DNA of 64,000 nucleotides. Source: an uncultured Candidatus Saccharibacteria bacterium (GTDB lineage Bacteria; Patescibacteriota; Saccharimonadia; Saccharimonadales; Saccharimonadaceae). The position numbers were made by a program, and so were the translations under genes. Numbering within the stretch: position 1 is the stretch's first letter; the number at the start of each line of letters is the position of its first letter. The stretch spans positions 1,219-65,218 of the forward strand of contig CAYZNY010000006.1 in NCBI GenBank assembly GCA_964480265.1. The letters run 5' to 3'. The notes beneath the pieces are model-generated. The model had not been told where the DNA came from. It worked only from the letters and a program-made list of their open reading frames with translations, and did no database searches. Below, in pieces: positions 1 to 64,000 of this stretch.

Positions 1-804
1 TATCAAGGTGCATTTACTGGAGTAATGACGCGATGCGTTGCTCTTGAAACCAGAAAAAGCCCGATTAGTACGGAGGTAATTCTTGTAGGCGATAAAGAAA
101 GCTCCATCTTAAACAAATCCGAACTAACTCCTAAAAACTATTATTCTATCAACTTTACCAATTCCAAGGATGATGGAATACTTAACAAAATAAAAGACAA
201 AAAAGCTTATGATTTATCGAAGGCTATTTGGGCACTTGGTATCGTAACTGGCGATAATAAACATAAATTACTTGACAAGATGCAGGATGGGCTGGAGCCG
301 ATTTATACTGGTAAAGAAATTGCGCCATATAAACTAAAAACTGCAAAGAAGTATATTTTGTATGATAGAGCGAGCTTTCAGCAAGTAGCTAAAGACGAAA
401 TATACCGAGCACCAGAAAAACTGGCATACAAGTTTATCTCTAATAAGTTGATCTTTTCTATAGATACTTCCGGGCAATTATTCCTGAACAGCGCTAATCT
501 TCTCATTCCTAATATACCTGGCATGTCAATCAATACGGTTGCAGCCTTTTTAAACTCTGATCTTTATCAATTTGTCTATCAGAAAAATTTTGGTGGCATC
601 AAAGTTCTAAAAAGCAATCTACTTTTGTTGCCGTTCGTATCCCTCACCGAGCAGCAGAACGCATATATTAACGGTCTAGTGGATGAGATAATGGCTGACA
701 AACAGGATAAAAATATAGAGTTGCAACAGTATATTTATGGATTATTTAATATTACTAACGAAGAAATTACATATATAAAAGGAGAACTATATGGAAATAC
801 TTAA
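1..804 (+). CDS. DNA methyltransferase, C-terminal part (5' end cut by the window edge), with a TaqI-like C-terminal target-recognition domain as in Eco57I/MmeI/PglX-type N6-adenine methylases
   Basis: Frame 1 is open from nt 1 (YQGAFTGV precedes the listed Met at 25). The stretch IYTGKEIAPYKL...ILYD...APEKLAYKFISNKLIFSIDTSGQLFLNSANLLIP...LNSDLYQF resembles, by eye, the specificity domain that follows the catalytic core in these methylases. The catalytic motif would lie upstream of the window. Confidence 0.55.
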   Translation, partial: YQGAFTGVMTRCVALETRKSPISTEVILVGDKESSILNKSELTPKNYYSINFTNSKDDGILNKIKDKKAYDLSKAIWALGIVTGDNKHKLLDKMQDGLEPIYTGKEIAPYKLKTAKKYILYDRASFQQVAKDEIYRAPEKLAYKFISNKLIFSIDTSGQLFLNSANLLIPNIPGMSINTVAAFLNSDLYQFVYQKNFGGIKVLKSNLLLLPFVSLTEQQNAYINGLVDEIMADKQDKNIELQQYIYGLFNITNEEITYIKGELYGNT

Positions 805-1507
805 AAAGGTATTAGACGAGGACATTCAAAAATTACACGGCAAATACGATTTGTCAGAGTCAACACTTGATAACTTATATTCTGTATATCCATTTAATCG
901 ATTTGAATACATTATTAGTCATTTGATTGCCGAAAACATTTTATCATTAGACCAGTATTTAGAATTACGCAATAATTACCTTCGCCGCAATAAATATCTC
1001 TATATTTTTGAAATTACTGCACCGCGTACTTTTGGCGAAACTTGGGCGCAACGGCATCTCAATGAGCTAGTTCCAGAGCTAGATATACCATCAAACAAGT
1101 ATGATAAAACATATTCTGGGCAATATGATTTTTGGTATAATGGAATCAGAGTAGAAGTAAAGGCATCGAGGGCAGTTAGCCGTAAAAGCGGCGGAACTTT
1201 ACTGGAAAAAGCGCTGTCTATCACTTCCGAAAATGGTTTTGACATGAACTTTCAGCAGATTAAACCCGCCTGTGCGGACGTTTTCGTCTGGATTGCCGTG
1301 TGGCGTGACGCCATTAGGTATTGGGTGCTATCTAGTTATGAGGTTGAGCACGATCCATATTATTCTACCGGTCAGCATAGGGGTAATACTGGGGAGGGGC
1401 AATTATGGGTGACGAACAAGAATATACATGATTTTGATAGGTATTTAGTCGAACCACGTAATATACTTAACGCAATACGAGAAAAAGCTCAGGACCCTAG
1501 AAAGTAG
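791..1507 (+). CDS. putative restriction endonuclease partner (PD-(D/E)XK-like); function inferred
   Basis: It overlaps the methylase ORF by 14 nt, which suggests coupling. The segment DFWYNGIRVEVKASRAV fits a D...E-x-K nuclease core. No other motif was recognised. Confidence 0.4.
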   Translation: MEILKKVLDEDIQKLHGKYDLSESTLDNLYSVYPFNRFEYIISHLIAENILSLDQYLELRNNYLRRNKYLYIFEITAPRTFGETWAQRHLNELVPELDIPSNKYDKTYSGQYDFWYNGIRVEVKASRAVSRKSGGTLLEKALSITSENGFDMNFQQIKPACADVFVWIAVWRDAIRYWVLSSYEVEHDPYYSTGQHRGNTGEGQLWVTNKNIHDFDRYLVEPRNILNAIREKAQDPRK

Positions 1508-1883
1508 CCAACGTATCAGTTTCTAATATCTTCCATGCTACTTCATATCGCTATCTAGTTGATTTTGTTAAATGTAATACTGTTGATATGGCAGTTTTGC
1601 GTCCACTACCTTCTTTTGGTTGAAAAATACGAAGTCAAAGAGGGACGACGGCGCTAGCGAGATATAACGAATCGCGTATTAAATGTACGCCATTCCCGAC
1701 GGGCCGCTTGCACCCAAAGCGCGGGACGCGCGAAGTGACGAGGATGGCGAGGGAATTGAATGCATTTATGCGGACAATTCCGAGCGACGCAGTCAGAAAA
1801 TAGCGAAGCTATGACCGACGTCAGAGTGGCGAGAATGATACCGAATTCAAACGAATGAAATACGAGAAATCGATAATAAACTT

Positions 1884-2105
1884 GTGTTACTAGCATCCAA
1901 CTTCAAAGATTCTGGAATAACCGTTTCTAATCTATTAAAACTAGCCACCAATGCCAATGAGTTATTTAAAAGTTCGAAACCTACTGTGAAAAATCAGATT
2001 TTGAGATTGATGGTTTCGAACCTCACAATTCAAAAAAGACTCGACTCTCGTATTTACTTGGTGCCCGGAACAGGATTTGAACCTGCACCTGATTGCTCAG
2101 ACTAG
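1884..2105 (+). pseudogene. C-terminal remnant of a large serine recombinase
   Basis: NELFKSSKPTVKNQILRLMVSNLTIQK aligns by eye with AKLWRDGDLETKQAIQKMIFPNGIYFD of the intact recombinase at 32549..34231. No catalytic domain lies upstream. The ORF ends antisense to tRNA-Leu (..GTGFEPAPDCSD). Possible further decayed pieces lie at about 1620-1880. Confidence 0.35.
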
Positions 2106-2145
2106 CACCTGAAGCTAGCGCGTCTGCCAATTTCGCCATCCGGGC
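2059..2145 (-). tRNA. tRNA-Leu(CAG), class II with long variable arm, CCA encoded
   Basis: The reverse complement reads GCCCGGA TG ... CTAGC-TTCAGGT-GCTAG ... long variable arm ... GCAGGTTCAAATCCTGT TCCGGGC A CCA. It has a 7-bp acceptor stem and a TPsiC loop, and the anticodon is CAG. Confidence 0.9.
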
Positions 2146-2190
2146 ATACAAATATTATACCAAAAACCGGAGACATATCAATGGCAGCAA

Positions 2191-3513
2191 CTAGTTTCTT
2201 ACTGTGCCGTTATTATCGCAAGCCCCGTTACTCCAACCATCTTTCGTATACCAGCTGTGCCAGCAATTCGAAGTCACCCAAGAATTTTTCTCGATATTCG
2301 TACCCTGCCCGTCTGTGCTACTCAACTCGAACTCTGGATACGGGAAGAATATATCCGCGGCATCAAGGCGCGCCTCAACTCGGCGATACAGTTGGTTGGT
2401 CCGGCCAGTAGAATCCACACTAATCTGCGAGCCTTGGAAATTGATTTTTGATTCCACGCCAGCCTCGTTGGTTTTTGCGAGCTCGACCTTGAAATCCGTG
2501 AACGCATCACCATATGGCATATTCACAACCAAGAAAACGTTATCACCGTTATTCAGCAAACGCCCGGCGCCATCTGCAACTTCCAAATCAATGTTGCAGA
2601 CAAATTCGTCACCAGGAGCGCATTTTACGCCAAACGGCTTGTGATTGTCCTTGTTATAGCTAGAAATCACATTGCCAGCACCAGCAATTGTAGACCTGGA
2701 AATTGAGCTAACCACCTTATCGCCATCCGCCGGCAAAAGCAGTAATGAGCTATACAATACTTCGCTATTATTATCAGAATCCCAGAAATTCGACAAATCA
2801 GCTGCCGCACTGGCTTTTATCAACGTAATTTGCATAGCTGGTGGAGTGGTTCTTCCTGTGTAGTTCGGCAATACCCAAGTCCCTGAATCGTCATCATAGC
2901 CGGCAAGCGTAAATTCGATATTGCTACCCTGATTTAGCTCCGAATACCAGCTAAACTTAATTTTCGACACCTTCCCGATTCCCTCAGAATTGATCCCCGA
3001 ACCATTCACCGCCAGTGGTACTACACGCGTCCGCGTATCAGATGTCAAGGTTCCGCGATAATCCGGTGTGATATCAGAAATTATGACACACGTATAGGCC
3101 TGATCGACAAAGGTTTCGGAATTAGTCTGACCACTCTCCTGGATTTTGACTTCGCCGGTAAAATTGGTGCCGTATAAGACCCTCGCAAGCGGGAATCCCT
3201 GCGAACAATCGTCGTCGTGCTGTTCTCTCCCGCTAAATACGTTCTTGTTTTCGCACTGGGCCGCACCCTTTTCCTGGACACACTTATAATAATTATTCAC
3301 GGCAACTTTCGCGTCCTCAACCCCAGCTATCGCCGAGTCGTAGGCAGATTGCGATAGATCATCATTGCTACTCTGCGTGGCCTCAGAAAGGATAATCCGC
3401 GTGAAGCTGACCGTGATCACGCCAAACAGAATTGTTGCAAAAATCACCACATAGAGCGAAGCGACGCCGCGTTTAGTTTTTAGATTGGGTTTTTTGAATT
3501 GTATCTTCTTCAT
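2191..3513 (-). CDS. pilus-associated protein with a PilX-N/TadG-like N-terminal anchor
   Basis: The N-terminus KRGVASLYVVIFATILFGVITVSFTRIILSEATQSSNDDLSQSAYDSAIAGVEDA resembles the anchor of PilX_N/TadG-type minor pilus proteins. AGGAGG lies upstream of the ATG. The gap to the upstream gene is 10 nt. Confidence 0.5.
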   Translation of the reverse strand: MKKIQFKKPNLKTKRGVASLYVVIFATILFGVITVSFTRIILSEATQSSNDDLSQSAYDSAIAGVEDAKVAVNNYYKCVQEKGAAQCENKNVFSGREQHDDDCSQGFPLARVLYGTNFTGEVKIQESGQTNSETFVDQAYTCVIISDITPDYRGTLTSDTRTRVVPLAVNGSGINSEGIGKVSKIKFSWYSELNQGSNIEFTLAGYDDDSGTWVLPNYTGRTTPPAMQITLIKASAAADLSNFWDSDNNSEVLYSSLLLLPADGDKVVSSISRSTIAGAGNVISSYNKDNHKPFGVKCAPGDEFVCNIDLEVADGAGRLLNNGDNVFLVVNMPYGDAFTDFKVELAKTNEAGVESKINFQGSQISVDSTGRTNQLYRRVEARLDAADIFFPYPEFELSSTDGQGTNIEKNSWVTSNCWHSWYTKDGWSNGACDNNGTVRN

Positions 3514-3523
3514 CTCCTACCTC

Positions 3524-6500
3524 CTAATACCTTGGTGCCAGTTCCCTAGCATATGCATCGGTATAACTAGAATCATAACGCCCGGCTTGCGCAAATGACC
3601 ATAAATATGACAAAGCACTGAGATTGAACACTTCGCTAGATGTATTTTTAAAGGAACTTATGCCGTAGGCAAGATTATCGGCACCATAAGTCCGGTTCAG
3701 CGTCACCGACTTAGCAACCACCGGGCCATTGATTTGTAACCGATTATCGCAAGTGGTGTTTTGGTTACGATAGACGCTCTGGGTCTCGGTCGTCTTTTCT
3801 ACCCAGTCACTGCAAGTATTGATATTGCCATTTGCAATAATCCAAGCATCAAGCCTTGTCACACTCGGGGCAATCTCTACGTTTCCATCAACATAAATCA
3901 CGACTTGTGGCATCTCGTAAATCGTCTTGCCGCTGGTATTTGCCAGTTCAACATTGCTAGAAATAGTCAAAGTACCATTCTCCCCACCCGGATTGAAGTA
4001 GAGAATTCGCGTGTCGCCTACGCCCACCGCTCCATCATAAGACTTCTCCTCCTGGTCGGCGTTTGTCGCATGGCTCTTCAAATAAGCCGACAGCCTGGTA
4101 CTATATGAAGAATTATAGTTGATACCCGAATTACCGAGCGTAGTTCCATTGGCTACTAGTCCTATATTCGTGATTGTCTGCCAAGCCATATCCCATTGAT
4201 TACCGCTGACTAAGCCCGGGATACCGGCGCCATAGGCCCCGCTCGATGCAAACCGAGAAACTTCGCCTTGGGCTGCCACGATATTCTCGGCCCACGAACC
4301 ATAGGTAGTCTTCTCGCTATCATTATTAAGCTTGGTCGGCTGGCCATTATTTGCTTCGTTATGCCTTGGCGCGGTGGAAGACGACACCCCCGCACCAGAG
4401 AACAGGCTGCCATTCCATACTGCAAAACTTGGTTTCTTGGCAATCGTGCGGCAAGTGGCACTATAATTCGTCCAATAATCTTTGCCGGGGACATAAGTCC
4501 AAGTTGCAACATCGTCGGTCAAACCGCTCGCATCACTAGCTTTCGCAACGCCCCACCAATAGCCCCATTTGTAGCCATAGGAGTTGCAATACTTCCCACC
4601 AACGTTATCCGGAACAGCGATATCAAGTTGCTGCGTGAATGCATCCTGCTCGCTATTATTCGGGGTCGGAACAAGCTGGGTAGCCTTCCCGGCAATACCA
4701 TCGGCATTTTCTTCGATACTCAACCCATCACCGCTAAACTCAGCACAGTTCGCCCCACCAAACGATATCAATCGACCTCCACTCTTCGTGCGGAAATAAT
4801 TACATGGATCACTCGACACGTGGCCGCCAGCATTGACGACGCTTGCGCCTGTGACGTCATCCCGCACTACAAAACCTATCGCAGAATAATCCTTCACCCG
4901 GCGAGTCGGGACGGACTTTGCTGCAACTTTCCAGCCAATACCAGTGTGCTCGCCGGCATACATGATATCGGATGCGCTATCGCCGCCATTCTTAGGGCCG
5001 TATGGATCCGGGTCACCACCCTCAGGTGGATCTGCCGGGCGCGTGATCTCGATGCAGGCTTCAGAGTCCTCGGAATCGTTATTGGCTTGTGGAGTGCCGT
5101 AGTCCCATCGAGGACCAATAGACCACGGACCAGTCCAGATCAAGCTCTCCGTAATTGGGGTAGTATAAGTCTTCGGACTATATTTAATCTTGTGGCAAAC
5201 TTTATAAGTTTTGCCTGCCTCCATACCAGAAATTGTATAAGTATGGGTAGATACTTCTTCTCCGCCATTGTCTGTATCTTTATCGGTGCCAGCTTTATAG
5301 GTCGCGTCTTCGTCGTTATTATTCTCTACAACACCACCAGTATCACCGGTCAGTTCATAGCTTAAATTAGTCTGCGAGCCAACATACACCCAGTCACCAT
5401 TGCAAGAACCGTCGGCATTGGTCGAAATACACCCATCCCAATAACGCCACATATTTCTTGTCCAATCCGTCCAATCGAAATCCATATTATGCGAAAGTGT
5501 AAATTGCAAAGAGTCACTATCGGTGCTGACTTTGAGCCCGACCGCAGCATCCTTATCCGAAGTCTGTTTGCCGGGGTCGTACCCACCAAGCTGAGCACTG
5601 GCGTTCGGAACCTGCACGCTAGAAGTTGCCCAAAATTCATCCTTAGGCTCCGCAGGTTTGTCGATACGCTTCGCAACAACACAAACCGATGTGTGCGCAC
5701 GTCCTGTTTCTTTAACAATATCTCCACCGTCTGCGCTAGTAAAAACAAAGCGTAGTGGCTCAATGGTCATAGTCTGGCACTTTGTCGCAGTCGACCCGAC
5801 GTTATCAAGTTGTAACGTGTATGGCTTGTTGCCGACATTGGTATGCTCCTTCTTCTTTTTCCAAGGCTCGATCTCCCAATCCGTAGAACAAAGATCTCTA
5901 CCACCGCACGCGTCAACATCTCCATCGGCGATATCATACCAAAGATCTAATCTAAAACTACGATCAGACCATCGTTTTTTGGTTTCATCCCAGCTAGAAT
6001 CTTCATTTTGATAATACTGGTTATGCCACATATTCCCAGATACACTGCTATTAGATGTTTCCACAGTAATAGTCATAACATTATTCTTACCAAAACCAGT
6101 GCTGTCCGGGCCAACATCCGCCCCAGTCTTGGAGCCAGAAACCCCGTTAACGCTGACTCCCGAGTTGGCGGTCACATAGCCCTTACCTTTTGTCTCGTCA
6201 GTATAGTCTGAACAAAACCATGTGGTATTACCCCATGCGGCATCATCCGGTCCAATCAAGTTTAACTCCTTTGCTTTATCGTGTTGAGCTTTAACATCAT
6301 TCCATTTTTCTGTCCCCGCCAGACTTTCAATAACATTATAGCTTCCAGACCCACCCGCATAAGTAGGCTTCACTTGGTGTACCTGGACACCAGGATTAAA
6401 TGCTTGCTCACCCACAAATGACCAACTACTGGCCGAACTACCTTTTTTGACTTTCTCATAGGCAAGCACAAAGTAGCCCTTAGCCCCGATCGCACTACAC

Positions 6501-6733
6501 CTTGATTTCGCATTTGCATTTGCATTACTATTTACTTTGTAATATCGCCATGATACACCATAATGCCCACACCATGTTACTTTACTTACTGCGGTCGTAC
6601 ATTTACTTGTGCTGCTTGCAGTATCCTCGCCATCACTTTCGTAATCGCTTGCAAAAACCGCACTGGACATTGCCAAACATCCCAACACAATACCAGAGAT
6701 CAATAACGGGATTATCTTTCTACGTGCTAACAT
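3524..6733 (-). CDS. large secreted protein (1069 aa), function unknown; candidate pilus-associated adhesin
   Basis: It has a Sec-type signal peptide, MLARRKIIPLLISGIVLGCLAMSSAVFA|SD. Its start abuts the stop of the upstream gene, and the PilX-like gene follows it in the same operon. Confidence 0.75.
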   Translation of the reverse strand: MLARRKIIPLLISGIVLGCLAMSSAVFASDYESDGEDTASSTSKCTTAVSKVTWCGHYGVSWRYYKVNSNANANAKSRCSAIGAKGYFVLAYEKVKKGSSASSWSFVGEQAFNPGVQVHQVKPTYAGGSGSYNVIESLAGTEKWNDVKAQHDKAKELNLIGPDDAAWGNTTWFCSDYTDETKGKGYVTANSGVSVNGVSGSKTGADVGPDSTGFGKNNVMTITVETSNSSVSGNMWHNQYYQNEDSSWDETKKRWSDRSFRLDLWYDIADGDVDACGGRDLCSTDWEIEPWKKKKEHTNVGNKPYTLQLDNVGSTATKCQTMTIEPLRFVFTSADGGDIVKETGRAHTSVCVVAKRIDKPAEPKDEFWATSSVQVPNASAQLGGYDPGKQTSDKDAAVGLKVSTDSDSLQFTLSHNMDFDWTDWTRNMWRYWDGCISTNADGSCNGDWVYVGSQTNLSYELTGDTGGVVENNNDEDATYKAGTDKDTDNGGEEVSTHTYTISGMEAGKTYKVCHKIKYSPKTYTTPITESLIWTGPWSIGPRWDYGTPQANNDSEDSEACIEITRPADPPEGGDPDPYGPKNGGDSASDIMYAGEHTGIGWKVAAKSVPTRRVKDYSAIGFVVRDDVTGASVVNAGGHVSSDPCNYFRTKSGGRLISFGGANCAEFSGDGLSIEENADGIAGKATQLVPTPNNSEQDAFTQQLDIAVPDNVGGKYCNSYGYKWGYWWGVAKASDASGLTDDVATWTYVPGKDYWTNYSATCRTIAKKPSFAVWNGSLFSGAGVSSSTAPRHNEANNGQPTKLNNDSEKTTYGSWAENIVAAQGEVSRFASSGAYGAGIPGLVSGNQWDMAWQTITNIGLVANGTTLGNSGINYNSSYSTRLSAYLKSHATNADQEEKSYDGAVGVGDTRILYFNPGGENGTLTISSNVELANTSGKTIYEMPQVVIYVDGNVEIAPSVTRLDAWIIANGNINTCSDWVEKTTETQSVYRNQNTTCDNRLQINGPVVAKSVTLNRTYGADNLAYGISSFKNTSSEVFNLSALSYLWSFAQAGRYDSSYTDAYARELAPRY

Positions 6734-7501
6734 TTAGTCTCCCTCATGTAATTTAATATCTGCATCCTCTTCCAATTGTCGGTATTTTTCTGCCATCTCT
6801 GCGTCGCCTAAGGCAATGTAGGATGACTTAATAGCGGCATACACCAAGCTCTGCTCTTTTGAGCTAAGCGCATTAAAATCAAGTTGCTGAGATACATCTA
6901 TTACTTCGTCATACTCGCTATGTTGAAACAGGGTGATTAGCTCTGCTGCCTGGATGGCGTTCCTCTGCTTCTGGTCATTACTCGCCGATACTGCGTTCTC
7001 TGTTGCCGCCCTAACGCTGCCTATACCTTGCGCTCCAGAATTTTCTCCCGCCGATGCCTCATTATCTATTCCCGAAATTGACCGCAACTGAGTTAAATAT
7101 TTTTCAACAGCACTATTATCCCCATCGCTATCCCCCTCATAACTATTGCCAAGAGTTAATTCCGTTGGTTTTTTCTCATGATCTTTCGGCGATACTAGCA
7201 TCATAATCATCCATATGGTAGCCCCCATAATTGCAATGGTCAACACGCCCAAAACAATCCAAAACCACAATGGCCGCTTCGTTCTTACTCTTGAACCATT
7301 TTGAGGGAATTGTTTTGTCTTTTTAGCCTCTTTATCTTTTTTGTCTTTAACTTTCTTGACTTTTTCTGATTTGTGTTTTTTGCCCGAGCCAATCTTGCTA
7401 GCATCAAAACCAGCGTTTATAGCCGAAGTAGGCTTCACCGGTTGCACCGGGGCCTGATTCTGCACCTGCGGTGCAGTTGCACCCTTTCCCTCCTCGTTCA
7501 T
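6734..7501 (-). CDS. bitopic membrane protein: K-rich disordered N-terminus, one TM helix, helical/TPR-like C-terminal domain
   Basis: The TM segment is LWFWIVLGVLTIAIMGATIWMIMMLV. The C-terminus is similar by eye to 13039..13731. It is the first gene of its operon, with TGcTATAAT 7 nt upstream of the ATG (leaderless-type). Confidence 0.7.
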   Translation of the reverse strand: MNEEGKGATAPQVQNQAPVQPVKPTSAINAGFDASKIGSGKKHKSEKVKKVKDKKDKEAKKTKQFPQNGSRVRTKRPLWFWIVLGVLTIAIMGATIWMIMMLVSPKDHEKKPTELTLGNSYEGDSDGDNSAVEKYLTQLRSISGIDNEASAGENSGAQGIGSVRAATENAVSASNDQKQRNAIQAAELITLFQHSEYDEVIDVSQQLDFNALSSKEQSLVYAAIKSSYIALGDAEMAEKYRQLEEDADIKLHEGD

Positions 7502-7612
7502 GCTTATGATTATAGCATACTTTAACTCATTTTTATAATTTCACAAAGAATTGGCTCGCATTTCTGCGAGCCGTTACTTAAGGTGCTTTATTATGGGGGG
7601 ACATTTAAGTCA

Positions 7613-8806
7613 TCACCATTCCGATTTGGGAATATTTAACTTATAGACTATAATCTCATTGCCCATAGATACTCCATCAAATGTTTCATAGACCGCTTTT
7701 CTGCGTTCAATTAAACTAAATTGTTGCAACTGTTGTGTTTTCTTGATTTTCTTGATTGGCTTGACCTTTTTGTAAGGGCGACGATAAATTACATCCCTAT
7801 CCCAAACAAAAAAACCGACGTAATCATTATACGGTTCAAGTGCCCCATTCTCCAAGATTGCATAGCGTATGCCACCACTACGTGTCCTAACTTTAATCCT
7901 TGCTACTTCGCTCACTGCTCCCGAACCCTTCAAATGATCAAACTCACCAATGTTAAAGGCGGCGCATATTTTACATATTGCTATGGCATAGTCTAAGCAA
8001 TCACCATATGCTTTCTTTTTGAATAATGCCTTAAACGATTCATTCTCATCATTCCTTGAATCGGAGTGCCGCATTGACGCCCCCTCCCAGCTTTTACCGT
8101 CTGACCCTATTTCCAGCACTATTCTCGCCTTCATAGCACTTGATAAATTCCGGAATTTTGTTCCATGAAGGTACTTGCTCAATTCTTTCAAATTAGCAAT
8201 TGTCGTTTGCGTATCCAAGTATAGCTGTGCCCTGCTTTTATAATTAGCTTCATCCACCATAACCGTTCCAGACTGTAAGCCAGCGGCTAGATTTTCCGAT
8301 TCCTTCAATAGCTTGTCAATATACGCTCTAAACCCTTTGTATTCTTGTTCTACAAATTTAATGCCATAAATATACTCCTGGCAATGGAATTTCTTGACTA
8401 TGAATGTTGTATATTTCCCATTCTTCTTAGGATTATTATTCGTTCCATTCACATCAAAGTAAAGCGAATCTTTCATGCATATCGGAAACACATCAAACCC
8501 CACATCAGTCTGCTTAGCAACTTTCTTAGTCAGCTTCTGAAACTTCTTATAGAAGCTTTTCTCGCCGCCCTTGAACCGGATCGTAAAAGCTTTACCTTTC
8601 AAAAGCTGCTGATGAACCTTTTTGGCGGTCTTCTGATCAATCTTTTTGACCGTTATAACCTTGGCTTTCGCCTTTGCCTCCACCTCTGTCTGCTGGCAAA
8701 CTACGCTGCCTACCAAAATAAGTCCAAAGGTTAACAGTAATCCAGCCGCCATTGTTAATATGGGGCCAAGAAACAACTTGCTACAAAAATCATTTTTCAC
8801 CTTCAT
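7613..8806 (-). CDS. membrane-anchored transglutaminase-like cysteine peptidase domain protein
   Basis: There is an N-terminal signal anchor. The motif AYGDCLDYAIA fits the G-x-C-x-x-(F/Y)-A nucleophile context of transglutaminase-like proteins. GGAGGG lies upstream of the ATG. The gene sits in a visibly AT-rich segment. Confidence 0.5.
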   Translation of the reverse strand: MKVKNDFCSKLFLGPILTMAAGLLLTFGLILVGSVVCQQTEVEAKAKAKVITVKKIDQKTAKKVHQQLLKGKAFTIRFKGGEKSFYKKFQKLTKKVAKQTDVGFDVFPICMKDSLYFDVNGTNNNPKKNGKYTTFIVKKFHCQEYIYGIKFVEQEYKGFRAYIDKLLKESENLAAGLQSGTVMVDEANYKSRAQLYLDTQTTIANLKELSKYLHGTKFRNLSSAMKARIVLEIGSDGKSWEGASMRHSDSRNDENESFKALFKKKAYGDCLDYAIAICKICAAFNIGEFDHLKGSGAVSEVARIKVRTRSGGIRYAILENGALEPYNDYVGFFVWDRDVIYRRPYKKVKPIKKIKKTQQLQQFSLIERRKAVYETFDGVSMGNEIIVYKLNIPKSEW

Positions 8807-8889
8807 GATAATCCCTCCTGTCTGTAAAGGTACCTAAAATGCAAACGAGCAACAGAAAAATTATTGCCCATACTAATTGTTACCGCACA

Positions 8890-8918
8890 ATTGTACTATT
8901 TCTGAGTGAAAAATGCAA
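8890..8918 (-). promoter_or_regulatory. sigma70-type promoter for 7613..8806
   Basis: On the minus strand: TTGCAT, 17 nt, TACAAT. Confidence 0.55.
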
Positions 8919-8966
8919 AGTTAAGCGAGATGAGATATAGGTCATAGAGAAAAATTGAGAAGATCG

Positions 8967-8995
8967 ATAGTTGAGGGGCGAAGCCCCTCAACTAT
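8967..8995 (-). terminator. 13-bp perfect hairpin overlapping the stop codon of cassette a
   Basis: ATAGTTGAGGGGC-gaa-GCCCCTCAACTAT on the plus strand. It lies between cassette a and the promoter of the next gene. Confidence 0.5.
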
Positions 8996-9279
8996 TTCGC
9001 AACACAGCGGACGGCAAAACCTTGGCCGCGGATAGAGTAGGACTGTGAATCGACGTAGACACCATTGGAAAAGGAAAAGAATAAGAGATTGTTTGCAGAT
9101 TCAGATGAATATGCCGAGTGTGACCAGTAGTACCCTTCTGAGCCTAGTGCGCTTAATGATCCGATATTGTAATAATACTTACCTCCTAACTCAAACCCGA
9201 GCGGCGCGCTACGTAACTGGGTAGAACCGGAGAAGAAGTTAGAAATGTTGTAGTGCGCCGCTCGAAAAACATATCCCGT
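8992..9279 (-). pseudogene. cassette a: start-less C-terminal half of a Fibrobacter-succinogenes-major-paralogous-domain (FISUMP, lectin-like) protein
   Basis: The open frame between stops reads TGYVFRAAHYNISNFFSGSTQLRSAPLGFELGGKYYYNIGSLSALGSEGYYWSHSAYSSESANNLLFFSFSNGVYVDSQSYSIRGQGFAVRCVAK*. It contains no ATG, GTG or TTG. The YWS...G(F/L)(A/S)VRCV ending is the hallmark of that domain family. Confidence 0.7.
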
Positions 9280-9285
9280 CTATGC

Positions 9286-9313
9286 TTGTAGTTTTCTCAA
9301 AATTTGCTATATG
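9286..9313 (+). promoter_or_regulatory. candidate promoter of ncRNA unit 1
   Basis: TTGTAG, 16 nt, TGcTATATG. The predicted start is about 3-4 nt before the closing stem of the RNA. Confidence 0.45.
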
Positions 9314-9319
9314 CTGGAA

Positions 9320-9593
9320 GATAGGACGACAGAGCGCCATGCTACACCGCTCTACGAGAAACTTTAACAGCGGGGAGAAAGGAAGGAGTATGGGGCTCAC
9401 ACTAACCATACGCGTATGGAAATTACGCATAAAAATTAGTTTAGGCAAAGCCCAAACTAATAAAACCCTATCTATATCCTAGCACGCTAATCGCAGACGG
9501 TCAACACCATGTGGGCCGATAATCTACGATTATCGGCCCATCTGCGAAGTGAAACAATGCTAGTGGTGTAATAGCTCTGTCGTCCAGTTTTTT
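9320..9593 (+). ncRNA. unclassified structured ncRNA, unit 1 (about 262-nt core at 9324-9585)
   Basis: The 5' GGACGACAGAGC pairs with the 3' GCTCTGTCGTCC, and a T6 run follows. Internal hairpins include a perfect 12-bp stem, GGGCCGATAATC/GATTATCGGCCC. It is paralogous to unit 2, with compensatory changes between the two. Confidence 0.55.
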
Positions 9594-9600
9594 GATTTAC

Positions 9601-9807
9601 CCTCTCAACTTTCTCCGTACGGGGCACTACTATCGTGCAAATGGTAATATTAATGCTCGTACTCATCATGCTAATTGGTGGTCCGATACAAATATATCTG
9701 CATTTAGTGCATACAACTTGAATACCCGACCAGAGTCTATTGGAAATCAAAGTAGTAGCAACCGTGGTTACGGTTTTGCCATCCGCTGTGTAGTACGGGA
9801 GGGGTGA
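9601..9807 (+). pseudogene. cassette b: start-less FISUMP-like C-terminal fragment (second subfamily)
   Basis: PLNFLRTGHYYRANGNINARTHHANWWSDTNISAFSAYNLNTRPESIGNQSSSNRGYGFAIRCVVREG*. It lies between the 3' ends of the two ncRNA units. The only upstream in-frame start is a TTG inside the RNA terminator, with no RBS. Confidence 0.65.
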
Positions 9808-9840
9808 AATTCGTAGGAAACGGATGAAGAAAATCAGATT

Positions 9841-10106
9841 AAAAATCATGGAACGACAGAGCTACTACATCGTCGGCATCACCTCAACTTCGCGAGGAGT
9901 CTGACCGAAGGTCTTGACTCCTCGCGATCAGCATGCTAGGATGTAAATAGGTTGTTGATTGGTTTAGGCTTTGCCTAAACCAATTTTTACGCTAAGACAT
10001 AGCTTGCCTAGGCGCAGGGTAAGCTGAGCTTCCATTCCTATCTCTCCTTTCTCCCCGCTGTTAAAGTTTCTCGTAGAGCGTGTAGCATGGATGCTCTGTC
10101 GTCCTG
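9841..10106 (-). ncRNA. unclassified structured ncRNA, unit 2 (about 254-nt core at 10104-9851), paralogue of unit 1
   Basis: On the minus strand GGACGACAGAGC...GCTCTGTCGTTC closes the unit and is followed by a T-run. The first 65 nt or so are nearly identical to unit 1. The internal hairpin CGCGAGGAGTC...GACTCCTCGCG replaces the unit 1 hairpin at the same position. Confidence 0.55.
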
Positions 10107-10112
10107 ATCATC

Positions 10113-10141
10113 ATTATACCTCGTGCACCGACACAAAACAA
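10113..10141 (-). promoter_or_regulatory. candidate promoter of ncRNA unit 2
   Basis: On the minus strand: TTGTTT, 17 nt, TATAAT. The -10 ends 8 nt before the closing stem. Confidence 0.5.
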
Positions 10142-10322
10142 CCATATTTTTGCACTTTTCGCCCTTGTTGTAGCAAGGATAGTATCGGTCCCCCTCCCTA
10201 TCATATAGCAAATTTAGATGAAAGTACAAGCGTAAGCATGAAACTTCACAACTTTACGTTTAAAATGGTCAAAAATCTTGATTTTAAACGCAAAGACCAA
10301 TGCGCTTTGGCTACTCAGCCAC

Positions 10323-11318
10323 CTACGTCCCCGCCGTGCGCGCCGCAAAATTAAACTTATTGATACCACAATAGGTGAATTCTGACCCGACAGTTAGCAG
10401 CTCGCCGTTATCTTCGGTATAATCTTGTACATCACAATAATCACCCGAGCGCTCGATGTTCACATTACCCCGGTCCGTACCCAGGATAAATGTACCGGTC
10501 ATGAAGGTGCGCAGCGTCACTGCATCCTGCGAAATCGGAAAGATCGTCAACTCATAAAGCTGCAAATTGACATCCGACGCCGTGAGTAGTCCCTCGGTCG
10601 GGTCCGGGATGCGATTTGCACTACCATTAGCAAGCTGTGTAATGTCAACTTCAAGCGTGCCACCCCCGTCGACTTCCATCATATTCTTTCTATAACCTTC
10701 GTCTGGGCTGACCAACGCTGAACAAACTCGATAAGTCGGATCATAAACCTGTGCCAACCGAAACTTCCCCGACGACGGATCTTCTGGCAGATTCCCCTCC
10801 GAGCCATCGGATTTTAGATATTTGAGCGCTATTGCCACTTTCTTGTTTGCCGTATGCTCCAAACCATAGTATGTATTCCAAATATAAGAATAGTTGCCCG
10901 TGCAAAATACTCCACCCAGTTGCACGTTGTGATTTTCTTTTTCTGCCCGCCTAGTATTGTCAGAATAAGTACCGGTGCGCTCTTGGAAAATAAACTTATT
11001 CGCAAAATCAGCTTTACATTCATCAATCGCCGCCGCTGCCGCGGTCGAGCTGGCCTTAAAATAACTATTACAGAGACTAGTCGTATCGACCGATGGCGCC
11101 GCATTGATATTCGCCGTGAACTCGTCAATCAACCCGCGGCCAGTACTATTGACGGATTTTAGCGTCAGCCCCTTTTGATAAATTTGCGTCACCATACCGG
11201 CTACCACCGTAATCGAAATCAGCAAAGTCGCGATAAACGCTGTCGCTAGCGAAAACTCTACAATCGTAAAACCTTGCAAACTTTGCTCCATCAAAGGTTT
11301 TTTCTTTTTTCTAAGCAT
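10323..11318 (-). CDS. type IV pilin-like protein (pseudopilin/minor pilin)
   Basis: It has a prepilin-type N-terminal cleavage/methylation motif, SLQG|FTIVEFSLATAFIATLLISITVV. It overlaps the upstream gene by 8 nt. Confidence 0.8.
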   Translation of the reverse strand: MLRKKKKPLMEQSLQGFTIVEFSLATAFIATLLISITVVAGMVTQIYQKGLTLKSVNSTGRGLIDEFTANINAAPSVDTTSLCNSYFKASSTAAAAAIDECKADFANKFIFQERTGTYSDNTRRAEKENHNVQLGGVFCTGNYSYIWNTYYGLEHTANKKVAIALKYLKSDGSEGNLPEDPSSGKFRLAQVYDPTYRVCSALVSPDEGYRKNMMEVDGGGTLEVDITQLANGSANRIPDPTEGLLTASDVNLQLYELTIFPISQDAVTLRTFMTGTFILGTDRGNVNIERSGDYCDVQDYTEDNGELLTVGSEFTYCGINKFNFAARTAGT

Positions 11319-12174
11319 CTTTTGCCTCCGGATTATAAAGTCGAATTACCGAGTCGATCGAGGTAGGCGCATTGCTATTCGACCCAAACCAACACGTCTG
11401 AATATAAAAATCATAAAAATCATATTTGGTGTGAGTAGAATCATACTTTCCACCCACGGCAACTACCCAAATCCCCTCGGCATATTTGAGATAATCAAAC
11501 AATTGGGAAGACGATAGGTTATTCACCGAATTATTATCTTCGCCACTGCTAGCGTCTTTGGTATAAATCAACCTCGCTCCGAGCGTTGGCTCGCGAAATG
11601 CCTCCGGGTGCTCGCTGATCGAGATATAGACATTTTCGGAAAGTTCGTTTTTATTGGTGCTCGCATTCAGCTTGTCCTTGCCGATTTTGCGTGTATTCAG
11701 GACGAATGCCCTGTTTTTGGTCAATAAGTTAGAACCGGCTGGCTCATAATAATCCTTACAACTTCCCAAAATCCCCTCCGGCATACTAAAATCGTCGCTC
11801 ATGGCAGCGCCTTCCGTCCGCGGGGCCATGGCATTTTCTGCAATTTTTTTCCAAAGCGAAGCAAACTGCTGGCATTTCTCACCCGGATTATTTTTAACCT
11901 CTTGTGAATCGCAAGTCGGTAAAGTCAATTCCGAGACATACGAGCTATGAATGAAACGTAGCGCCTCAGCCTGGCCGTTCAGCTCGTTTCTGGCGGTGAC
12001 CAGTTCGAGCGAGCGTTCGCCGCTTGATACACCAGCATTCATCATTGAAATCGATATCACCGCTACCATCGAGAAAACCGCAATCGCGAACATTACCTCG
12101 ATCAGCGTATCGCCACGCTTAGCCCCAGAATTCTGAACCACCCGCCCGAGGATATTTTGCCATTTTTTACTCAT
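11311..12174 (-). CDS. type IV pilin-like protein (variant prepilin signal)
   Basis: KRG|DTLIEVMFAIAVFSMVAVISI is a class III signal-like motif with a conserved Glu at +5. It overlaps the upstream gene by 8 nt. Confidence 0.7.
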   Translation of the reverse strand: MSKKWQNILGRVVQNSGAKRGDTLIEVMFAIAVFSMVAVISISMMNAGVSSGERSLELVTARNELNGQAEALRFIHSSYVSELTLPTCDSQEVKNNPGEKCQQFASLWKKIAENAMAPRTEGAAMSDDFSMPEGILGSCKDYYEPAGSNLLTKNRAFVLNTRKIGKDKLNASTNKNELSENVYISISEHPEAFREPTLGARLIYTKDASSGEDNNSVNNLSSSQLFDYLKYAEGIWVVAVGGKYDSTHTKYDFYDFYIQTCWFGSNSNAPTSIDSVIRLYNPEAKDA

Positions 12175-13042
12175 TACACTGGTTCCCCTCCACGGTATTT
12201 CCCCAGGCGTCTTTTTCTAACCAATCGTCCTGGATATCGGTACTGAGCGTGCTGATTGCGCTGGTATTATGCCCATCTTTAGCGATCCGTACTTCGCGAT
12301 AGCGTGTGGCATTTTCCGAGGTTACGCAAATTCCAACATTCTGATAATAAAATCGCTTTTCTTTTTCAATCACTGCTTCGTTGTCGGCTTTTGCAAACTC
12401 GGACAAGCCAGAATTAAATTTTAAACTTGCATTATAATTGCCGTTACCACATTCATCCCTCAAATTATAAGTTTGTTCAGTATAAACTGTATGAATTGCC
12501 CCCGAGGTCGGCGTCCGGGCAATAATCACTGTCCCGGTGAAAGGCTTCCCCTGGTCTGGCTTTGTCTTAGTCAAATTCGATTGCCAGAGCGGCTCATAAT
12601 AGCTCACGCTCGACACCCCACCTCCGGAGTTTTCTCCAAGCTTCTGGCCGCAGTATAATTGGAGGTTTACATTTGCTAGTTCTTTGATAAAACCGCCGTC
12701 GATACTTTCTGGAATTTTTGCATCGCCGATAAGAATTGCACTATACACTTTGCGGTCGTCATCGTCGTTATCGTAATCATAGCCAAAAACTAGCGCTTTG
12801 CCATAGATGGCGTAACGCTGAGAATTTCCGGCTCCCAGCGACTCTGGGCTGAGCACCTCGCTATACTCCTGGCGCAAATACTCTGCAAACGAACGCACCG
12901 AATCCGAATAACGTTGCGACGCAATCGACGCAAAAGTCCCGCCTAGCAGCCCAACTAGTAGCATACCTGTCAGTCCAAGTACAAGCATAACCTCGATAAT
13001 TGTGAAGCCGGATTTTTCTGGTTCTTCGATATGTTTTGTCAT
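12167..13042 (-). CDS. type IV pilin-like protein
   Basis: EKSG|FTIIEVMLVLGLTGMLLVGLLGG is a prepilin motif. It overlaps the upstream gene by 4 nt. Confidence 0.8.
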   Translation of the reverse strand: MTKHIEEPEKSGFTIIEVMLVLGLTGMLLVGLLGGTFASIASQRYSDSVRSFAEYLRQEYSEVLSPESLGAGNSQRYAIYGKALVFGYDYDNDDDDRKVYSAILIGDAKIPESIDGGFIKELANVNLQLYCGQKLGENSGGGVSSVSYYEPLWQSNLTKTKPDQGKPFTGTVIIARTPTSGAIHTVYTEQTYNLRDECGNGNYNASLKFNSGLSEFAKADNEAVIEKEKRFYYQNVGICVTSENATRYREVRIAKDGHNTSAISTLSTDIQDDWLEKDAWGNTVEGNQCNE

Positions 13043-13731
13043 CTCGCCTCCAACGCCTTCTCAGCCTCGTGTGTTAGACGAGCATATTCGTTCGCAAGAT
13101 CAAAATTTGCCAAGGCTTGGTGGGCCGTCGAAAGCGCTGCATAATAACGCGCCCGCTCCGGCAAATCCAATTCTTCGGCCACAAGACCACTCAAAAGTTC
13201 TAGCGCACGATCATAGTTACCGTTAGCATTCATAAGTTCTATCTCGGTCAGGCGTACCTGAGCGGCATAATTCTTATCCCCACCAGCGCCAATTTTATCC
13301 TGAACAGCCTGGCTGACGGCCGCCACCGAATTCCCCGATTCAAGATTTTGCTGATAAATTTCCTGCAAAGTTTGGCGATATTCATCGGAATTGAGCTCCT
13401 CGGTGGTTTCGGCAATGATTGGTGATTCGGTCGGAGCCCCATTGACCGGGATTTCGGGGACTTCCACGATATTTGCAAGCCGAATTTCGCCCCAAATGCC
13501 AAAACCCAACACCACCAGGACAATCAAAACAACCGCCGCCCAAACCATGCCTTCGAGCACCTTTGACGAGCGTGTGTTGACAGATTTTGGACGTTTCGTG
13601 GCAGCGACCGGAGTTTGCTCAGTATCCTTAGTTCTATTAGCATTTTCAGCATTTTTGGCACCTCCAACCTCAGCAAGCTGTTTTGCTCGCTTGGCAGACT
13701 CCACCGGCAAGTCCTCCACGCCCTTTTCCAT
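13039..13731 (-). CDS. bitopic membrane protein with a TPR-like C-terminal domain; paralogue-like of 6734..7501
   Basis: It has a charged N-terminus and the TM segment MVWAAVVLIVLVVLGFGIWG. The helical C-terminus reads NGNYDRALELLSGL...YYAALSTAHQALANFDLANEYARL. It is the first gene of the pseudopilin operon, with TGcTAAAAT 6 nt upstream of the ATG. Confidence 0.7.
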   Translation of the reverse strand: MEKGVEDLPVESAKRAKQLAEVGGAKNAENANRTKDTEQTPVAATKRPKSVNTRSSKVLEGMVWAAVVLIVLVVLGFGIWGEIRLANIVEVPEIPVNGAPTESPIIAETTEELNSDEYRQTLQEIYQQNLESGNSVAAVSQAVQDKIGAGGDKNYAAQVRLTEIELMNANGNYDRALELLSGLVAEELDLPERARYYAALSTAHQALANFDLANEYARLTHEAEKALEAR

Positions 13732-13773
13732 ACGTCTATTTTAGCATAAACATAAAGGAAAGTCCAAGAATTC

Positions 13774-14205
13774 TCAATCTCCAAATAAGAATGCGACCCA
13801 TTGTTGGAAATTTGTCCGCTCCTCAGTCTCGCTAGCTAATTCCTCCGATGTGGCCTGATGCTTCGATTTTGCCGCGGCCGAGTTGGCCGGCAGATAGACC
13901 ATTACTTCACCGGGGAGCTTCTTGTTTTGATATTTGCGCGCCGCTAATTCTTGATATTCGTTGGAAAGATAATATTCATTTTCTAGTTCGAGCATTTCTA
14001 CTTCCAGTTCGAGCAGCGACTTCTCACGCTGATGCTCCAATACCTCCTGCGACAAAGACCAATTGCGCGACATTGCCGCAATCGATCCCCAAGTCCAAGC
14101 CAGACAAAAAGCTGCGGCTATGATGATAATCACGTTATCAAAGACCAAAAGATCGTGTTTTAACCAATAGATCCCCTTACGAATTTTGGTCGTAGTTTTG
14201 CCCAT
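13774..14205 (-). CDS. septum formation initiator family protein (FtsB/DivIC-like)
   Basis: It has a single TM helix and then a coiled coil, EVLEHQREKSLLELEVEMLELENEYYLSNEYQELAARKYQNKKLPGEVMVYLP, which is typical of FtsB/DivIC. TGtTATAAT lies 6 nt upstream of the ATG. Confidence 0.65.
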   Translation of the reverse strand: MGKTTTKIRKGIYWLKHDLLVFDNVIIIIAAAFCLAWTWGSIAAMSRNWSLSQEVLEHQREKSLLELEVEMLELENEYYLSNEYQELAARKYQNKKLPGEVMVYLPANSAAAKSKHQATSEELASETEERTNFQQWVAFLFGD

Positions 14206-14247
14206 ATCATTATTATAACATAAACGTTTATGTAAGCAGGAAGCGTC

Positions 14248-14269
14248 CTCTCAACTTTCTCCGTATGGG
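14248..14269. repeat. isolated 22-nt copy of the cassette b/e 5' flank (CTCTCAACTTTCTCCGTATGGG)
   Basis: It matches 9602-9623 at 21/22 positions. It also matches the reverse complement of 27134-27155. It lies 5 nt beyond the CCA end of tRNA-Met. Confidence 0.8.
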
Positions 14270-14274
14270 AGATT

Positions 14275-14350
14275 TGGTGGGGACAGCTGGGTTCGAACCA
14301 GCGACCAAGCGGTTATGAGCCGCCTGCTCTGACCACTGAGCTATGTCCCC
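14275..14350 (-). tRNA. tRNA with CAT anticodon (elongator Met, or Ile2 if lysidine-modified), CCA encoded
   Basis: The reverse complement is GGGGACATAGCTCAGTGGTCAGAGCAGGCGGCTCATAACCGCTTGGTCGCTGGTTCGAACCCAGCTGTCCCCACCA. Positions 1 and 72 are paired, so it is not an initiator. TGtTATAAT lies 8 nt upstream. Confidence 0.9.
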
Positions 14351-14375
14351 TTGATTACATTATAACATTTTTGCA

Positions 14376-14402
14376 CAAAAGAATAACCCCGCAACAGCGA
14401 GG
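14376..14402 (-). terminator. candidate intrinsic terminator
   Basis: On the minus strand: CCTCGC-tgtt-GCGGGG, followed by TTATTCTTTT. Confidence 0.35.
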
Positions 14403-14573
14403 CTTATCTTTTTTGGTGGGGGTGAATAGGCGGAACTAACTGAAATTCCGTATCTATTCGAGTCGAGGAGAAATATAGCGCGAGTTTGCGCTGGGTCAAC
14501 AAATAGCGTGACCGATTCCCTAGACCCGAAGTAAGATACTTGGGGAATCAGCGTAGAACCGCCACCCACCAAA

Positions 14574-14924
14574 TCAGTAGTTGTTACTATGGTAAGTTTT
14601 GCCAGTACTGCGGTCATAATACGTATCGCTGTTTGGGTTATACTCAGCCAAATGCCCGCTACCATAGCCACCGATGCCAAAGCCCCACAACCCCGGGTAT
14701 TCTCCCCTCTCCTTTTTAAGCTCAGAACAACACTCCTTCGCTCTGGAATTCCTAAAATACTGCCTACCACACCATTGACACTGGGCAGCAAAACTAAATT
14801 CAAGTTCCGCCAAAACCCAATCATAAATATGAAAAGGGATAAAGGTAATTACGCGATACGGTAACGACCGACGATCCCACACGTCTTGCCTCCGCGTAGA
14901 GTTATCTCTTGCAATTCCACACAT
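14574..14924 (-). CDS. small Cys-containing hypothetical protein (116 aa)
   Basis: The start was moved to MCGIARDN because AAAGGTGGTGG lies upstream. It contains CQWCG...ECC (zinc-ribbon-like?). It competes with overlapping ORFs, so the call is uncertain. Confidence 0.35.
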   Translation of the reverse strand: MCGIARDNSTRRQDVWDRRSLPYRVITFIPFHIYDWVLAELEFSFAAQCQWCGRQYFRNSRAKECCSELKKERGEYPGLWGFGIGGYGSGHLAEYNPNSDTYYDRSTGKTYHSNNY

Positions 14925-15009
14925 GCTAACCACCACCTTTTTCTGTAAATTTACCAGCTTTCGCTCAGTATGTCTATAATGTTACATCGGGTGCACCAAT
15001 AATGCAAGC

Positions 15010-18000
15010 TTAAGTATTTCCACCGCTTGGATTATTAAAACCATGCCGCTGGTTGTAGCGCTCGGCAGCAGCTCTCTCTCTGACATATTGGTTAAATGCC
15101 TCCTGTTCTGCCGCTGTCGGCGTGCGAGTCGGATTAGCGATATCCCTGAAATTACCATGTTCATCAAAGTTTGCCGGACGGGTTGGGATTGCACGCGGCT
15201 CAACCCCTCGGACTTGAATTGAAGCCGAATCCACCGCATCAAAAGTATGGCCTGTATCGTCCGATACTCCCATGTCTCGTGCCGCCTTAATAACATCCTG
15301 CATCGACTTAACCTGCTCCTGAGTATAGGTCTTGGTGCTATCTTTGAGCGCCGTTTGCGCATTCTGTGCCATGCCCTGGACCATCTTATACTCAGCACTA
15401 TTCGAAGCGTTAGCTGACGCGCCAAATTTCGATCCACCATTTGCTGAACGGATATACGCTGCGGCACTATCAATATCCCTAGCACTACTTCTGGCTAACG
15501 CATTGGAGCCAGCAGTGCTGGATGCATTCTTCGAAGCTCCTTGCGCATAACCAGCTGCGGCAAGCTGACGCAACCGCCCCTCCATCTCCGGCTTCACTTG
15601 GATGTTGTCATTAGCGAGAGCCTCCCTCGCGGATGCAGCAAGATTATTAAGTGCTGCACCCTTGATATTACCAGATTCTGCGCCAGCTACCAAACGGTCA
15701 ATCGCGCCCTCATCAGCATTCGCAAGCGACTGTGCAGTATACTTATCCGTGCCCATTGCACCATAATGCGATGCTGCGTTAGCCCCAGTCACAGCACTAC
15801 CGCTAGCAGCATCATTTACCATCGCAAATAGACCACGATCTGCACCCTTCATTGCACCCAAGAATTTATCGTCTCGACTAATCTCCCGTGCTGCCAAACC
15901 AATACCATTTGTTTGACCGTTAGTCAATCGACGCTCAAATGCTCGTTGAATGATAGCTCTCCCATGGTCTCCTTGTGAAGCAAACTTTTGTTGCCAAGCA
16001 CTTACATTGGTTAAGGCATCAACGTTCGTTGGATCCGCCTCCAAAAGGTCAAGCTGACGATTATACTCTGCTTCATTACTCCTATCATTCAAATCCCTCA
16101 TGACGTTCCCGTTATTATCATACATAATATCTCCATTTGCGTCTCTCATGACTGCTGCCTCCAATTGGTTATAATCAACCGGCTCACCAGCAGCACCAGT
16201 CATGTGGCTATATCGTGCTAAAGCATTTGCGATATCCGCTCGCCTCATTTCTTCTTGCTGACTATCACGTCTATCACGCAACATATTGTCTATTCCACCC
16301 GCAGAGAACATTCGACCTGCTTGCAGGGCAGCCGCATTGCGATCTCTGTCCGTAGACAACACCCGGCTGGTCAGTCTGCCAACTCGCTCTTGTTGCCTAT
16401 GAGACAACCTCCCTCCGTCAGCTTGCCTTCTTTGCATCCGATTAAGATATTTCCGATCTCGATTAAGCTGTCTTGTCTGCGCATTATACGCCCGGGTTTC
16501 TTCACGGTTATTAGTCCGCGCTTTTGCTCGTCGATTGATGCTATCACCGAGCCGCGACCCGACAAACATTCCACCGAGGAAGTTCCCAGCTTTCGACCCA
16601 AAATTACTGAGCTTCATGCCAATATTTCCTAATGCGCCCATCGAGTTCTTGATAATACCCGGGATCAGGAAGAACGGCGCCACCGACACCACAACTGCCG
16701 TCAAGAGCATAAAGAACCCTCCGGACCCGGTATACGCCCCTACCTGCATGAGTAACGCCGAAGCAAACTGCCCACCGCCCATCATCAAGCCGCAAATTGG
16801 GTATGCAATCAAAAGCGCCATAAATAACTTATACCATTTATCAAATAGTGACTTTGTATTCGGCAATGCATAGCAAACAATTGCTACTGGCGCTAGCGCA
16901 ATCAAGATAAAGATCCCAGCTTGACGCACTGCGAGGATAATAAAGAAGAATAGCACGCTTAGCAAGAAAGTTATCAATACGAGCAACAACGGAATTAGCC
17001 ACACGTCCCAATTCATTGCAACTGAAACACCAATGACGCCCAAGGTCCCCGCGACTCCCGCATTAAGGAACTTGTCCATTATCTCACCCAGGATATATCC
17101 GCCAAAGAAATTACTCCCTGACTCCCCAACTTGGCTAAAAATTTTTTTCGCCCAATCAGTCATCAACGTGTTCAATCCACTACCGAGCACATTTGATATA
17201 TCCACCATGAGCTGGCAGAGAATGAAAGAAATATTAACTAAGACAATCACCATAATCAAGCGTGGCAAAATTTTCTTGATGCCATAATTACTTAGTCCGA
17301 AACCGGTCAATTGCGACAAGATTACAAGCGCAAGTGCAACCGCAAAAATAACGTTCGCAATATTGCGAAATTGCGCCCAGGCAATATAGACTCCATCAGA
17401 GTGCCCGCTGTTACTCCCCCCATCTGTGCGGAGGGCGTCAGCATTCACTTGCAAAATTGGCTCAATTGCACTAGCATAGATACCTTGTGTAGCATTATTT
17501 AATGTTTCTGCCACCGGACAAATAATCCAGCTCAGCGATCCCGCTGCCTGCTGGCACGCCTTTTCGCTGGATCCATCCTCGTCCTCATTTTTTTCTTCTT
17601 GGGATTTACCCTTACGAACTAGCGAGCTAGTCTTGAAATCAGCCACGCTTCGTGTCTCCAAATCATCCACTACGCCCTGAAAATCTGTCAATTTCAACGA
17701 AGTTTCATTCTTTTCAATCGAAAAAATCTTTTTATTGTTAAGCTTAGTTTTGGACACGTTCTCCACTCCGGCAATTCGGCACCACATCTTCTTGCCATCC
17801 TTTTCCTTCTTGACTGGAACAATGTCAAAGCCTCTGTTCTTAACTTCATCTTTCGTGCCACAGTTTTTATCATCATCGTACAATTTTAGGATATTTGGAT
17901 ATTTGTCCATCATTGACTGAATATATTTCAAATCCAATGAAACAAAATCATAATTCTTAAATTTATAATCGCTAAATTTCGCATCAGATTTGCCGGTTAA

Positions 18001-19074
18001 AGTACGCAAAGCTTTACGCGCCGAACTGATCCGCCCACTTTCAGTCCCATTATCCATCAACTTTACCGAAGAGACTACATTTTGATTAGACATATTGGAG
18101 CTAAGCGCCGTCACCCTTGTCTTACTCGTTGCAGACACTGGCACTCCCGGAGTATTGGCTGAAAGCTGATATTCAATAGAAAATTGTTCAAGCATTTGCC
18201 TAGCTATGGATTCGTTATAATTTGGAGCATTTTTTAATTCATCTGGCATCTCCATCTTGTCTGCACCAGCTTTATTCCATGAAACAAGCCCGCCCTCACA
18301 TATCATGAGGAGTTTGTCCTTAATTACATGGTCTTTACCGTTCGTGTCTTTATATTTCAGCGTAACCACCGATCCGCCTTTGCCACCACATTCGGGCTCA
18401 ATAGTATGGACAGAGCCATCAGCGAACATACCCTGAGTGCTAGAACTTGCTGCCCGCACTGACAAATAAAGGTCCTTTTTCGCGACGCTACCAACCGCTC
18501 GTACTGTTTTAGGATACACAACACTCCCCTCGCCCTCACCAGTTGTGTTCATACAAACAAAATTAGAGGTTGCTTCCCTAAACGACGTGGATGTTTCTAG
18601 TTCATACGCAAACGAAATACACTTCTGATTGCTCCCGCCAGTTGATATGTAACCCCACGGTTCATACTGTGACGCTAGGCTACTCTTACCAAAATAGTTG
18701 ATTATCCCATCAAAGTGCCTAAAACCGTTACTTTGTTCTCCCGTCATCAGTTGATTACAATTCAGCTTAGGCTGGCTCAGAGTATTTTTCATCATGTACG
18801 GCAAAACAACTGTCCCCTCAGCTGGCATAGCGCTATTCATACTAAATTCTGAGTTAGCGCCCAAGCTAACCTCTGCCTTCGCCTTATTCTCGTAGCAAGA
18901 TTTCAGCCCCTGAATCATCGCTTTTTCAGCCAGTTCTTTCTTGCTAGTCTGTTTTACGTTGGATGCAGCATGGCTATTACCGTATCCCAAGGTCAACGCC
19001 ACCGATACCACGGTAAAAATTGCTACGGTTATAATTTTGCGCACACGTTTGTTACTCATCGACCTCCTCATCAA
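15010..19074 (-). CDS. giant polytopic membrane protein (1354 aa), function unknown
   Basis: It has an N-terminal signal/anchor and an extracytoplasmic domain of about 520 aa. A cluster of several TM helices follows (about aa 540-800), then a low-complexity cytoplasmic tail of about 550 aa rich in A/G/N/R. The topology is reminiscent of TrbL/VirB6-type proteins, but no T4SS ATPase is nearby. It overlaps the upstream gene by 23 nt. Confidence 0.75.
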   Translation of the reverse strand: MMRRSMSNKRVRKIITVAIFTVVSVALTLGYGNSHAASNVKQTSKKELAEKAMIQGLKSCYENKAKAEVSLGANSEFSMNSAMPAEGTVVLPYMMKNTLSQPKLNCNQLMTGEQSNGFRHFDGIINYFGKSSLASQYEPWGYISTGGSNQKCISFAYELETSTSFREATSNFVCMNTTGEGEGSVVYPKTVRAVGSVAKKDLYLSVRAASSSTQGMFADGSVHTIEPECGGKGGSVVTLKYKDTNGKDHVIKDKLLMICEGGLVSWNKAGADKMEMPDELKNAPNYNESIARQMLEQFSIEYQLSANTPGVPVSATSKTRVTALSSNMSNQNVVSSVKLMDNGTESGRISSARKALRTLTGKSDAKFSDYKFKNYDFVSLDLKYIQSMMDKYPNILKLYDDDKNCGTKDEVKNRGFDIVPVKKEKDGKKMWCRIAGVENVSKTKLNNKKIFSIEKNETSLKLTDFQGVVDDLETRSVADFKTSSLVRKGKSQEEKNEDEDGSSEKACQQAAGSLSWIICPVAETLNNATQGIYASAIEPILQVNADALRTDGGSNSGHSDGVYIAWAQFRNIANVIFAVALALVILSQLTGFGLSNYGIKKILPRLIMVIVLVNISFILCQLMVDISNVLGSGLNTLMTDWAKKIFSQVGESGSNFFGGYILGEIMDKFLNAGVAGTLGVIGVSVAMNWDVWLIPLLLVLITFLLSVLFFFIILAVRQAGIFILIALAPVAIVCYALPNTKSLFDKWYKLFMALLIAYPICGLMMGGGQFASALLMQVGAYTGSGGFFMLLTAVVVSVAPFFLIPGIIKNSMGALGNIGMKLSNFGSKAGNFLGGMFVGSRLGDSINRRAKARTNNREETRAYNAQTRQLNRDRKYLNRMQRRQADGGRLSHRQQERVGRLTSRVLSTDRDRNAAALQAGRMFSAGGIDNMLRDRRDSQQEEMRRADIANALARYSHMTGAAGEPVDYNQLEAAVMRDANGDIMYDNNGNVMRDLNDRSNEAEYNRQLDLLEADPTNVDALTNVSAWQQKFASQGDHGRAIIQRAFERRLTNGQTNGIGLAAREISRDDKFLGAMKGADRGLFAMVNDAASGSAVTGANAASHYGAMGTDKYTAQSLANADEGAIDRLVAGAESGNIKGAALNNLAASAREALANDNIQVKPEMEGRLRQLAAAGYAQGASKNASSTAGSNALARSSARDIDSAAAYIRSANGGSKFGASANASNSAEYKMVQGMAQNAQTALKDSTKTYTQEQVKSMQDVIKAARDMGVSDDTGHTFDAVDSASIQVRGVEPRAIPTRPANFDEHGNFRDIANPTRTPTAAEQEAFNQYVRERAAAERYNQRHGFNNPSGGNT

Positions 19075-20344
19075 GCACCTCGTCTACGACTTCTTCGCCA
19101 TTATTCATCGCTCTGAGCGTTTCGGTACGCGCCTTAAAGTCACTCTTAACTGCACTAAGATTATCGCTAATCAAATCCGCCGCCCAGTTCATATTTTCTT
19201 CATATTCAGCAAAGTTAGCGTTGCTGTAAACTTCTTCTTTCTCGCACTCATTAATGGACCCGTCTGTTTCTATACAGTCAGCGCTCCGGTAAATTTCTAG
19301 CATCTTGATATAATTCTCAAAATAATCTACCAGTGAGATCATTACCATATTTGCCGTTTCGTCTTGGACAGGCACTATTTGGCTATCGACGTATTCTTCT
19401 GCTGCTGGTTTTCCTTGTGCAAGATATAACTCCGCGGTCTTTTGCGCAATTCTTTCCATATCGGATGCTCCAATGACCGCCAGTAGTAATCCTTGGTATA
19501 ATTCACTCTCGCTTTTTAGCTCGCTTTCTCCTGCACTAAGCGACCCCAAATATGTTTGATATGCTGAACGCACATCACCAATATAAGCATCATGGTCGGC
19601 ATTATCAACCGCCGTGAAATCACCCCGCAAGAAATACCAGGTTTCCTCTTCCTCATCACCGCTGCCGCCTTCGTCAGTTGCGACAATCGGCATATAATCA
19701 TTTTCGTCATTGCTATCATTGCCGTCGTTGTCCACGTCTTGAATGACTAAAATATCATTCACGCCATCGCCGTCATCAGTTTCGGTTTCATCACTTTCTT
19801 CATTTTCCCCCTCTTCCTCATCCGTGCTCGCTGAGTCGTCGCTTGGCCCTTCCACCACCAACTTATAATACGCTTCAAAATTGCTTTGTGAATTACCGGC
19901 AACTCCACCCTTTCGCGTCACCAGCAAAATCACGACTATCGCGATAATCGCCACCACTCCAATACCAATGATAATCAGCGGGATTTTGCTGCGCTTCCGG
20001 CGCGGCGTTTTCCCCAACTTAATATCCCCAGTCGCAGTCGACTGGGTTACAGCATTGGCTCCACTCGGGACCAAAGATTTATTCTGCGAAGCATCCGTGC
20101 TCGCAAAAGCTGCCGCCACGCGCGAAGCATCGCCGCTCGCTGTGGCCGTCGGCGCTGGCGCATCTGCCACATCACTGGCATCAGCGCCGCTGAACTTCTC
20201 CGGGATCGCATCTTTCTCGATGGTCAAATCCGGGTTACTAAAAATCGCCCCGCCGCTTGCCGGCGTGTCGTTATTCTCTGGCAAACCAGCCCCCTCAGGA
20301 TTCTGGGGATTAACCGGCTCATTACCACCATTCTGACCATCCAT
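19052..20344 (-). CDS. bitopic membrane protein with an acidic extracytoplasmic domain, function unknown
   Basis: It has a disordered N-terminus and the TM segment IPLIIIGIGVVAIIAIVVILLV, followed by a D/E-rich stretch. TGtTATAAT lies 9 nt upstream of the ATG. Confidence 0.7.
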   Translation of the reverse strand: MDGQNGGNEPVNPQNPEGAGLPENNDTPASGGAIFSNPDLTIEKDAIPEKFSGADASDVADAPAPTATASGDASRVAAAFASTDASQNKSLVPSGANAVTQSTATGDIKLGKTPRRKRSKIPLIIIGIGVVAIIAIVVILLVTRKGGVAGNSQSNFEAYYKLVVEGPSDDSASTDEEEGENEESDETETDDGDGVNDILVIQDVDNDGNDSNDENDYMPIVATDEGGSGDEEEETWYFLRGDFTAVDNADHDAYIGDVRSAYQTYLGSLSAGESELKSESELYQGLLLAVIGASDMERIAQKTAELYLAQGKPAAEEYVDSQIVPVQDETANMVMISLVDYFENYIKMLEIYRSADCIETDGSINECEKEEVYSNANFAEYEENMNWAADLISDNLSAVKSDFKARTETLRAMNNGEEVVDEVLDEEVDE

Positions 20345-20380
20345 ATCTTACCTATTATAACATAAGCTTTTTCAAAATAG

Positions 20381-20411
20381 CAAAAAATCCCTTGCTATTG
20401 CAAAGGGATTT
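20381..20411 (-). terminator. intrinsic terminator after 20500..21930
   Basis: There is a 9-bp stem, AAATCCCTT/AAGGGATTT, and on the minus strand it is followed by a T-run. A second hairpin, TGGATGGCCC/GGGCCATCCA, lies at about 20460-20490. Confidence 0.6.
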
Positions 20412-20499
20412 CTCGTTCTACCATTTATGGAGCGATCAATCTCGACCTTTCGCCACCCGTGGATGGCCCCACGAAAGGGCCATCCAAAATGGTACTACC

Positions 20500-21930
20500 T
20501 TAGCGCAACTGTTTGCGGCTAGCTAGGAAGTAGCCCGCAGCAGTCACCACTGCGCCAGTAGCGATTACGCCACCAGTCACAGCCATCGGACCAGTATTCG
20601 GGAGCGAGCTCGGAGTGTCAGTAGTTGGCACATCCGGCATTTCGTTTGGAGCACAAACTTTGTTGGTGCGTACCATGGCAGAATCCTCATTCAAGGTGTT
20701 GCCATAGCTTGCCTGACCCCAGTTGTAGATGAAGTTCTCACCACAAGCAAGATCAGTATCAACCACTTCTGCGGTAAAGCGGATATACGCATTACCACCG
20801 TTTTGGCCATCGGCGCTACCAACGTAGCTACCGATGTTCACACCACGGGTTACAATGTCGCCATCCGGAGTGAGGGTAGCCCACTGTGGGTAGCTTGCAT
20901 TGTAAAGCTTAGTTGTGCCAGGAACATATTTTAGGTTACCTGGAAGAACGTCGCGAATCATCACGTCGTTCTGGGTCTCAGTGCCAGTGTTGTTGTACTC
21001 GATTTGGAATTCGACTTGGTCACCGATTTCAGCATCAACGACCTCTTTCCATTCCGTTTCGCCTAGTTTGCGAACTTTCTTCTCAACTGTGTATGGTGCG
21101 TCAAAGACGGCCTTCACGCGAATTGTGATATAGCTCGAATACTCATAACAACCCGGAACGTTACCATCAAGGGCATCAAACCCAATCAAGGTACCATCGT
21201 TGCTGCCAGCTTTCTCGACGATATCGTCAGAAAGTGGCTTACCAGTGATCTTCTGAGCTTTCAATTGCTCGTCGGTAGCAGTCATCATGTCTGCGGCCGA
21301 GATTGGATCAGTCGTGCCAGTAGCACCACGGTTATAGATCATTGCCGAGCCATAGACATAATCTAGGTGGAATGAGGTGTTGCTATTGAAGCGGACGTAG
21401 TCCCAGTACTCGTGTGGGGTTGCGTTCTCCGAAGTAATAAAGCCGTTCAGCTCAACTTCTTGCTTACCATCTTTGTTGGTCTTGCTCTGCCAGGTACCGT
21501 GCTCGTTCACGCCGCTAATTGCGACCTTGGTACCAGTAGATACACCAGCAGTACCCTTCGGGCTGTTATTGTGGACATAAAGACGCACAATGTATTCTTG
21601 GCCATCTTCGACGGTAATATCGCCACCTTCCCACATACCGTGTGGGTCAATTGCGAGACCATCCGGAGCAGCTTTCTGCACCGAGGTAAAGTCAATCTCG
21701 TTACCAGTCTCAGCGACATCGGTAATCGAGTTGAAGGTAATTTTGTTACCTAGCGCACCGTTATTGATGTCAGCTAGTTTATAGAGGGTACGGAATTGAC
21801 CTGCCTGGCCACCCTCTAAGTAGGTACTGTCACCCCAAGCCGTAACAGCATAGGGGACAGCAATTGCTGCACCTGCAACAGCAGCGGCACCAGCCGTCAC
21901 TGCCAAGGTATTTTTGATAGCTTTTTTCAT
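20500..21930 (-). CDS. LPXTG-anchored cell-surface protein
   Basis: It has a signal peptide and a C-terminal sorting signal: LPNTG, a hydrophobic stretch, then RKQLR. The internal segment ...GDQVEFQIEYNNTGTETQNDVMIRDVLPGNLKYVPGTT resembles DUF11/pilin-like Ig-fold repeats. Confidence 0.8.
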   Translation of the reverse strand: MKKAIKNTLAVTAGAAAVAGAAIAVPYAVTAWGDSTYLEGGQAGQFRTLYKLADINNGALGNKITFNSITDVAETGNEIDFTSVQKAAPDGLAIDPHGMWEGGDITVEDGQEYIVRLYVHNNSPKGTAGVSTGTKVAISGVNEHGTWQSKTNKDGKQEVELNGFITSENATPHEYWDYVRFNSNTSFHLDYVYGSAMIYNRGATGTTDPISAADMMTATDEQLKAQKITGKPLSDDIVEKAGSNDGTLIGFDALDGNVPGCYEYSSYITIRVKAVFDAPYTVEKKVRKLGETEWKEVVDAEIGDQVEFQIEYNNTGTETQNDVMIRDVLPGNLKYVPGTTKLYNASYPQWATLTPDGDIVTRGVNIGSYVGSADGQNGGNAYIRFTAEVVDTDLACGENFIYNWGQASYGNTLNEDSAMVRTNKVCAPNEMPDVPTTDTPSSLPNTGPMAVTGGVIATGAVVTAAGYFLASRKQLR

Positions 21931-22138
21931 AATAATCTCCTTTCACAAAGATTACTTAATTAACTGTTTTATTCACTTAAAGTTGTTAGTTTTCCTGGTC
22001 CAAATTGTTAACTTCCCTCAGTGCAATCGAATCATCTCAAACACAAATTTTGCTCTGCTGCTCTTTGAAGATCCGGAGTCCAATGCTATCACATCGGGCT
22101 CCGGTATTTTCAAGGTACTTCGTGTCTACATATCTATA

Positions 22139-24124
22139 TTAATCAGACGGCGGTGGAACCTTAGTGTTCGGTTTGCCATCCGAGGTGTTAGTTGTAGTCG
22201 AGCCGCCATTCGGATCGGTCACAGTCGCATTAGTGTCCTTATGGACAGGGACCGGCTCTTTTTTGCCGCTACCGCTGCTGTCGCCGTTGCCCGCTGGGGC
22301 ATTCGGCTTCTGCGTCGGTTTGGTGTCCGGTTTCTTAGTCGGCTGAGCCGGCACCGGCTTATGATCCACCTTTGGCGGCTTCGTCGGCTGGGCCGTTGTA
22401 TTGTTATTCGTCGGCCCATCTCCCGTTGGCCGGCGATCCGGCTTTTTCGGCTTATCCGGCTTCGGGGTCGGTGTCCCCGGTTTTGGTGTGTTCGGCTTTG
22501 GTGTCACCTTGGGCTTATTTGGCTCCGGTGTAACCTTCGGCGTCTTTTTGCCCGGCTTCGGGGTTGCCTTTGGTGGCGTCTTTTTGCCAGGATTCGGGTT
22601 GTTCCCCGGGTCGGGGTTACTCCTCGGTCCTGGTGTCACCTTGGGCACCGGCTCCTTAATCGGTGGCTCTTTTTTGGCCTTTTTCGTCAACGGGAATATT
22701 TCCAGCCGCTGATCAAATACGTCGGAACCCGCCTTTATTGCCGTACGAGGCTTATACCTGTACAGCCAGATCACTGCTGGCTCTTCCTCCTGATCCTTTT
22801 TCTTGGCCAGTTTGCTCACCTTAGCGGTTTGAGCATCCTTACCAAAGGCCAGGTGCCAATTAATCTTAGACTTCGGACTCTGAACCGTGTTCAATGCCGG
22901 AGTAAACTCGTCAAACATCAAACAAATCCTCGCCGCGTTCATTACGTACTCTTTCCTGAGTACTTTCGCAGCATCTGCACTACCCACCGGCTCGAAGAAC
23001 ACCGATATCCCAGCAACGATCTCATTACCTTCGGCGTTCTGAACCTTGTTACTAACGTCGTTGGCCTGGTCAAATTCTGCCTTAAAATCAGGTAGCCAAG
23101 CTTCATTCCGCGAGATAATCTCCGGGAACTCTTTTGCTAATTCATAAAAGAACTCCACATACATTTCGCAGAATCGCGGGTTCCGCAGAATCTGGTCGTA
23201 TTGAACCAGCCGAATTTTCTCGTCGACGAATTTTAATTTCTCATCCGCCGACATCTTTTTCCACTTGTCAGTGTGGTAGATGGCGATCAAATCGTCCATT
23301 GGGAACCACACTGGGTCCGAGAACCCTTGTTTCTTGTTGTCCCCGTACCACTTGCGCATTGCTGCTTTGGCACGGCCTTTACGCTCGTTGTATTTACTCG
23401 GGAAAAGATCGTCAGAAAAGCTATTCTGATACTCGTCCCAAGTGAAATCTTCCCCGAATTTCTGCTGCATCGCTTTCAGCAAGTCCTCTTCCGAAAAATC
23501 TGCTGCGGCGAATGCACCCGGTGGCAGCTTGCCATTATCCAGATCGTCAGCATCGAAATCTGCTGCTGACCCACTAGCAGTTGCCGTTGGCTCAGGCGTA
23601 GACGGTGATTCTGATTTCTTCCCCGGACCTGCCAAAGCAGATGCGTTGGAGTAAATCAACCATCCGCCAATCGCCACTAACACAATCAGCAGCAGTACTC
23701 TCAACGTGTTGCCAAGCCCACCACGATTTCTCCATTTACGGATAATCGCGATCAGCCAAATAACCCCCAGGATTATGAGCAGAATACCTCCGCCGAGTCC
23801 CAGTTTATTCAGCCAGCTTGCACCACCTTTGTCTTCTGTCGGCTGAGCGCTCTCGCTCGGTGCCGGTGTAGCTGTTGGCGCTGGTGTTTCCACGGCTTTG
23901 CTACCCGATGCTCCGGAAACAATTCCCGGAATGCTATGACATCCTATCACTATTGCCCCGATGAGTAATCCCGCCGAGACAATTATCAGGATCACGGCAA
24001 TAAGCCTTTTGCCTATTGTTGTGTCGTCATCCCAACTACGGATGGCATGGATTGCTTTGACGCACAAAAATACAGCGCCAGCGATCATCACGATCGCCAA
24101 GATTGTCAATACGATATTCATCAT
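22139..24124 (-). CDS. multi-TM protein with a long Pro/Lys/Thr-rich C-terminal tail, function unknown
   Basis: It has four predicted N-terminal TM helices, a central globular region, and a tail of about 150 aa made of KTPPKATPKPGKKTPKVTPEPNKPKVTPKP-type repeats. Confidence 0.75.
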   Translation of the reverse strand: MMNIVLTILAIVMIAGAVFLCVKAIHAIRSWDDDTTIGKRLIAVILIIVSAGLLIGAIVIGCHSIPGIVSGASGSKAVETPAPTATPAPSESAQPTEDKGGASWLNKLGLGGGILLIILGVIWLIAIIRKWRNRGGLGNTLRVLLLIVLVAIGGWLIYSNASALAGPGKKSESPSTPEPTATASGSAADFDADDLDNGKLPPGAFAAADFSEEDLLKAMQQKFGEDFTWDEYQNSFSDDLFPSKYNERKGRAKAAMRKWYGDNKKQGFSDPVWFPMDDLIAIYHTDKWKKMSADEKLKFVDEKIRLVQYDQILRNPRFCEMYVEFFYELAKEFPEIISRNEAWLPDFKAEFDQANDVSNKVQNAEGNEIVAGISVFFEPVGSADAAKVLRKEYVMNAARICLMFDEFTPALNTVQSPKSKINWHLAFGKDAQTAKVSKLAKKKDQEEEPAVIWLYRYKPRTAIKAGSDVFDQRLEIFPLTKKAKKEPPIKEPVPKVTPGPRSNPDPGNNPNPGKKTPPKATPKPGKKTPKVTPEPNKPKVTPKPNTPKPGTPTPKPDKPKKPDRRPTGDGPTNNNTTAQPTKPPKVDHKPVPAQPTKKPDTKPTQKPNAPAGNGDSSGSGKKEPVPVHKDTNATVTDPNGGSTTTNTSDGKPNTKVPPPSD

Positions 24125-24381
24125 ACTGACGCACCCCCTTCCTTGTTCATGTGAATGTGATCGTTTTGTTTTTTATAATCACTACCAGGGGGTACCAACC
24201 CCCAGTAGGAGTTGGCGAACCAACTACCAACCAGCCAATCCGGCTGATCGTTAGACACGATATATATCAACAGATACAACCTCGCAGTTACCATTATGGC
24301 AACGGTATTGTATCTGAGATGATTCGATTGTTAAGTGGACCTCTGGCCGGGCCGCTCCCGTAGCTCTTCCAGACTGCTTCC

Positions 24382-24410
24382 ATTGTAGCACACATCGTCA
24401 AAAAAGTCAA
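24382..24410 (-). promoter_or_regulatory. consensus sigma70 promoter for 22139..24124
   Basis: On the minus strand: TTGACT, 17 nt, TACAAT. It leaves a leader of about 250 nt. Confidence 0.65.
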
Positions 24411-24672
24411 TAGTTTTTCTATATTTTAGGCATAAAAACAATAGAAATAAGCGTTATAGGTATAAAACAGAGGTGAAAAAGCCGCGCCCTAGCATTTTGA
24501 AATGCTTATGTATAGGGGTGATATAAACTTGACCGTTATAACAGTAAAATGCTTTTGCTAAAAACTTTGTCGATTTCTTGTCAAGAACATGACATTTTGG
24601 GCATGAAAAAGGCCCACCCGATATCCAGGTAAGCCTTCCCAACGTGCTAAGGTGTCAAATTTCGTGGTTTCA

Positions 24673-25899
24673 TCAGCCTTTATCGAAAATCGTATTAATC
24701 ATGTTCTCGACCTGTTCCGCTGTGACATTTTTCCCCTTATCCCGAAGAAGAAGGATCGTCTGATAAAGCTTCCTAAGCTGATCCTGCGAAAAGCCGTCAA
24801 ATTTCAGCTCCACATCAACATTAATTTTGTCCAGTCGAGCATTGATATATTGAATATCTTCCTGGTTAGTGAGGAGCGGTTCCTCCTCTTCCAGGGCGGC
24901 TGCTTCTTCCGCGGTCAGGGTTTTCAACCCTGCGGCAGATTCCTCGCCCTCCTCAGACTGCGGCTGCGTAGCCGGTTCTGCCGATTCTGCTGATTCTGTC
25001 GATCCTGTCGATTCCGTCGATTCTGTCGGGGATGCGGTCGGCTCAGACTCAGTCTGGACTTTTTTGGCCTTTTTGGCCTTAGCCTTCTTCTGACCCTCAG
25101 CCCTCGCCTTATCGATAGCCTGCTGATAAACTTTATAGAGCTTCTTCGAGCCGAGACTGGCCAGTTCCGCTGCCGTGGTATACTCACTGTGTAGCAGGAC
25201 CAATTCGATTTCATCTTTGGGCATATTGTCGAACTTTAATCGCTTCGGCTTATCCTTTGTTTTTCCGCGAGTAGTCTTGACCGCCTGCCCATTGACATAG
25301 GCGGCGTAATCCGCCACATAAGCATCCTCAATTGGCGCCCACGCTTCGAGGAAAACATCCTCATAGCGGGTAGGGAAACGCTCTACATAGAGCTTGCCCT
25401 CCTCATCAATGGTTACCGAAAACACAGCCTTGTCCTCCGACCATGAAGATTTATCGTCCGGATGTGGTAAAAGCTTTACCAACTCAGATAAAGAGATGTA
25501 CTCCTCATCTGCCGGCCGACGATAGCCAATCATCCAGCCGGATGGAGCGATCGGCACACCATCCCTGGTCCGAGAGATCTTAATATTGAATCTACTCGAT
25601 TTCGTAACCGGAAAGCCGTCAGCGGCCGCAGCTTCGCGGGCACTCTCGCTATCCCCATCGAAGTAATCGGCCTCAGTCTCATCTAGGGCTGCGAGGAGAG
25701 CTTCCTCGCTTGAACTATCCAGATCATCAGGCCCGTCCGGTTTTTTCTTGCGACGAGGCCGCTCTGTCTGGCGCTCATCCTTGTAGCTCTGTTTAGCCGC
25801 CTCCTGGACTTCCCTTCTCTTGGCCCGATCAGCCTTCCTTTTTGCCCGATCTTCTTTCAATTCTCCTGGGGTCTTGCTTAAAAAATCGTTCATTAACAT
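24673..25899 (-). CDS. hypothetical charged protein (408 aa)
   Basis: The start was moved to MLMNDF (25899). GAAAGGAAGG lies upstream of it, and the listed upstream Met would overlap the promoter. It contains a (T/A)ES tandem repeat. Confidence 0.7.
   Translation of the reverse strand: MLMNDFLSKTPGELKEDRAKRKADRAKRREVQEAAKQSYKDERQTERPRRKKKPDGPDDLDSSSEEALLAALDETEADYFDGDSESAREAAAADGFPVTKSSRFNIKISRTRDGVPIAPSGWMIGYRRPADEEYISLSELVKLLPHPDDKSSWSEDKAVFSVTIDEEGKLYVERFPTRYEDVFLEAWAPIEDAYVADYAAYVNGQAVKTTRGKTKDKPKRLKFDNMPKDEIELVLLHSEYTTAAELASLGSKKLYKVYQQAIDKARAEGQKKAKAKKAKKVQTESEPTASPTESTESTGSTESAESAEPATQPQSEEGEESAAGLKTLTAEEAAALEEEEPLLTNQEDIQYINARLDKINVDVELKFDGFSQDQLRKLYQTILLLRDKGKNVTAEQVENMINTIFDKG
24974..25027. 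repeat. six tandem 9-bp units (GATTCTGTC-like) inside the CDS
   Basis: ggttctgcc gattctgct gattctgtc gatcctgtc gattccgtc gattctgtc. On the minus strand this encodes the repeat TESTESTGSTESAESAE. Confidence 0.8.
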
Positions 25900-25996
25900 A
25901 GAAACACCTTCCTTTCTGTAAATGTGCCACCCCCTGTGGGGCGGCATTTGGTTTTCGTTGATTGACACCTGCCGCCCAAAATGGGCCTCTGCTTCC

Positions 25997-26025
25997 ATTG
26001 TATCACAGATTACCAAAAATGTCAA
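25997..26025 (-). promoter_or_regulatory. consensus sigma70 promoter for 24673..25899
   Basis: On the minus strand: TTGACA, 17 nt, TACAAT. Confidence 0.65.
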
Positions 26026-26098
26026 TAGTGTAAAATGTATCTTGATTACCTTGCAAGAATATTACAATACCAAATCAAAACTGTTTTCATACGAATAG

Positions 26099-26407
26099 TT
26101 ATATAAAGGCTGGACCTTACCTTCCTCCGCCGATTATGCGAATCTTATCACCACTACCTACAATATCCCTAACTCCTCCTCCGGTTCTACCCAGCTACGT
26201 AGCGCGCCGCTCGGGTTTGAGTATACGGGTAGTTATGTGTATTTCAGCGGTTCATTAACTCAGATCGATATAGCTGGTAGATATTGGTCTCGTTCAATAC
26301 ATTCTGATAGCGAAGCTTACAATCTAATCTTTGAGTCTGCTGATGTTTCTCCACGGTCCTATTATCGTCGTGGAGATGGTTTTGCCGTCCGCTGTGTTGC
26401 GAGATAG
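26099..26407 (+). pseudogene. cassette c: start-less FISUMP-like fragment (longest copy, begins at the GW.LP core)
   Basis: The open frame after a TAG stop reads LYKGWTLPSSADYANLITTTYNIPNSSSGSTQLRSAPLGFEYTGSYVYFSGSLTQIDIAGRYWSRSIHSDSEAYNLIFESADVSPRSYYRRGDGFAVRCVAR*. There is no usable start codon and no RBS. Confidence 0.7.
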
Positions 26408-26484
26408 TTGAGGGAGGAGACATCACGACCCGTTATTAGACGAATAGCAGCTTTTGAAAGAAAGTATGTTATAATGAGAGAGTT

Positions 26485-26577
26485 GGAGGGTTACCCAAGT
26501 GGCTGAAGGGGACGGTTTGCTAAATCGTTAGTCTGGGGAGACCTGGAGCGGGAGTTCGAATCTCCCACCCTCCGCCA
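26485..26577 (+). tRNA. tRNA-Ser(GCT), class II, CCA encoded
   Basis: GGAGGGTTACCCAAGTGGCTGAAGGGGACGGTTTGCTAAATCGT + long variable arm + GCGGGAGTTCGAATCTCCCACCCTCCGCCA. Confidence 0.9.
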
Positions 26578-26590
26578 TAGGGGATTTTTC

Positions 26591-26611
26591 GACCTTTTGA
26601 AGGTCTTTTTT
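26591..26611 (+). terminator. intrinsic terminator of tRNA-Ser
   Basis: A GACCTT/AAGGTC hairpin followed by T6. Confidence 0.6.
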
Positions 26612-26842
26612 GATGGTTCTACCCAGTTACGTGGCGCGCCGCTCGGGTTTGAGTATACTGGCATTTATAACTACGATGGCTCAGTGAGTACTGTCGCCTA
26701 CGGGTACTATTGGTCGCGCTCGGCAAGATCAGATATAGCTACCTATAACTTCTACTTTGGGTCTAGTTTTGTAAATCCGCAGAGTAGTTACTTCCGTGGT
26801 AACGGTTTTGCCGTCCGCTGTGGGGTGGAACGTAAGGAATAA
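26612..26842 (+). pseudogene. cassette d: start-less FISUMP-like fragment that begins exactly at the conserved head
   Basis: DGSTQLRGAPLGFEYTGIYNYDGSVSTVAYGYYWSRSARSDIATYNFYFGSSFVNPQSSYFRGNGFAVRCGVERKE*. The listed TTG start lies inside the tRNA terminator. Confidence 0.65.
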
Positions 26843-26949
26843 CCAAGTTCGCTTTGAACATTGAAAGACACCACCGAGGCCTGCCCGTGACCGAGCTTTG
26901 GTGTAGCGTCAGGGTATGTTCAAAAAGAACTATCCTATCCCCTATTCCT

Positions 26950-27182
26950 TCACCCCTCCCATACTACACAGCGGATGGCAAAACCGTGTCCGCAGTAATC
27001 GTTACCCTGAGGGTCGACATTCGTCAGGTTCGTATGCAGGTAGCGACCGTACGCAGCCGAATAGCTAGCATCCGACCACCAGAGGCCACCTACGGTACGA
27101 TTGAAGATGTAGCCATTGGAACGACCGTAGAGGCCCGTACGGAGAAAGTTGAGAGCGGCGCGCTACGTAGCTGGATAGAACC
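26950..27182 (-). pseudogene. cassette e: FISUMP-like fragment with head and body in different frames
   Basis: The body reads LNFLRTGLYGRSNGYIFNRTVGGLWWSDASYSAAYGRYLHTNLTNVDPQGNDYCGHGFAIRCVVWEG*. The head (GSIQLRSAP) is joined to it out of frame, because the junction is 2 nt longer than in a, c and d. Confidence 0.65.
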
Positions 27183-27202
27183 GGAGGAGATTTACCGTTA
27201 GA

Positions 27203-27243
27203 TGTAGACAATTAATTTTTATGCTATAATAAAATTGTCTACA
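27203..27243. promoter_or_regulatory. 11-bp inverted repeat (TGTAGACAATT/AATTGTCTACA) bracketing a TGcTATAAT -10 element; operator-like
   Basis: The arms are at 27203-27213 and 27233-27243, and the -10 is at 27225-27230. A third TGTAGACAA copy is at 27339-27347. Confidence 0.5.
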
Positions 27244-27370
27244 CAATTAGTGAACAAATCGAAAATCTGCAAAAAACAGATCGATTAAGGTTAATAGGCG
27301 GCAACTGTCCTAAGACAATCTTAATCAGATTTGTTCGGTGTAGACAACCAAAGGCGGTTGTCGCTTTTTG
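27237..27370 (+). promoter_or_regulatory. structured 5' leader (or small RNA) ending in a terminator-like hairpin
   Basis: Nested pairings: GAACAAATC(27252)/GATTTGTTC(27328), ATCTG/CAGAT, GATTAAG(27283)/CTTAATC(27320) and TAGG/CCTA. Then GACAACC/GGTTGTC (27343-27362) followed by GCTTTTT. Confidence 0.45.
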
Positions 27371-27407
27371 TTAGTAACCTATGATGCATCAAGATTATGG
27401 AGGTAAC

Positions 27408-28376
27408 ATGCGCAAAAATCTCAAAAAAACAACTGATCCAGCTGGCAGTGATTTCCCCTCCGGCAATTTAAACTACCTCGATGAGGTGAAGGATATCAAG
27501 ATCACTAAGCGTCGCCGTTCCCTAAAACCCGTGCTCGTCATGCTTTTAGTGGCGACTGGACTGGCCGGAGGGGTGATAATGGTAATGATTGACGCTGCAA
27601 ACCGCCCAGTTGAAGAAGTAGCAACAGATGAATCGGAAAGTAATACTATTGACGCGCAAACTCGGCTAAATACCTGCCTAAAAGTTGCCCGGTCCGACAT
27701 CCAGGAAGGCGATCCAGAATTCTACCCAAAGCTGATTGCAAATTATAAAACTCAGATTGATTGTTATAATAAATTCGACAGTGAGAACCCGGCCAAGCAA
27801 GACCTAGAAAACGAACTCGGGAATGCAGAAATTGCTGCCCGTAATGCAGGAATCAGTCAAGCAGCGATTGACGCAGAATACAACCGAAAGGCAGCACAAA
27901 TTGAGGAAGATTATCGTGTTCAAATGGCGGCTCTAGATGCAAGAGCAGCCAAACAAGACGCCGAAACGAGGCGCTGGCTTCAAGAGGATGCTGAAAACGC
28001 AGCTAGGCGCCAAGCAGAGTGGAAATCTGAACAAGCTCAATATGACACACAACAAAAGGCGCGAGATGAGGCAAATACTAGGGCTGAACAAGAAAAAATT
28101 GCAAAATGTAATGCATACCGAGCACAATATGGAACAAAGACGCCACAGGAATTGGCCGAAAATGACCCAGAGGTGAAAGGACTGAGAGAGGTATGGCAAA
28201 GAAGCACAGAGCGCAGCCAAGCAGCAGGACATAGTAACAATGTAGCCGGCCAATCAACAGCAACTGAAAAAGCTAGTGAACTCAAAAAACAAACACTCAA
28301 CGATTACAACGCTTATAATACCAAACTACGAGAAAAAATAAATTATTATGCCAATCTCAGTTTGGTATGTAATTAA
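27408..28376 (+). CDS. bitopic coiled-coil membrane protein, function unknown
   Basis: The start was moved to MRKNLKK because GGAGGT lies 4 nt upstream. The TM segment is VLVMLLVATGLAGGVIMVMI, followed by a Q/A/E/R-rich coiled coil. Confidence 0.7.
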   Translation: MRKNLKKTTDPAGSDFPSGNLNYLDEVKDIKITKRRRSLKPVLVMLLVATGLAGGVIMVMIDAANRPVEEVATDESESNTIDAQTRLNTCLKVARSDIQEGDPEFYPKLIANYKTQIDCYNKFDSENPAKQDLENELGNAEIAARNAGISQAAIDAEYNRKAAQIEEDYRVQMAALDARAAKQDAETRRWLQEDAENAARRQAEWKSEQAQYDTQQKARDEANTRAEQEKIAKCNAYRAQYGTKTPQELAENDPEVKGLREVWQRSTERSQAAGHSNNVAGQSTATEKASELKKQTLNDYNAYNTKLREKINYYANLSLVCN

Positions 28377-28450
28377 ACTCAGGTTTTTATTTGCGCTCCT
28401 GTCGCCCGTAAACTATTCAACCATCTCCTTTCTACGCCACAGAGCCACAA

Positions 28451-28480
28451 AAAACTCTGAGCAAAAACTCAGAGTTTTTT
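28451..28480. terminator. bidirectional intrinsic terminator
   Basis: AAAACTCTGAG-caaaaa-CTCAGAGTTTT, with A/T runs on both sides. It lies between 27408..28376 (+) and tRNA-Gly (-). Confidence 0.7.
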
Positions 28481-28482
28481 GT

Positions 28483-28557
28483 TGGTGCGAGTGGAGAGAG
28501 TCGAACTCTCATCTCAAGTTTGGAAAACTTGCATACTAACCGCTGTACTACACTCGC
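28483..28557 (-). tRNA. tRNA-Gly(TCC), CCA encoded
   Basis: The reverse complement is GCGAGTGTAGTACAGCGGTTAGTATGCAAGTTTTCCAAACTTGAGATGAGAGTTCGACTCTCTCCACTCGCACCA. Confidence 0.9.
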
Positions 28558-29310
28558 AAAACTACCCTGGGGTGCCTTGTCGAGTCGAAATGGAACCAAA
28601 TTGCCTCAGAGTTTTTCAGAGTTAAACATATTATCTCTGTTTCTCCTCTATCGGCATATTGCCATCGATGACAAGCTACCTACCGCGTTACCCCTATGCT
28701 TATATAAGATGTAGGCCTTATCTTCTACACCTTATGACTGATTATAACACGAATAATTGAGTAAAAGCAAAAAATAGAGAATAGGTGAATATCCCCCTTG
28801 TTGCCTTGGAACTTATACTGATAGGTCTCGTTGTGACACTAACTCTAACACACTTAGTGGATATAGATTAAACAGACATAGACCGATACACTCAAGAGAG
28901 ATAACTGATACGATTTCAGTTTGATCAAGACCAACCAAAGAGAAGTGGTAGAGAAATAGAGTACACTAATACTAGCTCGCGCTAAGATAGCAGATACTCA
29001 ATCACTGGGGAGTTAAGATCCTAGTTCATACACTCGATATCTCATCAAGCTTCTGATATTCTACCCCTAGTGTAGCATGATATCGGCGAGGTGTTTTTTA
29101 TTTTTGGGGACTTTTTTGCTGATTTTTGGTTGTTTTGGATGATTTCGATGAAGCAAAACTAATGACCCCTATCGTTATATAGAGATATGCCAGTTCCTTG
29201 CAGACCAAATGCGACAACCTATAAAAATGAAATTGGTCTGATACTATAAGAGATGGAGGTCTAGTTGCCTCCTATTGTATAAATATTTATAAGAACACGG
29301 AGGAATTTTG

Positions 29311-29724
29311 ATGTTCAAAGATATAATTAACCAAATAGTAAGAGATTATCCCGAAGAGCAGCTATTATCAGCAATAGAAAATCTCGACGGAGAGGAATGG
29401 ACGACGGATTATAGAACGGCTATTATAGAAAGCGATAGCAACGGTTCTTTTGGTGATGCGTCAAAGATTAAGGATAAATATGATGCAGTCTACAATTTTC
29501 AACCAGAGATTCATCCATCTGGAATTAACTTTGTTATAAAAACACATAGCTCTGATTTTTGGGTTGCTATGCCTTTGCTTCCGTTTGTGAGCTGCTTTGG
29601 GCTGAATAATATTCTGTATTCTGGAGAAGGCTTTGACTGGCAATTCAAACTAATCGAGGAAACTGCTAGAATGTGTGGTGTTGAACCGAGCAATGATATT
29701 ATTCGGCATATGTATATGGCTTAG
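29311..29724 (+). CDS. hypothetical protein (island cargo)
   Basis: The ATG has GGAGG 8 nt upstream. No motif was recognised. Confidence 0.55.
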   Translation: MFKDIINQIVRDYPEEQLLSAIENLDGEEWTTDYRTAIIESDSNGSFGDASKIKDKYDAVYNFQPEIHPSGINFVIKTHSSDFWVAMPLLPFVSCFGLNNILYSGEGFDWQFKLIEETARMCGVEPSNDIIRHMYMA

Positions 29725-29852
29725 TGGCTAATTAAATGGGTTTTGCCGTATTATCGTATACTTTTAGTCTCTAGACTAGCCATTCTCTCTATATCATTTC
29801 TCTTTGACAACCAAAAAATCATCAGCAGATAAAATGGTATAGTAAAACTATT

Positions 29853-30419
29853 ATGGCTAGACCGTCAAAATACAACAAAGAACTAGTAGCGCAAATTGTC
29901 GACTATATCGCTGATGGGCTAACTATCCGTGATACTTGCTATGGGGCTGGGATATCTGAGGACACTTTTTGGAGATGGAATCGAGAAAAGCTAGAGTTTG
30001 CTGAAGTTATCAAAGAAGCTACCAATCGCCAAAAGTGGACTAGCGAAGCTTTGAAGCGTACGAGCGAGTACCGAAGGTACACGAGAAAGGCTCATATCTA
30101 TTCTAGAAAGACGCTGAAGCGTCAGAAGCCTGTCCGTGTTCGTATCGCATCAGAAAAGCCCTTAGAACGAGCCCTAGAAGCCTCAGAGGGCATAATTAGC
30201 CAAAACACTGGTAGACGGCAGCCAAGTCCAAGAAATATCCTTCCGACTCGTTCTGAGGCTCCGATTAATGCTTTTGGTGAATTGGTATTCTCTAGGCCCT
30301 ACTACAACCAAACTACCGACCGAGTTGAATGGATTGAGAAAGAAACCTACGGTAGATATGTCCTCCACTCGTGTAGGGTGGAAGTGTGGGAGGAATCGTT
30401 AGCAAAGAATGAGGGATAG
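29853..30419 (+). CDS. HTH DNA-binding protein resembling phage terminase small subunits
   Basis: The N-terminus MARPSKYNKELVAQIVDYIADGLTIRDTCYGAGISEDTFWRWNREKLEFAEVIKEA follows the RPSKY...I...G.S...C...GIS..TF..W...EF pattern common in phage small terminase/HTH proteins. Confidence 0.4.
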   Translation: MARPSKYNKELVAQIVDYIADGLTIRDTCYGAGISEDTFWRWNREKLEFAEVIKEATNRQKWTSEALKRTSEYRRYTRKAHIYSRKTLKRQKPVRVRIASEKPLERALEASEGIISQNTGRRQPSPRNILPTRSEAPINAFGELVFSRPYYNQTTDRVEWIEKETYGRYVLHSCRVEVWEESLAKNEG

Positions 30420-30463
30420 CCCAGTATTAGACTATCCCTCACAAGTACTGCAAATAGCTAAAA

Positions 30464-31861
30464 CTATTTGTTATTCTTTTTGCGTAGAATTTGCCTTCGA
30501 GCCACAATAGTAGCACCAGCAGCAGTTAGAACCGATACAACACCAGCAGCAATTTTAATGCCAGCTGTTGCAGCAGATGAGCCGTCACTCTTGGCGATAA
30601 CACCACTGTTTGGGGCTTTGCCTTTTGGATATTCAACAATACCGTAGACACTAAAGTGGTCAGTCTCAAAGGTTAGCCAACCGTCACTACTGACTTTAAC
30701 ACCCTTGATGGCTTGGGCTTGGTCGGTGAGATATTCGCCATTCATAGCCATCGGAACATAATAGACGACAAAATCGCTATTTACATTCATATTGCTTGGC
30801 AGTTTGATAGATACTTGGACTTTGCCAGTATCAGTGACGACATTGTTTAGGCTATCACGGATGTAGATATCGTAGAAGGCTTGGTTGAGACTATTCTTGA
30901 AGTTATTGCCAGTTAGTTTGAGCAAATCATCAGCAACTTTATCGACATTCAATGTGTAGTTGATATTGATGTTGACACCACTGACTTTGACATTCTTGTC
31001 GCTACTCTCGATAGTATTACTTGGTTTATTGTCCGTATTGGCATTATCACCAGTTGGAGGAGTAGTAATATCCCCACCGTTGTCACCAAATGGGTCGGTA
31101 CTGAGGATGTAGTTTACTTTGAAGTTGGGGTCAATTTGGGTAGCAGCACAGACGAGCTCATAAGCAGCGTATTTGTAGTCAAAGCTGCCGTCATCTTGTG
31201 TCACACTTGGGTCTAGAGATTTTGATAACTCGAATATTGATTCATACTGATAGAAAATAGACTCACCAAAGACAGTCTTATTATAGTGGTCAATAACTCT
31301 ATTCCGTAAAGTGCCCAAGTCAGAGGTGTCAGAAACATTTATTGATGGATATGCTGCTTTGATAGCATTCTTGTAGGTGGTTAGCATCTCTGCATAAGAT
31401 TTCTCTGCTTTTGATACTGCGGCTTGTAATGCCGTATCTGTGTCATAACCGTCTGTTTTTTTGACCTCTTCTATAACGGATTCATAAGAGCGTCCATCGA
31501 AATCATACCAATCCTTGATGGCACCAGCTGCTTTTGCTTCGGTTATTAGAGTGCTGGTTATTGTAGAGAGCGTTTCACCCATTGTATTGTCAGCATTTTG
31601 GAATTTAGCAAAAGCGTCATATCCATCCACTTTTTTAGCAGAGTTGAGAATATCGGTAAAATTCCCCTTGCTAATTTGCACATTATCCCACGATGACGGC
31701 ATTGGTACATTGGGGCTACAAGCAGCACCTCCTCCAGCATACACAGCTCCATTCCCCATCATTAGATTTGTGGCGATTGGAGCCAGCGACAAAGTCGCAC
31801 AAAGTGCTCCAGTACCAATCGCAGCACAGATGCTACGAGCGTTAAAGTTGATTTTTGGCAT
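30464..31861 (-). CDS. secreted, C-terminally anchored surface protein (island cargo)
   Basis: It has a signal peptide and a C-terminal TM helix plus a basic tail (AAGVVSVLTAAGATIVARRQILRKKNNK), preceded by KAPNSG, which may be a degenerate sortase motif. GGGAGG lies upstream of the ATG. Confidence 0.7.
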   Translation of the reverse strand: MPKINFNARSICAAIGTGALCATLSLAPIATNLMMGNGAVYAGGGAACSPNVPMPSSWDNVQISKGNFTDILNSAKKVDGYDAFAKFQNADNTMGETLSTITSTLITEAKAAGAIKDWYDFDGRSYESVIEEVKKTDGYDTDTALQAAVSKAEKSYAEMLTTYKNAIKAAYPSINVSDTSDLGTLRNRVIDHYNKTVFGESIFYQYESIFELSKSLDPSVTQDDGSFDYKYAAYELVCAATQIDPNFKVNYILSTDPFGDNGGDITTPPTGDNANTDNKPSNTIESSDKNVKVSGVNININYTLNVDKVADDLLKLTGNNFKNSLNQAFYDIYIRDSLNNVVTDTGKVQVSIKLPSNMNVNSDFVVYYVPMAMNGEYLTDQAQAIKGVKVSSDGWLTFETDHFSVYGIVEYPKGKAPNSGVIAKSDGSSAATAGIKIAAGVVSVLTAAGATIVARRQILRKKNNK

Positions 31862-31915
31862 AATGTTTGCCTCCCTTGTTTTGGTTAAGTTAACTTATCC
31901 CCACAAGGTATCCAA

Positions 31916-32074
31916 AAACAAAAAGGACACCGTGCATTGGGTGTTTAGAGTCCAATTAGCAAGTAGGCTTTCGCCCCCTTGGCACGATGTCCTAGTTTGG
32001 GGCGAAAAGCACTGGTATTGAGTGTTTTCTTACCTACAGCTGCTAATTGATTGACTCTAAACAGTTTTATTATA
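31916..32074 (-). promoter_or_regulatory. extended -10 promoter plus structured leader (or sRNA) of about 147 nt with a terminator-like end, upstream of 30464..31861
   Basis: On the minus strand, TGtTATAAT is at 32069-32077. The outer stems are GTTTAGAGTC/GACTCTAAAC (10 bp) and AATTAGC/GCTAATT (7 bp). The inner stems are GTAGG/CCTAC and CTTTCGCCCC/GGGGCGAAAG. Then comes ACACC/GGTGT followed by TTTTTGTTTTT. Confidence 0.45.
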
Positions 32075-32298
32075 ACACAAAAACAAGTGGGAATACGGAA
32101 AATGCGTTGCTGGTAATAGGGGTAGGATAGTGTGAAATACACAAAGCGTACGAAAATAAAAAATCCTCTAGCGATTGCGTGCTAGTATAAAACTATACAA
32201 GACTTCGTCTGACTAATAGGCTAACAGACGGACAATCTTAATGACATCTATTGGTGACGCTCACCGGCATAACAACTCTTAGCCATAGGTGATTGCAG

Positions 32299-32526
32299 AT
32301 GTCAAAGGATATTTTCAGCCACTCAAAAACAGACAAGGCAAAACAAAAACAGTCAATTGAGGATCTCCTCGATAAGCCAATCATTAGTGTTAAGGAGGCG
32401 AGAAAGATTATTGGCAAAGAGGCCTCAAGTCGGTTCTCAGACGAGGAGCTTGGGTATATTATTGGTCAGATGAACTTTCTTGCCAACAAGATGCTCGACG
32501 CAAGTTTGGTTCCACAAAAACGATAA
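32299..32526 (+). CDS. small hypothetical protein immediately upstream of the recombinase
   Basis: It is 75 aa from the first ATG and lies 22 nt before the recombinase gene. A role as a regulator or directionality factor is speculation. Confidence 0.4.
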   Translation: MSKDIFSHSKTDKAKQKQSIEDLLDKPIISVKEARKIIGKEASSRFSDEELGYIIGQMNFLANKMLDASLVPQKR

Positions 32527-32548
32527 CTAATGGTATTATGGAGATTAT

Positions 32549-34231
32549 ATGGACGGCATTAGAAAAAAGGCCTATGGTTACAGACGCGTTTCTACCGTAG
32601 GGCAAGTAGACGGAGCTTCTCTGGGAACACAGACAGAGAAAATAACAAGTTATGCAGAAGCAAACAATATCGAAATCGTGGATTGGTTTGAGGATCCAGG
32701 TTATTCAGCGAAAGATGCTAATAGGCCAGACCTTCAAAGAATGCTTGAGTCAATCAAGAAACACAAGGGTGAAGTTGACTTCGTTATCATTCACGACAGC
32801 ACACGGTTATCCAGAAACCTAGCTTCTTTTTATGTCGATATTTGGCCCACGCTGCACAAGAACGGTGTACGGCTCTTATCAGCAACAGAGAATTACGGCG
32901 ACGAAAAAGACCCGACTGGCGACATTCCAATGATTTTCGGTGTTCTTACTGGTCAAATTGACAATAAGAATAAATCTAATTCTACTAAAAATAATATGGA
33001 TGACCTTTTTAGCAACAGTGGCTGGTGGATGGGTGGCAGAACGCCACTAGGATATAGGATTGAACGCATATTCGTTGAAGGAAGGCAGCGCGATGGTCAT
33101 CAGAAGTCCCACGCCATACTGGTGCCAGACAACACCAATGGTCTTGCAGATAAAATTGCTTTTTTGCTTAACCGTTTTTCCGAGGGTGATTTGTTATCAT
33201 CGGATCTACTTCAAATCGCCCATAAAATAGATATCCGCGGCTTCAAAGGTGAACTGCTCGCGCAAAGCACTCTAGATGGCATCTTAACAAACGAAATCTA
33301 TGCTGGATATCATACATCAAAAACGATGGCCAACCAGCAAAGGGTTAAAATGAGGTTCGGAGGCATAATATCGTTAGAGACATACGAGAAAAATCAAAGA
33401 ATTATAAATAAAAATGGCAAACCCCACGAAAAGAGTAATGAATTGGAATATCCACTCAGCAAAACTGCTTGTTGCGCTATTTGTGGCGCAATGATGACCG
33501 ACGAGGAAAGAGAAGTAAAAACCACAAAAGGCAAGCTTCCATACCTTCGTTATAGCGCACCAAAAAGTGGTTCCGGCAAGCACACTCCACGCTATAGTTG
33601 TAAATGTAGAGGACACGGATCTATTCGTGCTTCCGATGCCCATCAGATTTTTGAATGCTATCTCAAGCAAATTACGCCAACCAAAGAAATGGTAAAGTTA
33701 TTCAAAGAGATTGTGAGACGCACGGCCCTCAAAAAACTCGGCAATACCAATAAACAAATTAGCGAGCTTGAAGCAAAAAGTAAAGAGATTCGGAATGATA
33801 AAGAAAATGCTCTTAAGAAGCTTTTAAAGAACGATATGGGGCTCGACGACGGTGAACAGCGAGAGCTAATGGGGTCATATGATGCCGATCGTAGTAGGAT
33901 TGAGTCTGAACTCGCAGATCTGAAGCAAATCCAGTTATTGAGAGAAGCCGACATTGAGTATGTCTGCAACTTTATGAGTATGCCAGCTAAACTTTGGCGA
34001 GATGGCGATTTAGAGACTAAGCAAGCTATTCAAAAGATGATTTTTCCAAATGGCATATATTTTGACCTCAAGAATAAAAAGTGTGGAACCAACGAAATTA
34101 GCCCTCTGTTCTCTGTTACAGACATCAAAAAAGCACCTTCTGGTGCAGATTTGAATGCTCTGGGGTGGGATATCGGAATTGAACCGACGACCTTCTGGAC
34201 CACAATCAGACGCTCTAACCAACTGAGCTAA
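32549..34231 (+). CDS. large serine recombinase (resolvase-type catalytic domain + recombinase domain + zinc ribbon + coiled coil)
   Basis: The N-terminus is YGYRRVSTVGQVDGASLGTQ...DPGYSAKDANRPDLQRML...FVIIHDSTRLSRN, with the catalytic Ser in RVST. Cys clusters are CCAICG...YSCKCRGH. The last 35 codons or so are antisense to the tRNA-His terminator and tRNA-His. Confidence 0.85.
   Translation: MDGIRKKAYGYRRVSTVGQVDGASLGTQTEKITSYAEANNIEIVDWFEDPGYSAKDANRPDLQRMLESIKKHKGEVDFVIIHDSTRLSRNLASFYVDIWPTLHKNGVRLLSATENYGDEKDPTGDIPMIFGVLTGQIDNKNKSNSTKNNMDDLFSNSGWWMGGRTPLGYRIERIFVEGRQRDGHQKSHAILVPDNTNGLADKIAFLLNRFSEGDLLSSDLLQIAHKIDIRGFKGELLAQSTLDGILTNEIYAGYHTSKTMANQQRVKMRFGGIISLETYEKNQRIINKNGKPHEKSNELEYPLSKTACCAICGAMMTDEEREVKTTKGKLPYLRYSAPKSGSGKHTPRYSCKCRGHGSIRASDAHQIFECYLKQITPTKEMVKLFKEIVRRTALKKLGNTNKQISELEAKSKEIRNDKENALKKLLKNDMGLDDGEQRELMGSYDADRSRIESELADLKQIQLLREADIEYVCNFMSMPAKLWRDGDLETKQAIQKMIFPNGIYFDLKNKKCGTNEISPLFSVTDIKKAPSGADLNALGWDIGIEPTTFWTTIRRSNQLS
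34127..34146 (-). terminator. intrinsic terminator of tRNA-His, inside the recombinase ORF
   Basis: On the minus strand: GCACC-agaa-GGTGC followed by T6, 15 nt after the tRNA CCA end. Confidence 0.55.
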
Positions 34232-34238
34232 TCCCACC
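34161..34238 (-). tRNA. tRNA-His(GTG) with extra 5' G(-1), CCA encoded
   Basis: The reverse complement is G-GTGGGATTAGCTCAGTTGGTTAGAGCGTCTGATTGTGGTCCAGAAGGTCGTCGGTTCAATTCCGATATCCCAC-C-CCA. Confidence 0.85.
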
Positions 34239-34287
34239 ACACCAGTACGCCATCATTATACCACAATGTAGAGGCGCGCTCAATACC

Positions 34288-35766
34288 TTACTGGAAGAAG
34301 AATAGATATGCCAGCGCTCCCACCGTCGCGCCAAGAATCACCGTCAGAAGTAGCAACGCGACCAGTGGCGCATTCGAGCGATGATGCGCCGGGATGATCA
34401 TCGTCGGTTGATTAATATCGCGCGGGACCTTCTTCGCCTTCTTTTCTACGGTGTTTTTCGGCTTTTTAGCTTTTTTGGCATTTTTCTTGTATTGATTCTT
34501 TTTCGGCAATTCTTCTTCAAGGTCCTGCCCAGCGTGAACCGATGTTGCCACCTCAGTCTGCGCGCGCGGCACGCCATTGCCCGACAGTGGGCGCTTCTTC
34601 ATTTCTTTCTCTGGTTTGAGATAATACGGCGATTGCGCACTCAACGCGTATTTATTATTATCCGGCGAATCCCGCCTAAGCACCGTGGCCGGCTTATCCT
34701 TTGCGACTTCTTCGCTAGAACTATAATCTTCAATCATACCAAGCCCAGCCTCGGCCGCCATTTTATCACGATTAACTTGCACGCCCTTTGCGTTCCCTAC
34801 CAACTCATCCTCCGACAAACCGTAATAATGCGTCGCGTCGTCAGTCGCCGGGACGGATTTGGTCGCATGGCTCGGATTCAGATAATCTTCCACTTGATAC
34901 GGACGATCTGGGCGTGCCTCACGAGAATTATTGGCCGCAAACCCCTTTGGCGCCGGTGCAAATTTCTTTTTAATTGAATCAATTGGGCTAGGTTTCGTCG
35001 TGTGGGTGCTCCCGGTACCTGGTTTCAGAACCGGTTTCTCAATATCGTCTTGTTGTCCCGGCAAAACCTTTTTCAGCCGGATATCGGCATTACTGGCAGC
35101 ATTCCCCGCCGGCTGGTTCGGTTTCGACACTGTAACTTCCTCAGGTTTCTGGGCAACATCCTTCGTTTTAGCAACCGGTTTCTTTCCGGGCCCAACCCGC
35201 ACTACATCTTGGAATACCTGCGGATTATGAGTATGAACCTGACTCAGAGAAATCTGCTGTTTTGGCAGGCGAATACCGCTATTTGCACGAGTTTTCGCCT
35301 CCGATGGAACCTTCACGGTTGGTTTTTTGGGTTTCAATTTTAGAGAAGTCCGCACCACGGTTGGCGCCTTACTTTCAATCTTCTCTGGCCCAACCTCTAC
35401 CGGCTTTGCGCCTTGCCCACTCGCTTTATGCGCAATCGGATCCGTCGCTTGTAGCCGGTTGGAGGGAGTCTTCGTACGTGAAGAGGCCATCTTCATTAAC
35501 GCCGACGCCGATGTCCGTACTGATTCTATGCGTTGGTTGCGCGCATTTTTGGCGTGTTTATGCAAATTTGCCGCCGATTTTGCCTCGGCGCCTTTTTTCT
35601 GATCAGTCGCATTGACGATTTCCCGCGCCGACATTGCCAAATAATCCCCCAAACCAGACTGCTCTTTATCGGCATACATAGCATTAATCGCCTCTTTCGC
35701 CGAACGTACCGCGACCGGCTTCTTGGCCGGTTGGTCTTCCCGAGAATCTTTGGCTACTTTGTCCAT
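34288..35766 (-). CDS. hypothetical K/P-rich protein with a C-terminal TM anchor
   Basis: It is mostly low-complexity and basic. The C-terminus is PLVALLLLTVILGATVGALAYLFFFQ. Its start abuts the tpiA stop. Confidence 0.65.
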   Translation of the reverse strand: MDKVAKDSREDQPAKKPVAVRSAKEAINAMYADKEQSGLGDYLAMSAREIVNATDQKKGAEAKSAANLHKHAKNARNQRIESVRTSASALMKMASSRTKTPSNRLQATDPIAHKASGQGAKPVEVGPEKIESKAPTVVRTSLKLKPKKPTVKVPSEAKTRANSGIRLPKQQISLSQVHTHNPQVFQDVVRVGPGKKPVAKTKDVAQKPEEVTVSKPNQPAGNAASNADIRLKKVLPGQQDDIEKPVLKPGTGSTHTTKPSPIDSIKKKFAPAPKGFAANNSREARPDRPYQVEDYLNPSHATKSVPATDDATHYYGLSEDELVGNAKGVQVNRDKMAAEAGLGMIEDYSSSEEVAKDKPATVLRRDSPDNNKYALSAQSPYYLKPEKEMKKRPLSGNGVPRAQTEVATSVHAGQDLEEELPKKNQYKKNAKKAKKPKNTVEKKAKKVPRDINQPTMIIPAHHRSNAPLVALLLLTVILGATVGALAYLFFFQ

Positions 35767-36537
35767 CTAAGATTTCACCTTCTTTGCGGTTTCGATTATA
35801 TCAACAAATTGGTCAGCGATCAAACTCGCGCCACCAACCAACAGACCGTTCACACCTGGTATAGTTAAATACCCTCCGGCATTGTCCGGATTCACACTCC
35901 CACCATACAATACAGCAATTTCTTCACTGATCTCTTTGCCATAAGCATCAGCAATAATCCGCCGGATAAACTTCACGGCCTCTGCGATATTGTCAGGGCT
36001 GGCCATGCTAGCGCCACTAGTCGTACTGATCGCCCAGACTGGCTCATAGGCAATGATAACCTTTTCTAGTTCCTCTGCCGACACTTCCGAAAGCCCGCCA
36101 AGCACTTGGTCGCGCAAAACGTCGAAAGTCTCGCCAAAAGTCCGCTCGGTTTCGGTCTCACCAACACAGAGAATCGGCCGAATTTGATTCCTGAGTGTCG
36201 CTGCCACAGCCGCACGGATGTACTTGTCGCTCTCGTGGAAAAGCTGCCGACGCTCCGAGTGACCAATAATGCAATAATCAACAATCCCGCGCAGCTGCGC
36301 CGCTGATACTTCGCCAGTATAGGCACCGAAATCACGCGGATTTGCCGTTTGTGCTGCTAGTTTCAACTTTTTGCGATCAATCTGCAAGGATAATGGCTGC
36401 AAAGCTACTAGTGACGGCGCCACGACTACCTCAATGTCACGGTACGCGTGCACGCGCCCAGAAAGTTTATGAAGATATACCGAAGATTCTCCTACTGTGA
36501 AGTTCATCTTCCAATTGCCCACGATGTATGATTTCAT
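35767..36537 (-). CDS. tpiA: triosephosphate isomerase
   Basis: It has the motifs VGNWKMN, IIGHSERR, AYEPVWAI and GGASL. TGcTATAAT lies 7 nt upstream of the ATG. Confidence 0.95.
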   Translation of the reverse strand: MKSYIVGNWKMNFTVGESSVYLHKLSGRVHAYRDIEVVVAPSLVALQPLSLQIDRKKLKLAAQTANPRDFGAYTGEVSAAQLRGIVDYCIIGHSERRQLFHESDKYIRAAVAATLRNQIRPILCVGETETERTFGETFDVLRDQVLGGLSEVSAEELEKVIIAYEPVWAISTTSGASMASPDNIAEAVKFIRRIIADAYGKEISEEIAVLYGGSVNPDNAGGYLTIPGVNGLLVGGASLIADQFVDIIETAKKVKS

Positions 36538-36579
36538 ACAGTATATTATAGCACAAGACTAAGCGTATAAAAAGAAAGA

Positions 36580-36602
36580 GGGCATGCGAATATCGCATGC
36601 CC
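36580..36602. terminator. bidirectional terminator hairpin
   Basis: GGGCATGCGA-ata-TCGCATGCCC (10 bp), flanked by A/T runs. Confidence 0.65.
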
Positions 36603-36642
36603 TTTGTTGCAACAAAAATAGAGTTCTTCCAATATGGAGTAT

Positions 36643-37056
36643 TCAGTCGATCGGCGGGGCGACATGTCCATTTACTTTGCCAGAAACCTCTTCAATGGAT
36701 ACCGTCACCGGTAAGTCATCACGTGATGTCCTCGCCAGAAAACAAATGACGATTAGTATAAAAGCAATACAGACAACAACTAAGTTTACCCGTCTCAAAA
36801 CCTTCGTCATCCTGACTAAGCATTCCGACCTTTCATCGCACAACCTCTCTGGCTCTAACAATTTATCCTTTTTTTCTTCAAGACAAACAGAAGCCATATA
36901 AATGATTGTCGATATGGCAAATACGAGAAGATGGGTGTCTACAAGACCAGACATCACGCCAACCTTAGTCCTCATAATCAAATAACAGATGAAGCCCAAC
37001 CCGCTTATGGACATAAGGACAAACTGGGCGTTCTCCAAAAATCTACTTTTTCTCAT
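36643..37056 (-). CDS. small multi-TM membrane protein
   Basis: The start was moved to MRKSRF because AGGGGG lies 7 nt upstream. Three to four hydrophobic helices are present. Confidence 0.6.
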   Translation of the reverse strand: MRKSRFLENAQFVLMSISGLGFICYLIMRTKVGVMSGLVDTHLLVFAISTIIYMASVCLEEKKDKLLEPERLCDERSECLVRMTKVLRRVNLVVVCIAFILIVICFLARTSRDDLPVTVSIEEVSGKVNGHVAPPID

Positions 37057-37173
37057 ACAAATTCCCCCTTTTTTTATATTTTTTGAGAAAATTTGCTGCA
37101 AACTTTTAATTTACCTAAGGCCCTACGCCTTAGGTATCGAGCCCGCAGCGTAATTTATTAGCCTTATGCTTTC

Positions 37174-37202
37174 ATTGTAGCATAGATTGGCAAAAAAGTC
37201 AA
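37174..37202 (-). promoter_or_regulatory. consensus sigma70 promoter for 36643..37056
   Basis: On the minus strand: TTGACT, 17 nt, TACAAT. Confidence 0.6.
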
Positions 37203-37223
37203 TAGTTTAAGCATATTTTATGG

Positions 37224-37252
37224 TTGACTACCATGCAAATACGTGTTACACT
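37224..37252 (+). promoter_or_regulatory. candidate promoter for 37482..38906
   Basis: TTGACT, 17 nt, TACACT. It would give a leader of about 220 nt. Confidence 0.45.
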
Positions 37253-37481
37253 AATCAGTATAGGCTAGTTTAGTCTGGTATCTTAATAACAAGTTGACAA
37301 ATGCAATTTTTATGTTTGTCTTTGACATATCCTAACCTAGGTAGCTATAAAAGAACCTATACGGTTGTTTTATAGCTGCCTAGGCAGTCGCGTCACTGCG
37401 TAGACAAAGTTCTACTGCAATATGGGGTAGACCCTCGGCATTGGCGTGCTGGTTACGACCAGATATAGAAAGGAGGCCATT

Positions 37482-38906
37482 ATGGCTAAGACAAACAAAA
37501 CTGAAACCCGTAGACCCAGCACCGAAGAAGTAAAGGAGACGACAAAAACGGTAATGAACAAACTGACCACCGAGACTCGACTCCTTGAAACCGTATTTTC
37601 GGCATCAGGCGAAGAAAGCTTGTTGAAAGCAATCGAGCATGCTCGCGAAACGATGCCAGCTCATGAAGAAATGGAGGCGGATAACATTGTGGACTTGTTC
37701 TCCAAGCTTGGGCGTAATTTTACGCCGATGGAGGAGGTGACAGTCGGTGATCTGACATCTTTGGGGCGTAAATATGCCCAGAAGTTCATTTGCGGTACGG
37801 TATTTGCTTCCGTGCAAGATCATGGTCACTATTTCTCCTGGAAATCCACGGAGAAATATGCTCCAAGCATCATCATGGAGGCAGACAATACTTTACGGCT
37901 CAGATACGGTAAGTTCGGCGATATATCAACGATCGTCAACTACACGGATGCCGACGATGTATTACCACATTTACCATTTGATCCTGCAGGCAACGATTTC
38001 GATTGTGTTATTGCCTGGGGCATTGCAAGCGAAAAAGACGGCGATTGGCGTTTTAGGGCTAAACCGTTATCTGACGCAACCGATTTACTCCTGGCTGTAC
38101 CATGGGGTGGAGCGCACAGCAATACCAATGGTAGAAAAAGGGACGAACTATTCTTCAAGCATAATCCAGAAATTAGGTTCTTTGAAAAGCAATCCTCAAA
38201 ATCTGGTGGTGAAGGTATTGATTATTACGTCATAAAACTCATACCAGGAGATTTGCAGGATGCAGTTGCTGTCACCGAGGCACGCCTGATGGATGAGGAT
38301 CACGAGGCAGAGCTCTACTTCTATGCTAAGTATCTGCAAATCAAAGTACTAAAACAGATGTGCGATGATATAGAAGAGAAAATGCAGGAAGAGATCAAAG
38401 AGCTTGAATGTCTTTATGGTGATATTGATGATCAGGTCGAAGCCCTATGCAAAAAGTATAAGGATGCACATATTTTCAGTGCACCAAAACGAGAGTCTAT
38501 ACCGAATGGGATCTCTCGCGAATACAGCTATAAGATGTCGATCGGCGAGCTAACAAGCTATGCTGAAAAGCAACTTCTCGATGCGGAAGTCGAATTCGTG
38601 CGAGCTCTGGAAAAAAATAAGTTGATGGCACGGTCGTATGCGAATCTGGTACCAAAATACGCACAGTTGGCTTCATGCGTATATAACAAGTGTCGTGGCA
38701 GAATGGAAATACTGAGCGATGGAGTGATTTTGTGCTTACCAAGCACCGAAGAAGGAGGTCACAAATTCGTTAAGCATTCATTTGGCTTTACGGAGTCGCA
38801 GCTCGGGCTGTGCATAGAGTTAATTTACAACTTTATCGACACAGAAAAAAACAACGCCGAAGGAAACGCCAAATTACTTAAACAACTCTGCGAAAATAAG
38901 AAGTAA
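37482..38906 (+). CDS. hypothetical cytoplasmic protein (474 aa)
   Basis: The start was moved to MAKTNK because AAGGAGG lies 6 nt upstream. No motif was recognised. Confidence 0.7.
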   Translation: MAKTNKTETRRPSTEEVKETTKTVMNKLTTETRLLETVFSASGEESLLKAIEHARETMPAHEEMEADNIVDLFSKLGRNFTPMEEVTVGDLTSLGRKYAQKFICGTVFASVQDHGHYFSWKSTEKYAPSIIMEADNTLRLRYGKFGDISTIVNYTDADDVLPHLPFDPAGNDFDCVIAWGIASEKDGDWRFRAKPLSDATDLLLAVPWGGAHSNTNGRKRDELFFKHNPEIRFFEKQSSKSGGEGIDYYVIKLIPGDLQDAVAVTEARLMDEDHEAELYFYAKYLQIKVLKQMCDDIEEKMQEEIKELECLYGDIDDQVEALCKKYKDAHIFSAPKRESIPNGISREYSYKMSIGELTSYAEKQLLDAEVEFVRALEKNKLMARSYANLVPKYAQLASCVYNKCRGRMEILSDGVILCLPSTEEGGHKFVKHSFGFTESQLGLCIELIYNFIDTEKNNAEGNAKLLKQLCENKK

Positions 38907-38969
38907 GCAATAACTCGCTACTTTGTCAATTTGTTTGTCACCCTCCTAGACACGTCTAGGAGGGTTTTC

Positions 38970-39758
38970 CTACTCTACTATCCCCACAATTCCCCTGAGC
39001 GCATACAGCGTATCCTCGTGCGAACGCACGGTAATTGTCTTTACGCCCATCTGGACCACCGGATAATCATTCCCGCCTGGCTGGGTCATATCTCCGAAAT
39101 AAAGCACATCGTCTTTCCCGACTTTTAGCTCTTCAAAGAGGTGAGTCATGCCAAATTCCTTATTCATCCCCGGCGCAGCGACATTGATAGAGGTAGTCCC
39201 GCCAATTTCATAGAGAAAATCTGGCAATTTTTCACGACATTTCGCCACAATTGCCTCGCGCTTCTTGCAATCTGGGTCCCAAGCATATTTTGCCTCTGTC
39301 CCAGCCGCTTGACCAAGTGCCGAAAATGTGATTTGCGAAAGACGATTCTCGATAATTTCGTCACCCTCGGCCAATTTATCTGCTTCCCAGTAGCCCAAAT
39401 CGCGCGCTGCCTCCTCTAATACTGTTGTAATTTTTGCAACATCTTCCTCTTTGAGCGGATAATTATAAACTTGCTGCCAATCAGCGGGGTCATAAGCCTC
39501 CGATTTGCCAATATACTTATAATATTGCGTGCCTTGAGCAACAAACAGGTGCAGATGTTGGAGCTCGTCTGGGGTCGCGCCAGCCTTGATCAGCGGATCA
39601 ACGATTTGGATCAAAAATTGCTCGAATTTTTGCCCCGAAATCGGGCAAATCTCAAACAAGCGCAGACATTCCCGAAGCACTTCCGCCATCTCTGGTGGGA
39701 TTGGGGTTTTGGCGACATTCACAGTCTGGTCAACATCAAATGCAATTACTTTTTTCAT
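38970..39758 (-). CDS. HAD-superfamily (IIB-like) phosphatase/phosphomutase
   Basis: The start was moved to MKKVIAFDVDQT because GGAGG lies upstream. It has DxD motif I (FDVDQT) and a C-terminal YFGDMTQPGGNDYP motif, typical of HAD-IIB/PMM-like enzymes. Confidence 0.65.
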   Translation of the reverse strand: MKKVIAFDVDQTVNVAKTPIPPEMAEVLRECLRLFEICPISGQKFEQFLIQIVDPLIKAGATPDELQHLHLFVAQGTQYYKYIGKSEAYDPADWQQVYNYPLKEEDVAKITTVLEEAARDLGYWEADKLAEGDEIIENRLSQITFSALGQAAGTEAKYAWDPDCKKREAIVAKCREKLPDFLYEIGGTTSINVAAPGMNKEFGMTHLFEELKVGKDDVLYFGDMTQPGGNDYPVVQMGVKTITVRSHEDTLYALRGIVGIVE

Positions 39759-39898
39759 CTTACCTCCAAAGTTATACGCCAATTGTAACACAGAAAGCGC
39801 CCACAAGCACAAGCTTCTTGACTTTTTGGATCAAGTGTGATATAATGGAAGATAGGCATATGTGTGGCGAGCCTGGTCAAGAATTTTAAAGAAAGGAT

Positions 39899-40669
39899 GT
39901 GATTTGTTTGCTAGACATCACTACGAACAATTTATTGCCAAAGGTTATATTGATTTTGTATCTAATCAATATAATATCGTGCACCGTCGCAAGGCTCTAT
40001 CATGGAGGGAAACTGATTATTGATGATCAAACTCCAGAAGCGCCTAGCAAAGCTTGGCTGATTGCTGGTTTGCAAAACCAGCCCAAAACCGCGTACCGCT
40101 ATATTGATATTGAAGGCTACGAAAAGGCTTACCTGGAATACTCTTATTTTGGTTTCAATCCAAAAGCCGCAGCCCAACAGGTAGAAGATATCGCCCAAGC
40201 AGATGATATCGTGTGCGCAGTTTCCGTTGGTGCAAAACCATTAGAGTATGCAGAAAATCTCGGAACGATTCAAATTATCCTAATTAATCCATGTAGTCAC
40301 CCAGAGGCTTTGCGCTCCGAGTTTTACTACCTGACACGCTGTCTTTCGCCCCTGGCAGAAGTGATATCATACGCATTGGGATGGTTGGCAGTAGCCCCCA
40401 TAATCCCGGCTGACATCGGAACCTGTACTTCTATTGCACTACTCGTTGATGAACTGTTTTGGATAGGTTGGGGAGATCCTCAGTCTGATTATGTAAATTG
40501 TGGCGTAATAGTAAGTACTGAGGATGAATTCTTAGAGCTGGAATCGTTGTATCAAATTTATGATGGCGCCATTTTTGCAGAAATTGACACAAAACATGGC
40601 AGAATTGGATCCGAGAGTAATGACGACGCCACAAAATATCAGCAAGCGGTCAACTCTCTTTTGCGCTAA
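39899..40669 (+). CDS. hypothetical protein, possibly alpha/beta-hydrolase-like; start uncertain
   Basis: AVSVGAK is a possible nucleophile elbow. A consensus promoter (TTGACT, 17 nt, TGaTATAAT) lies at 39818-39846. Confidence 0.45.
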   Translation: MICLLDITTNNLLPKVILILYLINIISCTVARLYHGGKLIIDDQTPEAPSKAWLIAGLQNQPKTAYRYIDIEGYEKAYLEYSYFGFNPKAAAQQVEDIAQADDIVCAVSVGAKPLEYAENLGTIQIILINPCSHPEALRSEFYYLTRCLSPLAEVISYALGWLAVAPIIPADIGTCTSIALLVDELFWIGWGDPQSDYVNCGVIVSTEDEFLELESLYQIYDGAIFAEIDTKHGRIGSESNDDATKYQQAVNSLLR

Positions 40670-40722
40670 TAGTGAAACCGTCGTTTGTTTTATAAACGGC
40701 GGTTTTATAGTATAATTATTCC

Positions 40723-41943
40723 ATGAAATTATCAGAAGAACTAATTTGGCGTGGCTTCCAGGCCGAAACAACCATCAAAGATCCAACCGAACTTGACAAT
40801 CGTCCTTCAAAAAAGTTCTATTTGGGCGCTGATCCATCGGCCGATAGCTTGACGATCGGCAATCTTGCTTCCCTGATGATGTGCGCTTGTTTTGTGCGCC
40901 ACGGCTATGATCCATACTTATTAGTCGGCGGGGCAACTGGCCAAATTGGCGATCCAAAGGACAACGGCGAGCGCGATCTAAAATCGCTCGAAGAAGTTAC
41001 GCACAACAAAAAATGCATCGGCGAGCAGATGAGGCAGATCATCAACGTTCCCGATTTGACAATGGTCGATAATTATGATTGGTTCAAAGATATTAAATAC
41101 CTCGATTTCTTGCGCGAGATTGGCAAGGCTTTCTCGATGACGCAACTACTTGACCGCCAGTTTGTCCAAGCTCGCATCGGTGAAGGTGGTTCGGGGATTT
41201 CTTATGCCGAGTTTTCATACACTTTGATTCAGGGTTATGACTTCTTACATCTCTATCGTAAATATGGCATTGATTTGCAGCTCTGTGGCGCAGATCAATT
41301 CGGGAATTGTTCGAGTGGGATTCACCTTATCCGCCGTCTGGAGAATAAAAATGCCGATGCATGGAGCACGCCACTTATTATCGATCCGGCCTCGGGGCGC
41401 AAGTTCGGCAAGTCTGAGGGCAATGCAATTTGGCTTGCAGCAAAGGATAATGGCGGCGGGAATTACACATCAGTGTTTGATTTTTATCAATTCTGGCTGG
41501 GGCAGCCCGATGACGCCGTCGAATATCTGCTGAAAATCTACACTTTGCTCGAAAAACCTGAAATTGAGCAAATTATGAAAGAACAAGTCGAACATCCAGA
41601 GGAGCGCACTGCTCAGAAAGCTCTGGCGCGCGGAGCAACGACCGTCGTCCATGGTGCCGACAAAGCCGATAAAGTCGAGCAAATGACTGCAAAATTATTC
41701 GGCGGGGAGCTATCCGAAGGCGAAATTGCGGACCTCGATGGCTATTTGGCCTCCGCAGCGCGCGGGACTACGCTCTTTGATGCGCTCGTGCAAACTGGGC
41801 TCGCCAGCAGCAAAACCGATGCACGCAAGTTGGCAAGTGCTGGGGCAATCTCGGTCAACGGCGAGAAAATCCGCGAAGATATCGAGTTAAATAAGGTTGC
41901 ATTATTGAAACGTGGCAAAAATAAATTCGCCATCGTGAGATAG
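40723..41943 (+). CDS. tyrS: tyrosine--tRNA ligase
   Basis: It has a class I Rossmann N-terminus (GADPSADSLTIGNL), a KMSKS-type loop KFGKS, and a C-terminal S4 domain. TATAAT lies 6 nt upstream of the ATG. Confidence 0.9.
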   Translation: MKLSEELIWRGFQAETTIKDPTELDNRPSKKFYLGADPSADSLTIGNLASLMMCACFVRHGYDPYLLVGGATGQIGDPKDNGERDLKSLEEVTHNKKCIGEQMRQIINVPDLTMVDNYDWFKDIKYLDFLREIGKAFSMTQLLDRQFVQARIGEGGSGISYAEFSYTLIQGYDFLHLYRKYGIDLQLCGADQFGNCSSGIHLIRRLENKNADAWSTPLIIDPASGRKFGKSEGNAIWLAAKDNGGGNYTSVFDFYQFWLGQPDDAVEYLLKIYTLLEKPEIEQIMKEQVEHPEERTAQKALARGATTVVHGADKADKVEQMTAKLFGGELSEGEIADLDGYLASAARGTTLFDALVQTGLASSKTDARKLASAGAISVNGEKIREDIELNKVALLKRGKNKFAIVR

Positions 41944-41960
41944 CGTGCTATAATAGTTAT

Positions 41961-44711
41961 ATGGCAGATTTGGCAAAAAAAGCAAAAGATTTATGGGGGA
42001 AAGCCAAGAAGAAGGTGAATAAACCCAGCGGGCGGGGCGACATGGGCGTCTATTCCAATTTAGCCGTCCAGAAAAAAACTATTTCAGAACGAGCGAAAGA
42101 TATGAAGACTGGCGTAAAAAAACGTCTAGATAAAAAATCAACTTCTCCCACCGGGAAAAGATTGCGCCCCTTGCCAGAAACTCAGCCGGCGCGGTTTTTT
42201 GCCCATTTCCGCTGGGAGAGGGTCAAGGCTTATTGGTTCTCGAAAGCCGGTTTGAAGCGCATCGGCAAGATTTTTGCCGCCATGATTTTGATTGGTATCA
42301 TCGCTGTGGGCGCACTATTTATTTATTATAAAAACCAAATCAAAGAGATCGAACTCAGCGACCTCTCAATTTCCGATACTATCAATACTTACTACGATCG
42401 TAATGGTGATCTTCTCTGGGAGGATAAAGGCGACTCTGATTACCGCCTCACCGTCGAAGAAGACCAAATTGCAACTTATGCCCGCCAGGCGACCGTTGCC
42501 ATTGAGGACCGCAATTTCTACTCGCATGCCGGGGTAGATTTTGGGGCGCTAGTACGGGCGACGCTTTCGACTTTGAGTGGGAAAGGCGTCCAGGGTGGTT
42601 CGACTTTGACTCAGCAGCTAATCAAGCAAGTCTATTTCGCCGACGAAGCGGCCTCAAAAAACCGTGGTGGTATTTCGCGTAAAATTCGCGAGCTTATCCT
42701 CTCGATCGAGCTCGAAAAGATGTACAACAAAGAGCAGATTATCACAATGTACCTCAATATTTCGCCATACGGTGGGCGCCGCAACGGGATCGAGAGTGCT
42801 GCCCAGACCTACTTTGGTAAGAGTGCCAAAGATCTTACTTTGGCCGAGTCTGCTCTGCTCGCGGCTATCCCAAATAATCCCGCCGTGCTAAACCCATATA
42901 ACGAAGCTGGCAACGAAGCTCTGATCGCACGTCAACACAAGACGCTGGATGTGATGGCCGAGCTTGGCTATATCACCAAGGAGGACGCCGATGCCGCCAA
43001 GCAAGTGCCAATCCTTGATCAGATTTTGCCAGAGAGCAATCAGTACAAAGACATCAAAGCTCCGCACTTCGTGATGGAAGTTAAGAAGCAACTCGAAGAA
43101 AAATATGGCATCCAAACTATGCGCCAAGGTGGTTATACCATTAAGACGACTCTCGATTACCGCGCACAGCAGATTGCGCAAGACGCAGTAACAACTGGCG
43201 CCGGCCTCCGCTACACAAACGGTAGCGATAATATCGCGCTCGCCTCGGTCGACGTCGAAACTAGCCAGGTTATCGCCATGGTGGGCTCAGTTGATTGGAA
43301 TACGCCAATCTATGGCGAGGTCAATGCGACCACATCCCTGATTGAGCCAGGTTCCACCATCAAGCCAATTCTTGATTACGCTCCGCTCTTCTCGATGGAA
43401 GGAGACCAAGTCTATGGTCCAGGCAGTATCACCGTTGATGAAAATATCGACTCAATGTATTGTGCCGGCTATACTGGTAGCTGCACCCTACATAACGCAA
43501 CCGGCAAATTCTATGGTACAATCACATTCCGCGAATCGCTCTCGAACTCACTCAATATTGGCGCAGTCAAAGCACTTGCGACAGTCGGGATCGATAAAGG
43601 TCTCGAAACCGCACGCGCCCTTGGTGATATTTCCTACTGTCAAGAAAATTCTACGGCCGGCCTCTCGATGGCGATTGGTAGTGGCTGCGGAGTCAAACTA
43701 ATCGAGCACGCCAATGCTTATGCCTCGCTGGCCCGTGGCGGTACATTCAAGGATCTCAGCTATGTCCTAGAAGTCAAAGATTCGAGCGGCAAAGTAATCG
43801 AAAGCTATCAAGATACCGAGGGCGAGCGGGTGATCGACGAGCAGGTCGCTTATGAGCTTTCGAGCGTCCTCAGCGATGCTAAATCTCGCGCCAAATATAA
43901 CTTCGGTAATCAATCCTACTCCTTTGGTTTCGTCGTGCCAGGTGTCTGGACCGCCAGCAAGACCGGTACCACCACCACTGCTCGCCGTGGCCAAGGTAAA
44001 GACTCCCTTATGGCAAGTTATTCCACCGTCGTTGCGACCTTAGTTTGGAATGGCAATCACGATGGTTCTGGCCTCACTAGCACCAGCAATACAATTGTCC
44101 GCCGCGTCATCAACGATTACATGGAACGTGTACACAAAGAAGTTTATGGTCCAGATGGTAAGTGGAAGTCTGGGGACGAGCCAAGGCGTCCAGCTGGACT
44201 GCAAGACCTGACGGTCAACGGCCGGACTGATATCTGGCCAAGCTGGTACAACAAGGAAAAATCTGGCACTAGTACTTTTATGGTTGAGTTCAATGCCGAA
44301 AACGGGCTCCAAGCTAGTGATTGTACACCAGCTGGCAAGCGTATCAAGATCGAGGTAACAAAGTATAAAGATCCGATCTCTGGAAGCGAAAGTTTCTCGG
44401 TTCAGGAACCGTATAAATATGGGCAGATGGATGTCTGTACGGATGAGCCGACCAACAAGGAACCAACCGTCAGCAGCACTACCGTAGTTGATTTTAAGAA
44501 GAGCGAAAACGGCGATAAACTGACTATCACTTTCAAGACCGGGAATAAACTTGGTAACTACGAAATTAAGATCGACGGAGCATATGCTAAATCCGGCTCA
44601 GCTTCTGGCGAAGTGACAATTGACTTGCTTGATACTTACAAAATCATCCAGGTCGATACGACTAGCGCCGACGGTAGCACAATCTATCGCAATAGTTACA
44701 AGCTGAATTAA
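41961..44711 (+). CDS. bifunctional class A penicillin-binding protein (glycosyltransferase + transpeptidase)
   Basis: The GT51 motifs are EDRNFYSHAGVD and GGSTLTQQL. The transpeptidase motifs are STIKP, SLN and KTGT. There is an N-terminal TM anchor. TGcTATAAT lies 6 nt upstream of the ATG. Confidence 0.9.
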   Translation: MADLAKKAKDLWGKAKKKVNKPSGRGDMGVYSNLAVQKKTISERAKDMKTGVKKRLDKKSTSPTGKRLRPLPETQPARFFAHFRWERVKAYWFSKAGLKRIGKIFAAMILIGIIAVGALFIYYKNQIKEIELSDLSISDTINTYYDRNGDLLWEDKGDSDYRLTVEEDQIATYARQATVAIEDRNFYSHAGVDFGALVRATLSTLSGKGVQGGSTLTQQLIKQVYFADEAASKNRGGISRKIRELILSIELEKMYNKEQIITMYLNISPYGGRRNGIESAAQTYFGKSAKDLTLAESALLAAIPNNPAVLNPYNEAGNEALIARQHKTLDVMAELGYITKEDADAAKQVPILDQILPESNQYKDIKAPHFVMEVKKQLEEKYGIQTMRQGGYTIKTTLDYRAQQIAQDAVTTGAGLRYTNGSDNIALASVDVETSQVIAMVGSVDWNTPIYGEVNATTSLIEPGSTIKPILDYAPLFSMEGDQVYGPGSITVDENIDSMYCAGYTGSCTLHNATGKFYGTITFRESLSNSLNIGAVKALATVGIDKGLETARALGDISYCQENSTAGLSMAIGSGCGVKLIEHANAYASLARGGTFKDLSYVLEVKDSSGKVIESYQDTEGERVIDEQVAYELSSVLSDAKSRAKYNFGNQSYSFGFVVPGVWTASKTGTTTTARRGQGKDSLMASYSTVVATLVWNGNHDGSGLTSTSNTIVRRVINDYMERVHKEVYGPDGKWKSGDEPRRPAGLQDLTVNGRTDIWPSWYNKEKSGTSTFMVEFNAENGLQASDCTPAGKRIKIEVTKYKDPISGSESFSVQEPYKYGQMDVCTDEPTNKEPTVSSTTVVDFKKSENGDKLTITFKTGNKLGNYEIKIDGAYAKSGSASGEVTIDLLDTYKIIQVDTTSADGSTIYRNSYKLN

Positions 44712-44713
44712 TT

Positions 44714-45511
44714 CTAACTTGATTGCTTATTCACGCGCTTCGTTTTTGTAGCCGGTTTCGTGACGGCCTTCCGCGCAGGTACTTTTATGGCTTTTGCAGT
44801 GGTTCTGGATGTTTGGCGCCGGGTTGCCACTTGTTTTGCAAACATCATCGTTCCGGAGGCGGTCTGATTCAGACGTACGAACTCCACCTCAATTTCTTTG
44901 CCGATCTTCTTTTCTGCATCATCGACTACGACCATCGTCCCATCACGCAGATACCCTACACCTTGATGGTTGCCAGATCCAGCTGCTACAATTTTCACTT
45001 TTGCGCGCTCACCCGGCACATATTCATTTCTCAATGCCAAAGCTAAGTTATTTAAATTTAGCACATCAATATGCTCAGTTTCGGCGACTTTCTGCAAATT
45101 ATAATCATTAGTCAAGATGCAACCATGGTTCGCCTTGGCTAGTTCTAGCAAACGGTTATCAACCGGCGTATGATCAAGCGGATCTTCGAGCAAAACCATC
45201 TCAAAATAAACCACCCGTTCGAGCTCGCGTACCGCATCAAGCCCGGCGCGTGCCCGCGCCCGCTTCTCCGAGTCTTTGCCATCGGCCAGAAGTTGCAATT
45301 CGTTCGTCACACTCCGTGGCACTACCACTTCGTCGGCAATAAATCCAGTTCCAGCCACCGGTAATAGTCGCGGGTCCATCAGCGCCGATGTATCAACATA
45401 GACTTTGCGCCTCTGCCCAGCCCCAATCAACGGCTTTCTGGCCGATTTAACCGTCAATATTGTCGTCTCCAACAAAATTGGCACCAAAATAAGTAAAATT
45501 ATTAGTTCCAT
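44714..45511 (-). CDS. PIN/TRAM domain protein (YacL-like)
   Basis: It has an N-terminal TM helix, a PIN-like VYVDTSALMD...LTNDYNLQKVA, and a TRAM-like C-terminal beta domain. Confidence 0.7.
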   Translation of the reverse strand: MELIILLILVPILLETTILTVKSARKPLIGAGQRRKVYVDTSALMDPRLLPVAGTGFIADEVVVPRSVTNELQLLADGKDSEKRARARAGLDAVRELERVVYFEMVLLEDPLDHTPVDNRLLELAKANHGCILTNDYNLQKVAETEHIDVLNLNNLALALRNEYVPGERAKVKIVAAGSGNHQGVGYLRDGTMVVVDDAEKKIGKEIEVEFVRLNQTASGTMMFAKQVATRRQTSRTTAKAIKVPARKAVTKPATKTKRVNKQSS

Positions 45512-45524
45512 AATCTATCTCTCT

Positions 45525-45553
45525 ATTGTATCACAGATAGCTGATTTTGTCAA
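45525..45553 (-). promoter_or_regulatory. consensus sigma70 promoter for 44714..45511
   Basis: On the minus strand: TTGACA, 17 nt, TACAAT. It overlaps the 3' end of the upstream gene. Confidence 0.6.
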
Positions 45554-46709
45554 TACCGTTTTGCTGAGCAAAAGCACGATTCTCGTCAATCACCTTTTGA
45601 TATTTCAATGCAAGATCTTCTCTGTCCTCCATTTTTGCGACCTCAATCGCCAAATCATAGCGCGAGGCCTGGTTCAGGCTCAGCATTTCAAACGGTGTAG
45701 TTGTGCTGCCCTGCTCATTATATCCATGGATATGCAGCCTCTTACCATCGGTATATTCGGCCAAAATCGACTTCAAAGCACCGGCATAGCCATGGAAATT
45801 GCCAATAATCGGAACTTTCTTTGAGAATAGTTCGTCGAACTTCTTCTGGCTAAGTGTCTTGCCGACTAAGCCGATTTTACCATAACTGAGAGCACAAATA
45901 TTCACAAAACGGAATTTCTTATCTGGCAAATCTCCCCGCAAAATCTCGATTGCGCGAATCGCCTCGCCCGAGACAATATCCCCCGCTCCGATCAAAACAT
46001 AATCTGGCTCGCCATCATCAGAAATAAAATCTAGTACACCCGCACCACCATCGTGCAACATCTGATCGGCCTGATGCGAATCGATCCAACGTGGTAAATC
46101 AATCTTGTTGAAAGTATTAAGATTTACTACGTCCTGCGATTTCAGCATATAAATCATACTCGCCTCAGCTGCAACATCGTCAATCGGGAAAAGACAATTG
46201 GCTAGACCACTGGGATTACCAAGCAGCATCGAGACTAGCTCTGGCGATTGGTGAGTGAAACCATTATGATCCTGCCGCCAACAAGTACTGGTCGAGAGCA
46301 AATTGATTGCTGGAATCGGCTCGCGCCAGGCTACTGATTTTGATTGTTTGATAAATTTTAGCTCTTGCATCACCTGCGAGCCAATAATCGTGAAGAACGA
46401 CTCGTAGCTAGTCATTGCGGCTGGCTCACCATTCATAAGGTGCCCAACCATACAGGCGAATAGCGCATTCTCAGAAAGCATTTCCACGATATGCCCATTT
46501 GGTGACTCGGGCAAATCCCAGGCCTCCTTTGGTAAATCCCACAGGCGGCTACTAACCTCATAAACCACGTCAAGCTTGTTGCTGGTAGTTTCGTCGGGCG
46601 AGAATAAATAGAAGTCGTCGTGATGCAACATATAGCTCGCCAAGACGGCACCAATCTTCTTGGCCGGAGAGAATAGATCCTTGCCAGGGTTTTTGACTTG
46701 ATCAATCAT
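45531..46709 (-). CDS. xfp: phosphoketolase, C-terminal two-thirds (separate ORF)
   Basis: FYLFSPDETTSNKL matches the FR.FGPDE..SNRL block, and the remainder resembles the XFP middle and C-terminal domains. The start ATG overlaps the stop of the N-terminal ORF (ATGA). Confidence 0.8.
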   Translation of the reverse strand: MIDQVKNPGKDLFSPAKKIGAVLASYMLHHDDFYLFSPDETTSNKLDVVYEVSSRLWDLPKEAWDLPESPNGHIVEMLSENALFACMVGHLMNGEPAAMTSYESFFTIIGSQVMQELKFIKQSKSVAWREPIPAINLLSTSTCWRQDHNGFTHQSPELVSMLLGNPSGLANCLFPIDDVAAEASMIYMLKSQDVVNLNTFNKIDLPRWIDSHQADQMLHDGGAGVLDFISDDGEPDYVLIGAGDIVSGEAIRAIEILRGDLPDKKFRFVNICALSYGKIGLVGKTLSQKKFDELFSKKVPIIGNFHGYAGALKSILAEYTDGKRLHIHGYNEQGSTTTPFEMLSLNQASRYDLAIEVAKMEDREDLALKYQKVIDENRAFAQQNGIDKISYL

Positions 46710-47809
46710 TGCAAAAATCCTTTCTTGGCATCAAATAGCTCGTTAAACTCATAGCTTTTCAGCCAGCTGCTTAGCATTTTTAGCTGCTCGGGGTCGGTCT
46801 TTGCCTCCGGAAGCGGAATTTGATGGGCAAGATAATTCCCCGCTACTTTTTTACCATCAAGCTCTTTCGGGCCAGTTTCGCCTTTCTCGCTTCTGAAAAT
46901 AATAAACGGATGCTCAATCCTAGCCGACTCGCGCAAAGCAGCCTGGAAAACATCCGGCGCATCACCCTCAACCCACAGCGGCGTATATCCAAAACCACGC
47001 ACAAGCTCTGAAAGCTCACGCCTAGACTTGCGGCCATAAACCGTTGGACCGGAGATCTTGTATCCATTCAGATGTAGGATCGGCAAGACCAAACCATGAT
47101 AATGCTGATCCCCCACTAGCTTAATAAGATTTAATGACGCCAGTGCAGTGGCGGTTTCTAGCTCGCCATCTCCTAACATAACGGCAATGGTTTGCTCCGG
47201 GTGACCAAGCGCAAGCCCATAAGCTGCCCCCAGTGCATAACCGAGCTCGCCACCCTCACAAACTACACCCGGCGTAATCGGGCTAGCATGTGACGGGAAC
47301 CCCCCTGGCCAAGAAAAATTATGACAAATATAAGCCAAGCCATCCGCATCACGTGTCGCCTTGGGATCGACGGTTTCTAAATCTCCGTCATAAAACAAAT
47401 TTGCCTGCAAAGCTGGAAAACCGTGGCCCGGCCCAAGGATAAACCGAAAATTCTCACAGACTTCGTTTTTGATAGACTTTCTCGGTAGACGGTCTCGAAT
47501 AGCAATTGCCTGCTCGGTCGCAACCTTGGTTTTGGACCGCCCTGCCGCCCGCAGCACCGCCTCTCGGTCGCTATCGCTGGCAGTCGCCCCTTGACCCTCC
47601 GGGCAAAAATAAGCTCGCAAATTTGCATAAGCAACGTTGATCCCGTGACAAGTCCCCCAGTGGCCAAGCAGGCGCGGCTTGATATCCTCCGCCGATAGAG
47701 GTTTTTCAAGCAAAAAATTATTTTGCAAAAAAAGTTGCGCCACCGCGAGATAATCGCACGCCCGCACGCGCCGTTGAATCTCCTCATTACCTCCATGGTG
47801 ACCATTCAT
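46706..47809 (-). CDS. xfp: phosphoketolase, N-terminal thiamine-diphosphate-binding part (separate ORF)
   Basis: It has LLGHWGT and the XFP signatures EGGELGY and GDGELETA. Relative to my memory of canonical enzymes, there is an insert after GHWGT. TGcTATAAT lies 7 nt upstream of the ATG. Confidence 0.8.
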   Translation of the reverse strand: MNGHHGGNEEIQRRVRACDYLAVAQLFLQNNFLLEKPLSAEDIKPRLLGHWGTCHGINVAYANLRAYFCPEGQGATASDSDREAVLRAAGRSKTKVATEQAIAIRDRLPRKSIKNEVCENFRFILGPGHGFPALQANLFYDGDLETVDPKATRDADGLAYICHNFSWPGGFPSHASPITPGVVCEGGELGYALGAAYGLALGHPEQTIAVMLGDGELETATALASLNLIKLVGDQHYHGLVLPILHLNGYKISGPTVYGRKSRRELSELVRGFGYTPLWVEGDAPDVFQAALRESARIEHPFIIFRSEKGETGPKELDGKKVAGNYLAHQIPLPEAKTDPEQLKMLSSWLKSYEFNELFDAKKGFLQ

Positions 47810-47867
47810 ACTTATGATTATAGCATAGTTTTCCTCCGTTTTACCTTAATTATGATACAATAAGCTT

Positions 47868-48473
47868 ATGAATAATCTTGAATATCTGAACCAGATTTCT
47901 AAGACTAGCCGGCCGGTCAAAACTGGCGCCAAGGCCCAAGGTTTTGGCACGATCATAAAAATCGCTATTGCTGGTGTTGCGGTTTTCGTTATTCTGCTAA
48001 TTGTCGGCGCTATTATTGGCAAAAAGTCCAATCCCACCGCCAATCTTGGCCCACAAATTTATCTGCGCACTTCTAATCTTGAAAAGACTGTCACGACTTA
48101 TAACCGGTCGCTGCGTTCATCCAAGCTACGTTCGATTGGTCTGACTCTGTCGTCCACGCTTACTGCTGCGATCAACCAGATGGACCCAACCTTCAAGAAC
48201 TCTGCTAGCAGCAACAAAGAACTTTCAACTAGCGAAAGCGAATATACAACCAACCTCGAAAGCACTTTGACCGACGCCAAGCTCAATGGTATGCTCGATC
48301 GCACTTACGCCAACCAGATGTTGCTTCAAACTTCCCTCCTGCTCTCGATGCTCGAACAAGCCATCAATCATACTTCCGACGAAAATCTCAAAAACATTTA
48401 CTCGCAATATCAATCCAATCTTGCCACTTCTAATTCCGACTTAGCAAACTATTCTGCCAGTAGTGACAATTAG
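47868..48473 (+). CDS. hypothetical bitopic membrane protein
   Basis: The TM segment is IIKIAIAGVAVFVILLIVGAII. TGaTACAAT lies 6 nt upstream of the ATG and there is no SD. Confidence 0.65.
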   Translation: MNNLEYLNQISKTSRPVKTGAKAQGFGTIIKIAIAGVAVFVILLIVGAIIGKKSNPTANLGPQIYLRTSNLEKTVTTYNRSLRSSKLRSIGLTLSSTLTAAINQMDPTFKNSASSNKELSTSESEYTTNLESTLTDAKLNGMLDRTYANQMLLQTSLLLSMLEQAINHTSDENLKNIYSQYQSNLATSNSDLANYSASSDN

Positions 48474-48496
48474 ATTTTATCTGTTATAATTGTTTT

Positions 48497-48997
48497 ATGG
48501 CAACTCAGAAAAAATCTAATACCCAGCCTAATCTGGTCAAAACCGTTGCTGAATCAGCTTTTATGAAAGAATTTCGCGAATTCCTAAATCGCGGTAGTAT
48601 TGTTGATCTCGCGATTGGTGTCGCAGTTGGTGGCGCATTTACGAGTATCGCCAATTCCCTCGTCAACGATGTCATCATGCCGATTGCAAGTTTGTTGATG
48701 GGTGGTCTGGATTTCTCCTCGCTCTCAATCGACATTCCAAATATTTTTGGGCTTAATACCACCGCTCACATTGCATACGGTAACTTTCTCCAAAACGTCG
48801 TAAATTTCTTGGTGATCGCCTTCACGGTGTTCATCCTGGTTCGGACTATCAACCATCTCAACACGCGCCACGACGAGCGGCAAAAAGCAGAAAAATCCGA
48901 AAGAGCCGCAGAAAAACGTGAAAAAGAGCAAAAAAGTGCTCAGAAGCTAGCTCAAAAAATCGTCAAAGAGTCGATGCAAAATCCCAAAGCTAATTAA
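48497..48997 (+). CDS. mscL: large-conductance mechanosensitive channel
   Basis: FREFLNRGSIVDLAIGVAVGGAFTSIANSLVNDVIMP is the canonical MscL N-terminus/TM1. TGtTATAAT lies 6 nt upstream of the ATG. Confidence 0.9.
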   Translation: MATQKKSNTQPNLVKTVAESAFMKEFREFLNRGSIVDLAIGVAVGGAFTSIANSLVNDVIMPIASLLMGGLDFSSLSIDIPNIFGLNTTAHIAYGNFLQNVVNFLVIAFTVFILVRTINHLNTRHDERQKAEKSERAAEKREKEQKSAQKLAQKIVKESMQNPKAN

Positions 48998-49592
48998 GTC
49001 TTTCCTTGTCGCACCACAGTACTAGTATCATAAAAGTCAAAATATAAATCGATTCAAAGAATAGCAGTCCAGCGTAAAAAACACCAAGCCCCATCAAAGC
49101 TGCGACTGCACAAAAGACCGCATAGCCGACAAAAACTGCTAAGACTATCCGAAGCGGCTTGCTTTTGGCCCTGATCATCAAAAATGCTACTGTCACGGCC
49201 ATTGCAAAAAACATCGTGCGCGAGCCAGCCTTATGTAGATAACTGATTAAACTTTCACTAGCTTCGGAATCAAAATATCCAAGCGGAAACACTGATAACC
49301 AGGCTAAGGCGACCACTAATAGGGCGACGAAAAAGAAATACGCTCGGGGCATTTTCCACGCCATCCCCAGCGACCACAAAAACTGACTCATTAAAATCGC
49401 GAGGATACAATTCCCCAGTGCAAATAGCAACGCGCTCCAAGTCCGGCTGCCGACATACCAAGAGATTGAATTGCCGAATAACCATGGTCGCGCAGTGCCC
49501 ATATAGGCCAACGAATTTATCAAAACCGCCAGGACCACCACAGTCCAAAAAATTCCCATCGCCAGCAAAAGTTTACGCCGCGCCGGATTCAT
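48990..49592 (-). CDS. multi-TM membrane protein, function unknown
   Basis: About six hydrophobic helices are present. It overlaps the upstream gene by 4 nt. Confidence 0.65.
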   Translation of the reverse strand: MNPARRKLLLAMGIFWTVVVLAVLINSLAYMGTARPWLFGNSISWYVGSRTWSALLFALGNCILAILMSQFLWSLGMAWKMPRAYFFFVALLVVALAWLSVFPLGYFDSEASESLISYLHKAGSRTMFFAMAVTVAFLMIRAKSKPLRIVLAVFVGYAVFCAVAALMGLGVFYAGLLFFESIYILTFMILVLWCDKERLN

Positions 49593-49894
49593 GCTTTTTG
49601 CAAGGTTAAATTATAACTTAATCGCACCAAATCTTCGATTTCCGGATCAGAAATTTGGCCAGTCGGGATAATCTCTATTCCGCCTTTGCCAAAATAGCGA
49701 CTTTCCATCACAGTTTCGTAACGATCCTTCAAAACATCGCGCAGTTTCTGGTCGCAACGCAGCTCAATTGTCTTCGTTCGTAGCACTGCAAAAGCCCTCC
49801 CGTTCGGTGCTTCAAAAATCAAATCTTGGTTTTTGTCACCATGTTTATGCTCAGTATATTCGCCAATTCCTGATATTTTTGCAATCTCAATCAT
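49589..49894 (-). CDS. MmcQ/YjbR-family protein
   Basis: The start was moved to MIEIAK, giving an ATGA overlap with the orn stop. The pattern ...FAVLRTKTIELRCDQKLRDVLKDRYE...YFGKGGIEI is YjbR-like. Confidence 0.5.
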   Translation of the reverse strand: MIEIAKISGIGEYTEHKHGDKNQDLIFEAPNGRAFAVLRTKTIELRCDQKLRDVLKDRYETVMESRYFGKGGIEIIPTGQISDPEIEDLVRLSYNLTLQKA

Positions 49895-50424
49895 TTTTCG
49901 TCTTTCAACATGCTTACATACCACTGCAATTCTTCGATGCTTCCACGGATGTCATCAAGCGCTCGATGTAGGTCTCGTTTTAAGAACTTTTGCCCGCGCG
50001 CACCTTCCATATAAACTTTCCAAGCGCTCACATCGAGCATCCGATAATGCAACCGCTCTGCTAACTTTGGCCATTCACGGTCGATAAACTTCCGATCTTG
50101 ATGGATCGAATTCCCAGCCAAAATTATTTCTTTACCAAACCACTGGTCGACAAAATCTAATAACTCGTTTTCGATTACGCTAACGGTTTTACCATGCTCG
50201 TTCTGCTGAACCAGCCCATCACGGCTTTCATGATTCTTTTCCCAGAACTCTCCCACCATCCGCTCTTTAATTAGTTTATCATCCACTTTCACGACGCCTT
50301 CGTAGCTCGCCATCTCCGCGAGATCCCAGCTAGTTGCAATCGCCGCGACTTCAAGAATCCGGTCTTTTTCTGGATCGAGTCCGGTCATTTCAAGATCAAT
50401 CCATAACAGCTTTGCTTTTTTCAT
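49891..50424 (-). CDS. orn: oligoribonuclease (DEDDh 3'-5' exonuclease)
   Basis: It has WIDLEMTGLDPEKDRILEVA (ExoI), the ExoII/III motifs, and H in HRALDDI. Confidence 0.85.
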   Translation of the reverse strand: MKKAKLLWIDLEMTGLDPEKDRILEVAAIATSWDLAEMASYEGVVKVDDKLIKERMVGEFWEKNHESRDGLVQQNEHGKTVSVIENELLDFVDQWFGKEIILAGNSIHQDRKFIDREWPKLAERLHYRMLDVSAWKVYMEGARGQKFLKRDLHRALDDIRGSIEELQWYVSMLKDEK

Positions 50425-52131
50425 TTACATTTCCTCCGGAACATCAATACTCAGTATCCCCAGCCCATGTTCCATTACATTAAGATACGCCGTGACGAGT
50501 AGTTTTAGCTCCTGCTCTTGATCACTCCCCGCCACTTTGACATGCTCATAAAACCGCGAAAACTCTTGCGCTAGTTCATATAGATAGGTACAGAGTTTGC
50601 TTGGTGACTTGTCATCAATAGCTTCTGCGAGCACCTCAGGATACCGCGCAACTTTTACTCTCAATTTCCGTACATAACTATTAGGATCAACTCTTTCGCC
50701 ATCGGTCTTTCGGGATACCTCTAAGTGACTAGATCCATCCATGACCTCACCGCCACTATTTTGCAAAATTTTCTTTGCCCGCACCACAGCATACAGCAAA
50801 TACACCCCCGAATTTCCAGTCGTCGCGACTGAGTCTTTCGGATCAAAAATAATATCCCCGCCTAGTCGATATTTCAAGAAAGCATATTTCACCGCCGCCA
50901 GCACTACTTTCGGATCAGTCTTTTCTGCGACCTTCGCTAGCTCAGACTTAACCATATCCAGCACATCGACCGCTTTTAGGAAATTTCCTTTGCGGCTCGA
51001 CATTTTCTGGTTGCCAGCGAGCCGAACTTGGCCATGCGTCAGATGTCGCGTCCGTTCAGATAGCTTCGGCTCCATTTCGCTGACGCTCGCCAGCACTACT
51101 TTCATATAATCAATGATGTCGTTTCCGGTGATTACTACACTTTCGTCAAAGCGCCAATCGTCCCACTTGGTGAAAATCAGCCCAACATCCTTGGCCTCGT
51201 AAGTCGGTAAGCCTTCACGATTAATGAATACGCGTGTATGCAGACCAAGCTTCTCGCCACGGTAAACCACCGCGCCATCGCTTTCATCATACACTCCGCG
51301 GTCCAGACCAATCCGCACTTCTTCTAGACCACGCAGCGCCACGGTTGATTCTGGATAAAACTTATCAAAATGCACGCCGATTTCGTTATAAAAATCTTTG
51401 AAATACTGATAACTTAGCTCGCGCCCATGCCAATATAGCTTTGCGAGATCAGAATCGTGGCAATCATTTAGAGCGATATTATAAATCTCAGAATTCAGCT
51501 TAGTAATTTCTTGATGAGCTTTCTCATTTTCCTCATAAGCCCTGGTGCCCTCAACATAAGCTTTTGCAATGTCCTCAATCGTCAAACTGTCTAGGTTTGT
51601 TGTGTCTATTTCTTTTCGCAAAACCCACATAGTCTTCCCTACATGCAGGCCGACATCACCACCAAAATTTGCTCGCACCACTTTTGCGCCGGCACATTCG
51701 AGCAGTCTTGCAATACTATCGCCGACAATACTGGTATACAAATGTCCGACATGCAAAACTTTAAATGGATTTGGGTCGGAAAATTCGCAAACCACAGTTT
51801 TACCAGCATAATTTTGTTTTTCCAGCTTCACACCCTCAGCCAATTCGTCCACTTTGTCCTGCAATGCGTCGTCGCTAAGTCGGAAATTCAAAAAACCCGG
51901 CCCAGCCACGCTAAGCTCAAAATTCTGCTCGCCCGATTCCTCTATTTTTGTTTTTATCTCCTCCGCGATCACCACTGGCGACTTATGAACCAACTTTGCA
52001 AGCTGCATAGCCAAATTAGTTGCATAATCTGCGCCAGTATTTTCCGGAGCAGGAGCAAGCTCGGCCGAGGTACCAATGCCATATAATTCATCCCCAGCCC
52101 GCGCTAAAATCTTCTGCAAGTCGTCAATCAT
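50425..52131 (-). CDS. argS: arginine--tRNA ligase
   Basis: The start was moved to MIDDLQ, giving an 8-nt overlap with the upstream gene. It has the HIGH-type motif HVGHL, MSSRKGN, and a DALR anticodon-binding C-terminus. Confidence 0.9.
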   Translation of the reverse strand: MIDDLQKILARAGDELYGIGTSAELAPAPENTGADYATNLAMQLAKLVHKSPVVIAEEIKTKIEESGEQNFELSVAGPGFLNFRLSDDALQDKVDELAEGVKLEKQNYAGKTVVCEFSDPNPFKVLHVGHLYTSIVGDSIARLLECAGAKVVRANFGGDVGLHVGKTMWVLRKEIDTTNLDSLTIEDIAKAYVEGTRAYEENEKAHQEITKLNSEIYNIALNDCHDSDLAKLYWHGRELSYQYFKDFYNEIGVHFDKFYPESTVALRGLEEVRIGLDRGVYDESDGAVVYRGEKLGLHTRVFINREGLPTYEAKDVGLIFTKWDDWRFDESVVITGNDIIDYMKVVLASVSEMEPKLSERTRHLTHGQVRLAGNQKMSSRKGNFLKAVDVLDMVKSELAKVAEKTDPKVVLAAVKYAFLKYRLGGDIIFDPKDSVATTGNSGVYLLYAVVRAKKILQNSGGEVMDGSSHLEVSRKTDGERVDPNSYVRKLRVKVARYPEVLAEAIDDKSPSKLCTYLYELAQEFSRFYEHVKVAGSDQEQELKLLVTAYLNVMEHGLGILSIDVPEEM

Positions 52132-52954
52132 TCTTTTTCTCCGCTTTGGTCGTAATTTCAACCGCACCAACTCCGGATTCGATTTCAACTTGATTTAACC
52201 CAGATCCCCATTTCTCGTCATCATGCAGATCCGCGCCATCGAGCGTAACGCTACCGAGCCCTTTATGGACTAGAATCTTATAATCATCCCTGCTGCCATC
52301 AAGGCCGAGTTCTAGCTTTCCGGTGCCTGTCTGGATTTTACTATCGCCAACTAGACGCAGATTGATCGCAACCTTGCCAACGCCCATTTCTAAATCAAGA
52401 TCTTTCACCTTCCCATGATGGACTTCCAGCAGTCCTGCGCCAGTTTCAATCTTGGCTTGATCGTTCACATATAGCTCTTCGATCGTTGCATGCCCGGCAC
52501 CCAGATCCATTGCCAACCTCTGCGTACTGATCCTAGCCGTCGCCGTTAACGTACCAGCTCCAACCTCCAAATTCACGTGCTCAAAGTGAGCGTTCTTGTG
52601 GAGATAAATCGTAGTCACGCCAACTGCATTCCAACCAAAAATGCCATGGCTGCGCTCCGTAATATGCAAAGTATTGCCATCCTGCCATTGATCAATATAT
52701 TTGCTCGTGGTTTCTACCCGCACCGGATCGTCATCAGTTTCTACAATTTTTAGCTCAGTAGCTTTGACATTAATATCCAGCTCGCGCACATCTGTATAGC
52801 CGGCATCCGTCACGACAGTATACTCGGTTTCAGACTTGTGCCCGAGCAACCCCAGCGCCTCGACGCCTGCAACAGCCGCACCCACAATTGATACAATAAT
52901 CATTACTGCGAGAACGATTGCAAAGGCCTTGATGATTTGGAAAGTCGTCCTCAT
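52124..52954 (-). CDS. DUF4097/LiaG-like putative adhesin (beta-helical) with an N-terminal TM helix
   Basis: It has repeated G.G.(V/L).(I/V) beta-strand units. It overlaps the LiaF-like gene by 4 nt. Confidence 0.55.
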   Translation of the reverse strand: MRTTFQIIKAFAIVLAVMIIVSIVGAAVAGVEALGLLGHKSETEYTVVTDAGYTDVRELDINVKATELKIVETDDDPVRVETTSKYIDQWQDGNTLHITERSHGIFGWNAVGVTTIYLHKNAHFEHVNLEVGAGTLTATARISTQRLAMDLGAGHATIEELYVNDQAKIETGAGLLEVHHGKVKDLDLEMGVGKVAINLRLVGDSKIQTGTGKLELGLDGSRDDYKILVHKGLGSVTLDGADLHDDEKWGSGLNQVEIESGVGAVEITTKAEKKND

Positions 52955-53667
52955 TTGATCTCTACCCCACCAAAGATACAGGTTGCGTCAACATAGACTG
53001 TTTTCTTGGCTGGCTTAGAGTTCTTGTGATCATTAGTCACGCCACCAAAAAGTGCTGACGAAGTAGTCTCAAAACTAATATCGCTATCGGCAATGATTTT
53101 GACACCACCAAATATGCTACTAGATTTAATAACGGCATCTTTGGTGATTTTTGCCCCGCGAAGATCGAGCTCTACTGCCCCAAATACCGCTTCGAGACGG
53201 CAACCTTTGAACGTCTTGCCGCTATAACTAATCTTTTGCCCAGAAAAGGTAGCCCAGTATTCTGGATCGTCATCCTCGACTACTTCACCTTCGCGCAGTT
53301 TTGCGCGTCGCTCGTGCTCGCGTTCTTTTGCAACTTTGTGCGCCTTGTCACTACTTGTCGCGCCTTTAAGGATGACTTTCAAGCCAATAATGATAAGTGT
53401 TACCGGGATTAGCAACCGCCAAACAATATCAAAATCAAGCACATCCAGGCATCCAGCCAGCAATAAAATCCCAATCAACACCCCTAATAAACTGCCCAAC
53501 TTATCACTCGAAGTAATCAAGCTAATTGTACACGGCACGATAATAAATAGCGTCCACCAGCCCGGGAAAAAGATGTCGATATCCGCCACGTCCATAGCAT
53601 TAAGTCCAAAGATAACCCCCAGAGTAATCAAAACAATTCCCCACAAACATTTATTTACTTTATTCAT
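52951..53667 (-). CDS. LiaF-like cell-wall-stress membrane protein
   Basis: The start was moved to MNKVNK because GGGAG lies upstream and a TGtTATAAT promoter lies downstream of the listed Met. It has four TM helices and a C-terminal FGGV repeat domain. Confidence 0.55.
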   Translation of the reverse strand: MNKVNKCLWGIVLITLGVIFGLNAMDVADIDIFFPGWWTLFIIVPCTISLITSSDKLGSLLGVLIGILLLAGCLDVLDFDIVWRLLIPVTLIIIGLKVILKGATSSDKAHKVAKEREHERRAKLREGEVVEDDDPEYWATFSGQKISYSGKTFKGCRLEAVFGAVELDLRGAKITKDAVIKSSSIFGGVKIIADSDISFETTSSALFGGVTNDHKNSKPAKKTVYVDATCIFGGVEIK

Positions 53668-53743
53668 TAGAATCTCCCATTCCTTTACTCTAATTATAAC
53701 ATCATTCCCTATCTGTGCCAATCCAGGACCCGTCTGGTCAGGC

Positions 53744-55333
53744 TTATTTCAGACTTTTTATGAACTCAAAGAAAAGTGGATGCACATTTAGCGGGCGACT
53801 CTTGAACTCCGGATGAGCCTGCGTCGCGACAAAGAATTTGTGCCCTGGCGCCTCGACAAACTCGACTAGCTTCCCGTCTGGGCTGGTCCCCGCGACTATC
53901 AATCCGCCTTTTTCAATTTCTGGCAAGAATTGCTGATTAACCTCATATCGGTGCCGATGTCTTTCAACTACTTTTTCTTGACCGTAAATTTTTGCGAGCT
54001 TGCTACCCTTCTTCAATTTGGCCGGATAATCGCCCAAGCGCATCGTGCCGCCAGTTGACTCTTTGCCAGCCTGCCCGTCCATAATATATATAATATTTTG
54101 GCCAGCTTTTGCGCCAAATTCCTCCGAGCTGGCATCCTTGATGCCTCCACGCCTTGCCGCCGCCACGCAAGCCATTTGCATACCAAGACAGAGCCCGAGA
54201 TACGACACATCTTTTTCGAGCGCATACTCGGCTGCTCGAATCTTCCCCTCAGCACCACGCTCGCCAAATCCGCCTGGCACCACCAGACCATCGACTCTCG
54301 CAAAATCTTTATCAGTGGCGTCCTCAGCATTGATCCACTGAATTTCTAAATTCACGCCATTCCACGCCGCAGCCGCCTTCAAAGCCTCGGTCACACAAAT
54401 ATAAGTATCCTCGTTTCCGACATACTTTGCTACCAACCCAACTTTGACCGTCCGATCATATTTTTCGCCACGTTTTTTAGAAAATTCCTGCCATTTCCTC
54501 ATGTCTGGCTCGCTATCGTCGTTCATAAATTTATTCAAAATTTCTAGCACGCCAGATTTCAGGACATTAAATGGCACATCATAGACCGAATCAATATCTG
54601 GCAAGTTCAACACGGCATCGCTCGAAATCCCCGAGAACGATGCGATCTTCTCGCACATTGAGCGAAGTGCTGGGCGCTCAGTCCGACAGACTACCACATC
54701 CGGGATGATCCCAAAACCGCGCAAATCTTTCAGGGCATTTTGGGCCGGCTTAGTTTTTAGCTCCTTCGAGGTGTTGATCCACGGCACATAAACCACGTGG
54801 ATATAAAGACAATTTTCCCGCCCAACTCGATTAGCAAAAAGTCGGATCGCCTCGATAAAGCTCAAACCTTCATAATCGCCAACAGTACCGCCGATTTCAA
54901 CGATATGAATGTCGCTACCACGCCCCGCAGCAGCAATTTTTTCTTGCACCAAATCCGTAAAGTGCGGCACCATCTGCACGGTTTTGCCCCGAAATCCGCC
55001 GCTACGCTCTTTTTCAATTAGCTCAGAATACAGTGCACCCGAAAGTACCGCCGAATATTTATTCGTCTCAAAATCAAGAAATCGCTCGTAGTGTCCCAGG
55101 TCGAGATCGGTCTCTCGCCCGTCAGCCGTCACAAAACATTCACCGTGCTCCACTGGGTTCAAAAGTCCAGCATCAACATTTAGATATGGATCACATTTTT
55201 GGATCGAAACTTTGTAGCCCTTCGCCTTCATAATGGCGCCAATTGACGCTGCCGTGATACCCTTGCCTACGCCAGAAAGCACACCGCCAGTCACAAAAAT
55301 ATACTTTGGCGTTTTATGATTTTTATCTTTCAC
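53744..55333 (-). CDS. pyrG: CTP synthase
   Basis: It has KYIFVTGGVLSGVGKGI and the GATase motifs GLCLGMQ and HRHRYE. The start is GTG, with GGAGGTG upstream. Confidence 0.95.
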   Translation of the reverse strand: MKDKNHKTPKYIFVTGGVLSGVGKGITAASIGAIMKAKGYKVSIQKCDPYLNVDAGLLNPVEHGECFVTADGRETDLDLGHYERFLDFETNKYSAVLSGALYSELIEKERSGGFRGKTVQMVPHFTDLVQEKIAAAGRGSDIHIVEIGGTVGDYEGLSFIEAIRLFANRVGRENCLYIHVVYVPWINTSKELKTKPAQNALKDLRGFGIIPDVVVCRTERPALRSMCEKIASFSGISSDAVLNLPDIDSVYDVPFNVLKSGVLEILNKFMNDDSEPDMRKWQEFSKKRGEKYDRTVKVGLVAKYVGNEDTYICVTEALKAAAAWNGVNLEIQWINAEDATDKDFARVDGLVVPGGFGERGAEGKIRAAEYALEKDVSYLGLCLGMQMACVAAARRGGIKDASSEEFGAKAGQNIIYIMDGQAGKESTGGTMRLGDYPAKLKKGSKLAKIYGQEKVVERHRHRYEVNQQFLPEIEKGGLIVAGTSPDGKLVEFVEAPGHKFFVATQAHPEFKSRPLNVHPLFFEFIKSLK

Positions 55334-55414
55334 TAGGCACCTCCTCGATTTTAGACTGACTTTTTGCCCACACTTCCTATGCTTATTCTATCATAGATTT
55401 AATTCTAAGTACAT

Positions 55415-55440
55415 GGAAAAGCCGGCAAGAGATTGCCGGC
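55415..55440 (-). terminator. intrinsic terminator after the radical-SAM gene
   Basis: On the minus strand: GCCGGCA-atctct-TGCCGGC followed by TTTTCC. Confidence 0.6.
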
Positions 55441-55496
55441 TTCCTTCCTAAATATACCAGGGCTATATATAATATATAACCCTCCAATGCATTGGA

Positions 55497-56495
55497 CTAC
55501 TCAAACGCCTGCGTGCGCATCATCAACTCGTCAGACGAAAGATCGCAGCCGCCACAGCTCACCGGGCAACCACCGCCACATTTTTCCAGCATATTACACT
55601 CCTGACACGTCTGCAAAAGATATTTCTTCTCGCGAAATCTCCTCAAATCAGGATGTTGCTCCCAGAGCTGCTTCAATGGTAATCCCGGATCCAAGATATT
55701 CCCAATCGGAATCTGGTTCACCGCACAGCGCGATAAATTCCCCTTCATATCCACATAGGCCGTGCTGTACCCCCAATCACATCTTGCAGTGTACTTCCGC
55801 AGGTCTTCCGGCAACAAACACATCGGATAAGAATCGACAACTTCAATCTCGATTCCCCATTTTTGGTCCACCATCTGGACCTGCTGGAAAACCCTGATAA
55901 CGTCGCTTAGTTCGAGCCTATACGCACCATTTGCTGCACCACCGAATGGCCCGACCCGTTGAACCTGGATATAATCAATCGGCAGATCATTCGCCAGCTC
56001 GCTGATTGTATCATACAAACTCTCTGTTATCACCGGCGTAAAGTTCACCGTGATACCGATCTGCTGATCCGAACGCTTCATATTAGCAAACGATCGCAAC
56101 CGCCGCAAAGTTTCCTTATAGGCTCCATGCGTCGTATAGGCATCATGATATGGTTGCTGCCCATGTACCGTCCATTCCAAAGATGCCACATATGGTGCAT
56201 AATCATGCCAAGAAAAATGCGTGTTGGACAGAATATGGACATTCAATCCGCTATCTTTCAGATAGTGCGCCAAAACTCCAATCCGCGCGTACTCGGCCGG
56301 ATCGCCCCCGACCAGTTCGACATCCTCTATCCCCGCTTCCACCAGCTTATCGCCAATGTGGAATAAGGTTTTGAGGTCACCATCGTGCCGTTCCCGACGT
56401 TCCAAGTTTGCCGTTTCATAGCAAATATCACACCAATGAGAGCATTTGGTGGTAATTCCCAATGCTACTGCTTTTAATTTATGCCCGTTTGTCAT
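55497..56495 (-). CDS. radical SAM protein with a SPASM-type C-terminal Cys cluster
   Basis: The CX3CX2C motif is CSHWCDIC. The C-terminus is CQECNMLEKCGGGCPVSCGGC. Confidence 0.8.
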   Translation of the reverse strand: MTNGHKLKAVALGITTKCSHWCDICYETANLERRERHDGDLKTLFHIGDKLVEAGIEDVELVGGDPAEYARIGVLAHYLKDSGLNVHILSNTHFSWHDYAPYVASLEWTVHGQQPYHDAYTTHGAYKETLRRLRSFANMKRSDQQIGITVNFTPVITESLYDTISELANDLPIDYIQVQRVGPFGGAANGAYRLELSDVIRVFQQVQMVDQKWGIEIEVVDSYPMCLLPEDLRKYTARCDWGYSTAYVDMKGNLSRCAVNQIPIGNILDPGLPLKQLWEQHPDLRRFREKKYLLQTCQECNMLEKCGGGCPVSCGGCDLSSDELMMRTQAFE

Positions 56496-56579
56496 ATCTC
56501 ATCGCCCCCTTTTCTACTTTTATGACAATTTTAAGCATTACAATACTAGACTGTCGCCGTACGACAGCCTTATCTCTCC

Positions 56580-56608
56580 ATTGTAGCACACATTGCTAAT
56601 TTTGTCAA
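56580..56608 (-). promoter_or_regulatory. consensus sigma70 promoter for the radical-SAM gene
   Basis: On the minus strand: TTGACA, 17 nt, TACAAT. Confidence 0.6.
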
Positions 56609-56623
56609 GTATAGTACCAGATT

Positions 56624-57388
56624 CTAGCGCTTGAAGACCTTTTCGGCCAGATTCACACCAGTTACGCGGTAATATCCAGCAAACTGCGGCGAACGGTTCA
56701 CCTCGATGATCATCAACTTGCCATTTTCTTGCACGGCCAAATCCACGCCCACAAAGTCAAGCTCTGGCATCTTAGCCATTGCCCGTTTCACAAAATCCAT
56801 CTCGGCATCCGACAAATCACGATAGCCAGTCGCCTTGACCTTTTGGGTTTCAGTCTTGCTAGTACGCGTTTCTGCCGTGCGCAGGACCTCACCACGCAAA
56901 TAGAACACCCGCATTTCCTCGCAGATTTGCCGCCGATCCTGGACAATATATTCCGCTAAGTCCACATCGCTTGGCTTCTCGAAGTGAATATCACGACAAC
57001 GACAAGACACTCGTTTCTTCAAAATATGCTCCTGCGGAATAAATTCTACCTCACTAGCCAACCAAGTCTGCGGCATAAATTCAAGACCAAACCTCTGGAA
57101 CTGGCGATATTTGTCTTCGATATAATAATCGTCAATCGTATGAATTCCGTCTAGCGAATATGATTCTGGATTATCTACAAAAAATCGCCGTGTAATCTCG
57201 TCAATTTTGTCGTCGCTAATCGGCAGACTCGGCTCGTTGAACGGATCGCGGAAATAAACCTCGGAGATTTCCGGAAAATGCTCTGGCAAGTCCTCTTTAT
57301 AATAATATATCTGGTCGACGTTACCCTCCCAAAGCGGAAGTGCTTTATCGGCACGGGTTGTGAAGAGGGCTGATTTTAGCTTAGTCAT
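56624..57388 (-). CDS. ATP-grasp (RimK-like) ligase
   Basis: The C-terminal LDFVGVDLAVQENGKLMIIEVNRSPQFAGY matches the ATP-grasp Mg/ATP loop. It overlaps the GT2 gene by 8 nt. Confidence 0.6.
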   Translation of the reverse strand: MTKLKSALFTTRADKALPLWEGNVDQIYYYKEDLPEHFPEISEVYFRDPFNEPSLPISDDKIDEITRRFFVDNPESYSLDGIHTIDDYYIEDKYRQFQRFGLEFMPQTWLASEVEFIPQEHILKKRVSCRCRDIHFEKPSDVDLAEYIVQDRRQICEEMRVFYLRGEVLRTAETRTSKTETQKVKATGYRDLSDAEMDFVKRAMAKMPELDFVGVDLAVQENGKLMIIEVNRSPQFAGYYRVTGVNLAEKVFKR

Positions 57389-59021
57389 TTTTTACCACCT
57401 TTTCTGTTACATCAAATTTTTCCATATACTTGCCAAACATCAAACGCGTCTGCGAATAAAACGCGGCCGCACTCTGATAAACAATTGCGATTACCGGCAT
57501 CAATATCCATTGCAAGACCATCAGGAAAGTGCGATTTTTCTTGTACTTTTCTGGCCGAGTCGGCAACATCCTGAGCGAAGTAATCACGGTAATAATCAGC
57601 CCGACCGCAGCAATCGTCTGGATCACGCCAACCACATTTGGGAGATTAAATGCCAGCGCACCCCGCGTGCTTAGGTTCATCAACATCGGCACCCAACCGC
57701 CAAAAGCTACAATCGGAGCCATATAAGCTAGCGTGACATGGCCATCCAAAAGTCGCACAAATTTCGGGAAAAGTTGCCAAAACGGAATCTTGCAATCTTT
57801 TGAAAATAGATAATCCCCAACATAAGCAATATCACTCGCGCCATAATCCCAGCGCCGAAGTTGCACAAATTGTGCTTTCAAGGTTTTCCAAAATGTATCG
57901 GACAGCACGGCATCCTGGCCGATTGCCACCCGAATTGGCACAACGCTATATTTTCCATCAAAATAGAACAACGAGCGCCAATATTGGTGGCCATCCTCAA
58001 CAATCGTATGTTTGCTCCAAAAATCCATGCCTTCAAGCGCAGCTAGTGGCTGCGAATGCGAAGCGAAGTTTCTGAGCAAGTGCGGGCGCATCGTTGAAAT
58101 AATATTGAAAAATGAATTCGAAACAGCAATCACGCGCATTGGCGCAGCGGCATCCCAAATATTATTCGTAAAAATTGATATAGGCTGATAGCTATAATGT
58201 TGGCGGTCTGGGCGCACGCAAAATTCGTATGCAACATAGTCCAAATATTTTTTGCTCATGCGATTATCACTATCGAGCGAGGTGACGATAACATTTTCTT
58301 TTGGAATGTCTGATTTCTCGATATATTTTGCCAGCTGATGCCCAGCATAAACTAAATTCGGACCTTTGCCGACAATCTCGTGCTTTAAATTTTCTGGGTG
58401 CTTGACCAAAATAAAATCTTTGAAACACCCATCGAATTGCTCTTTAAGTTCTTTTGCGGTTTGCTCCATTTTTTTGCCCCCGCGCTCCTCATATGCCAGC
58501 ACAAAAATAATCCGTTCGTCCGGGAAAGTTCCGTCACGCACTGCCTCGACCGACGGCACTAAAGTTTCTAGACCTTCATTATAAGCCGTCATGATAATAG
58601 CGTGATAAATTTCTTTTGGTTTCAGAGCTTGCTCGCCTTCGAGCGCCGAAAGCAAACGCAAATTCTGGACATGCTCGTCAAAGTTATAACTTTTATCGTC
58701 CTCATCACGACGTTTTTCGTAGGCGGCATGTGGATTTTCGAGGTCGTTTAGCCGCTTCGCCCAGTCAACCCGCTCGGCTTCCAACATGATTTTGTGACCC
58801 TGGATAGTCCGAAAAGCCGACCCAATCGCTTTGACTAAAGTTGTGGCGATAATGATCAGCAAATAAATCGCTCCCAAAACTGGGTTAATCAGCGAAAGGA
58901 CAAAAAGCAAAATCACCGCCATGTAGCTTAGCAACCCTGGCAAAATCTCGAAAAACCGATATTTCTTGGTGCGCTTCCCCTCGGGAATTTCCGGAACGTT
59001 ATTTACCTTCGACATTACCAC
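57381..59021 (-). CDS. membrane-embedded processive family-2 glycosyltransferase (cellulose/chitin/PNAG-synthase-like)
   Basis: It has AIIMTAYNE, SLDSDN and QLRRW (the Q-x-x-RW motif), with TM helices at both ends. Confidence 0.75.
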   Translation of the reverse strand: MVMSKVNNVPEIPEGKRTKKYRFFEILPGLLSYMAVILLFVLSLINPVLGAIYLLIIIATTLVKAIGSAFRTIQGHKIMLEAERVDWAKRLNDLENPHAAYEKRRDEDDKSYNFDEHVQNLRLLSALEGEQALKPKEIYHAIIMTAYNEGLETLVPSVEAVRDGTFPDERIIFVLAYEERGGKKMEQTAKELKEQFDGCFKDFILVKHPENLKHEIVGKGPNLVYAGHQLAKYIEKSDIPKENVIVTSLDSDNRMSKKYLDYVAYEFCVRPDRQHYSYQPISIFTNNIWDAAAPMRVIAVSNSFFNIISTMRPHLLRNFASHSQPLAALEGMDFWSKHTIVEDGHQYWRSLFYFDGKYSVVPIRVAIGQDAVLSDTFWKTLKAQFVQLRRWDYGASDIAYVGDYLFSKDCKIPFWQLFPKFVRLLDGHVTLAYMAPIVAFGGWVPMLMNLSTRGALAFNLPNVVGVIQTIAAVGLIITVITSLRMLPTRPEKYKKNRTFLMVLQWILMPVIAIVYQSAAAFYSQTRLMFGKYMEKFDVTEKVVKND

Positions 59022-59440
59022 TCCCCGACTAATCGGAATAATACTAGCAAAGTTGCCATCACTAGCACAATTGACATCACAGCAAATATCATTGCAACAT
59101 CGCGTCCATATTTACGATAGATCCTCAGCACCAGCAAGTTATGCAAAATCCCATAAATCAAGGCTAAAATCGGGAAAGCTAGCATCATTATCCAGCCACT
59201 ACGCCGATAGCCACCACTGATTCCGGCAATCTCGCCATAGACATCACCGTATCCAATAATAACTACATTGCTGCTTGGGCGAAGCACTGTCAGCGACAAA
59301 ATAAACAGCAACAAGCTCGCCACCGTCAAGATAATCATTGCAATTAACAAACTTTTTTGTTTACGATAGACTTCTTGCCACACCGCACGCAAGCGATCTT
59401 TATTTTCTGCGACTTCATCGGTTTTTTTCGTAGTTTTCAT
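59015..59440 (-). CDS. small 4-TM membrane protein, first gene of the GT2 operon
   Basis: It overlaps the GT2 gene by 7 nt. TGgTATAAT lies 8 nt upstream of the ATG. Confidence 0.65.
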   Translation of the reverse strand: MKTTKKTDEVAENKDRLRAVWQEVYRKQKSLLIAMIILTVASLLLFILSLTVLRPSSNVVIIGYGDVYGEIAGISGGYRRSGWIMMLAFPILALIYGILHNLLVLRIYRKYGRDVAMIFAVMSIVLVMATLLVLFRLVGEW

Positions 59441-59461
59441 TGTATATAATTATACCATAAC

Positions 59462-60043
59462 TTACTTATATTGATAAATCCCCGGCGCCGCTAATAGCTC
59501 GCCGAGCGACTGATATTTCTTGAATTCGGTATCGTTTTTCATATAAATTGCCTCTGGGTGGCTCGACAACCGCTTCACTTCATCGAAGCTCATTTCTAGC
59601 ACCTCGATTTCTTCCCCAGCGTCAAGTTCCTGCGGACCCTGCTCCACGAAATCCGTCGCTAGAAAAGTATAGACCAGCCAATCAATCTTAATGAACGGTT
59701 GCTTTACATCGATCAGCTTCCAATTTTTAAAAACCATGCCGGTTTCTTCGCGCAGTTCGCGCTTTGCCGCAGCGAGCTCATTTTTGGCCGGATTATCATG
59801 CCGCCCGCTCGGGAAATCATAATACCAATCCAAAGTCGGCTGGCGCTGCCGCACAATCACGATTTTATCACCTTTTACTGCAATAATTTTTACTGTGTCC
59901 GGCCGGCTAACCATCTCAAACGTCGCTTCTGAGCCATCAAATAATTTTTGTGGCCATTGATAGACGTTATAAATCTCGCCCTGGAAAACGTTTTTGGCTT
60001 GCTTTGGTATTGCGCGCGCGGTTTTGGGTGTAAATTCTCGCAT
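59462..60043 (-). CDS. NUDIX hydrolase
   Basis: The Nudix box is ...ELAAAKRELREETGM (R-E-U-x-E-E-x-G-U). Confidence 0.75.
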   Translation of the reverse strand: MREFTPKTARAIPKQAKNVFQGEIYNVYQWPQKLFDGSEATFEMVSRPDTVKIIAVKGDKIVIVRQRQPTLDWYYDFPSGRHDNPAKNELAAAKRELREETGMVFKNWKLIDVKQPFIKIDWLVYTFLATDFVEQGPQELDAGEEIEVLEMSFDEVKRLSSHPEAIYMKNDTEFKKYQSLGELLAAPGIYQYK

Positions 60044-60046
60044 AAA

Positions 60047-60832
60047 TTATTTTTCCTTCTTTTGGTTATCCTTTTCATTATCCGAATGGTGGCCAGAATG
60101 CTTTTTTAGAAAACTCAAAATTCGCTCGCGCTGCCAAATCCCGATCCCTAGCAAAACTACCGCAATAATCGAAATTGTAATTACTCCTGAAAGATTAGTT
60201 GTGAGCCCTGCGCCGAGATAATTTGTCACAATAATTACCGGCAAGCGTCCCAAAATTAAAATCAGCATTAGTTTGCGCACCGGCAAAGTTGTGAGCCCCG
60301 CAATATAACATATCAAATCATCCGGAAAACCCGGCAACAAATAGATCAGGAATAATATTAACGACGCGCTTTTGGAATTAATGATAAAGTCAAACCGATC
60401 AACGGCAGATTTCTTGAAAATCTTTTCCAAAAATGGGCGCCCAAAACGTTTCGAAAGCTTGAAAACAATGTAGCAGCCAAGCAATGTGCCAATTGATGTC
60501 CAAAGAATTCCCCACGGTCCAAAAATAAATCCGCCAATACTGCCCACGACTTGCCCTGGAATTGGCGCAACTACCGTTTGCAAAACTTGCAACAAAACGA
60601 AAAGTAATGGCGCAAAAATTCCCCAAGATTTCACGCTAGCGATTAGCTCGTCGCGGTTTGTTAGGAATCGCATTAACGGCCCGGTAGCAATAATATCCCA
60701 AGTTAGATAGCCAATCAATGCAATCACAACAATGATAACTAGCCAAAGTTTGACGATAGTCTTGGTACTGAGGCGTTTTTTGAGTGGAGAGCCAGCCGTC
60801 TGCCCCACCGCATCCGGATTTTTACTTGGCAT
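60047..60832 (-). CDS. TVP38/TMEM64 (DedA-related) family membrane protein
   Basis: VLQTVVAPIPGQVVGSIGGFIFGPWGILWTSIGTLLGCYIVFKLSKRFGR is typical of the family. Confidence 0.7.
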   Translation of the reverse strand: MPSKNPDAVGQTAGSPLKKRLSTKTIVKLWLVIIVVIALIGYLTWDIIATGPLMRFLTNRDELIASVKSWGIFAPLLFVLLQVLQTVVAPIPGQVVGSIGGFIFGPWGILWTSIGTLLGCYIVFKLSKRFGRPFLEKIFKKSAVDRFDFIINSKSASLILFLIYLLPGFPDDLICYIAGLTTLPVRKLMLILILGRLPVIIVTNYLGAGLTTNLSGVITISIIAVVLLGIGIWQRERILSFLKKHSGHHSDNEKDNQKKEK

Positions 60833-62339
60833 ATTCGACAGCGCGCGTTTCGCGGATTACATTCACTTTTATAATGCCTGGATACGACATCGTAGCTTCG
60901 ATTTTATTTGCAATATCGCGAGCTAGCTTCAATGCCGAAAGATCATCAATTTGCTTCGGCTCAACGATCACCCGAATTTCACGACCTGCCGAAATTGCAT
61001 AGGCCTTATCAATCCCCGGAAAACTCGTAGCAATGTTTTCGAGATCGCGCATCCGCTCAGCGAAATTCTCGGCCGAGATATTCCGTGCACCCGGGCGAGC
61101 CGCCGAAAGCGAGTCGACAATCTTCACAATCACCGCTTCTGGCGTTGTCGGTTCAATATCATCATGATGCGCCGCCATAGCGTGGACGATTTCATCCGAC
61201 ATGCCATATTTCTTTGCGAGCTCTGCGCCAATCTCGGCGTGTTTACCCTCGATTTTGTGCGTCACGGCTTTGCCAATATCGTGCAACAAAGTCGCGGTTT
61301 TGGCCACTCGCTTATCGGCACCGATTTCTTCCGCAATCATACCTGCGATGTGGGTCATTTCGACCGAATGTAGCAAAACATTCTGCCCATAACTTGTCCG
61401 GAATTTTAACTCACCAAGCAAATGTAGCAACTCCCGCGGAATCCCCACCACGCCAACTTCACGAGCGGCATCCTCACCTGCCCGCATCACTTCTTTTTCG
61501 ATCTCGCGCTCGGCCTTAGCAACTGCCTCCTCGATACTCGATGGGTTAATCCGACCATCTTTCATTAAACGCTCTAAGGCATAACGTGCAACCTGCCGAC
61601 GAATTGGATCAAAACTCGACAGTACCACCATACCCGGTGTGTCATCCACCATAATATCAACGCCAGTTGCACGTTGCAGAGCTTGAATATTCCGACCTTC
61701 TTTACCGATAATCCGACCCTTCATATCATCGTCTGGCAGTTTCAGTGCTGTCACAGTACGATCGGCCGTAACTTCTGACGACATTCGCTCCATCGCTGTA
61801 AGCAAAATTGCTTGCGCGGTTTCATCGAGGTCGTGTTTAATTTCTTTTTGCTCTTTGACAACTAGCCCAGCCAAATCCTGCTTGATATCGCGTTCAGTCA
61901 TCTGCATCAACTTATCACGTGCATCAACTTTCGAAAGACCGGCAATCTTTTCTAGTTTTTCTTGCTGACGATTACGAATCTCGCGTACCTCGTTTTTAAG
62001 ATCATCAAGTTCCTTTTCTTGACGCACCAAACGCTCAGTCTTCTTTTCGAGCTGGTCCAACTTGTTGTCGAGATTATTTTCACGCTCGGTCAAGCGACTC
62101 TCGGTTTTTTTCCATTCTTTGCGACGCGAACTTTCTTCTTCCTGCGATTTCGATGCGATTTCCGAAGCCTCGTTTTTGGCCTTTAAGACAATGTCTGAAG
62201 CCTCGTTTTTGGCTTTCCGCACAAGATCATCCGCCTTGTTTTTTCCACCGTTTTCATTTTTCTTATTATATACAAAAATTCCACCCGCACCAGCGCCAGC
62301 GCCTAGCACAAGGGCAATAATTACTGGAATTACATCCAT
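60822..62339 (-). CDS. rny: ribonuclease Y
   Basis: It has an N-terminal TM helix, a coiled coil, a KH domain (GRIIGKEGRNIQAL) and an HD domain (LLHDIGK...HH). Confidence 0.9.
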   Translation of the reverse strand: MDVIPVIIALVLGAGAGAGGIFVYNKKNENGGKNKADDLVRKAKNEASDIVLKAKNEASEIASKSQEEESSRRKEWKKTESRLTERENNLDNKLDQLEKKTERLVRQEKELDDLKNEVREIRNRQQEKLEKIAGLSKVDARDKLMQMTERDIKQDLAGLVVKEQKEIKHDLDETAQAILLTAMERMSSEVTADRTVTALKLPDDDMKGRIIGKEGRNIQALQRATGVDIMVDDTPGMVVLSSFDPIRRQVARYALERLMKDGRINPSSIEEAVAKAEREIEKEVMRAGEDAAREVGVVGIPRELLHLLGELKFRTSYGQNVLLHSVEMTHIAGMIAEEIGADKRVAKTATLLHDIGKAVTHKIEGKHAEIGAELAKKYGMSDEIVHAMAAHHDDIEPTTPEAVIVKIVDSLSAARPGARNISAENFAERMRDLENIATSFPGIDKAYAISAGREIRVIVEPKQIDDLSALKLARDIANKIEATMSYPGIIKVNVIRETRAVEYAK

Positions 62340-62467
62340 AGTTTAGCCTTTCTCATTGTTATCGACATTTTTCTCTATGTCGATGGGGTAACAAAAAATA
62401 TAAATTAATAACTTTCCGCTCTCATTGTATCATAAAAATGCCAAAAAGAAAACCCCAGGACGGTCAC

Positions 62468-63778
62468 TCAAAGTTCATTCATAACTTTACTAAGCAAATA
62501 AAACGACCCGGTCACCAATAATTTTTCGTTTTCGTGAGTATTTTCTAACGCCGCCCGAATGGCTTCCTGATAGTTATCGTTCGCAATGAAATCGACACCA
62601 GCCGCCCGGAAGGCCGATTCAATATCAGCCAAATCCGCGGCTCTGGTACCACCCGAAACCGTCAAATAGACTTTCTCAAAACGTTCCCGAAAAAGTAACA
62701 CAATGTGCGACAAATCTTTCCCGGCGCTTATAGTAAAAAGCAAATTATATTTTTGGTCCGGATATAAAGTTTCAAGCGTGTGGAGCGTTTGCTCGATGCT
62801 CGTCGGAGTATGCGCACCGTCAAGAATTACCCTTCCATGCTGTTCAAATCGTCCCGGTAAACTTGCTTTCGCAAGACCACGTTCGATGACAGATTCAGTA
62901 AGCTCTGGCAACAAAATTTTTGCCGCCAAAGCCGCAAGCGCAGCATTCTCGGCTTGCTTTTCGCCTAGCATTTTGAGCTTCAAATTTAACGGCCGTTGCC
63001 ATAATTTCCCAGTCATATTCATACACATCTGCGAATCTTCATAATGCAATTCAGAAATTTGGCAATAGTCTTCCACGAAATAAATCGGCGCATCAAGTTT
63101 GGCGGCTGTATCCCGAAAGACCTTCACGACCGATTCTTTTGCTTGTTTTGAAACCACGACTGGCGTCCTAAGTTTGATAATCCCGGCTTTTTCCGCTGCA
63201 ATTTTTTCAAGTGTATCACCAAGCAAGGCCATATGTTCGAGCTCAATCCGATTAATGATTGCGAGCTCCGGATTCACGATATTTGTCGCATCGAGTCGTC
63301 CGCCACAGCCAGTTTCGATTACGGAATACTTTGTCTTGGCGTTTTTTGCACACAAAAATCCAAACGCCGTGGTTAATTCATGCCAGCTTACCTGCGTCAA
63401 ATTATCCCGAGCGACTACTTCTTTTAGTTCCTGAATCGATTTTTCATAGACATCGTCGTCATAAAATCCACGCGACGTGCAGACCCGTTCCCGGAAATCA
63501 TAAACATGGGGCGAAGCATAAATCGAAATTGGCGAGCCCACAGCTTCATCCAAAATGCAAGCCAACATTTTTGCAGTCGAGCCTTTCCCCTTCGAACCAG
63601 CAATATGAACTGTCGGCACGGCTTCTTCTGGCGAGCCTAACCTTTTCGATAAATCACGTATTGGCTCCAAGCTAAAAATGTGATCATCGCTAGTATATTT
63701 ATTTAGCACCGCTTCATAATTAATAAAGCCCGTCAGCCATTCCAAAAAATCAGTGATATATTGTGGAGTCTGCATCAT
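62468..63778 (-). CDS. folC: Mur-ligase-family folylpolyglutamate synthase-like protein
   Basis: It has the P-loop HIAGSKGKGST and the FolC-type domain order. Confidence 0.65.
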   Translation of the reverse strand: MMQTPQYITDFLEWLTGFINYEAVLNKYTSDDHIFSLEPIRDLSKRLGSPEEAVPTVHIAGSKGKGSTAKMLACILDEAVGSPISIYASPHVYDFRERVCTSRGFYDDDVYEKSIQELKEVVARDNLTQVSWHELTTAFGFLCAKNAKTKYSVIETGCGGRLDATNIVNPELAIINRIELEHMALLGDTLEKIAAEKAGIIKLRTPVVVSKQAKESVVKVFRDTAAKLDAPIYFVEDYCQISELHYEDSQMCMNMTGKLWQRPLNLKLKMLGEKQAENAALAALAAKILLPELTESVIERGLAKASLPGRFEQHGRVILDGAHTPTSIEQTLHTLETLYPDQKYNLLFTISAGKDLSHIVLLFRERFEKVYLTVSGGTRAADLADIESAFRAAGVDFIANDNYQEAIRAALENTHENEKLLVTGSFYLLSKVMNEL

Positions 63779-63787
63779 CGTCTTCTT

Positions 63788-64000
63788 TCACTTTCTAGGT
63801 GTAGAAATATTTGCTGGCCGACCATAATCTGGCAAAATAATCTTATGTTTCTCGCCATGTTGGTCGTATAACGGAATTTGTAATTGATCTGCCAATGTAT
63901 TCACAATTGTTGCGCCAATCCGAAGCCCAGTGAACGATCCTGGGCCAGCAAAATAATGAATTTCTGTAATATCCTTCCAATCCGCACCATTCTCCTGCAA
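63788..64000 (-). CDS. tsaB: tRNA threonylcarbamoyladenosine biosynthesis protein TsaB (3' part; the N-terminus lies beyond the window)
   Basis: It has the FAGPGSFTGLRIG motif of YeaZ/TsaB. Confidence 0.8.
   Translation of the reverse strand: MQENGADWKDITEIHYFAGPGSFTGLRIGATIVNTLADQLQIPLYDQHGEKHKIILPDYGRPANISTPRK

Follow-up and report, generated by a model that had tools for sequence, protein, structure and literature searches.

Organization of the locus

The window, a 64,000-nucleotide stretch of DNA, comes from a Candidatus Saccharibacteria assembly of about 0.8 Mb. Between a tRNA-Gly and a tRNA-His gene it holds an island with a G+C content of ~0.40, compared with ~0.50 in the flanks (Table 1). 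The right-hand end of the island is occupied by an open reading frame (ORF) of 560 residues, as read in the integrated state, with the domains of a large serine recombinase (LSR): it matches PF00239 (E-value 3e-24, residues 8-129) and PF07508 (E-value 7e-6). The R-x-S motif and other positions are invariant in an alignment of 57 sequences that includes the window protein; the ORF is intact and every family-invariant residue is present. The tRNA-His gene, 77 nt long as predicted by ARAGORN and single-copy among the 45 tRNA genes of the genome, runs towards the recombinase gene on the opposite strand, and 71 of its 77 bases (34161-34231, tRNA positions 7-77) are read in antisense by the ORF. Just 3' of the tRNA and still inside the ORF, the minus strand carries a 5-bp G+C-rich hairpin followed by T6.

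An earlier note, made from the sequence alone, had described the last 105 nt of the ORF (34127-34231) as the antisense of this terminator and of nearly the whole tRNA, and had traced a G(I/F)EP peptide in its tail to the T-arm. On examination the coordinates were exact, and the GIEP of the window protein is indeed a T-arm read backwards. Amongst the other ORFs of the island, the 188-aa protein matches phrog_1482 (E-value 7e-9) only over its N-terminal HTH, and orf77, for which neither Pfam nor PHROG yielded a match, may be a regulator or a directionality factor. The element was found to carry neither phage nor conjugation genes.

Table 1. Coordinates of the features at the tRNA-Gly/tRNA-His locus of the window
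Feature	Position	Strand	Remarks
tRNA-Gly(tcc), host gene	28483-28557	-	single copy in the genome
attL core TGGGGTG	28568-28574	+	displaced original last 7 nt of tRNA-His
Split-off integrase 3' end	28573-28671	+	32 codons and TGA; in frame with the core; joins codon 539 in the predicted circle
T-arm-like motif, P' arm	28585-28597	+	starts 17 nt from core start
Non-coding left arm	28672-29307	.	not conserved among related elements
138-aa cargo ORF	29308-29724	+	without family match
188-aa protein	29853-30419	+	terminase-small-subunit-like HTH; conserved in 4 related elements
465-aa secreted, C-terminally anchored cargo protein	30464-31861	-	specific to the window element
77-aa ORF (orf77)	32293-32526	+	directly upstream of int; conserved in 5 related elements
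Large serine recombinase (int) ORF	32549-34231	+	codons 1-539 element DNA; codons 540-560 tRNA-His antisense
Intrinsic terminator for tRNA-His	34127-34146	-	element-borne; hairpin and T6; plus strand encodes KK-type integrase linker
attR core TGGGGTG	34161-34167	+	contains the crossover
tRNA-His(gtg)	34161-34237	-	sole tRNA-His gene of the genome; intact after insertion
T-arm motif, B' arm	34173-34185		starts 12 nt from core start
tRNA-His promoter-like site	34255-34283	-	TTGAGC-17-TATAAT with TG; convergent with int ORF

Crossover point and empty sites

The heptamer TGGGGTG, which is the antisense of the last 7 nt of tRNA-His (CACCCCA), is found at both ends of the element, and strand exchange can therefore be placed within these 7 nt. 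The same attL core is present in the related elements L043 and L046; in L044 it comprises just TGGGGT, confining the exchange to 6 nt. A generic repeat search with a minimum length of 12 nt had missed this core. The two cores, starting at 28568 and 34161, give the element a length of 5593 bp. Reading on from tRNA-Gly, the left junction consists of a 10-nt spacer and TGGGGTG; past this heptamer the sequence no longer follows the tRNA.

On comparison with 11 relatives of the same genus, no recombinase was seen within 1.5 kb of tRNA-His in any of them (11/11), and in 5 of the 11 tRNA-Gly lies 2-13 nt past the tRNA-His 3' end, as expected of empty sites. In one of these empty sites (G014) the tRNA-His gene is 100 % identical to that of the window. 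The absence of the island from the tRNA-His locus of all 11 relatives indicates that the insertion is recent. The tRNA itself is unharmed because the element supplies identical terminal bases as well as its own terminator.

The comparison with empty sites, which the earlier note had proposed as a way to define attB, puts the crossover inside the ORF, at codons 538-540, and not outside it. With codon 538 beginning at 34160, the third base of codon 540 falls at 34168, which is where the integrated and the excised state part; as the crossover lies inside a core made of the final 7 nt of the tRNA, host tRNA DNA makes up codons 540-560. It had also been suggested there that integration fuses a host-derived tail onto the enzyme, so that its C-terminus would differ between the two states. 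This suggestion is borne out by the empty sites, by the left junction and by the displaced tail found at attL (described below). The anatomy of the split integrase gene can be regarded as secure, with little room for doubt.

The same layout in related elements

T-arm-antisense peptides, corresponding to several different tRNAs, form the C-termini of 64 of the 77 closest homologues (33-66 % identity). Close homologues share the C-terminal peptide of the window protein only because they too are sited in tRNA-His, which answers the earlier question of whether a shared C-terminus would mark the tail as genuine. A homologue is present in 61 of 401 genomes in an order-wide sample, and the targets of the relatives include tRNA-His, -Glu, -Met and -Arg. 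At each of the 26 related loci for which a tRNA could be identified (Glu-ttc, Glu-ctc, Met-cat or His-gtg), the tRNA is convergent with the ORF and the ORF stops inside it. The tRNA 3' end also lies in identical codon phase in 26/26 loci, with the TGG antisense to the CCA end occupying codon positions 2, 3 and 1. Judged by these sequence comparisons (64/77 homologues with T-arm-antisense ends and 26/26 loci in the same phase), the overlap between the ORF and tRNA-His is not a matter of chance. These elements are kin, and counts across them overstate their independence. No relative was found in IMG/VR when it was scanned with the protein and with the family alignment.

A detached integrase 3' end at attL

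Joining 34167 to 28575, as would occur in an excised circle, continues the integrase frame for 32 codons (28573-28668) up to a TGA and gives a protein of 571 aa. With tblastn, the predicted tail peptide was recovered from related islands at their far end, immediately following the core and in frame with it. For elements in tRNA-His its identity to the window tail is 90 % (L043), 84 % (L046) and 77 % (L044), and for one element in tRNA-Glu (L047), whose integrase is only 35 % identical, it is 53 %. When the 20-kb flanks of 20 more genomes were taken for the tail search, the same motif was seen after a tRNA-end core in 10 further Met/Glu elements, 4-10 kb upstream of the integrase. The motif consists of hydrophobic residues at a spacing of 3-4 around W-N-x-I-x-x-E-x-x-R. 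Of 17 related elements in tRNA-His, -Glu and -Met, 16 have preserved the frame and stop of the tail; in the exception, L045, it is out of frame and int has decayed.

The pattern of substitutions within this segment is that of a coding sequence. In the four His-type elements the differences per site at codon positions 1, 2 and 3 are 0.04-0.06, 0.00 and 0.24, and the pattern holds near the core and 36-72 nt from it alike. In the distal part, beyond the att half-site, 15 synonymous codon differences were counted against 3 non-synonymous ones, and the invariant Arg is written AGA, AGG, CGA, CGC and CGG across the family. Nucleotide similarity between His-type left arms ends ~110 nt in, where the small reading frame ends. 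The codons for W-N (TGG AAC) are invariant even at third positions, which implies that part of the conservation reflects a constraint on the DNA as an attachment site. Because the detached segment has no upstream gene when the element is integrated, selection on its coding content must act through the joined state, either an excised circle or a tandem array. The tail probably serves as a functional part of the protein when the element is excised.

Uninterrupted genes that bear the tail are also known, namely P0023, P0053 and an ORF of L054, in addition to two C-terminal fragments with the tail (P0209 and P0159). The contigs encoding P0023 and P0053 are 4320 bp and 4989 bp long, respectively. 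P0023 is 70 % identical to a second integrase of the window's genome, and its tail is 92 % identical to the attL tail of that second element, which is on contig C4 and whose attL was located on contig C13 by a search with the tail peptide; a 7-mer search for this attL gave chance matches only. A profile of the 17 tails matched 100 protein clusters at E ≤ 0.001 among 1.84 billion representatives. Nearly all are short ORFs ending in the tail, which is the expectation for attL sites called as tiny genes. Full-length attP-form integrases were almost absent from these matches to the 1.84 billion representatives, probably since uninterrupted forms cluster with integrated ones at 50 % identity; the search therefore provides no count of free forms.

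Architecture of the attachment sites

In the 17 elements the cores are 6-12 nt long and lie at the CCA end of the tRNA. The element side of attR follows a common order in 16 of the 17, namely A6, hairpin, ~12 nt and core, and the element terminator at attR is placed where host tRNA terminators sit at attL. The same terminator DNA doubles as a K-K-rich linker of the protein. Beyond the core, the P' arm resembles the acceptor/T-arm antisense of the B' arm, displaced outward (Table 1). Over the 17 elements the best register between P' and B' is +5 bp, with 166 of 408 positions matching, while for shuffled P' arms the maximum averaged 119 and never exceeded 134 matches.

For the LI integrase, the motif bound by the zinc ribbon domain is known to lie 5 bp closer to the centre in attB than in attP (PMC3783163). 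On the evidence of the aligned arms, the +5 bp register agrees with this attP/attB rule of serine integrases (PMC3783163). The shifted T-arm motif in P' explains why TGG AAC is invariant, the W-N part of the tail being doubly constrained, as a DNA site and as protein. A scan of reconstructed attP sites for dyad symmetry gave no clear centre that would place the central dinucleotide of the crossover.

Fold of the integrase and its appendage

Evidence about the fold comes from the AlphaFold (AF2) model of P0023, a relative that is 44 % identical to the window protein. The pLDDT of this model stays above 85 up to approximately residue 500, and residues 6 to 497-500 can be superposed on SPbeta-type, Bxb1, PhiC31 and LI integrases over their entire length (Foldseek E-values of 1e-16 to 9e-19; VIA Z-scores of 13-17), the alignment reaching the last residues of these chains. 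Long helices at 358-451 and conserved Cys residues are present in the model. A sequence search of solved structures matched the catalytic domain only. The tail, in turn, is modelled with pLDDT below 50, as a disordered linker and a short helix at 523-535 of low confidence; alignment columns over this region are mostly tRNA-derived noise. As the canonical LSR fold ends around residue 500, the enzyme is complete in both states and the part that is exchanged is an appendage. From the model we infer that the role of the tail would be regulatory and not catalytic. With its heptad-like spacing the tail would be suited to pack against the coiled coil by which these enzymes control direction, which is a speculation.

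A complete fold ahead of the linker also permits a simpler reading, in which the enzyme ends with the canonical fold at about residue 523 of the window protein, the sequence beyond is incidental read-through conserved as DNA (as the P' half-site and perhaps an outward promoter), and the swap has no meaning. The low pLDDT of the tail fits this reading, as does the invariance of TGG AAC at the nucleotide level, which the shifted T-arm motif accommodates; McMurdie et al. likewise judged a coding role of the ssrA overlap in Dehalococcoides unlikely (PMC3146451). However, conservation extends ~70 nt past the core, and a half-site needs ~25 bp. In the His group variation at third positions is 5-fold that at first positions, with second positions invariant, and a site conserved purely as DNA would hardly spell its invariant Arg with five codons or keep frame and stop intact in 16/17 detached segments. 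The phase of the ORF relative to the tRNA argues in the same direction: indels in a meaningless linker would have scrambled it, yet it is fixed in 26/26 loci, as expected if the reading frame has to run on into the P' tail. An outward sigma-70-like promoter for tRNA-Gly was not found at the left end. Incidental read-through appears quite unlikely.

Proposed mechanism

The reading that we favour is a state-dependent control of the integrase by the swapping of its tail. Most probably the element was inserted into tRNA-His by its own LSR, with attP inside the int gene and the tail exchanged on integration. In the circular form, attP would lie within the recombinase gene, 32 codons before its natural stop, and the protein of 571 aa would comprise the complete LSR fold, the linker read antisense to the terminator, and the conserved amphipathic tail. 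The recombinase would then insert the 5593-bp element into the last 7 nt of the single tRNA-His gene, the T-arm mimic in P' being displaced in the manner by which serine integrases distinguish attP from attB. Strand exchange within TGGGGTG would move the 32 codons 5.6 kb away, to attL, and join codon 539 to the tRNA antisense, producing a hybrid of 560 aa. A recombination site within the integrase's own gene thus means that insertion swaps a conserved tail of 32 residues for 21 tRNA-antisense residues. We infer that the tail may work only in the excised state, in which case the activity, level or direction of the integrase would depend on the state of the DNA. Convergent transcription of tRNA-His should further lower int expression in the integrated state, adding to this dependence.

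A stronger version of this scheme would make the tail a built-in directionality device, the tailed circle form carrying out attP x attB recombination only and the integrated, tail-less hybrid recombining attL x attR. We hold this version to be rather unlikely, and if orf77 is an ordinary directionality factor, a role of the tail in direction is unnecessary. Were it true, the DNA state would select the isoform that leaves that state, and a separate directionality factor would be little needed or not at all; on the same reading, the universal CCA core and the P' T-arm mimic would let the family hop between tRNA targets.

Tail swapping may be real for the family and still have no consequence in the window, if this copy is a fixed, immobile remnant in which nothing switches. 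The lack of phage or conjugation genes and the long non-coding stretch in the left arm are in keeping with such a fate, and L045 with its decayed int and out-of-frame tail provides an example among the relatives. Nevertheless, both the int ORF, with all its family-invariant residues, and the tail ORF are intact in the window, the two cores are identical, and the absence of the island at tRNA-His in all 11 relatives points to a recent insertion; a remnant is therefore very unlikely. The alternative first explanation of the earlier note was right in placing attP within the 3' end of the integrase gene, but its long element-borne tRNA-like 3' segment, which would make the tRNA-antisense tail element-encoded and the same in both states, is refuted by the empty-site and attL comparison and retains hardly any probability: the terminator, the 7-nt core and the shifted T-arm-like motif in P' do belong to the element, whereas attL retains only TGGGGTG of the tRNA, attR beyond the core is identical to the tRNA of empty-site relatives, and the island holds no second copy of tRNA-His longer than 7 nt.

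Comparison with known systems

The closest precedent for tail swapping, and one within the serine family, is dsiB of the Dehalococcoides ssrA islands (2011), in which the 3' end of dsiB always overlaps attL and which, as suggested by McMurdie et al., may be fully functional only on the circle (McMurdie et al. 2011, PMC3146451). By its description, DsiB resembles the window integrase in being an LSR (~540 aa) encoded at the border of a small integrative island, in targeting the 3' end of a small stable-RNA gene, and in having a gene whose 3' end overlaps the att repeat (PMC3146451). The two differ in that the Dehalococcoides target is the tmRNA gene ssrA with a direct repeat of ~20 nt, as against a tRNA with a core of 6-12 nt at the CCA end here. 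DsiB is accompanied by DsiA (a small serine recombinase), ParB and Mom, none of which is found by Pfam or PHROG searches among the other four ORFs of the window island. The authors moreover reported divergent ends, and neither a conserved tail at the far end nor the +5 register appears in PMC3146451. The layout with attP in an LSR gene has been noted once in print.

Similar arrangements are documented among tyrosine recombinases. In myxophage Mx8 (IntP/IntX) the coding sequence of int encloses attP (Tojo 1996; Magrini 1999, as cited in PMC6070905 and PMC4383910), and the account in PMC6070905 has the new 3' end created by integration altering the properties of the integrase without inactivating it. 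As in Mx8, integration of the window element creates a new int 3' end; Mx8, however, uses a tyrosine recombinase of unrelated chemistry and site architecture, and is a phage of 49 kb as compared to an element of 5.6 kb. SSV1-type fuselloviruses, as cited in PMC4383910, also carry attP within int, and their integration into a tRNA gene divides int into two parts. Their integrases are archaeal tyrosine recombinases, and the window enzyme has serine recombinase domains and fold. In the SSV1-type the int gene is cut near its middle and inactivated, in contrast to the exchange of an appended tail here. The window integrase works like the attP-spanning integrases of the Mx8 and SSV1 type but is no member of that group.

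The integration-dependent immunity of mycobacteriophages, the analogy drawn in the earlier note, similarly places attP inside a gene, with integration changing the C-terminus and the behaviour of the protein. There, the gene that is split encodes the repressor, the integrase is a tyrosine recombinase, and the part removed is a degradation tag; no such tag is evident in the tail of the window element. Canonical phage LSRs (LI/A118, Bxb1, PhiC31 and SPbeta) share with the window enzyme the domain order, the fold, short att sites and an attP motif located 5 bp further out. They differ in having attP outside the gene, in targeting mostly protein-coding genes and in needing a separate directionality factor. 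Phage satellites of the PICI-like kind are recognized by an integrase, a packaging-redirection gene (small terminase) and helper-dependent induction. Beside its integrase, the window element encodes the protein with a terminase-small-subunit-like HTH, the match being confined to the N-terminal HTH; we know of no helper phage for it.

Implications

To our knowledge, textbook accounts have tRNA genes used by tyrosine integrases only. The paper on the Islander database also names tyrosine integrases as the only ones known to use tRNA genes as targets, and mentions that some integrases (Mx8, SSV) extend across attP (PMC4383910). No description of tRNA-targeting serine integrases with a split gene was found in the literature searched, most subscription journals lying outside its reach. 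Contrary to such accounts, an entire clade of serine integrases has the CCA ends of tRNA genes as its targets. The arrangement should interest those working on serine integrases and on the mobile elements of the candidate phyla radiation, and it is of practical use even if the tail is no more than regulatory trimming: a core at the tRNA 3' end and the tail motif at the far end provide a precise rule for delimiting the small islands of these recombinases, and the odd 'GIEP' tails annotated on hundreds of recombinases in genomes of that radiation are accounted for.

For the insertion of large DNA into genomes, serine integrases are the principal tools, and how their direction is controlled is the subject of active structural work. 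Should the tail alter activity or direction, the family would provide a natural, self-contained switch that could be copied in engineering. For the elements themselves, the comparisons point to a clade of integrases that would make two protein isoforms, according to whether the element is in or out of the chromosome.

The tRNA-Gly/tRNA-His region and the island boundary

At the tRNA-His loci of three related genomes (L003 in genome G004, L008 in G021 and L010 in G020), the 3' end of tRNA-His is repeated in part, as copies of 12-29 nt that lie between tRNA-Gly and tRNA-His, within 150 nt 3' of the latter, some of them with inserts and short inverted repeats. Because these copies exceed the 7-nt core of the family represented in the window, they are probably scars from another kind of element. 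In same-genus genomes devoid of the element, tRNA-Gly and tRNA-His are probably co-transcribed. At 28483-28760 in the window, the island separates the single-copy tRNA-Gly(tcc) gene from the tRNA-His promoter, and a search of the island's left end for an outward sigma-70-like promoter found none.

A 12-nt repeat, CTCAGAGTTTTT, had been remarked at the island boundary from sequence alone. It lies at 28605-28616, within the reading frame of the tail (the detached integrase 3' end at attL), where it encodes S-E-F-F. Its nucleotides are not conserved in related elements, and for this reason its position at the boundary is probably a coincidence.

Related elements and their state of preservation

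Besides the integrase gene, only two genes are common to related elements. Their presence hints that the elements may live in a satellite-like manner and that a directionality factor or regulator may be among their products.

Genes common to related elements, with window coordinates
Feature	Position	Remark
HTH protein, terminase-small-subunit-like	29853-30419	
77-aa ORF	32293-32526	directly upstream of the integrase gene

The genome of the window (G000) holds one more member of this family, outside the window, on contigs C4 (78603-80222) and C13 (7521-7607). Its integrase, 45% identical to that of the window, reads through the whole of tRNA-Glu(ctc) on C4, giving an open frame of 646 codons, and its attL core and tail are located on C13. 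The ends of the two contigs have a repeat of ~55 nt in common, and the element is therefore ~5.7 kb long.

An uninterrupted attP-form integrase of 573 aa occurs at L054 (genome G336, contig C24, 11960-13681), with the tRNA-Glu core TGGTGACC followed by a tail. Its contig is 44 kb long, with ATPases and a weakly tail-spike-like protein encoded near the integrase, which may be part of a larger element, free or integrated in another way. The element at tRNA-Arg(ccg) of locus L045 (3051-4603 and 6956-7025), with its integrase match in three pieces and a tail whose frame does not agree with the core, is a copy in decay. Upstream of a single integrase, tail-bearing att junctions are arranged in tandem, three at L067 (oriented coordinates 11141, 11958 and 13451) and two at L055 (7473 and 9861), some of which follow directly on what is left of the 3' end of an integrase gene. 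Such series are tandem arrays or decayed neighbours, and in this arrangement an upstream integrase could regain a tail without excision.
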